A stretch of 28,107 bases of DNA from contig JBBRGL010000001.1 in the NCBI GenBank assembly GCA_038240675.1, positions 1 to 28,107 of the forward strand, given 5' to 3'. This DNA is from Peptostreptococcales bacterium (GTDB taxonomy: Bacteria > Bacillota > Clostridia > Peptostreptococcales > Acidaminobacteraceae). Below are positions 1 through 28,107 of this stretch, piece after piece. The notes under the pieces were generated by a model, which had not been told where the DNA came from, made no database searches, and was given only the letters and a program-made list of their open reading frames with translations. Positions within the stretch are counted from its first letter, which is position 1. Every line of letters begins with the position of its first letter. A program made the position numbers and the translations under genes.

Positions 1-2
1 CC

Positions 3-1097
3 TTTCCTATCGTCTATTATAGGGAAACGACAACTCTGCTGACTTTTCCCTTGACCGAAGAAGACATTTTAAAGGAACTAAAATCCATTGAAACGCTTTT
101 TGACAATAGTGTGGTCTCTAAGAACCAAAAATCCTTCTTCAATCAACTCAAAATGGAGTTTTCTCATATAATGGGTCGGTATTACATCAAGACAGGCGAG
201 TTTGAAAAGGGCCTAAAAGCCATTGAAAACTTGATGGCTATAGCAGTGCAAGAAAATCACGATGGTTATCTCTTAAAAGGGTATATGCAAAAGATTTTTT
301 ATACAATCAACGCTCACGATCTGATTTCCATGAAGGCGTTTGTCGACCAAGCTCTTGAAATCTCCGATAAATTTCCATTGGAACATCATGTCTATAAGCG
401 TCTCAAAGGGCTTTACGCTATTTTAATCGGGCATTTTGATGAGGGCGAGGCGCTTATTCGAACAGCGCATACTTATTTTGAGAGCATCGATAAAAATGGC
501 GAATTTACCCTGAGCATAGCGGCATGTTATTATTATTTAGGGGAGAGTCAGCGGTTGCAGGGCAATTACAAGCAAGCAATAAACCATTTTGAAAATGCCA
601 TTGAACTGTGTAAATCCAAAAATCTTGTAGGTCGTCTGACGATATTTTATACCCATGCGGGCCATGCTGCTTTTGACATGCAGGATTATGAAAGTGCACA
701 AAAGTTTTTTGAAGAGGCCACAATTCTGTATAAAACATATGATTTTAGGTGGGGAAGGTCTACTGCCAGCGGTTTTTTAGGACTTCTCGAACTGCGGGAT
801 GGATACTATAAAGAGGCTTTGCAGCTTTTCAAAGCGGCTGACGCATATGCCAGTCGACTCAACAACGTCTATGAGCAAGGTATATTAAGGCGTATCAAGG
901 CGGAGGCGTGTCAGTATTTAATTCAAAATCGCGTGCGCAGTGTGCCTATACTCCAGTATATCGGTTTGGATTTGTCCATTTATTGCAATGTGCAAACCCT
1001 CAAATATCAACATGAAGATATGGGATTCAGAAGAGATGTTATTCAAAAGTTGGAAGCGCTTAGTTGTGAAAAAGGTTGCCAGGAGGTTCAGCAATGA
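3..1097 (+). CDS. C-terminal TPR-repeat region of a larger protein (5' truncated by the window edge); possibly a STAND/BTAD-type regulator
   Basis: The frame is open from position 3 (FPIVYYRETTTLLTFP precedes the TTG at 51), so the true start lies upstream. Tandem helical repeats show the TPR pattern (e.g. YYYLGESQRLQGNYKQAINHFENAIEL). The regulator identity is inference. Confidence 0.7.
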   Translation, partial: FPIVYYRETTTLLTFPLTEEDILKELKSIETLFDNSVVSKNQKSFFNQLKMEFSHIMGRYYIKTGEFEKGLKAIENLMAIAVQENHDGYLLKGYMQKIFYTINAHDLISMKAFVDQALEISDKFPLEHHVYKRLKGLYAILIGHFDEGEALIRTAHTYFESIDKNGEFTLSIAACYYYLGESQRLQGNYKQAINHFENAIELCKSKNLVGRLTIFYTHAGHAAFDMQDYESAQKFFEEATILYKTYDFRWGRSTASGFLGLLELRDGYYKEALQLFKAADAYASRLNNVYEQGILRRIKAEACQYLIQNRVRSVPILQYIGLDLSIYCNVQTLKYQHEDMGFRRDVIQKLEALSCEKGCQEVQQ

Positions 1098-1672
1098 GAC
1101 ACTTTGAATTTGAAATTATGCCTGTTATTCAAGAAAGATGGTCACCAAGAGCATTTAGTGAAAAGCCCATTGACCCACTAGACCTCAAGTCGGTTCTAGA
1201 GGCTGCTAGATGGGCGCCCTCGTGTTTTAATGAACAACCCTGGCGATTCGTCGTCGGCGTGGGTAAAGAAGGTCTCAAGGCCTTTCACGAAGCGTTGCTC
1301 CCGAAGAATGCCCTTTGGGCAAAAAAAGCACCTGTTATGATCCTGATTTGTGCTCAGAAAGTATTCAGTCAAAGTGGCAAAGAAAATCCATATCATGCTT
1401 TTGACAGTGGTACGGCTTGGGGATTCCTTGCACTTGAAGCGAAAAAAAGAGGGTTGATGACCCACGCGATGGCTGGATTTCGGAAGGAGCAGTTGATTGA
1501 GGCCCTTCTGTTGCCTCACGACTGGACTGTGATAGCCCTTGTTGCAATGGGCTACTATGGAGAAATTAAGGATTTGGATGAGCAGTTGGTTCAGCAGGAG
1601 GAACCTGGAGACAGAAGATCTTTAGAGACGTTTATATACACACCAAATGCATTTGTAGAGGATTTAAAATGA
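1094..1672 (+). CDS. Nitroreductase family protein (FMN-dependent)
   Basis: Motifs RWSPRAF, AARWAPSCFNEQPWRF and DSGTAWGFLALEA. RBS AGGAGG at 1081-1086 points to the ATG at 1094, which overlaps the upstream TGA (ATGA). Confidence 0.92.
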   Translation: MRHFEFEIMPVIQERWSPRAFSEKPIDPLDLKSVLEAARWAPSCFNEQPWRFVVGVGKEGLKAFHEALLPKNALWAKKAPVMILICAQKVFSQSGKENPYHAFDSGTAWGFLALEAKKRGLMTHAMAGFRKEQLIEALLLPHDWTVIALVAMGYYGEIKDLDEQLVQQEEPGDRRSLETFIYTPNAFVEDLK

Positions 1673-2145
1673 AAAAAATTGCCAGTTTTACGGTGGATCA
1701 TTTACGGTTACTCAAAGGTGTCTACGTTTCGCGAAGAGACTTGCTCGGTCAGGAGAACGTGACGACCTTTGATCTTCGGATGAAAAAACCCAATAGTGAA
1801 AAATTAGAAAACGAATCTATCCACACTGTTGAGCATTTAGTGGCGACTTATCTTAGAAACGATACTGAATTTGGAAACCGAATTGTCTATTTTGGCCCTA
1901 TGGGTTGCTTGACGGGTATGTACTTAGTGGTCCATGGGTATTTAGAATCAAAAGAAATCCTACCACTGCTCATCAATGCATTTCAGTTCATCGTTGATTT
2001 TGAAGGCGAAATTCCAGGGGTCTCGGAGAAAGAATGCGGCAATTATCTGCTTCACAGTTTGGAAAAAGCAAAGAGCGATGCGGCTTCTTATCTTGAAATT
2101 CTTAGGAACGCCACTGATTTGAACCTCTATTATCCAGCGGACTAG
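1669..2145 (+). CDS. luxS: S-ribosylhomocysteine lyase (AI-2 synthase)
   Basis: Motifs SFTVDH, FDLRMKKPN, HTVEH (HxxEH metal motif), GPMGCLTG (catalytic Cys) and CGNY. ATGA overlap with the nitroreductase. Confidence 0.96.
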   Translation: MKKIASFTVDHLRLLKGVYVSRRDLLGQENVTTFDLRMKKPNSEKLENESIHTVEHLVATYLRNDTEFGNRIVYFGPMGCLTGMYLVVHGYLESKEILPLLINAFQFIVDFEGEIPGVSEKECGNYLLHSLEKAKSDAASYLEILRNATDLNLYYPAD

Positions 2146-2154
2146 GACTAACCA

Positions 2155-2198
2155 AAAGAGCTTCACCAAACCTTTAGGAGGGTTTGGTGAAGCTCTTT
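2155..2198. terminator. Bidirectional intrinsic terminator between convergent luxS and the GGDEF gene
   Basis: Perfect 18-bp stem AAAGAGCTTCACCAAACC / GGTTTGGTGAAGCTCTTT with an 8-nt loop and A/T runs on both sides. Confidence 0.9.
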
Positions 2199-2199
2199 A

Positions 2200-3384
2200 T
2201 TATTCAGCGTTTTTATAGGAGACGGTGTTGCGACCTTTGTGCTTTGAGGTGTACAGGCCGTCATCTGCACATTGGATGAGGGATTTAACGTCTTTGGCAT
2301 CTAGTGGGTAGCATGCCACGCCAATGGATACTGTAAAATGAGGATCTTCAGTCTTGGCGACACTTGCTCTAAACCGCTCGGAAATCCTCATGGCATTTTG
2401 CAAATCTGAATTCGGTAAAAGGATAATAAATTCATCGCCGCCGTACCGCGCCAATACATCTTGGTCCCGTATGCACTGTTTTGCGATGACAGAAAGTTGT
2501 TTCAGGCACATATCACCCGCTACGTGGCCTAAGGTATCATTGATGGTCTTGAATTTATCAATATCAAACATAAGGAGTGCGAAGGGCGTTTTATCGCGAA
2601 TCATTTCTTCTGAAAGGTTTAAAAACGCTTTTTTATTGAGACTCTTCGTCAAATCGTCTGTTTGAGAAATAATTTTAATTTTCTCCTTAGACAGTTCATG
2701 GTAAAACATATGTTTGTTCACTTCTTTGCGAACAGCGTCTTTAAAATCTTTCTCGATTTTGTTGGTTTTTGAAAGGGCTAATTTGAAAGTGTCTTCGATA
2801 GCATTTGACTGGAGGTGGATCAAGTCTAAAAGTGCACAGGCGTAGAGGACTTCAACGATGAGCTGCAAGCTGGCAGGTAGTCTGAAAGCAGACAAGAGAG
2901 CTGCTGAAAATAAAAAGCCCAAAAAGCCTTTTGGAAGAGGTGAATCTTTACGTTGACTGGCAATGACCAGGGTCAGAAAAGAAAGGGCAACACTTAGAAT
3001 ACCAATAAAGTGTATGGGCAAGGTATAACGTGATATAAAGGGACTTTCTATAAGAATCAATAACAAGAGAATTGATGCGGTCAGTCCAAAAATCCAATCA
3101 ATGATGCGACCACAGTTGTTTTTTCGCATAGAACCCAGAAATAAGGACAATATTAAACAGAGATGTAGTAATGCCAATGTATACATAAAGTTGAGATTTG
3201 GCCTAAGAATTAACGTCACAATGGGAATCAGGAAAAATGCTAAGAGGGAGTTGAGCTTAAAGAGCCTATCAGTCATATAAGTTTTATAGCGAATGCTTAA
3301 AAACAGATAAAGGGCACCGCAAATCATATAGAGAATAGAGATCAATAGGTTTGCTATTTCGAGATACAGGTTCAAACTGGTCAC
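2200..3384 (-). CDS. Membrane-bound diguanylate cyclase (multi-TM N-terminus plus GGDEF domain)
   Basis: About 7 hydrophobic segments, then DIDKFKTINDTLGHVAGD and RYGGDEF; I-site RDQD lies 5 residues before GGDEF. The real start may be the TTG at 3375, with GAGGTG as RBS. Confidence 0.92.
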   Translation of the reverse strand: MTSLNLYLEIANLLISILYMICGALYLFLSIRYKTYMTDRLFKLNSLLAFFLIPIVTLILRPNLNFMYTLALLHLCLILSLFLGSMRKNNCGRIIDWIFGLTASILLLLILIESPFISRYTLPIHFIGILSVALSFLTLVIASQRKDSPLPKGFLGFLFSAALLSAFRLPASLQLIVEVLYACALLDLIHLQSNAIEDTFKLALSKTNKIEKDFKDAVRKEVNKHMFYHELSKEKIKIISQTDDLTKSLNKKAFLNLSEEMIRDKTPFALLMFDIDKFKTINDTLGHVAGDMCLKQLSVIAKQCIRDQDVLARYGGDEFIILLPNSDLQNAMRISERFRASVAKTEDPHFTVSIGVACYPLDAKDVKSLIQCADDGLYTSKHKGRNTVSYKNAE

Positions 3385-3404
3385 CTCACTTGTGGGATAC
3401 TCCT

Positions 3405-3433
3405 ATTATAGCCTATGTCGTAAAGACTGTCAT
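3405..3433 (-). promoter_or_regulatory. Putative sigma-A promoter of the GGDEF gene
   Basis: Minus strand reads ATGACA-N17-TATAAT, about 20-30 nt upstream of the start codon. Confidence 0.6.
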
Positions 3434-3481
3434 TCGCTGTGATGTGAAATGGAAAATTTCCTGAAACACTGCATCTTTAAA

Positions 3482-3778
3482 ATAGCAGAGTGAATCGAAA
3501 GGGTTGTTCGGCGCTTCGCGTGGGACAGTAGTGGGACGGTTGTATGGGAGTGATTGGTTTGGGGTCGAGACCAGTTTAGGTCACTTTATGCTCATGATTT
3601 GAGTGTCAAAAGTAAGTTTCTCGATTATTCAAACTGCATATAGTTCCAGTTGAACATTCCGGAACTATATGCAGTATGAACAAGATCAACTACGGACTTT
3701 TGACACCCTAATCAATCTTCTGTTCAGAAGACAGAATCCCTTGCGTTACAATAGAACATTATCGCTTATGGTTCAGAT
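3482..3778 (+). repeat. Modular dispersed repeat, copy 1 (module A, palindromic 122-bp module, module B)
   Basis: 3489-3601 aligns without gaps to 16472-16584 (90/113 identical, 46/47 in the first 47 nt). 3715-3778 matches 16641-16704 (59/64). Confidence 0.9.
3594..3715 (-). mobile_element. Solo copy of the ~121-bp palindromic MITE-like unit, inverted relative to the array
   Basis: About 88% identical to the array unit (14 differences counted). Terminal inverted repeats are present and the copy is flanked by TC on both sides. Confidence 0.8.
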
Positions 3779-3833
3779 ATAAAATAAGCATGTCAGATAA
3801 GTCTAGTCGAAATAACTATATTGGGATATAATG

Positions 3834-3870
3834 AGATGGGGTTCGGAAAGACAGAACCCCATCTGTTTTT
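3834..3870 (+). terminator. Terminator-like hairpin with no annotated gene feeding into it
   Basis: 11-bp perfect stem AGATGGGGTTC / GAACCCCATCT, 9-nt loop, followed by GTTTTT. Confidence 0.55.
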
Positions 3871-3985
3871 GAAAACATCTCAAATAATGAGCAACGCTTT
3901 TTGCATTCCAAGTCCCAAAACCCCCTCAGGAAAACATTTTCCCAAACAGGCAAAGGTTTTCACAGCGTCTAAAAGACGAAATGCG

Positions 3986-4014
3986 TTGATTTTAAAAAAA
4001 CGCCGTGTTAAAAT
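3986..4014 (+). promoter_or_regulatory. Putative sigma-A promoter of secG-hppA
   Basis: TTGATT-N17-TAAAAT with an extended -10 TG (TGtTAAAAT), 33 nt before the secG ATG. Confidence 0.7.
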
Positions 4015-4047
4015 TGCCTTGTTAATTCACCGAAAGGAGGAACACAG

Positions 4048-4278
4048 ATGAATTTAGTTTTGACCATCATTTTGATTATCTCTTGTTTTGTTTTGATTGC
4101 GAGTATTTTGCTTCAATCAGGAAAAAGTTCAGGTATGTCAGGTGCGATCGGCGGCGGTGCGGAACAGCTTTTTGGCAAGCACGTAGCAAGAGGCTATGAA
4201 GCTTTATTTGATAAAGTGACAAAAGCTGGCGCAGTCGTTTTTATTCTTTCAGCATTAGCATTAGTCGTGTTTCAGTAA
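4048..4278 (+). CDS. secG: Preprotein translocase subunit SecG
   Basis: Two TM helices around LLQSGKSSGMSGAIGGGAEQLFGK; RBS AAGGAGG. Confidence 0.95.
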   Translation: MNLVLTIILIISCFVLIASILLQSGKSSGMSGAIGGGAEQLFGKHVARGYEALFDKVTKAGAVVFILSALALVVFQ

Positions 4279-4299
4279 TTTCTTGAGGGGGGAATTCGA

Positions 4300-6261
4300 A
4301 TGCAATTCAGTTATGTAGTTTTAGCACCTATTATAGGTGTAATCGCACTTATTTTTGCGTTCTATTTAGCAGCAAAGATCAACAAGGTTGAAGAAGGCAC
4401 AGATAAAATGAAAGAAATTGCCGGGTACATCCGTGCAGGATCTATGGCGTTTTTAAAAAGGCAGTACAAAACAATGATGGTATTTGTCATCGTAATGGCA
4501 GCTATTCTGACAGTGGGCGTTGATTTACCGACTGCAGGAGCTTTCGTTTTCGGTGCTTTTTTGTCCGCACTTGCAGGTTTTTTCGGCATGAGCGTTGCGA
4601 CTAAAGCCAATGTTCGAACAGCCAATGCAGCGCGGACGAAAGGGATGAATCAAGCGCTTTCAGTGGCTTTTTCGGGCGGTGCTGTAATGGGAATGGCCGT
4701 TGTTGGCCTTGGAATTTTAGGCCTTGGTATTTGTTTTAACATTATGCCTGTCCAGTACATCACTGGTTTTGGACTTGGTGCGTCTTCAATAGCGCTTTTC
4801 GGTCGTGTGGGCGGCGGTATTTATACTAAAGCTGCCGACGTGGGTGCTGATTTAGTGGGTAAAATTGAAGCGGGTATACCGGAGGATGATCCACGAAATC
4901 CTGCAGTTATCGCGGATAATGTCGGCGACAATGTCGGTGACGTTGCAGGTATGGGTGCGGATTTATTTGAATCTTATGTAGGCTCACTTATCGCTGCCAT
5001 CACTTTAGGCTCCACGCTTTTTGCAGGACCTGGTGTTATATTTCCATTTGCACTTTCATCGCTTGGCATTATAGCTTCTATCATTGCGACGTTCTTTGTC
5101 AGAGGGGACGAAAAATCCGATCCGCACAAAGCATTAAAAATGAGCACATACGTCTCTAGCGCACTTGTGGCTATTGGTTCGTTCTTACTCAGCCAACAAC
5201 TGTTTGGGAATTTAAATGCAGCTTATGCGATTATTGCTGGCCTTGTGGCTGGAATTTCAATCGGCGCCATCACTGAAATCTATACTTCAAGCGATTTTAA
5301 ACACGTCAAGAAAATTGCGCAGCAGTCTGTTACTGGTCCTGCGACGACTATCATCAGTGGTTTAGCAGTTGGTATGATGTCCACAGCTTATCCTATACTC
5401 ATGATTTCTGCAGCGACTTTAGTGGCTTACCACTTTATGGGCATTTACGGTATTGCGCTTGCTGCAGTAGGTATGCTTTCTACAACAGGTATTACAGTTG
5501 CCGTTGATGCTTATGGTCCTATTGCAGATAATGCAGGTGGTATTGCTGAAATGAGCAAATTGCCTAAAGAAGTGAGAGCAATTACAGACAAGTTAGATTC
5601 TGTTGGAAATACAACTGCCGCCATTGGTAAAGGTTTTGCTATTGGATCTGCAGCGCTTACAGCACTTGCTCTTTTTGCAGCTTATGCGGAGAAAGTACAG
5701 CTCAAGCAAATTGATATTATGAACCCTATGGTTGTCGTAGGTCTCTTTATCGGAGGAATGCTCCCGTTTGTGTTCTCTGCAATGACCATGGAGTCTGTTG
5801 GCCGTGCAGCGTTCCAAATGATTGAAGAAGTGCGTAGACAGTTTAGAGAATTTCCAGGGATTATGGCAGGCACTCAAAAGCCTGACTATGAGCGTTGTGT
5901 CGATATCAGTACATCAGCAGCCCTTAAAGAAATGGTTCTTCCAGGCCTTTTGGCTGTCTCTTCGCCAATTGCTGTTGGCTACCTCCTCGGCACTGAAGCT
6001 CTTGGTGGAATGCTTGCAGGAGCTGTTGTTACGGGTGTTCTCTTGGCGATCTTTATGGCCAACGCTGGCGGCGCTTGGGACAATGCGAAGAAGTATATCG
6101 AAGAAGGTCACTATGATGGCAAAGGTTCAGAAGCGCATAAAGCGGCAGTGGTTGGCGATACAGTCGGCGATCCGTTCAAAGACACTTCTGGTCCGTCTAT
6201 CAACATTTTGATTAAGCTTATGACCATCGTCGCTGTCGTATTCGGAAATCTGTTTATCTAA
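4300..6261 (+). CDS. hppA: Membrane-bound K+-dependent, probably Na+-translocating pyrophosphatase
   Basis: Motifs [35 protein letters not shown] and [16 protein letters not shown] (Ala) indicates K+ dependence; DLFESY places the Glu as in Na+-PPases. Confidence 0.95.
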
Positions 6262-6264
6262 TAG

Positions 6265-6753
6265 ATGATTAGGTATCAAAAGTCCTTAGTTGATCATATT
6301 CATGCCGCATAGAGTTCCGGAATGTTCAACTGGCACTATATGCGGTATGAATATTTGAGAAACTTACTTTTGACACTCTAATCATAGATGATTAGGTGTC
6401 AAAAGTCCTTAGTTGATCATATTCATGCCGCATAGAGTTCCGGAATGTTCAACTGGCACTATATGCGGTATGAATATTTGAGAAACTTACTTTTGACACC
6501 TAATCATAGATGATTAGGTGTCAAAAGTCCTTAGTTGATCATATTCATGCCGCATAGAGTTCCGGAATGTTCAACTGGCACTATATGCGGTATGAATATT
6601 TGAGAAACTTACTTTTGACACCCTAATCATAGATGATTAGGTGTCAAAAGTCCTTAGTTGATCATATTCATGCCGCATAGAGTTCCAGAATGTTCAACTG
6701 GCACTATATGCGGTATGAATATTTGAGAAACTTACTTTTGACACTCTAATCAT
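6265..6753 (+). repeat. Head-to-tail array of four ~121-bp palindromic MITE-like units separated by AG
   Basis: Units at 6265-6385, 6388-6507, 6510-6630 and 6633-6753. Each has 19-20-bp TIRs (ATGATTAGGTGTCAAAAGT ... ACTTTTGACAC(T/C/-)CTAATCAT) and an inner 25-bp imperfect stem with a 9-nt loop. AG also flanks both ends of the array. Confidence 0.97.
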
Positions 6754-6795
6754 AGATTTGGGTGTGAAAGACAGTCAATAATTGAATTTCAAGTG

Positions 6796-6826
6796 GCCCT
6801 CGTCGATTTATCGACGAGGGCTTTTT
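6796..6826 (+). terminator. Intrinsic terminator of secG-hppA, downstream of the repeat array
   Basis: GCCCTCGTCGA-TTTA-TCGACGAGGGC followed by TTTTT. Confidence 0.9.
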
Positions 6827-6940
6827 AATGCACCGAAAGATGGTTTATTTTACATTGAAAGCTATACATTTTGAGTTCAAAAGGTTACGATAGAAGGGTA
6901 AACACTGTGAATCAACACGCGCGCATCATAAGGAGGATTT

Positions 6941-9070
6941 ATGGTTACAAAGGCAGATCTACTTAAATTTTTAAAAGAAGAAGCAGAACGACCTATGATG
7001 GATATGGATTTATTTCATTATTTTGAACTCGAACCTCATGAATCAGGCGAATTCTATAACATGCTCTCCGAACTTGAAGACAACGGCGATATTATTAAAA
7101 CCAAGAAAAACAAAGTAGCTGTCCCTCTTAAAATGGATATCTATGTGGGAAAAATCCAGACGACTCAAAAGGGCTTTGGATTTCTCATTGCGGAAAATAA
7201 CGTGATGGATGATGTTTTTATCCCTGCTGGTGCACTGGCAGGCGCTATGAACGGTGATCGCGTCTTCGTCAAAATCGTCAATCGCTCTGGGGCGGGTCGC
7301 AAAAATGAAGGGGAAGTTATTAAAATCATCAAAAGGGCTAACGAAAAAATCGTCGGGACTTTTGAAGCCAATGAATCTTTTGGTTTTGTCGTGCCAGATG
7401 ATAAACACATCAACAAAGACATTTATATCAAGCGTGAAGGCATTAACGGCGCCAAAACAGGTCAGAAGGTCGTTGTCACTTTGACGGAATGGCCTGAAGA
7501 AAGACGCAACCCTGTGGGATATATAAGTGAAGTTTTAGGCTTCCCTAATGAAAAGGGCGTTGATATTCTCAGTGTCATTCGTAAGTATCAGCTGCCGGAG
7601 ACTTTCCCTAAAAAAGTCCACCGCGAGGCTGAGGGTGTGGAGCAGTTTCCATCGCCTGAAGAGATAGGAGCGCGCCGTGATTTAAGAGCACAGCGGCTAT
7701 TCACCATCGACGGGGCCGATGCCAAGGATTTGGATGATGCGGTTTCCATTGAAGGGTTGCCAAATGGCAACTTTCAATTGGGCGTTCATATTGCCGATGT
7801 CTCCTATTATGTCAAAGAGCGGTCTGCACTGGACAAAGAAGCTTTTGACCGTGGAACCAGTGTCTATTTGATAGATAGGGTTATACCTATGCTTCCAAGA
7901 GAGCTTTCCAATGGCATTTGTTCTCTGAATCCTCATGTGGATAGACTGACTATGAGTTGCACCATGGAAATTGATCAGCAGGGGGCTGTCGTCTCACACG
8001 ATATTTTTGAATCTGTCATTCATTCCACTGAAAGGCTTATTTATGAGGATGTCTCAGATATGCTAGAGGCTATCGAAAGAACGGATTTGGAACATTTAGA
8101 GTATCTGCGTGAGGATTTTATGCAGATGGAAATCCTCTGTAAAATACTGCGCAATAAAAGAGAAAGGCGGGGTGCTATCGATTTTGATTTCCCTGAGCCT
8201 AAAATCATTCTTGATGAAACAGGCAAGCCTATTGAAATCGCCAAGCGTGAAAGACGTATCGCCAATCGCATCATTGAAGAATTTATGTTGGCAGCCAATG
8301 AGACGGTGGCGGAACATATGTTTTGGCTTGAAATCCCCTTTGTATACCGTGTGCATGAAGATCCCGATTTGGAAAAAATCGCAACTTTCAATAAGTTTTT
8401 AAATAATCTTGGCTATACGATCAAAGGTATTACGGAAGAAGTTCATCCTAAAGCGATACAGCAGTTACTGAGTGAGGTCAAAGGCAAAAAAGAAGAGGGC
8501 GTCGTCAATCGGTTGATGCTGAGATCCCTCAAACAAGCGCGCTATTCCTCTGTGAAAGATGGACATTTTGGTCTTGCTGCGGAATACTACAGTCATTTCA
8601 CTTCGCCGATAAGGCGGTATCCCGACCTTCAAATTCACCGGATTATTCGAGATTGCCTGCAGCACAAACTCACTGAATCGAGGCTCCAACAGCTCATTCC
8701 TATCGTTGAAGCGGCCGCAAAGCAGTCGTCAGAGAGAGAACGGGTTGCAGAACAAGCTGAGCGAGAAACTGATGACATGAAAAAAGCAGAGTATATGTCT
8801 GGATTCGTTGGAGATTCCTTCGAGGGCATTATTTCTTCCGTCACCTCTTTTGGACTTTTTGTGGAGCTTGAAAACACCTGTGAAGGGCTGACGCGTATCG
8901 GAGAGCTTGAAGATGATTATTATATTTATGATGAATTGTCCATGAGTTATGTGGGTCAACACACGCGCAAAACCTATAGTATTGGCGACAAAGTCGTGGT
9001 GCGGGTCGAGCGTGTTCATGTACTGAATAGAGAAGTTGATTTTAAAATATTGAATAAAATAGAGGACTAA
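6941..9070 (+). CDS. rnr: Ribonuclease R
   Basis: N-terminal HTH and cold-shock domains (KGFGFL), RNB catalytic TIDGADAKDLDDA and HFTSPIRRYPDL, C-terminal S1 domain; RBS AAGGAGG. Confidence 0.97.
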   Translation: MVTKADLLKFLKEEAERPMMDMDLFHYFELEPHESGEFYNMLSELEDNGDIIKTKKNKVAVPLKMDIYVGKIQTTQKGFGFLIAENNVMDDVFIPAGALAGAMNGDRVFVKIVNRSGAGRKNEGEVIKIIKRANEKIVGTFEANESFGFVVPDDKHINKDIYIKREGINGAKTGQKVVVTLTEWPEERRNPVGYISEVLGFPNEKGVDILSVIRKYQLPETFPKKVHREAEGVEQFPSPEEIGARRDLRAQRLFTIDGADAKDLDDAVSIEGLPNGNFQLGVHIADVSYYVKERSALDKEAFDRGTSVYLIDRVIPMLPRELSNGICSLNPHVDRLTMSCTMEIDQQGAVVSHDIFESVIHSTERLIYEDVSDMLEAIERTDLEHLEYLREDFMQMEILCKILRNKRERRGAIDFDFPEPKIILDETGKPIEIAKRERRIANRIIEEFMLAANETVAEHMFWLEIPFVYRVHEDPDLEKIATFNKFLNNLGYTIKGITEEVHPKAIQQLLSEVKGKKEEGVVNRLMLRSLKQARYSSVKDGHFGLAAEYYSHFTSPIRRYPDLQIHRIIRDCLQHKLTESRLQQLIPIVEAAAKQSSERERVAEQAERETDDMKKAEYMSGFVGDSFEGIISSVTSFGLFVELENTCEGLTRIGELEDDYYIYDELSMSYVGQHTRKTYSIGDKVVVRVERVHVLNREVDFKILNKIED

Positions 9071-9071
9071 T

Positions 9072-9881
9072 ATGGGTTATAAAGTGGTCATGACCGATTT
9101 GGATGGTACACTCTTGACAAAGAATCACGACATCAGTGAAGAAAATCAAAGGGCTTTGATAGAGCTCACTGAAAAAAAGATCAAAATAGTCTTTGCATCA
9201 GGGCGCATGTATAAGGCCATTAAGCGGATCACGACAGAGTATGATGGCGATGCTATAGTGGTTTCGTGCAATGGTGGATACATTGTCGATGAGGCGAATA
9301 ACCATATTATTTCAGAGTCTCATTTTGACAATGATACAAGTATTGCAATAATAGAGATTCTTGAAAAGCACAATTTGTCCCATCATTTTTATACGGGAGA
9401 TACGGTTTATGCAAGGCATGGCAGTAATTCGAAAATGTTTCAAGCCATGCAAGGATTTTTGGATGAGCTCAAAATCAATTTAATCGCCCACTCGCCATTG
9501 GGCCAGTTTATTCGTGAGGGTGCGAGACCTTATAAGTTTGGCGTCATTATCGATAAGGGGACAAACTCAGAGGGTCTAAAACAAGATTTGGCTATGATTC
9601 CTGAAATTGATTTTTTCATGTCGGCTGAAACGTTGCTTGACATCATGCCAAAGGGGGTCAACAAAGGTTTTGCCCTTCATCAAGTGGCGCAGTATTTAGG
9701 AATGAGTGCTTCAGAAATCGTCGCTTGTGGAGACCATGAAAATGATATTGAAATGATTCAAGCAGCGGGTATGGGTATTGCTGCTCCGGGGTATGTGCCA
9801 GCACTTGGCGATGTGAGCGACGTTCTTCTGGACGAAAAGACCCTCCATGTGATCGCATTTATTAACGATACTTTCTTCTAA
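9072..9881 (+). CDS. Cof-type HAD-IIB hydrolase
   Basis: HAD motifs DLDGTLL, ASGR, KGVNKG and GDHEND. Starts 1 nt after the rnr stop. Confidence 0.92.
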   Translation: MGYKVVMTDLDGTLLTKNHDISEENQRALIELTEKKIKIVFASGRMYKAIKRITTEYDGDAIVVSCNGGYIVDEANNHIISESHFDNDTSIAIIEILEKHNLSHHFYTGDTVYARHGSNSKMFQAMQGFLDELKINLIAHSPLGQFIREGARPYKFGVIIDKGTNSEGLKQDLAMIPEIDFFMSAETLLDIMPKGVNKGFALHQVAQYLGMSASEIVACGDHENDIEMIQAAGMGIAAPGYVPALGDVSDVLLDEKTLHVIAFINDTFF

Positions 9882-9890
9882 GGAGAGCCG

Positions 9891-11042
9891 ATGGACGCAT
9901 ACAAGCTTCTAGGACTGATTAAGCAAAGTGAAAGTTCTCGGTTGGATTTTAAAATGTGTCTAGATTTGACCACGGATAGTCAAAAAAAAGAATTGGCTAA
10001 GGACGTGTGTGCCATTGCAAACTCAGCTTCGGGGAGAGGTTATATCATCTTCGGTGTCGAGGATAAAACAAAGAAACTCGTCGGGATAAAACCAGAAGAC
10101 TATATAGAAGAACAGATTCAGCAGGTAATTGCCCAGCGGTTAGACCCACCTGTCAATGTGCACTTAGACCATGTAGTGGTTCAAAATGTTCAACTGGCTG
10201 TGTTGACGATTTTTTACAGCTTCAAAAAACCCCATCAATTAAGGCAAACGGGCGCTTTTTACGTCCGAAGAGGGTCCACGACTGATTTTGCAAGGCGCGA
10301 AGAAATAGCCAATATGCTTCAGCATGAGGGTCTGGTTTTTAATGAATTAATTCCACTCAATCAACTGGATGAATCTGTTTTGAACCGAGGTCAGCTTGAA
10401 AGCTATCTTAACAAACAAGACATACAAGGGGATTATCACGAGAATCTGATCAGGCTTGGCCTGCTCAGCTATGACCGTTTTGACAACAGCTATGCGCCTA
10501 CTGTGGGTGGACTTTTGCTGTTTGGAATGGAACCCCAGCTCTATCTGCCCCATACGGGTATTCATATCGTGAATTTACTTGGCGCCAAAAAAGAAAGCTA
10601 TACCATCAGAGGAACCATTCTTGAAATGCTGGGAAAAGCCGTTGAAATCATAGATCTTTGCATCAAGTTCACCCCTTATCCGAGAGGCGTCTATGAAGAA
10701 GCTATTGCCAATGCTTTAGTGCACCGAGACTATTTTGATACCAGTCGACAAATCACCGTATTTATAGCCTCTAAGCGCATGGAAATTTCTAATCCCGGGG
10801 CAAATTACGATCAAGAAAAACCCGCTGGCGTCAGCCGTGAACGCAATCCTTATAGGCGTAATATGTGGCTCTATGACAGGCTCATCGCTCTTGATGATCA
10901 AAAACGTTTCAACGAAAGTGGCATAGGACTCATTCGTATGCAAAAGGCCCTACAGCACAAAGGCCATTTCAAAGTCATCAACTCCAAAAAATCCAATCTG
11001 TTCAAACTCATAATCACCCTTGAAGACAAGGCGCCAAAGTAG
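9891..11042 (+). CDS. Schlafen/AlbA_2-domain protein with a C-terminal HATPase_c_4 (RecG-C-like) domain
   Basis: N-terminal ESSRLDFK, KDVCAIANS..GYIIFGVED and YVRRGSTT; C-terminal EEAIANALVHRDY, ISNPG and GIGLIRM. Confidence 0.82.
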   Translation: MDAYKLLGLIKQSESSRLDFKMCLDLTTDSQKKELAKDVCAIANSASGRGYIIFGVEDKTKKLVGIKPEDYIEEQIQQVIAQRLDPPVNVHLDHVVVQNVQLAVLTIFYSFKKPHQLRQTGAFYVRRGSTTDFARREEIANMLQHEGLVFNELIPLNQLDESVLNRGQLESYLNKQDIQGDYHENLIRLGLLSYDRFDNSYAPTVGGLLLFGMEPQLYLPHTGIHIVNLLGAKKESYTIRGTILEMLGKAVEIIDLCIKFTPYPRGVYEEAIANALVHRDYFDTSRQITVFIASKRMEISNPGANYDQEKPAGVSRERNPYRRNMWLYDRLIALDDQKRFNESGIGLIRMQKALQHKGHFKVINSKKSNLFKLIITLEDKAPK

Positions 11043-11047
11043 GCAAA

Positions 11048-11097
11048 ACAAAAGGAAGGCAGTATCAAGAGAAACTTCTGATAATGTCTTCCTTTGT
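11048..11097. terminator. Bidirectional terminator-like hairpin between the AlbA gene and glnA
   Basis: Imperfect stem ACAAAAGGAAGGCAGTATCA / TGATAATGTCTTCCTTTGT with T-rich tails on both strands. Confidence 0.7.
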
Positions 11098-11106
11098 ATT
11101 ATTTCA

Positions 11107-11210
11107 GCGCTCAGTTGGCGCATTCAGCTAGCGTAGCGATTCGGCGTCCCACCGGGACATTCGGCTAGCGAAGCGATACAGCGGGGTGAATCGCCTTTTG
11201 ATGAGAGCGC
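11107..11210. repeat. GC-rich REP-like structured element in the glnA 3' UTR
   Basis: 20-nt direct repeats CATTC(A/G)GCTAGCG(T/A)AGCGAT at 11121 and 11158; GTCCC-acc-GGGAC hairpin; nested inverted repeats GCGCTC/GAGCGC and GCGATTC/GAATCGC. Confidence 0.6.
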
Positions 11211-11212
11211 AT

Positions 11213-13126
11213 TTACTTTATATCAAATAAATTTTGTTTATAATCGCAATATAGTTTCTTTAGTTCATCCATTGTGTCTCGCATTTCAACTTGAAGATTA
11301 CTTGCACGGTCATAGTGTTTGTACTCTATAGCTTCTCTCAAGTGCGTAAACAAGGATTTGTTCACCAAAGTGTCCTTCATGAGCTTCAGGCGAATGGTGT
11401 GAATACGTTCCCAATTGACCACGTCTAAATCCACAAATCCATCGCTTTCTGAACTGTGCAGGCGACTGAATGATCTGACAAGTTCCATGTTGTCGAGGAG
11501 GATGCGGTTTCTAAGCTCGGTGACCCAGTGTCCGGTCACCGTTTGATGGTAGGATGCTAAGATGGCCTCAGTAAAGACGCCGCCATCGAATAAGACGGAA
11601 CGCCTTAAGTTGTCCCCTTGTAGAGCTTGGACATTCTCCCACACGGTTTTTGGAGGTGCGCCAAAGAGGCGGTCTCTTACTTCTTCTGAGAAGTGTTCAA
11701 AGACGTCGTCTTCGGATCTGTAGCTACGATTCTGTTCAAGGTACTTTGCGGGTTGCCCATAGGGTTTAGAGAGCTCAGAAAGTGCTTCGTCAGCTGTGAA
11801 ATCATTGGCGAGTGCGGCTTTTATACCGTCGAGCATGGTTTGGTAGACGCCGGCTAGGACAAGGTAGGTATTTGAATGGGGATTTGGCGCACGTAGTTCA
11901 AAACGTGTAGACCGTGAATTGTTAATATCGCGCACGAGTCCCAGTAAAACAGTTCTATTACGCGTTGGAAGCGCATAGGTGTGACCCAGTGAGGAGACGA
12001 TGCAAACGGGCGCTTCAAATCCGGGTTTCAAACGATTGAAGGAGTCGTTTGAAGAAGTGATCAGAGGATTGAGAATTTCATAGTTTTTGAGTATGCCCAT
12101 AAGAGCCCCATAGCCAAAAGGGTTTAAGAAATGGCTGGCCATATCAAGGGGTGAAAAAAGGTTGATGGTCTTGCCGTTTTTAAGTTTGAGTGCCACACCA
12201 ACGTGGTGATGCTCTCCGCTTCCTGCGACGCCATCGATAGGCTTTGCTCTGAATGAGACCTCGAGGCCAAGTTTCACAAATGTATCACCGATAATATCCC
12301 GAGCAAAAAGCTCGTTGTCAGCAGTCTGCAGCGGGGCGTCATATTTCCAGTCGATTTCTAGTTGCTCCATAATGTGCGAAAAATCATTGGTGCCTTTGAG
12401 TTTAGAGGTGACACCACCAACTTCCTTGTGGCCCATTTCAGCTTCTAGGCCGTAGCGATTGAGCTGAAGGAGACTTTTTTCAAGGGCTGTTCGAACGGGG
12501 CCAACGGTTCTTTTCCAATATTGTTCTTTAAGAGTTTGAGAGGTTGAAAGCTTTTCGGTGTCGGTTTTGTAGTCCGGGGTTTTGACCCAGAACTCAAGCT
12601 CTGTTGCTGCGGTCATTTGCACGGATTCGATTTCACTTGCGCTGCTGAGGCCTATGTGGGCAAGTGCGCGGGGGTGTACCGCTAAAAGGTCTATAAGCGC
12701 ACTGGAAAAATGCGTGACAGCGCGTTTTAAAACACTTCTTGAGTCAACGGCCTGTCCTTGATGAATGAGTATGGCGGGTATGAGCAACGTGCCTACTGGA
12801 AGACCTGTAAGATGATCTCTGTTGTCGAGGTTATAATCCACAAGCCAGCGCACGGTTGAGTCTGGAATCAGGTCAACACGTGCATTGTTGATTTCTGCAA
12901 TAATCGGCAGGTTGACACTTGATCCATCGGTCTGGATGCCAAAAGAAATAAAATTATCATAGTCCTCTAACATCACTTCAATAGGGATACGTTCGTCTGT
13001 ATGGTTATTTCCAAGATCTACGGATACCAAGGAAACGTACTGGATTTCAGGACGACTTTTGATCGTTTTAAGGATTTCCTCCTTCGTTTGCTTTGAGGCT
13101 TCAATAGTATAAAGTAAGTTGCTCAT
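11213..13126 (-). CDS. glnA: Glutamine synthetase, long clostridial GSI-like form (637 aa)
   Basis: Motifs TDGSS, ELEFW, HKEVGG, EQLEI, KPIDGVAGSGEHHH, NRLKPGFEAP and RFELRAP; RBS AAGGAG. Confidence 0.9.
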   Translation of the reverse strand: MSNLLYTIEASKQTKEEILKTIKSRPEIQYVSLVSVDLGNNHTDERIPIEVMLEDYDNFISFGIQTDGSSVNLPIIAEINNARVDLIPDSTVRWLVDYNLDNRDHLTGLPVGTLLIPAILIHQGQAVDSRSVLKRAVTHFSSALIDLLAVHPRALAHIGLSSASEIESVQMTAATELEFWVKTPDYKTDTEKLSTSQTLKEQYWKRTVGPVRTALEKSLLQLNRYGLEAEMGHKEVGGVTSKLKGTNDFSHIMEQLEIDWKYDAPLQTADNELFARDIIGDTFVKLGLEVSFRAKPIDGVAGSGEHHHVGVALKLKNGKTINLFSPLDMASHFLNPFGYGALMGILKNYEILNPLITSSNDSFNRLKPGFEAPVCIVSSLGHTYALPTRNRTVLLGLVRDINNSRSTRFELRAPNPHSNTYLVLAGVYQTMLDGIKAALANDFTADEALSELSKPYGQPAKYLEQNRSYRSEDDVFEHFSEEVRDRLFGAPPKTVWENVQALQGDNLRRSVLFDGGVFTEAILASYHQTVTGHWVTELRNRILLDNMELVRSFSRLHSSESDGFVDLDVVNWERIHTIRLKLMKDTLVNKSLFTHLREAIEYKHYDRASNLQVEMRDTMDELKKLYCDYKQNLFDIK

Positions 13127-13183
13127 GATTGCTCCTTTTTACGAACATTTTGAGAGTAGGCTTTCAAGTGATTTTTTTAAACA

Positions 13184-13214
13184 TTGAGAAACTTACTTTT
13201 GACACTCTAATCAT
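13184..13214 (+). repeat. 31-bp end fragment of the palindromic MITE-like unit in the glnA 5' region
   Basis: TTGAGAAACTTACTTTTGACACTCTAATCAT is identical to the right end of array units 1 and 4. Confidence 0.9.
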
Positions 13215-13221
13215 TGAGTTT

Positions 13222-13249
13222 ATTATAGCACAAAAACAAACTCTGTAAA
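13222..13249 (-). promoter_or_regulatory. Putative sigma-A promoter of glnA
   Basis: Minus strand reads TTTACA-N16-TATAAT with an extended -10 (TGcTATAAT). Confidence 0.65.
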
Positions 13250-13560
13250 GGTCAGCAAACGAGTCGATTCACGTCTTGAAAGTACTTTAAACCATTAAAA
13301 AAAGCAAGATGTCAACCAAATCACCTAGAAATAGCGCAGGTCATAGTTAAGGTAACTAAAAAACTGAATTAACATAATTTTTCAAAAAATAAAAATTTGA
13401 ATTTGCGAACTTATGATATCGTTTTCCGATTTATCGTTCGTCTATTACCGAACTATGTTCTCCGTATAATCCGTTTTATAGCGACTGAGCTATTTTTTTA
13501 GCTTCTCAGAGGTAATTTGGTTTATAATAAAAGAATAGAACGTTAGAAAGGATGTACCTT

Positions 13561-14586
13561 ATGAACAGAATTGATTTAAGAAGTGATACAGTCACTGAAC
13601 CGCCGATTGCCATGCGCGAAGCCATGATGAATGCCCTCATTGGCGATGATGTCTTTGGTGAAGATCCTACAGTCAATGCACTTGAGGCCTATGCTGCAGA
13701 ACTACTTGGAAAGGAAGCCGCCCTTTTCGTGCCTTCTGGGACGTTTGGCAATCAAGTGGCTATAATGACCCACACCAAAAGAGGCGATGAAATTATAGTC
13801 GCTGATCACTCGCATATACTGATGTACGAAGTAGGGGGAGCGGCACTCCTATCGAGCGTTCAGGTACGCACTGTGCCCTCTAAAGATGGGCGTATGAAAC
13901 TGGATGATCTTAAGTATTGTACCCGGGGTCAGGACATTCACTATCCTGAAACGGGCCTTATTTGCATGGAGAATGCCCATTCTCTCGGCACTGTTGTGCC
14001 TCTTGAGAATATGAAGGAAGTTTATGAATTCGCAAAATCAAAGGCTATTCCTGTTCACTTAGACGGTGCGCGATTGTTTAATGCGGCGACTGTTTTGGGC
14101 GTATCAGCGAGAGAACTTGCTGACTGCGCTGACAGTGTCAATGTGTGTCTGTCAAAAGGACTTTGCGCACCTGTGGGTTCGCTGCTGCTGGGTTCGAAAG
14201 CTTTTATTCAAAAGGCGCGTAAAAACAGAAAAGTTATGGGTGGAGGCATGCGGCAGGCTGGATTTTTAGCGGCGGCGGGTCTGTATGCACTCAAAGAGAT
14301 GAGTGGTAGACTTTTGGAGGATCACGAAAATGCCCAGTATTTATTGGCACAGCTCAAAACATTTAATGCGCTGCGCGTTTATGAAGAACGGGTTCAAATG
14401 AGTATGGTTTTCTTTGATGTCCTCGATGAATCGGTGACGGACGCAATGTTTACCGAGCACCTGCTGGCAAACAACATTAAAATTGCAGGTTCGGACCATA
14501 AAGCGTACCGATTTGTGACCCATTACTGGATTACAAAAGAGCGAATTGATCAGGTCATCGCCGCCATGAGAGAGATTTTGAGCTAG
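13561..14586 (+). CDS. ltaE: Low-specificity L-threonine aldolase (PLP-dependent)
   Basis: Motifs IDLRSDTVT, GDDVFGEDPTV, PSGTFGNQ, HLDGARLFNA and CLSKGL (PLP Lys). RBS AGAAAGGA favours the ATG at 13561 over 13552. Confidence 0.93.
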   Translation: MNRIDLRSDTVTEPPIAMREAMMNALIGDDVFGEDPTVNALEAYAAELLGKEAALFVPSGTFGNQVAIMTHTKRGDEIIVADHSHILMYEVGGAALLSSVQVRTVPSKDGRMKLDDLKYCTRGQDIHYPETGLICMENAHSLGTVVPLENMKEVYEFAKSKAIPVHLDGARLFNAATVLGVSARELADCADSVNVCLSKGLCAPVGSLLLGSKAFIQKARKNRKVMGGGMRQAGFLAAAGLYALKEMSGRLLEDHENAQYLLAQLKTFNALRVYEERVQMSMVFFDVLDESVTDAMFTEHLLANNIKIAGSDHKAYRFVTHYWITKERIDQVIAAMREILS

Positions 14587-14637
14587 AGAAGTTGCACAAA
14601 AATTAACCTTAGAGAGAAAATAGGAGGATTAGGGAAC

Positions 14638-16437
14638 ATGATTATAGACCGAAATGATTTGGACGTGCAGTACAAGTGGCATATTGACGAAATGTACCCC
14701 ACAAAGGAAGCATTTGAGGCGGATATAGAAACAGCAAAAGGACTCATGAAGGAAATAGAGGGCTATAAAGGGCGTGTTTTGGAATCCTGTGCCGTTTTAA
14801 AAAATCTTTTTGTGGCGAGTGAAAAATTAAATCGACTTGTCGAAAACCTTTTTACCTATGGCCACATGAAAAAAGATGAGGACAATGGCCTTGCCAGTAG
14901 TCAGGCACAGTTTGACCGCGCCATGTCCCTCAGTGTTGAGGTGGGAAGCGCGTGTTCCTTTATTGAGCCAGAGCTCCTTTTGGCAAGTAAGGAGGAGGTC
15001 ATGGTCCTTGTAAAAGACGAGGCTTTTTTTGAGCAGTATGCCTTCTATTTTGAAAAACTCTATAGACAAAAGGCCCATAAGCTTTCAGAGCAAGAAGAAA
15101 AGTTATTGGCCATGAATGGTGAAATAGCAGCTGCACCTCAAACTATTTTTGGCATGCTTAACAATGCAGACCTTAAATTTCCTGTCATCAAGGATGAAGA
15201 GGGCAAAGACGTTGAAATTACAAAGGGAAATTTTACTACCCTTCTCAAATCAAAAGACCAAACGGTGAGAAAAAATGCATTTGAAGCTTTTTACAGCAGC
15301 TTTATAGGCGTCAAAAATACAGTAGCATCAACTTATATCAGCAGTGTTAAAAAGGATATATTCTATGCAAAAGTCAGAAATTATCCGAGTGCCCTCAGGT
15401 GGGGCCTCGATGATGAGCGTATAGACCAAAGCGTCTATGAAAATTTGATTGCAGCCATGCACAGTAAAATGCATTTAATGCACCGCTATATGAAGCTCCG
15501 AAAGAAAATGTTAGGTCTTGATGAGCAGCATATTTACGATGTTCATGTGCCACTCGGCGTAGAAGACAAACAGGTCATTCCATATGAGAAGGGTGTAGAG
15601 ATGGTTGTCGAGGGACTAGAGGCCCTTGGCGAGGACTACCTCGGCATTATGAAAACCGGCTTAGCCACTGGTTGGGTAGATGTGTTTGAAACGCCAGGAA
15701 AGACTTCTGGAGCTTATTCATGGGGTACCTATGACTCTAAGCCTTATATCTTGCTCAATTATCAAGACACTATTGACTACGTCTTTACATTGGCGCATGA
15801 ATTAGGGCATTCTATGCACAGTTACTTGTCTGCCAAAAATCAACCTTATCCTTGTGCGGGCTATACTATTTTCGTCGCAGAGGTAGCGTCCACTGTCAAT
15901 GAAGCATTGCTCATGAAGTCACTTCTCAAGAAAACAACGGGCAAAACTGCACGAATGGCTTTGATCAACTACTTTATGGACCAGTTCAAATCCACGGTCT
16001 ACCGTCAAACCATGTTTGCAGAATTTGAAAAGTGGTCTCACGAGCGTATAGAATCAGGTGAAGCTTTGACTGGGGAAGATTTAAGTGCCTACTACTATAG
16101 CCTCAATCAGCTTTACTTTGGGGATGAAGTCATTATGGACGATGCCATACGCTATGAATGGATGCGCATACCGCATTTCTACAATGCCTACTACGTTTAC
16201 AAGTACGCTACAGGCTTTTCTGCTGCAATGGCTATCGCTGAACGCATTGAAAAAGAAGGCGAAGTGGCAGTGTCCGACTATCTCCGCTTCCTAAGTTCTG
16301 GCGGGTCCATGTATCCCATTGATCTTCTTAAAATCGCAGGCGTGGATATGACCACTGCACAGCCAATACAAAGCGGCTTAGCGATTTTTGAAAAGCTCCT
16401 TGATGAAATGGAAGCGCTTATAAACAGCAATGACTAA
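14638..16437 (+). CDS. pepF: Oligoendopeptidase F (peptidase M3B)
   Basis: HELGH zinc motif plus GKTSGAYSWG, FVAEVAST and RIPHFY..YYVYKYATG. Confidence 0.95.
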   Translation: MIIDRNDLDVQYKWHIDEMYPTKEAFEADIETAKGLMKEIEGYKGRVLESCAVLKNLFVASEKLNRLVENLFTYGHMKKDEDNGLASSQAQFDRAMSLSVEVGSACSFIEPELLLASKEEVMVLVKDEAFFEQYAFYFEKLYRQKAHKLSEQEEKLLAMNGEIAAAPQTIFGMLNNADLKFPVIKDEEGKDVEITKGNFTTLLKSKDQTVRKNAFEAFYSSFIGVKNTVASTYISSVKKDIFYAKVRNYPSALRWGLDDERIDQSVYENLIAAMHSKMHLMHRYMKLRKKMLGLDEQHIYDVHVPLGVEDKQVIPYEKGVEMVVEGLEALGEDYLGIMKTGLATGWVDVFETPGKTSGAYSWGTYDSKPYILLNYQDTIDYVFTLAHELGHSMHSYLSAKNQPYPCAGYTIFVAEVASTVNEALLMKSLLKKTTGKTARMALINYFMDQFKSTVYRQTMFAEFEKWSHERIESGEALTGEDLSAYYYSLNQLYFGDEVIMDDAIRYEWMRIPHFYNAYYVYKYATGFSAAMAIAERIEKEGEVAVSDYLRFLSSGGSMYPIDLLKIAGVDMTTAQPIQSGLAIFEKLLDEMEALINSND

Positions 16438-16464
16438 TCGCGCGTAAACCCCCAAAGCATTCGT

Positions 16465-16704
16465 ATGGCATAGTGAATCGCAAGGGTTGTTCGGCGCTTC
16501 GCGTGGGACAGTAGTGGGGGGGAAGTATTCGGGTGATTGTTTTGGGGTCTCATTCAGTTCCAATCACATTACTTTAATGATTTGTTTAATCTCATAAAGT
16601 GTATAATGTTGATTGCTTTACACCGAAAGTCGACTCTAAAATCTTCTATTCAGAAGACATAATCCCTTGCGTTATAATAGGACATTATCGCTTATCGTTC
16701 AGAT
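16465..16704 (+). repeat. Modular dispersed repeat, copy 2 (module A, different ~64-bp central module, module B)
   Basis: Homologous to 3482-3778 in modules A and B. The centre (16577-16640) shares only its ends (ATGATTTG ... CTAA) with the palindromic unit of copy 1. Confidence 0.9.
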
Positions 16705-16730
16705 CAAATAGTTATCTTTCTGAAATAGCC

Positions 16731-16777
16731 TTGAATTTTTCCGTCAGAACGATATAATGTTTAGTATCTGGTTCTAA
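16731..16777 (+). promoter_or_regulatory. fabI promoter with a FapR-type operator over the transcription start
   Basis: TTGAAT-N16-TATAAT (16731-16758), then TTAGTATCTGGTTCTAA (16761-16777), one mismatch from the TTAGTA-N5-TACTAA FapR palindrome. Confidence 0.7.
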
Positions 16778-16830
16778 TACCAGATGCGGAACATTGCGGA
16801 CTTTTACTATTTTCATTGCGGAGGAAATTC

Positions 16831-17601
16831 ATGTTACTTCAGAATAAGAACATATTGGTAATGGGTGTTGCGAATAAATGGAGCATAGCTTGGGGTGTGG
16901 CGAAGCAGCTCAAAATTTTCGGCGCCAACGTTGTTTTTTCGTATTATGGGGAAACGAGCCTTAAGAATTTAGAAAAATTGCTAGCTGAAGAAAAATTTGA
17001 AGGTGCGCACTTGGTGGAGTGCAATGTGACAGTGGATTCAGAAATTGAACAAGCCTTCGAAAAATTAGGCAAGTCAGTCCCTGTCCTTCACGGTCTTGTG
17101 CATTCCATTGCGCATTCCAAAAAAGAGGAACTTGCTGGACGCTATGCGGATACTTCAAGAGACGGATTTCAATTGGCCCATGACATTAGTGCTTATTCCT
17201 TTGTTGCTGTCTGTAAGTATGCTGAAAAGCTTATGACAGAGGGTGGATGTTGCGTCGCAATGACTTACTTGGGCGGAGAGCGCGTCGTGAAGAATTACAA
17301 TATCATGGGTGTGGCCAAAGCATCCCTAGAAGCCAGTGTCAAATATTTAGCCCATGACTTTGGTGCGCAAAATATCCGGATCAACGCCATCAGTGCAGGT
17401 CCAATCCGGACTTTAGCGGCTAAAGGGGTCTCTGGCTTTGGAGATTTAATCAAGAATTTCGAAGAAAAAGCACCACTTCACCGTTTGGTCACTCAAGAAG
17501 AAGTTGGAAAGACCGCAGTATACCTCCTCTCTGATCTCGCCAGCGGTGTGACAGGCGAAAACATTCATGTAGACTGCGGCTATCACGTTTTAGGGTATTA
17601 G
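16831..17601 (+). CDS. fabI: Enoyl-ACP reductase FabI (NADH)
   Basis: Motifs GVANKWSIAWG, HSIAH, DISAYSF, YNIMGVAK (YxxxxxxK) and ISAGPIRTLAA. RBS GGAGG points to the ATG at 16831. Confidence 0.96.
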   Translation: MLLQNKNILVMGVANKWSIAWGVAKQLKIFGANVVFSYYGETSLKNLEKLLAEEKFEGAHLVECNVTVDSEIEQAFEKLGKSVPVLHGLVHSIAHSKKEELAGRYADTSRDGFQLAHDISAYSFVAVCKYAEKLMTEGGCCVAMTYLGGERVVKNYNIMGVAKASLEASVKYLAHDFGAQNIRINAISAGPIRTLAAKGVSGFGDLIKNFEEKAPLHRLVTQEEVGKTAVYLLSDLASGVTGENIHVDCGYHVLGY

Positions 17602-17671
17602 TAATACTACAAAAATGCCTCTCCAAAATAGACCATTAATGTCTTGAGAATTAGAATAATAACCTATTCAG

Positions 17672-17713
17672 AAGTGAGATAAGCCATAGCCTGTGGATTA
17701 TCTCATTTTTTTT
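17672..17713 (+). terminator. Intrinsic terminator of fabI
   Basis: Stem TGAGATAAGCCATAG / CTGTGGATTATCTCA followed by T8. Confidence 0.8.
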
Positions 17714-17779
17714 GAAATCTATCCACAGGCAATAGCATATGTTGTGGTGCTATAGAATAAAAATCACAATATATTGTGA
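17692..17779. promoter_or_regulatory. Two DnaA-like boxes plus tandem NrdR-type boxes
   Basis: TGTGGATTA (17692-17700) and CTATCCACA (17719-17727) each match the DnaA box at 8/9. TCACAATATATTGTGA (17764-17779) is a perfect palindrome fitting acaCwAtATaTwGtg; a weaker ATAGCATATGTTGTGG (17732-17747) is centred 32 bp upstream. Confidence 0.6.
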
Positions 17780-17807
17780 AAAATCTCTAAAAAACCAGAA
17801 AAAACAC

Positions 17808-17835
17808 TTATCATTTTCGAAATATTTGATATAAT
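17808..17835 (+). promoter_or_regulatory. Putative extended -10 promoter of the hypothetical gene
   Basis: TTATCA-N16-TATAAT with TGaTATAAT. Confidence 0.5.
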
Positions 17836-17901
17836 GATAACAGATAGAAAATAGTTTTTAACGGTGCGTATTAGTGAGTAACAAATCGTAGGAGGTTGAA
17901 A

Positions 17902-18462
17902 ATGAAAGAACAAATGACTGTGCTCAAACAAGCAGTAGCTCAGCTAGAATTGTCGCTTCAAAATCAATCTTCGGATGAAATTCAAGAATCACTTCAGCGT
18001 ATGTCTGCCCTTTGTGAACAGATGCGGTATGATTATAAAATGGTCAAGCAAAAGAATACAGGCGTCTATTATAAGAAAATAAACGTTTTGCCTTTTCTCT
18101 ATAAGCCAGTCGAAACGGATGATCCCTTCGAAGGCAATTACTTGGAGCGGTTTTCTGATGAAAGAGCCTATCAACTCCAGACCACTAATAGCATTACGGG
18201 ACATAATGCCTTCTGGAAAGAACACGATGTACTCACTGGGACTGTTTTTGGCTCTGTGCCTGTGGACCTCATTACACCAGAATCCGCAGCTGCCTTGAAA
18301 AAATGCGGTTGGAAAGAAGCCCTTGTCGAAGTTTTGGATTTTGGACTTCGTGTGACGGATACCAAACAATTGGTTGAGTTTTGCCAACGTAATTTCAAGA
18401 ACTACATCATGATCTCGGAAGAATCCACACATTCCTATATAGCCCTTGCGTTTAACGACTAA
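17902..18462 (+). CDS. Hypothetical protein (186 aa; coiled-coil-like N-terminus, no recognised domain)
   Basis: RBS AGGAGG at 17890-17895 fits the ATG at 17902. It has its own promoter-like sequence and a downstream hairpin, and its composition is protein-like. Confidence 0.8.
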   Translation: MKEQMTVLKQAVAQLELSLQNQSSDEIQESLQRMSALCEQMRYDYKMVKQKNTGVYYKKINVLPFLYKPVETDDPFEGNYLERFSDERAYQLQTTNSITGHNAFWKEHDVLTGTVFGSVPVDLITPESAAALKKCGWKEALVEVLDFGLRVTDTKQLVEFCQRNFKNYIMISEESTHSYIALAFND

Positions 18463-18512
18463 CAACTGCATAATAAATATAGGATTTAAGTGATGCCTGT
18501 ATACGATAGACT

Positions 18513-18560
18513 AAACTGTCTCCTAGCGATTCAATATCCTAAGAGATGGTTTTTTATTTT
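18513..18560 (+). terminator. Terminator-like hairpin directly before the RluA-family RBS
   Basis: Stem AAACTGTCTC ... GAGATGGTTT followed by TTTTATTTT. Confidence 0.55.
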
Positions 18561-18571
18561 GGAGGAACTCT

Positions 18572-19468
18572 ATGGAACAACATGCTTATTTGGTCACAAA
18601 TGACGATACCAATATGACGTTACTTGATTTATTGGTACAACGCGTACACCTTTCGACGCGTCACATTAGACGTCTCAAACAAGAACGGGCGATTATGCTG
18701 AATGGTTATCCTGTCTCTGTCAATGCAAAGCCGCGTCTCGGTGATCTCATTACTTTTGAAGCGGAGCCCGAGGATGTTTATTTTGAAGCTCAGTATATGC
18801 CCCTTGATGTTATTTATGAAGACAGCGACCTTTTGGTGGTGAATAAAGCCCCTTTTTTAGTGGTGCACCCCACTAAAGGCCATCCTGATCATACCCTCAC
18901 AAACGGCGTTGTCTATTACGCTAGAGAAAAGGATGAGCATTATAAACCGAGGCTCATCAATCGTCTTGACAGAGATACCTCTGGCCTTGTAGTCCTTGCA
19001 AAGAATCCCCACACCCAACATATCATTTCCCAAGATATGCGGGAGGATACCGTTCGAAAGACCTATATAGCCGTTGTTCATGGACAGCCTAAAGCTACTG
19101 GCACCGTGGATCTTCCTATTGAAAGAGAAGAGGAAGGCAGTATGCGGCGCATAGTCAGGGAGGACGGCAAACAGTGTGTCACGCACTTTGAAGTGATTAA
19201 GCGCCTCAAAAATGCTGCAGTGCTCAAAATTCGCCTCGAAACGGGTAGGACGCATCAAATAAGGGTACATCTATCCCATATGGGCCATCCTATTATTGGC
19301 GACAGGCTCTATGGATCTTTTGAGGATGTTCTCATTCAAAGACAGGCCCTTCATGCCGCTGCGCTTCAAATGCGCACCGTCAAAAGGGAGCCACTCAACT
19401 TGGAAGCGCCAATGCCAAAAGATATGGAGCATCTTATTGCATTTTTAGAGGAAATGGCTCAAACCTAA
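18572..19468 (+). CDS. RluA/RluD family pseudouridine synthase with an S4-like N-terminus
   Basis: Motifs VVNKAPFLVVHP, NRLDRDTSG (catalytic Asp), LETGRTHQIRVH and HPIIGDRLYG. Confidence 0.95.
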   Translation: MEQHAYLVTNDDTNMTLLDLLVQRVHLSTRHIRRLKQERAIMLNGYPVSVNAKPRLGDLITFEAEPEDVYFEAQYMPLDVIYEDSDLLVVNKAPFLVVHPTKGHPDHTLTNGVVYYAREKDEHYKPRLINRLDRDTSGLVVLAKNPHTQHIISQDMREDTVRKTYIAVVHGQPKATGTVDLPIEREEEGSMRRIVREDGKQCVTHFEVIKRLKNAAVLKIRLETGRTHQIRVHLSHMGHPIIGDRLYGSFEDVLIQRQALHAAALQMRTVKREPLNLEAPMPKDMEHLIAFLEEMAQT

Positions 19469-19600
19469 AAGGGCGAAGACCAAAGTGAAGGATTATCTCG
19501 CAAAAGTCATTAAAGTCAAGGTGAATTTTGAGTAAATAAGAGAACGCATTCTTAAAATAACAGAATGCTTGATTTGTATGTTTGCTACAACTCAATATAG

Positions 19601-19638
19601 AAAAGCCTCATAAAATCCAATTTTATGAGGCTTTTTTT
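19601..19638. terminator. Intrinsic terminator downstream of the RluA-family gene
   Basis: Perfect 15-bp stem AAAAGCCTCATAAAA-TCCAA-TTTTATGAGGCTTTT plus TTT. Confidence 0.88.
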
Positions 19639-19817
19639 GATCGTCATAGACAAACGGTTGTATATAATAAACAAATGAGCTCAGACAATCTTAATTTTAC
19701 CTAAATGTGATTTCAAAGTGTTGTCTTTTTATATATACTGACAGTAACCTTTGTACATTTCAAGTGATCCTATTGGACCCGAAAGTACAAAAGAGAAAGA
19801 AATAGGAGGGGATAATT

Positions 19818-21554
19818 TTGTCGAAGAAAATTTTAGCAATGGTACTCGTAGTGTTGATGGTCGTCACTGTTTTCACAGGATGCGCACCGAAGACAACTAC
19901 ACCTGATGCAGCGGCTTCAGCTGAAGCGGTAGCAAAAGATGCAACGGCAACAGAAGCAACTGTAACGGATACAGCGATTCCAAACCCAGCAAAAGATAGA
20001 GCGAATGCTGCGGACACACTCGTAGTGGGTATGACTGAAGCCAAGGGTGATTTCTTCCCAGCTTACTACTCAACAACGTATGATGGGTACATTGTTCAAC
20101 TCATGTTTGATGGTCTTTTGACAAACGACAAATCTGGTGCATTGGTGCCACAACTCGCTAAAAGCTTTGAAACATCTGATGACAAAAAAACCTACACATT
20201 CCACTTGAGAGATGATGTCAAGTTCTGGGATGGCACACCACTGACAGCAAAAGACGTCAAATTCACATATACAACTTTTGCTGATCCAAGTTATGATGGC
20301 AGATACAACTCTTCTGTATTCGATGTAGTCGGTTTCGAAGAGTACAATGCTGGAAAAGCAACTGAGCTTACAGGCATTAAAATTATCGATGATTACACGG
20401 TCTCAGTTTCTTTTAAAGAAGCAAAAGTAAGTAATATCTATAACCTAATAGGTGGCATTATGCCAGTTCACTACTATGGTTTTGAAAAAGGCAATGCACA
20501 AACACTTAAAGACAAAATGGCTGCTATGGATGTAATGGGTTCAGGCCGTTATAAAATGGTTAAATTCGAGCCTAAACAGTATGTTGAATTGACAGCGTAT
20601 GACACTTGGTACGGTGGAAAAATCAATATCAAGAATATCATCTGTAAGTTCACAACACCAGATACACAGTTCCAAGAACTTGAAGCGGGTTCAATAGATA
20701 TGCAATTATCTGTGCCTCCAAAACAAGACAACAAAGATCAAATTGATGCTATTGGATTCATCAACAACATGGTTTATCCAGGCAACTCTTATGGCTACAT
20801 GGGCTTTAACTTAAGAGATGAAAGACTCGCCGACCAACGCGTTCGTCAAGCTCTCGTCTATGGATTCAACCGCAAAGATTTTATCGATCTTTATTACAAT
20901 GGCAACTCTGCTGTTTGTAATACGCCTATTTCACAAGTATCGTGGGCCTACAGCAACGATGTAAACCCTTATGACTACGATGCTGACAAAGCGATGGCGC
21001 TCTTAGAAGAAGCAGGCTACAAAGTTGGACCAGATGGCATCCGTGAAAAAGATGGCAAAAAACTCTCGTTCATTTGGGACACTTACACAGAGTCTAAGTA
21101 TGTTGAGACGATGATTCCACTTCTCCAAGCGGATTGGAAGAAAATTGGCGTTAAGGTTGAGCCAAACTTAATGGATTTCAACTCACTTGTTGAAAAAGTA
21201 TACACATCACGTGATTTCCAACTTTACAACATGTCTTGGTCAATGACTGTAGATCCAGGCGACAATTTTTACACTTTCCACACAACAATGGATGAGCCAG
21301 ACGGAAACAACTCTATCGGCCTCAGAGACCCTGAGATCGATAAGCTGTTAGAAGCTGGTGCAAAAGAGTTTGATCAAGCAGAGCGCATCAAGATTTACCA
21401 AGAATTTGCAGTAAAAATGAACGAAAAAGTACCTTATATGTTCCTCAACCAAAACGATACATGGGATACTTTCAACAACCGTGTGAAAAATTTGGTGATC
21501 AGCTCATATTGCGACTGGACTTTCTACATTGAGTCAGTGGAGCTTGATAATTAA
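19818..21554 (+). CDS. oppA: Oligopeptide/dipeptide ABC transporter substrate-binding lipoprotein (SBP family 5)
   Basis: TTG start after AGGAGGGG; signal peptide with lipobox FTGC; motifs LRDDVKFWDGTPLTAKDVKFTY, VRQALVYG and DWKKIGV. Confidence 0.92.
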   Translation: MSKKILAMVLVVLMVVTVFTGCAPKTTTPDAAASAEAVAKDATATEATVTDTAIPNPAKDRANAADTLVVGMTEAKGDFFPAYYSTTYDGYIVQLMFDGLLTNDKSGALVPQLAKSFETSDDKKTYTFHLRDDVKFWDGTPLTAKDVKFTYTTFADPSYDGRYNSSVFDVVGFEEYNAGKATELTGIKIIDDYTVSVSFKEAKVSNIYNLIGGIMPVHYYGFEKGNAQTLKDKMAAMDVMGSGRYKMVKFEPKQYVELTAYDTWYGGKINIKNIICKFTTPDTQFQELEAGSIDMQLSVPPKQDNKDQIDAIGFINNMVYPGNSYGYMGFNLRDERLADQRVRQALVYGFNRKDFIDLYYNGNSAVCNTPISQVSWAYSNDVNPYDYDADKAMALLEEAGYKVGPDGIREKDGKKLSFIWDTYTESKYVETMIPLLQADWKKIGVKVEPNLMDFNSLVEKVYTSRDFQLYNMSWSMTVDPGDNFYTFHTTMDEPDGNNSIGLRDPEIDKLLEAGAKEFDQAERIKIYQEFAVKMNEKVPYMFLNQNDTWDTFNNRVKNLVISSYCDWTFYIESVELDN

Positions 21555-21580
21555 GATTAGAAAAGTATAATAAACAACTT

Positions 21581-21615
21581 AAAAGGTCCGGCATAGGGAT
21601 ATGCCGGTCTTTTTT
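21581..21615 (+). terminator. Intra-operon hairpin after oppA (terminator or stabiliser)
   Basis: AAAAGGTCCGGCATA-GGGA-TATGCCGGTCTTTTTT. Its position is typical for giving excess binding protein. Confidence 0.75.
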
Positions 21616-21662
21616 AAGGACATTTAAAAGGATCACTTTATCTTTTTTAGAGGAGGAAAACC

Positions 21663-22625
21663 GTGCTTAAGTATATCCTGAGACGTCTTCTTCATATGGT
21701 TCCCGTTATCTTGTTGATTTCTGTATTGATTTTCGGAATCATAAAATTAACACCAGGAAATCCAGTTGGAGCAAACTTAAACCCTAAATCAACACCTGCA
21801 CAAAAGGAAATGGAAAGAGAACGACTTGGCCTTAACAAACCCATCTATATTCAATATTTCATGTGGTTACAACGGACAGCTGTGGGCGACTTTGGTGAAT
21901 CTTATACCTATAAAAGACCCGTCAGTGATGTCATCGGTATTTTTATTTGGAATACTGTCCTTCTTAATGTTTTCACCTTTGCAATCGCTTTCTTAATTTC
22001 GATACCTCTCGGCATTATATCGGCCGTCAAGCAATACACTAAATTCGACAACTTCGTCACCGTGTTTTCTTTAATTGGTATTTCATTGCCCTCATTCTTC
22101 TTTGGATTACTCCTGATTTTTATTTTTTCGGTCAAGCTCAAATGGTTGCCAATCAGCGGCATGGTTGAAGCGGGCAGCAAAAATATCGAGATGGCGCGTT
22201 TCTTAGAAATTTTCAGGCACATGGTTCTACCAGGCATAGTCCTCATCATATCCGATATCGCAGGCACAGTGCGCTATACGCGAAATGGCATGCTGGATGT
22301 AATCAGTCAAGATTATATCCGAACAGCCCGCTCAAAAGGACTCAGTGAAAAAGTGGTCATCTATAAGCACGCTTTTAGAAACGCTCTGATTCCTATTGTC
22401 ACAATTTTAGGTTTTTCAATACCGGCTTTGTTTTCCGGTGCGGTCATTATTGAATCCATTTTCAACTGGCCAGGAATAGGACGCATATTGCTTGAATCGG
22501 TAACGGGTAGAGACTACAATCTCATGATGGCCCTCATGATGTTCTTTGCCATTTTAACGCTCCTAGGCAACCTTTTGGCGGACATTGGATACGCACTGGT
22601 CGACCCACGCGTTAAAGTAGAATAG
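21663..22625 (+). CDS. oppB: Peptide ABC transporter permease
   Basis: Motifs YILRRLL, GDFGESY, EAA loop DYIRTARSKGLSE and HAFRNAL. Confidence 0.93.
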   Translation: MLKYILRRLLHMVPVILLISVLIFGIIKLTPGNPVGANLNPKSTPAQKEMERERLGLNKPIYIQYFMWLQRTAVGDFGESYTYKRPVSDVIGIFIWNTVLLNVFTFAIAFLISIPLGIISAVKQYTKFDNFVTVFSLIGISLPSFFFGLLLIFIFSVKLKWLPISGMVEAGSKNIEMARFLEIFRHMVLPGIVLIISDIAGTVRYTRNGMLDVISQDYIRTARSKGLSEKVVIYKHAFRNALIPIVTILGFSIPALFSGAVIIESIFNWPGIGRILLESVTGRDYNLMMALMMFFAILTLLGNLLADIGYALVDPRVKVE

Positions 22626-22634
22626 GAGGAAGCC

Positions 22635-23549
22635 ATGACTGAGAAAAAATCAAACGTGAAAAAAGTAGAAAGCAAAACCCATGAACATGTCATAGGCCCT
22701 TGGGAAATGGTGTTCAACCGTTTTAGAAAGAACAAAATTGCCATAACAGGCTGCGTCATTCTTTTTATACTGGTGTTTGGTGCCGTATTTGCGCCCATAC
22801 TCACGCCTTATGATGAAGAGCAAAGAGATTTACGTCAAATCAATAAAGCCCCAAGCGCTCAGCACTGGCTTGGAACTGACGATATAGGCAGAGACTATTT
22901 GACACGTGTCCTCTATGGCGGTCGCGTATCGCTTATGGTCGGTATATTTGCCGTTGTCATCAGCGTTATACTTGGATCCCTGATCGGCGGTATCGCTGGA
23001 TATTATGGGGGCGTTGTGGACGATATACTCATGCGTATCACGGAAGTGGTCATGTCCTTCCCGTTCCTGCCGCTTGCCATTACCGTTTCTGCGGTTGTAG
23101 GCACTCAGGTACCGGGCGAATACAAAATGTACATCACCATGATGGTCATAGGCATATTGAGCTGGACGGGTCTTGCAAGACTTGTTCGCGGTCAAATTTT
23201 GTCTCTGAGAGAGATGGAATTTATGCAAGCGGCTACAGCCCTTGGATTATCGGATATGCGCAAAATTGTCAAGCATCTATTGCCGAATACACTCGGCTAT
23301 ATCATCGTTTCTGCAACCCTTGCCCTCGCAGGTGCCATCATGACGGAATCAGCCCTCTCCTTCTTAGGACTTGGCGTTGTACCCCCTACACCGACTTGGG
23401 GCAATATGATTCAATCTGCCCGTGAGTTCTTTGTGCTTAAAATGCGCCCATGGATTTGGATTCCACCGGGTATGTGTATATTCTTGACAGTCATGAGTAT
23501 CAACTTGATTGGCGATGGTCTTCGCGACGCCATAGATCCAAAATCATAA
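22635..23549 (+). CDS. oppC: Peptide ABC transporter permease
   Basis: Motifs HWLGTDDIGRD, EFMQAATALG, KHLLPN and LSFLGLG. Confidence 0.93.
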   Translation: MTEKKSNVKKVESKTHEHVIGPWEMVFNRFRKNKIAITGCVILFILVFGAVFAPILTPYDEEQRDLRQINKAPSAQHWLGTDDIGRDYLTRVLYGGRVSLMVGIFAVVISVILGSLIGGIAGYYGGVVDDILMRITEVVMSFPFLPLAITVSAVVGTQVPGEYKMYITMMVIGILSWTGLARLVRGQILSLREMEFMQAATALGLSDMRKIVKHLLPNTLGYIIVSATLALAGAIMTESALSFLGLGVVPPTPTWGNMIQSAREFFVLKMRPWIWIPPGMCIFLTVMSINLIGDGLRDAIDPKS

Positions 23550-23563
23550 GTAAGGAGGAGCAT

Positions 23564-24544
23564 ATGTCAGCAATTTTAGAAGTAAAAAACCTGAGAACGC
23601 ACTTCTTTACAGAAAAAGGTGTGGTAAAGGCTGTCGATGGTATTTCCTTCGAAGTCAAAGAGAGTAAAACCCTTGGAATCGTTGGAGAGTCAGGTTGTGG
23701 CAAAAGTATAACGGCTATGTCCCTCATGAGACTGCTCAGTAGACCTGGCAAAATCGTTGAAGGCGAAGTGCTTTATAAAGGACAGGACTTAATCAAGCTT
23801 GAAGAAAATGATATGCGTATGATACGCGGCAATGAAATGTCCATTATTTTTCAAGAACCTATGACATCTCTTAATCCCGTATTCACCATCGGTTTTCAAA
23901 TCATGGAAGTGTTGATTTTGCACCAGAAGATTACTAAAGATGAAGCCCGTCAGAAGGCCATTGAAATGTTGAAAATCGTCGGCATTCCCCGCGGCGAAAA
24001 AATTGTGGACGAGTATCCCCATCAGCTTTCAGGGGGAATGAGACAGCGCGTCATGATCGCTATTGCCCTTGCGTGTCAGCCCAAAATCCTTATAGCTGAC
24101 GAGCCTACGACAGCCCTCGATGTGACTATTCAGGCGCAGATTTTGGAGCTCATGAACGATCTCAAAAACAAACTCAATACGGCGATTATTATCATTACAC
24201 ACGATTTAGGGGTAATTGCTGAAATGGCAGACGATGTCATCGTTATGTATTCAGGCAAAATCGTCGAAAAATCTGACGTTAAGACTATTTTTGCACAGCC
24301 GACTCACCCTTATACACTGGGTCTTTTGGCATCGGTGCCAAAGCTCAACGAAGAAGCGGAATTCTTGGAATCCATTGATGGTTCTGTTCCGAATCCGCTT
24401 AAATTGCCACAAGGATGTTACTTCAACCCAAGATGTAAGTTTGCAATAGATCAGTGCCGTAAAGAACAACCTGAACTCAAAGAGCTTTCTCCAGGGCATT
24501 TTGTCAGTTGCTTTGTCGCTGAGAAAGGAGGCACACGCAAATGA
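23564..24544 (+). CDS. oppD: Peptide ABC transporter ATP-binding protein
   Basis: RBS AAGGAGG points to the ATG at 23564. Walker A GESGCGKS, signature LSGGMRQR, Walker [10 protein letters not shown] and a C-terminal Cys cluster. Confidence 0.94.
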
Positions 24545-25533
24545 ATCCAGAAAACTCAACAAAAAGAGAGCCTCTTTTGGTTGTCAAGAATCTTAAAAAG
24601 TATTTCCCTGTTCAAGCGGGATTCTTCAGACGTGTTGTTGGCTATGTCAAAGCTGCGGACAATGTGAATTTCGTCATCTACAAAGGCGAGACATTGGGCC
24701 TTGTTGGCGAGTCAGGCTGTGGCAAATCGACAACGGGTAGAACGCTCCTCAGACTTCACGAGGCCACTGAGGGAGAAGTATTTTTTGAAGGACGGGATAT
24801 TTTTAAAATTTCTAAAAAAGAAATGATCAAGCTCAGACAGAAGATGCAGATTATTTTCCAAGATCCTTACAGCTCCCTTAACCCTAGAATGACGGTAGGG
24901 GAGATGATTTCAGAGCCACTTATACAGCACGGGCTCTACAAAAGAGGACCAGAACTTAAGGATAGAGTTGTGGAAATCATCAGACTTTGCGGTCTTGATG
25001 ACTACCACGTCAACCGCTATCCACATGAGTTTTCAGGTGGACAGAGACAGCGTATCGGTATTGCAAGAGCACTTGCTCTGAATCCTACCTTTATCGTTTG
25101 CGATGAGCCTGTATCGGCTCTTGACGTTTCGATACAATCCCAAATTATCAATCTGATGAAGGACCTCCAAAGAAAAATGGGCCTTTCGTACCTGTTTATT
25201 TCCCATGACCTCAGTGTCGTAAAACACATTAGTGACAGAGTGGGCGTTATGTATTTAGGGTCACTGGTCGAGCTCGCAGCTAAAAAAGATTTGTATAATG
25301 GACCAAAACACCCTTATACACGTGCACTTTTATCAGCAATTCCAGTGCCAGATCCTGAGTACAAGCGAGAGCATATTATTCTTGAAGGCGATATACCTTC
25401 ACCAGCAAATCCGCCTTCAGGTTGTAAGTTTCATACACGCTGCTTTATGGCTCAGCAAATATGCAAGGATCAAGAACCAGAGTTTAAGGATTATGGCAAT
25501 GAGCATTTTTGTGCGTGTCATTTTGCAAAATAG
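24541..25533 (+). CDS. oppF: Peptide ABC transporter ATP-binding protein
   Basis: Motifs [33 protein letters not shown] and GCKFHTRC; ATGA overlap with oppD. Confidence 0.94.
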
Positions 25534-25592
25534 AGTTGAGTCCAGGCAGTTAATATCCTGATTATTTTACGACCACCCATAAGGAGACGCAC

Positions 25593-25760
25593 ATGAAGAC
25601 CAAACGACTGCATTTTGACGATGAATTTCACTTCACCTCTAAAGATTATTTGGCGCTGACCATAGCCGCTATTCAGGTCATTATGCCCTACGTATTGGGA
25701 TTCCTTGCGATGTTCACCTTCGGTGTTTTTCTACTGGTCAAATTTTGGCTCAGGCAGTAA
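25593..25760 (+). CDS. Small membrane protein, 55 aa (below the ORF-track cut-off)
   Basis: RBS AAGGAG 6 nt before the ATG. Translation: MKTKRLHFDDEFHFTSKDYLALTIAAIQVIMPYVLGFLAMFTFGVFLLVKFWLRQ, a charged N-terminus followed by a ~33-aa hydrophobic stretch. It lies between oppF and the operon terminator. Confidence 0.75.
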   Translation: MKTKRLHFDDEFHFTSKDYLALTIAAIQVIMPYVLGFLAMFTFGVFLLVKFWLRQ

Positions 25761-25789
25761 AGTTTATTTCATTACATTACATTACATTG

Positions 25790-25820
25790 CCCCTCAGCAG
25801 TACCTGTTTGAGGGGTTTTT
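25790..25820 (+). terminator. Terminator of the opp operon
   Basis: CCCCTCAGCAG-TAC-CTGTTTGAGGGG followed by TTTTT. Confidence 0.8.
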
Positions 25821-25964
25821 CTTACATATCGAAATACGCCATAAAATGAGGCAATATTCCTTGTTTCATATTCCTTCAATCCTTGATATTATAGAGGCTA
25901 GAGGCATTCAAAGTGCTATAGATAAATAGGGGACATGATAAAACACTTGATTTGGGGGAATTCC

Positions 25965-27758
25965 ATGAGGAGTATTCGGGGAAAAATGTTGATAACGCTG
26001 CTGCTGACAGCTGCAATATCAACGATTTTGGTGAGTTTTTTTATTTTGAATGACACACAGCGCACGTCCTATTTAGTGGTAAAATCCAGTAATTTAGCTG
26101 AAATCAGAAATGTACGCGATTATTATTTTGAAAAGCTTATTACAGATATGGAAACCTTGGTGCAGTACTGGTCAAAAGAGTCAACCCTTATGAATTATGA
26201 GGCAGATCCTGCTCAAGGCCATATCACAAGAACCATACCTGGCAATTTTATATCAACGTATAAAAAATGGCTCAGTGTGACGGAATCCTCTGGCGATATT
26301 ACGTGGATGTTTTTTGGCCTCGAAAAAGACGGTTCGATTTTCATTGCGCCCACAGATTCAACCATGCCGCAGACCTATGATTGCCGATTGCGTGAGTGGT
26401 ATATAACGGCGAAAAAGGAACCGCTTGCGATTCAATGGTCAGAGCCCTATGTTGATGCAGGTGATTCCGGAAAAATGCTTCAGACAGTCTCTAAAGCCGT
26501 TTTAAGAGAGGGTGTGGTCGTGGGGGTCATGGCTATTGACATTGAAGTCCAGCGGTTTAACGCGATTCTTCAAAAGCTTAAATTTGACGCAGAATCACAG
26601 CTTTATATTGTCAATACACTTGGACTACCGGTGGCAACCACTGAAGTAAACCCCGGAAATGTTATGGAGCGCTTCACTCTAGATTCTTTAAAAGAAGAAC
26701 AGTCCCTGATTCGAAGAATAAACGGCTCTGAATACGTGGTCAGCATCATGCCCTTATCTACAAACAAATGGGTTTTGGTCGGCGCACGCCCTCTTGAGGT
26801 TGAAGCCACTCTGAACGCGTCTAAAGTGCGGATATTCTGGGCAGCGCTCATACAGATTATCATCACGCTCTTTATTGGGATCATCATCTCTGCCAAACTT
26901 TTTGAACCCCTTGAAAAGCTATTGGGCGTCATAGACGATGTGACAAAGGGCGACATCAAAAAAAGGACTGAAATAAACACGCGTGATGAATTTGGATCGC
27001 TTTCTAGAGGTTTTGACACCATGTTAGACACCATTGAAGAGCTGTTTTATGAACGGGATCACCATTTGAAAATGCTCAAGATAAAAAACAGAGAAATCAT
27101 TCAGGGAAAAGAAGAAATCATTGCCTACAGTTCTCAAGTAGAGGCTATGAACGATGAACTTTCAAGGCTACTCAATGAACTGGGAGACAACTACCTGACC
27201 ACCGTGAAGGCCCTTGCTAACGCTATTGAAGCTTCTGATGATTATACCAGAGGCCACTGTGAGCGCGTAGGGGACATTTCAAAATTGTTGGCTGAACATA
27301 TGGAGCTTACTTATGAAAATACACAGGATTTGGTCTATGCTTGCGTTTTGCATGACATCGGCAAGATTGCTATTTCTGATAAAATTCTCAACAAGCGGAC
27401 ATCTCTCTCAAAAGACGAACTCAGTATGATTAAAATGCATCCCCTTATTGGTTATGAAATCATTAAAGATGTGCACTTTTTAGAGCGTCCTTCTCGAATT
27501 TTGTTGCAGCACCATGAGCGCATTGATGGACTTGGCTATCCTTATGGACTTAAAGGTGATGCCATTTGCTTAGAAGCGAAGATTTTGTCGGTGGCGGATG
27601 CATATGACGCCATGACGTCTGCAAGGGCGTACAGGCAAACGCCGCTTTCAAAAGACGCAGTCGTTGAAGAACTCATCAAAGGGAGAAATGTACAGTTTGA
27701 TTCGGATGTCGTAGACGCTCTGCTTGAACTTATAGAAGATGCTGATAAAGAACTTTAA
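25965..27758 (+). CDS. Cache-HAMP-HD-GYP c-di-GMP phosphodiesterase
   Basis: TM, Cache-like segment (REWY, WSEPYVDAG), TM, HAMP (DEFGSLSRGFDTM), then LHDIGK and HHERIDGLGYP. GGGGG 6 nt before the ATG at 25965 fits better than the ATG at 25935. Confidence 0.9.
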   Translation: MRSIRGKMLITLLLTAAISTILVSFFILNDTQRTSYLVVKSSNLAEIRNVRDYYFEKLITDMETLVQYWSKESTLMNYEADPAQGHITRTIPGNFISTYKKWLSVTESSGDITWMFFGLEKDGSIFIAPTDSTMPQTYDCRLREWYITAKKEPLAIQWSEPYVDAGDSGKMLQTVSKAVLREGVVVGVMAIDIEVQRFNAILQKLKFDAESQLYIVNTLGLPVATTEVNPGNVMERFTLDSLKEEQSLIRRINGSEYVVSIMPLSTNKWVLVGARPLEVEATLNASKVRIFWAALIQIIITLFIGIIISAKLFEPLEKLLGVIDDVTKGDIKKRTEINTRDEFGSLSRGFDTMLDTIEELFYERDHHLKMLKIKNREIIQGKEEIIAYSSQVEAMNDELSRLLNELGDNYLTTVKALANAIEASDDYTRGHCERVGDISKLLAEHMELTYENTQDLVYACVLHDIGKIAISDKILNKRTSLSKDELSMIKMHPLIGYEIIKDVHFLERPSRILLQHHERIDGLGYPYGLKGDAICLEAKILSVADAYDAMTSARAYRQTPLSKDAVVEELIKGRNVQFDSDVVDALLELIEDADKEL

Positions 27759-27805
27759 AACACAGCAATTTAGGCTTTTAGCCTTAGATTAGAGGAGGAT
27801 TTCAA

Positions 27806-28107
27806 GTGGATTTAAGGCATATAGAAACCCCACAGATTAGACAAGCAATTATGCATATTGTCGATACGCGCATTTCAGAGCCACTCTACAACCAAGAACC
27901 CATGACACTGACGCCTGAGGCTGAAGAATTTATTTATAAGCATCTTCTCAAACTCATACAAACAGAGGACAATTTCAAGGCGCGGTTTGTTGCGGAACCC
28001 ACAATGAAAGCGCTTTTGGTGGCTTTTTTAGAATCGGATATGGACTTTATCCAAGTGTCCAAAGAGATTGCAACCCATTATCATCGCTATGCTCAAAATC
28101 AGGGTGC
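27806..28107 (+). CDS. Probable nucleoid-associated protein (YejK/NA37-like), 3' truncated by the window edge
   Basis: RBS GAGGAGG, GTG start, frame open to the window end (MDLRHIETPQIRQAIMHIVD...EEFIYKHLLK...KARF). The family call rests on recalled pattern similarity only. Confidence 0.6.
   Translation, partial: MDLRHIETPQIRQAIMHIVDTRISEPLYNQEPMTLTPEAEEFIYKHLLKLIQTEDNFKARFVAEPTMKALLVAFLESDMDFIQVSKEIATHYHRYAQNQG

Follow-up and report, generated by a model that had tools for sequence, protein, structure and literature searches.

A gene-less repeat with 27-28-bp flanking duplications upstream of sigma-A promoters, probably a promoter-targeting MITE whose modular look stems from nesting and deletions

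Target choice is central to the survival of transposons and to their use as tools. Homing to the DNA upstream of promoters is known for one superfamily, TnGBS/ISLre2, which makes ordinary 8-9-bp target duplications. TnGBS, ISLre2 and some ISKra4 elements (p-MULT 3/4), a group with prokaryotic Mutator-like DDE transposases that is found in Bacillota, insert in a defined orientation and at a fixed distance upstream of sigma-A promoters, with the right inverted repeat (IR) beside the promoter, a distance of 15-17 bp between right end and -35 box, duplications of 8-9 bp and IRs that end in C (PMC3942029). Long target duplications are known from other elements. IS1630, a member of the IS30 family from Mycoplasma fermentans, has 27-bp IRs and makes duplications of 16, 23, 25 and 26 bp (PMC3317919), ISMhom-1, likewise of the IS30 family, makes duplications of 19-26 bp (PMC2853133), and two members of the IS1634 family, IS1634 and IS1549, make long duplications of variable length, i.e. 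8-514 bp (PMC2266710).

The window analysed here is a stretch of 28,107 nt on contig C1 of a Peptostreptococcales bacterium, and repeats were followed through the whole genome, a 2.57-Mb MAG of 347 contigs with 42% G+C that is 85% complete; its ribonuclease R points to Bacillota. An element that we call E is present about 100 times in this sediment bacterium; it has defined ends with inverted repeats, is flanked by direct duplications, lies next to promoters in a preferred orientation and in many copies contains a nested second repeat, P. E is very probably a non-autonomous, promoter-targeting DNA transposon (MITE) with a 27-28-bp target duplication, which would owe its modular look to nesting and deletions. 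Two copies lie in the window (Table 1). The original prediction had seen them as a modular repeat with an exchangeable centre, and a repeat finder recovers both shared parts, i.e. module A (3482-3594 and 16465-16577; 120 nt, 79%) and module B (3714-3778 and 16640-16704; 65 nt, 92%), as well as the differing centres, that of copy 1 being P, a palindromic unit of 118-122 nt. Both loci are thus real repeats, but the span first assigned to copy 1 was too short. The most unusual features of E, namely its true ends, the duplication of 27-28 bp of target and the position next to promoters, had been missed.

Table 1. Features of element E and associated repeats in the window (positions in nt)
Feature	Position	Strand	Remarks
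Left flank Xa of copy 1	3411..3437	+	27 nt; 27/27 duplicate on C93:135-161
Copy 1 of E	3438..3777	+	340 nt; left TIR, A, nested P, B with right TIR; old core apparently deleted
Left TIR of copy 1	3438..3462	+	starts TGTGATGTG; 17-18/25 match to reverse-complemented right end
Module A, copy 1	3482..3594	+	subterminal, G+T-rich, two GGGACRGTAGT boxes
Nested hairpin MITE P	3596..3713	+	TIR GATTWGRGTGTCAAAAGT; at start of B; 6-bp duplication AATCT(T/G)
Module B, copy 1	3714..3777	+	last 25 nt (3753-3777) are the right TIR, CAGA variant
Right flank Xb of copy 1	3778..3804	+	27 nt; 24/27 partner before a left end on C132
P-unit tandem array	6138..6867		same family as the nested cassette (repeat finder)
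Copy 2 of E	about 16456..16703	+	P-less, presumably ancestral form; A, core c and B
Spacer from right end of copy 2 to -35 box	16704..16730	+	27 nt; apparent surviving copy of the target duplication
Promoter-like site TTGAAT-16-TATAAT	16731..16758	+	belongs to the downstream enoyl-ACP reductase-like gene 16816-17601

Alignment of the sequences that flank the start of module A places the left boundary of E about 44 nt upstream of A, where conservation stops sharply at TGTGATGTG; on the right, conservation ends sharply at ...CGCTTATTGACCACA or ...CGCTTATCGTTCAGA (CACA and CAGA variants). The termini are imperfect 25-nt inverted repeats (TIRs) of the form 5'-TGTG...CACA or ...CAGA-3', and the left consensus end agrees with the reverse complement of the right end at 18/25 (CACA variant) or 17/25 (CAGA variant) positions, with TG...CA tips and an inner box, ATGTCCT, common to both ends. 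A genome-wide motif search for the termini located 97 left ends and 106 right ends, which are spread over many contigs. Complete copies are 151-454 nt long and no ORF was found in any of them. Copy 2 is 5'-truncated, with about 35 nt missing from its left end; neither the left TIR nor the left duplicate remains. E hence bears the features of a MITE, being small and non-coding, with TIRs, a duplication that differs from locus to locus and many dispersed copies.

Module B holds a promoter-like site, TTCAGA-18-TATAAT or TACAAT (16649-16678 and 3723-3752 in the window), which reads toward the host promoter. The majority subfamily lacks it, having TGCAAG instead, and promoter-like sites in the region of module B are no more numerous than in shuffled sequence.

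A direct duplication that is specific to the locus abuts E in 37 of the 46 copies that are complete on one contig. The distance between the last base of E and the point where the duplicate ends is 28 nt in 19 copies, 27 nt in 8 and 29 nt in 5; as one T is common to the duplicate, the TGTG tip and TTGACA, the true length of the duplication is 27 or 28. In 19 cases the two duplicates are identical, with an overall divergence of 2.4%, and 38 true pairs score 13-29 against at most 11 for 224 mismatched flank pairs that served as control. The duplicated stretch itself has no conserved motif, showing a C at the last position in 43/96 and a mild A/T richness, so that the distal cut is seemingly set by the distance from the -35 side, i.e. 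by a ruler. No empty site was seen; at one locus with a perfect 30-nt duplicate, the contigs of the public run stop inside the repeat. It is from the duplications alone that we infer insertion of E.

One locus has a more complex structure. On C152 (1489-2160, 100-200) a tandem pair of elements, separated by a 27-nt spacer (Xb), lies within one outer duplicate pair (Xa), and 1.7 kb away the same Xb stands behind a further right end, with TGTGAT and a partial Xb coming next. Such an arrangement could be the outcome of composite transposition or of repeated insertion at one site, in addition to a deletion remnant.

Directly after the duplication a sigma-A promoter (TTGACA, spacer, TGnTATAAT) is found at 74 of the 106 right ends. 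At these the best -35 match is located 26-28 nt past the right end of E, the mode being 27 nt (41 cases), and the distributions of promoter offsets in the controls, same-strand and divergent flanks, are flat. The bases that follow the right duplicate are T31 T31 G28 A27 C18 A22 of 37, and an extended -10 element appears at the usual spacing (G 21, T 29, A 27, A 23, T 28 of 37). A -10 match of at least 5/6 accompanies 50% of the E-adjacent -35 matches of at least 5/6, as compared to 2.5% of the approximately 40,000 TTGACA-like hexamers of the genome background, indicating that real promoters are targeted and not the hexamer alone. The longest downstream ORF is co-oriented with E in 82/103 cases and the upstream one in 54/95. 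About 30% of the right ends have no recognisable promoter at the expected offset, and a few copies of E are located at non-promoter sites. The enrichment at promoters may in part reflect purifying selection against insertions within genes. At C14:3650-3941 (minus strand) a short form of E lies 27 nt before the promoter of a tRNA gene, i.e. promoters of RNA genes are targeted as well.

The fixed position relative to about 100 promoters, together with the conserved GGGACRGTAGT boxes in A, would also suit a host regulatory module, either a binding-site array or a leader RNA, that is kept by selection and whose flanking repeats are by-products of recombination. We give this reading hardly any credence. 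Every locus has flanking repeats of its own, which always abut both ends and are of one length, the copies decay by deletion and truncation, as exemplified by copy 2, and E was found in 0/400 genomes of the order; moreover, E lies upstream of the promoter and hence is not a leader.

The modular look was at the heart of the original prediction, and in its descriptive part the prediction is confirmed by the genome-wide pieces: blastn against the own genome returns about 150 pieces of A, 98 of B, 35 of the copy-2 core c and 267 of P, many more than chance would give, which does away with the possibility that A and B occur at the two window loci alone and reveals a dispersed, modular and nested family that has been truncated and amplified, with the TIR-bounded P inside another repeat. 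Several architectures coexist (APB 32, AcPB 11, AcB 7, AAcPB 7, AAPB 6, AB 5), and P is also found in 138 solitary copies and in tandem arrays. The BOX repeats of Streptococcus pneumoniae are composed of boxA-boxB(n)-boxC modules and are not known to have a defined target duplication. The variety of architectures, the solitary P copies and the P arrays would fit a BOX-like repeat as well, in which A, the cores and B are shuffled and amplified separately and which possibly forms a structured RNA.

The junctions point to another origin of this variety. Alignment of representative copies identifies A-c-B, the type of copy 2, as the P-less form, and in A-c-P-B copies P (ends GATTWG...CTAATC) is located between c and B with AATCT(T/G) on both sides; solitary P copies show duplications of about 6 bp, too. 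The P/B junction is identical at 76 of 88 B starts, and each copy that shares it has its own 27-28-bp outer duplicate, which argues for a single entry of P and subsequent transposition of the composite. The independent swapping of modules that had been proposed is therefore not supported, P occupying one fixed junction with a 6-bp duplication in a composite that spread. Copy 1 (A-P-B) is devoid of c, and its break lies inside a 12-13-nt repeat, TGATTTGAGTGT, found at the start of both c and P, which explains why ATGATTTG had been noticed at the same offset in both copies. The A-P-B form thus appears to be a deletion derivative that arose between the 12-13-nt repeats. In short forms of E, c is joined straight to the last 11-14 nt of the element at a short repeat of about 8 nt, and 24 copies contain a 47-nt tandem duplication inside A.

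From these alignments the modular look would have three sources. First, P would have entered once, at the start of B, and the composite would have gone on transposing; second, short direct repeats would have given rise to deletions of either the old core or most of the 3' half; third, there is the 47-nt tandem duplication within A. Compared with this, separate shuffling of modules appears very unlikely, for every P inside E sits at the one junction, as expected of a single event, the variants are explained by deletions between the 12-13-nt and the approximately 8-nt repeats, and whole elements have inverted ends and target duplications.

The RNA side of the BOX-like reading fares no better, as there is no folding excess, the pairings are not family-wide and Rfam offers no match. 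At the gathering score Rfam gives no match across the window, and at an E-value of at most 1 there are sub-threshold miRNA-hairpin hits on P alone and none on copy 2. There is no match to a known IS end, either. The RNA-like features ascribed to modules A and B find no support at the level of the family. The octamer of A that was said to pair with B is CGAAAGGG in 30/34 copies, the perfect match being private to copy 2, and changes on one side relative to the B octamer CCCTTGCG are uncompensated. Likewise, the hairpin of B contains a mismatch in the majority form. Folding of the left 175 nt gave an alifold energy of -8.7, with z = -0.56 for the sense and z = +0.41 for the antisense strand, and the reading of A as RNA was rejected.

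The flanks of copy 1 are unlike each other and belong to different insertion events. The duplicate of Xa on C93 follows another right end and precedes TTGATT-N17-TATACT, the partner of Xb is found on the minus strand of C132, and a TATAAT is present at 3827-3832, downstream of the right flank. Copy 1 may be the product of recombination between two copies, or contig C1 may have been joined wrongly across the repeat; given the mismatched flanks, contiguity across 3438-3777 should not be trusted. A divergent GGDEF gene has a good promoter-like site, ATGACA-17-TATAAT (11/12), at 3405-3433 of the window on the minus strand; the site falls into the 27-nt left flank of copy 1, and 4 nt separate it from the end of E.

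The E and P families together cover about 1.9% of the assembly and are a main cause of its fragmentation. Of the 694 contig ends of this fragmented MAG, 51 fall within E or P pieces, so that contigs may have been joined wrongly across some copies. In practice, the assembly breaks at these repeats, which are probably also a source of wrong joins, one of them within the window. One sediment-metagenome run contains the locus as contigs, and no RNA run carrying it is listed among the sequencing runs. In run X1 the summed contig depth amounts to about 630-730 over the A part of E and to 3000-4500 over P, as compared to about 7 in unique flanks, which suggests that P is more abundant than its 267 assembled pieces, with the reservation that summed depth is not copy number.

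Outside this genome, E was not found in the collections searched. In 40 relatives and 400 genomes sampled from the order, the only matches were two chance hits of 23-31 nt in coding sequence; a 20-mer scan of genome and metagenome contig collections returned three bare 20-mer hits, blastn found no E in plasmids and phages, and neither of the two end motifs turned up in viral contigs. A parent element that combines the ends of E with a transposase was found neither in the 85%-complete assembly nor in the 400 order genomes, plasmids, phages, viral contigs and the two scans of contig collections, and the autonomous version with an ORF between A and B that had been envisaged was not found in the genome. 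Searches of the assembly for Cas1, RVT_1 (reverse transcriptase), ISLre2, ISKra4, IS256-type, IS30 and IS110 gave no hit, and NF033529, NF033572 and PF00872 gave none in the genome. NF033563, the model for IS30-type transposases, had no hit in the 85%-complete assembly, either, and the lone rve hit there belongs to an IS3-type element.

The mobile genes that the genome does contain were rejected as parents. The IS3-type element (C185) and an IS1380 fragment (C10) are unlinked to E and have unrelated ends, and no piece of E lies within 3 kb of any Y1 transposase gene, intact examples of which are found on C146, C272 and C26. An intact, single-copy IS1634-family transposase gene (C42:8800-11450, minus strand, 239-2092; 359 bits) has ends CGGGTTTTCGACAC... 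that are unrelated to E and P, and it does not stand beside any copy of E. The longest repeat of the genome, 700 bp, belongs to another family than E. It is present in four copies (C17:7500-8300, C228, C299 and C136) that are 93-95% identical, with ends GGGGTCAGGCCTGCAC, and contains a broken ORF with a weak match to Y1 transposases (C228, E-value 4e-4, one stop); a Pfam scan of its ORF fragments gave nothing significant. The origin of E as a REP/BIME-type repeat mobilised by RAYT, or as an IS200/IS605 derivative, was dismissed as well, in view of its long duplications and the lack of linkage to Y1 genes.

IS30-family elements are present in three relatives (G018, G036 and G074). They are about 1.2 kb long, with IRs of about 27 bp and exact 13-bp duplications, demonstrating that long duplications occur in this lineage; at least one of them lies directly after a terminator-like hairpin, and G074 has about ten full copies. 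As kin of E these elements were discarded, their ends being unrelated and sharing chance 12-mers only. As no linked enzyme or ORF-bearing version was found, the parent of E is missing, i.e. it is unassembled, located on an unbinned replicon, or extinct.

A transposase that is absent from the assembly and supplied in trans would insert E at sigma-A promoters, just 5' of their -35 hexamer and with its right end facing the promoter in every case. The transposase complex would bind the -35 region, recognising either the hexamer itself or sigma/RNA polymerase on it, and the two target strands would be cut about 27-28 bp apart. The right end of E would be joined about 27 nt before the hexamer, and the left end to the other strand at the 5' edge of the hexamer, so that gap repair would duplicate the 27-28 bp in between. 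In this way the 27 nt that precede the -35 box would come to stand on both sides of E, and the core promoter would be left intact. TTGACC is present in the right end of one E variant, and we speculate that the same DNA-binding surface may read both the end of E and the target.

Integrase-type DDE transposons typically have TG...CA tips and 25-nt inverted repeats, as E does, which makes an IS30/IS1630-like parent the first guess. A parent enzyme of the retroviral-integrase type of DDE transposases, e.g. an IS30/IS1630-like one, is accordingly no more than a tentative suggestion, plausible but short of probable. IS1630 reportedly targets inverted repeats rather than -35 boxes. CRISPR integrases duplicate one repeat sequence of long, fixed length at one locus, using a ruler from an anchor, and casposons make duplications of 14-15 bp at few sites. 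An integrase of this kind, Cas1/casposase-like or of a new class, could mobilise E if it were anchored on the -35 box or on sigma/RNA polymerase and carried out its second attack a fixed 27-28 bp away, just as CRISPR integrases duplicate their repeat. The fixed length of the duplication, the lack of a motif in the duplicated stretch and the single anchor motif on one side would all be in line with such an enzyme, and the locus on C152, with two elements and a 27-nt spacer within one duplicate pair, recalls the growth of an array. Nevertheless, we regard it as decidedly unlikely, since no Cas1 is encoded in the 85%-complete assembly, the tips and inverted repeats of E are those of integrase-type DDE elements, and long duplications are already known in the IS30 family, with 16-26 bp for IS1630 (PMC3317919) and 13 bp in the relatives.

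E, as a promoter-targeting MITE, may also report a machinery that has not been described, one that homes to sigma-A promoters and joins the two ends about 27-28 bp apart by means of a ruler, a geometry known otherwise only from Cas1-type integrases. The anchor would then be the -35 hexamer, or sigma region 4 or RNA polymerase bound there. We hold this to be rather doubtful; if it were true, a selfish element would have colonised about 100 promoters without inactivating them. In E, which is unrelated to the TnGBS/ISLre2 superfamily, 27-28 bp of arbitrary sequence are duplicated and abut the -35 box, and the fixed length of this duplication suggests that the transposase complex covers about 2.5 helical turns of target DNA, with the promoter as the point from which it measures. 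The enzyme, if found, would offer a new geometry of target capture and possibly a link between transposition and the transcription machinery. Moreover, the approximately 100 promoters whose DNA upstream of the -35 box has been displaced would constitute a natural test system for effects on expression.

A limited literature search yielded nothing relevant on 26-28-bp target duplications and no account of a duplication with a fixed length of 27-28 bp and a -35 box as its boundary, and we know of no characterised prokaryotic transposase with a fixed 27-28-bp duplication. Among small repeats, RUP and Correia elements have 2-bp TA duplications, and none of BOX, BIMEs, RUP and Correia is known to be tied to a -35 box or to duplications of about 27 bp. 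E resembles them in being small, gene-less, intergenic, modular and highly repeated. With Cas1 integrases E shares a long, fixed duplication and one anchor sequence, which is an analogy only, as the assembly contains no Cas1. The duplication of E is fixed in length, unlike the variable ones of IS1634/IS1549. IS1630 and ISMhom-1 come closer, in that their inverted repeats, like those of E, measure about 25-27 bp and their target duplications are long, but the duplication length of IS1630 varies whereas that of E is fixed, and this assembly contains no IS30 transposase. TnGBS, ISLre2 and ISKra4 insert in an oriented manner upstream of sigma-A promoters, as E does; E differs from them in its 27-28-bp duplication, in the distance of 27 nt from its right end to the -35 box and in its TGTG...CACA tips. 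In a combination of which we found no earlier description, E unites promoter targeting, as known from TnGBS/ISLre2, with long duplications, as known separately from IS1630.

Follow-up and report, generated by a model that had tools for sequence, protein, structure and literature searches.

MITEs derived from IS1182 transposons are already on record. Those related to ISMac2 in Methanosarcina acetivorans, 160-169 bp in length, are short, non-coding and multi-copy, carry the TIRs of an IS1182-type IS and are flanked by short direct duplications (PMC3852290). The IS1182 family is itself heterogeneous, and some of its members target palindromic sequences (PMC5678879). Its elements are about 1.9 kb long, possess TIRs, encode a transposase with DUF772 and DDE_Tnp_1_6 domains and prefer symmetric AT-rich or palindromic targets; the studied member, IS1272, replaces target hairpins without making a duplication (PMC5678879).

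Tandem reiteration of dispersed repeats is also known. In the BOX elements of Streptococcus pneumoniae and the mycobacterial MIRU-VNTR loci (PMC3184786), which are scattered between genes, a single module is repeated in tandem a variable number of times, with slippage or unequal exchange as the probable cause; these repeats lack TIRs and target duplications and are not connected with a DDE transposase. Eukaryotic TE dimers and satellites (PMC5932611) consist of head-to-tail copies with one target duplication between them, followed by multi-copy expansion; the elements are long, and a founding double insertion is favoured. REP, BIME and REPIN sequences are abundant intergenic hairpins, often clustered and often in 3' UTRs, but REPs measure 20-40 bp, alternate in orientation, are moved by RAYT (HUH) proteins and make no target duplication.

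Here we describe a tandem array of a MITE whose family was previously undescribed (a full-text literature search for the TIR string returned no relevant paper), although it is of a known kind: it has an IS1182-like partner, duplicates 6 bp of its target and has been amplified in tandem locally. Compared with the ISMac2-related MITEs, the TIR sequence and the host (a member of the Bacillota) differ, the whole element forms one long hairpin, the copy number is very high and tandem arrays occur; the duplication is 6 bp here and 7 bp for elements elsewhere with the same TIR, against the 4 or 0 bp listed for the ISMac2 MITEs. The partner is a distant relative of the IS1182 family, and its group makes clean 6- or 7-bp duplications where IS1272 makes none. 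In contrast to BOX and MIRU-VNTR modules, each unit is a complete MITE plus one target duplication; in contrast to the eukaryotic dimers, the units here have a single common origin and a TIR that is damaged. Identity with REPs or REPINs can be set aside, given a hairpin of 117 bp, a clear duplication and a partner that is a DDE IS.

The array between hppA and its terminator

The window, by which we mean the whole stretch of DNA analysed (28,107 nucleotides), is the entire contig C1 of a draft MAG (G000) of 2.57 Mb in 347 contigs, with an N50 of 8.8 kb, a GC-content of 42%, a completeness of 85% and a coverage of about 7x. The MAG is the sole member of its own genus among the genomes compared. 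The metagenome runs that contain it are from sediment and terrestrial material, and the host is an uncultured sediment bacterium.

Tandem Repeats Finder placed the array at window positions 6261-6757, with a period of 123, 4.0 copies and 98% matches, scored without indels. Four units follow one another head-to-tail at spacings of 123, 122 and 123, and ATAGAT stands on both flanks and at each junction (Table 1). The array sits within the predicted 3' UTR of hppA, between stop codon and terminator. The last base of the stop codon (TAA, 6259-6261) doubles as the first base of the left ATAGAT and of the array, while 38 nt separate the other end from the terminator at 6795-6822, which is strong; a gene for RNase R lies downstream.

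Table 1. Positions of the array, its units and related features in the window.
Feature	Position	Strand	Evidence
Solo MITE copy, nested in composite repeat (about 3445-3790)	3594..3716	-	
hppA, membrane H+/Na+-pyrophosphatase gene	4300..6261	+	Pfam H_PPase, E = 1e-284
Left copy of 6-bp target duplication, ATAGAT	6261..6266	+	sequence and genome-wide duplication test
MITE unit 1, 117 bp, private variant GGTATC in left TIR	6267..6383	+	
Junction 1/2, single ATAGAT	6384..6389	+	bridged exactly by contigs of runs X2 and X3
MITE unit 2, 116 bp, 1-nt deletion in right TIR	6390..6505	+	
Junction 2/3, ATAGAT	6506..6511	+	depth 5.8 in X1
MITE unit 3, 117 bp, right TIR ACCCT	6512..6628	+	
Junction 3/4, ATAGAT	6629..6634	+	sequence
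MITE unit 4, 117 bp, private variant CCAG beside loop	6635..6751	+	
Right copy of target duplication, ATAGAT	6752..6757	+	exact X1 contig 6743-7174
Intrinsic terminator of hppA (12-bp stem, loop of 4 nt, run of T)	6795..6827	+	
Orphan 31-nt MITE right end	13184..13214	+	
Second composite repeat, without MITE (paralogous empty site)	16465..16704	+	

An earlier note on this DNA had described four palindromic units, head-to-tail after hppA and ending before its terminator, and the repeat search, the predicted fold and a reading of the sequence bear this out. Each junction does read CTAATCAT-AG-ATGATTAG, AG recurs at both outer ends of the array, and the unit variants that it listed are all present: GGTATC, CCAG and, for units 1 to 4 respectively, right TIRs of ACTCT, AC-CT, ACCCT and ACTCT. 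Its view that this is not a CRISPR array also holds, as the units are parted by one identical 6-mer and there are no unique spacers.

No ORF of 80 or more amino acids overlaps the array, and an Rfam scan of the whole window gave zero matches at the gathering score. Promoters formed across the junctions, with a -35 in the right end of one unit and a -10 in the left end of the next, were represented by weak matches only, and shuffled sequences did equally well. The exact hppA protein, sought in other assemblies for a comparison of copy number, was not found.

The MITE family, its ends and a putative parent transposon

The unit of the array is a non-coding MITE of 116-117 bp: it is small, it has TIRs and a duplication of fixed length, it occurs in many dispersed copies and its TIR is common to an autonomous IS. 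BLASTN together with an nhmmer profile located about 283 non-overlapping loci in the MAG, on both strands, of which about 200 are full length; the median pairwise identity of copies is 86%. The TIR cores, GATTAGGGTGTCAAAAG and CTTTTGACACYCTAATC, extend over 17-19 nt and are more than 90% conserved per position. With up to one mismatch allowed, the TIR occurs 347 times in the MAG, whereas among 60 same-family genomes it was found in five, at most 15 times; a control with the reversed pattern gave 0, and the whole unit had no match in 40 relatives. Long ORFs hold just 8 of the 283 loci although they make up 82% of the genome; the family is spread over all types of intergenic region, in both orientations, and 85 of its loci adjoin contig ends. 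Here an intergenic repeat has undergone a lineage-specific burst, which did much to fragment the assembly.

Shorter relatives also occur. Mini-elements of about 49 bp, scarcely more than two TIRs, are found at C15:15303-15351, C50:2673-2727, C163:6127-6175 and C235:2113-2160, and are probably deletion derivatives. The orphan right end in the window lies upstream of a glutamine-synthetase-like gene (11213-13126, minus strand) and carries an outward-facing TTGACA.

A single unit folds into one long, near-perfect hairpin with a 9-nt loop, AAUGUUCAA; the predicted energy is -61.1 kcal/mol compared to -22.6 +/- 3.2 for shuffled sequences (z = -12). Across 218 distinct copies, 88% of hairpin cells hold Watson-Crick pairs, and two-sided changes that keep the pair occupy 257 cells, against 21-34 when the partner column is slid; these are cells rather than events, and they fit selection and hairpin-templated correction alike. 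Within the array, the 1-nt deletion in the right TIR of unit 2 offsets a deletion found in the left TIR of every unit, which gives perfect 17-nt inverted repeats. This compensating change resembles hairpin-templated (quasi-palindrome) correction.

The ends of the element are G...C (GATTAGGG...CCCTAATC). Flush with these, 60 of 140 non-nested copies have exact 6-bp direct repeats, where 2.9 are expected, and the duplication has an AT-rich consensus, A-WWWW-T. Position profiles for 141 non-nested copies show AT-rich flanks in which the sixth base outward is a conserved A on the left and a conserved T on the right. In nine copies the base before GATTAGGG is not T, and in eight of the nine the same non-T base recurs as the sixth base after ...TAATC; the T and the A are therefore bases of the target and not of the element. 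Paralogous sites agree, in that a composite repeat contains one AAGATT when empty and AAGATT-MITE-AAGATT when filled.

These flanks decide between the boundaries that the earlier note had left ambiguous. Of its three options, the 6-bp reading had the boundary right, although ATAGAT is a target-site duplication and not a recombinase-like overlap. AT ends with a 2-bp AG duplication give way to G...C with 6 bp. TG...CA ends with a 4-bp TAGA duplication are likewise replaced, on the strength of the non-T cases and of the 7-bp repeats of same-TIR elements described below; flanking 4-mers do match in 68 of 141 copies (5.2 expected from shuffled partners), but this signal, like the 2-bp one, comes from within the 6-mer match. 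An IS3 or IS21 derivative with TG...CA termini fails on the same ground, the T and A co-varying with the outer flank as target bases do. The solo copy in the window, whose TC/TC flanks had been thought to favour the 2-bp model, is uninformative because it is nested in a composite repeat of about 345 bp, with about 100 copies, and its flanks are common to many of them.

Composite repeats of this kind are about 220-345 bp long, number about 100 genome-wide, and have a variable centre between two conserved arms. That centre may be a core of about 68 nt alone, that core with an adjoining MITE (most copies), a MITE alone (window 3594-3716) or one of several shorter deletion forms. In copies with both MITE and core, the MITE has its own 6-bp AAGATT duplication.

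The same TIR leads to an autonomous transposon. The exact 18-mer TGATTAGGGTGTCAAAAG occurs at no fewer than 80 loci of other genomes; among the matches listed these are mostly Lachnospiraceae and other Clostridia, including isolates, and many are at contig ends. At 39 of the listed loci, TIR pairs stand 47-311 bp apart around interiors that are unrelated to the array unit, from which we conclude that one end sequence serves many unrelated MITE families. Direct repeats of 7 bp (A-N5-T), flush with G...C, flank 17 of the 39 against 0.6 expected. Isolates of Anaerocolumna, Anaeromicropila and Anaerosporobacter are among the listed same-TIR MITE loci (L012-L091).

At one locus (L045) a transposase ORF with DUF772 begins directly after the TIR. 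Its full-length homologues have 535 aa and are usually on contigs of about 1.9 kb; PF05598 and PF13751 (DUF772 and DDE_Tnp_1_6) are found on protein P0038 and more than 100 homologues. A complete IS of 1863 bp at another locus (L098) runs from GATTAGGG to CCCTAATC between two copies of CTATGAA, a 7-bp duplication, and a second genome shows ATTGAAT. The best NCBIfam match of the transposase is IS1182, over profile positions 18-486 of 488, at 122 bits and so below the cut-off of 270; for this reason we call the putative parent transposase IS1182-like. It is not an enzyme of the IS30, IS3 or IS21 type.

In its proposal that other genomic copies with consistent duplicated flanks be sought by BLASTN, and a full-length IS with the same TIR, the earlier note was well directed: the copies exist, and the IS is present in other Clostridia. 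In the MAG itself, such a gene is represented by a remnant of 72 aa where a contig stops (C34:4-219), 33-35% identical to reference proteins; searches of the MAG with DDE_Tnp_1_6 and P0038 found nothing beyond it, and there was no DDE_Tnp_1_6 match. Because the MAG's transposase was not assembled, it is from the MITEs alone that its cognate enzyme would appear to duplicate 6 rather than 7 bp.

Two other transposons of the MAG were rejected as parents. For the IS3-like orfA/orfB element on C185, which holds the only rve gene of the MAG, the one end that was assembled, upstream of orfA, bears no relation to the TIR and has no matching core, and the other runs off the contig. The ISEcp1-like IS1380 element on C10 has an inverted repeat, CCTAGATTCTACG..., that is unrelated as well. 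Each has features of its own. Beside the IS3-like element (C185:1650-2300, L009) a structured repeat with the motifs CCGCCCAGAAGTT..., ...TTGCATCGTGCAA... and GGTTCCTTNTGAGGATTGAAATC occurs twice, about 450 nt apart. The IS1380-family element (C10:1-790, L010) is truncated where its contig stops. Its DNA matches that of ISEcp1 at 87% identity across 99% of 800 bp, CCTAGATTCTACG included, and it is an environmental relative of that IS, which is clinically important on resistance plasmids of Enterobacterales.

Flanks of the 1863-bp IS on two further contigs (L097, L100) resembled inverted repeats and had raised the possibility of a palindromic target without duplication. This was rejected, as there are two IS copies (CTATGAA and ATCATAG) with exchanged flanks, and L098 has the direct 7-bp repeat. 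The exchange of flanks between the two copies across L097, L098 and L100, which are contigs of gut or other metagenomes, points either to recombination between the IS copies, with inversion, or to chimeras made in assembly.

Origin of the array

Identity among the four units is 98.4-99.2%, compared with 92.7% to the nearest copy elsewhere in the genome. A 1-nt deletion private to the array gives all four a left TIR of GATTAGGTG in place of GATTAGGGTG, and the subtype was absent from dispersed copies in the assembled 85% of the genome. Given this identity, the private deletion and junctions with the same 6-mer as the flanks, the array is the descendant of one old insertion, amplified in place much later; the earlier note's idea of a non-autonomous, MITE-like element amplified locally was correct to that extent. 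Differences between units amount to four private singletons in a star-like pattern, from which the order of duplication cannot be read.

What drove the growth is less direct. We think it probable that a MITE mobilised by an IS1182-like transposase inserted at the end of hppA and was then amplified by slippage or unequal exchange. A DDE transposase of this type (DUF772 and DDE_Tnp_1_6) would recognise the 17-nt TIRs, that is GATTAGGGTGTCAAAAG and its complement, and insertion would duplicate a 6-bp AT-rich target, A-WWWW-T. Long ago, one copy would have entered ATAGAT at the extreme end of hppA, in the 3' UTR. The identical 6-mers on either side of the element, helped by its tendency to fold back, could then let a nascent strand or sister chromatid mis-pair between the two copies of ATAGAT, to give ATAGAT-unit-ATAGAT-unit-ATAGAT. 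Once present, the 123-bp direct repeats could expand to four or more by unequal exchange or slippage. Amplification would on this account be the work of host replication or recombination and not of the transposase; the route is favoured because the TIR is damaged, there are no dispersed progeny and there are no inverted neighbours.

The main rival holds that the transposase stacked the units itself, a sister copy from the same locus re-inserting repeatedly into the regenerated A-WWWW-T. This is a lesser possibility that we nonetheless take seriously. It predicts the observed pattern of junctions and flanks equally well, since each insertion regenerates the target consensus A-NNNN-T on both sides, and ATAGAT is a recurrent target, used at three other loci. 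A modest bias in target orientation (ATAAAT 12 times against ATTTAT 3 times) could co-orient stacked copies, and double insertion is favoured for the TE dimers of Drosophila (McGurk and Barbash 2018, PMC5932611).

Other clusters in the genome bear on both accounts. All 16 adjacent clusters are head-to-tail, with no inverted neighbours. Junctions on C3, C27, C39 and the partial C16 are 6 nt long and identical or nearly identical to the flanks, and the junction on C105 is 5 nt. Two arrays are heterogeneous: C39 includes a unit that resembles a copy from elsewhere more closely, and the third unit on C105 belongs to a different subtype. This heterogeneity fits re-insertion beside a resident copy, so stacking by transposase happens, or has happened, in this genome.

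A further subtype is a dimer with its inner ends 2 bp apart (CTAATC-AA-GATTAG), found at C261:1098-1338, C20:11174-11413, C244:1178-1417, C206:1548-1787 and C94:5019-5255. The first units of these dimers cluster together and the dimers have their own outer 6-bp duplication (an exact ATAAAT on C261); the subtype therefore seems to move as one 238-bp element. Together with the heterogeneous arrays, such dimers (type II) show that adjacent or composite insertions happen. Abutted-end tandem junctions were absent from five better-assembled genomes that carry the TIR.

At hppA, however, the evidence argues against stacking. The units share a damaged left TIR, differ by 7% from other copies and belong to a subtype absent from the rest of the assembled genome; that a single 6-mer should have received three hops in a row, with none landing at another site, is unlikely. 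An intact transposase was not found in the assembly, and inverted neighbours occur nowhere. We accordingly prefer slippage or unequal exchange for this array.

Other readings of the array

As to function, the array would now only add four strong predicted hairpins to the 3' UTR of hppA. Co-option is compatible with either origin: in the manner of REPs, the hairpins might stabilise the 3' end of the hppA mRNA, serve as a target for RNase III or act as a pause site. The place of the array between stop codon and terminator, the stability of each unit as RNA (-61 kcal/mol) and the family-wide upkeep of the hairpin by two-sided changes could be taken in its favour. Hairpin-templated correction accounts for that upkeep equally well, however, and the dispersal of the family through every kind of intergenic space in both orientations speaks against it. 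We regard co-option as quite unlikely; the array looks like selfish DNA, and nothing suggests more.

It could also be asked whether the array is a product of assembly, the true locus having fewer (or more) units, with strain variants of a shorter array unrolled into one. The fragmentation and low coverage of the MAG, the frequency with which family loci fall near contig ends and the internal identity of units 1-3 across about 95 bp make the question a fair one. To address it, Logan contigs from three runs (X1, X2 and X3, the last from a different study) were compared with window positions 5600-7400. An exact X1 contig (6159-6301) joins hppA to unit 1, and the exact X1 contig at the right edge (Table 1) joins unit 4 to the flank beyond. 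The unit 1/2 junction is bridged by exact contigs from X2 (6357-6428) and X3 (6357-6426). In X1, the depth at the unique unit 2/3 junction is close to that of the single-copy flanks (7-9); within the repeat itself, copies from the rest of the genome raise the depth to hundreds to thousands.

The exact bridging contigs and the junction depth lead us to conclude that the tandem arrangement is real. Three runs and two studies support the two outer flanks and the first junction, every unit has a marker of its own, so that at least the junctions named exist on real molecules, and tandem arrays of the family occur on other contigs also. An artefact is thus very unlikely. The count of four is based on the four unit-specific variants in a 7x short-read assembly and is more than k=31 contigs can confirm; it is best taken as a minimum.

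Barely tenable is the derivation from the IS30 family that the earlier note had put forward, with AT ends, a 2-bp duplication and targeting of its own IRs or multimer integration: AG does flank ATGATTAG...CTAATCAT at either end within the array, and in 79-80 of about 140 copies the 2-mers next to the ends match, but that match is the core of the 6-mer match, the supposed terminal A and T vary with the outer flank in eight of nine informative cases, the IS bounded by the TIR encodes DUF772 and DDE_Tnp_1_6 and not an rve-type transposase, and the one rve gene of the MAG belongs to the IS3-like element with its unrelated assembled end.

Transposons as a source of tandem repeats

The array at hppA is one more case of a bacterial transposon turned into a short tandem array, which is not surprising in itself. 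Its family has wider significance on three counts. One 17-nt end is common to an IS1182-like IS and to many unrelated MITEs across the Clostridia, which constitutes a TIR superfamily. The burst of about 350 ends in about 2.6 Mb explains the fragmentation of the MAG. For annotation, flanks gathered genome-wide can separate the 2-, 4- and 6-bp readings of the boundaries of such arrays.

A bolder interpretation, which we consider unlikely, is that a hairpin MITE with its 6-bp duplication is intrinsically prone to tandem amplification in this lineage, independently of transposase. Fold-back would join the duplicated 6-mers, as in precise excision reversed, and correction templated by the hairpin, of which the compensating deletion in unit 2 would be an instance, would keep the palindrome perfect. 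If this were true, then MITE insertions would be the seeds of bacterial minisatellites, and the RNA hairpins that such arrays place in 3' UTRs could tune mRNA decay.
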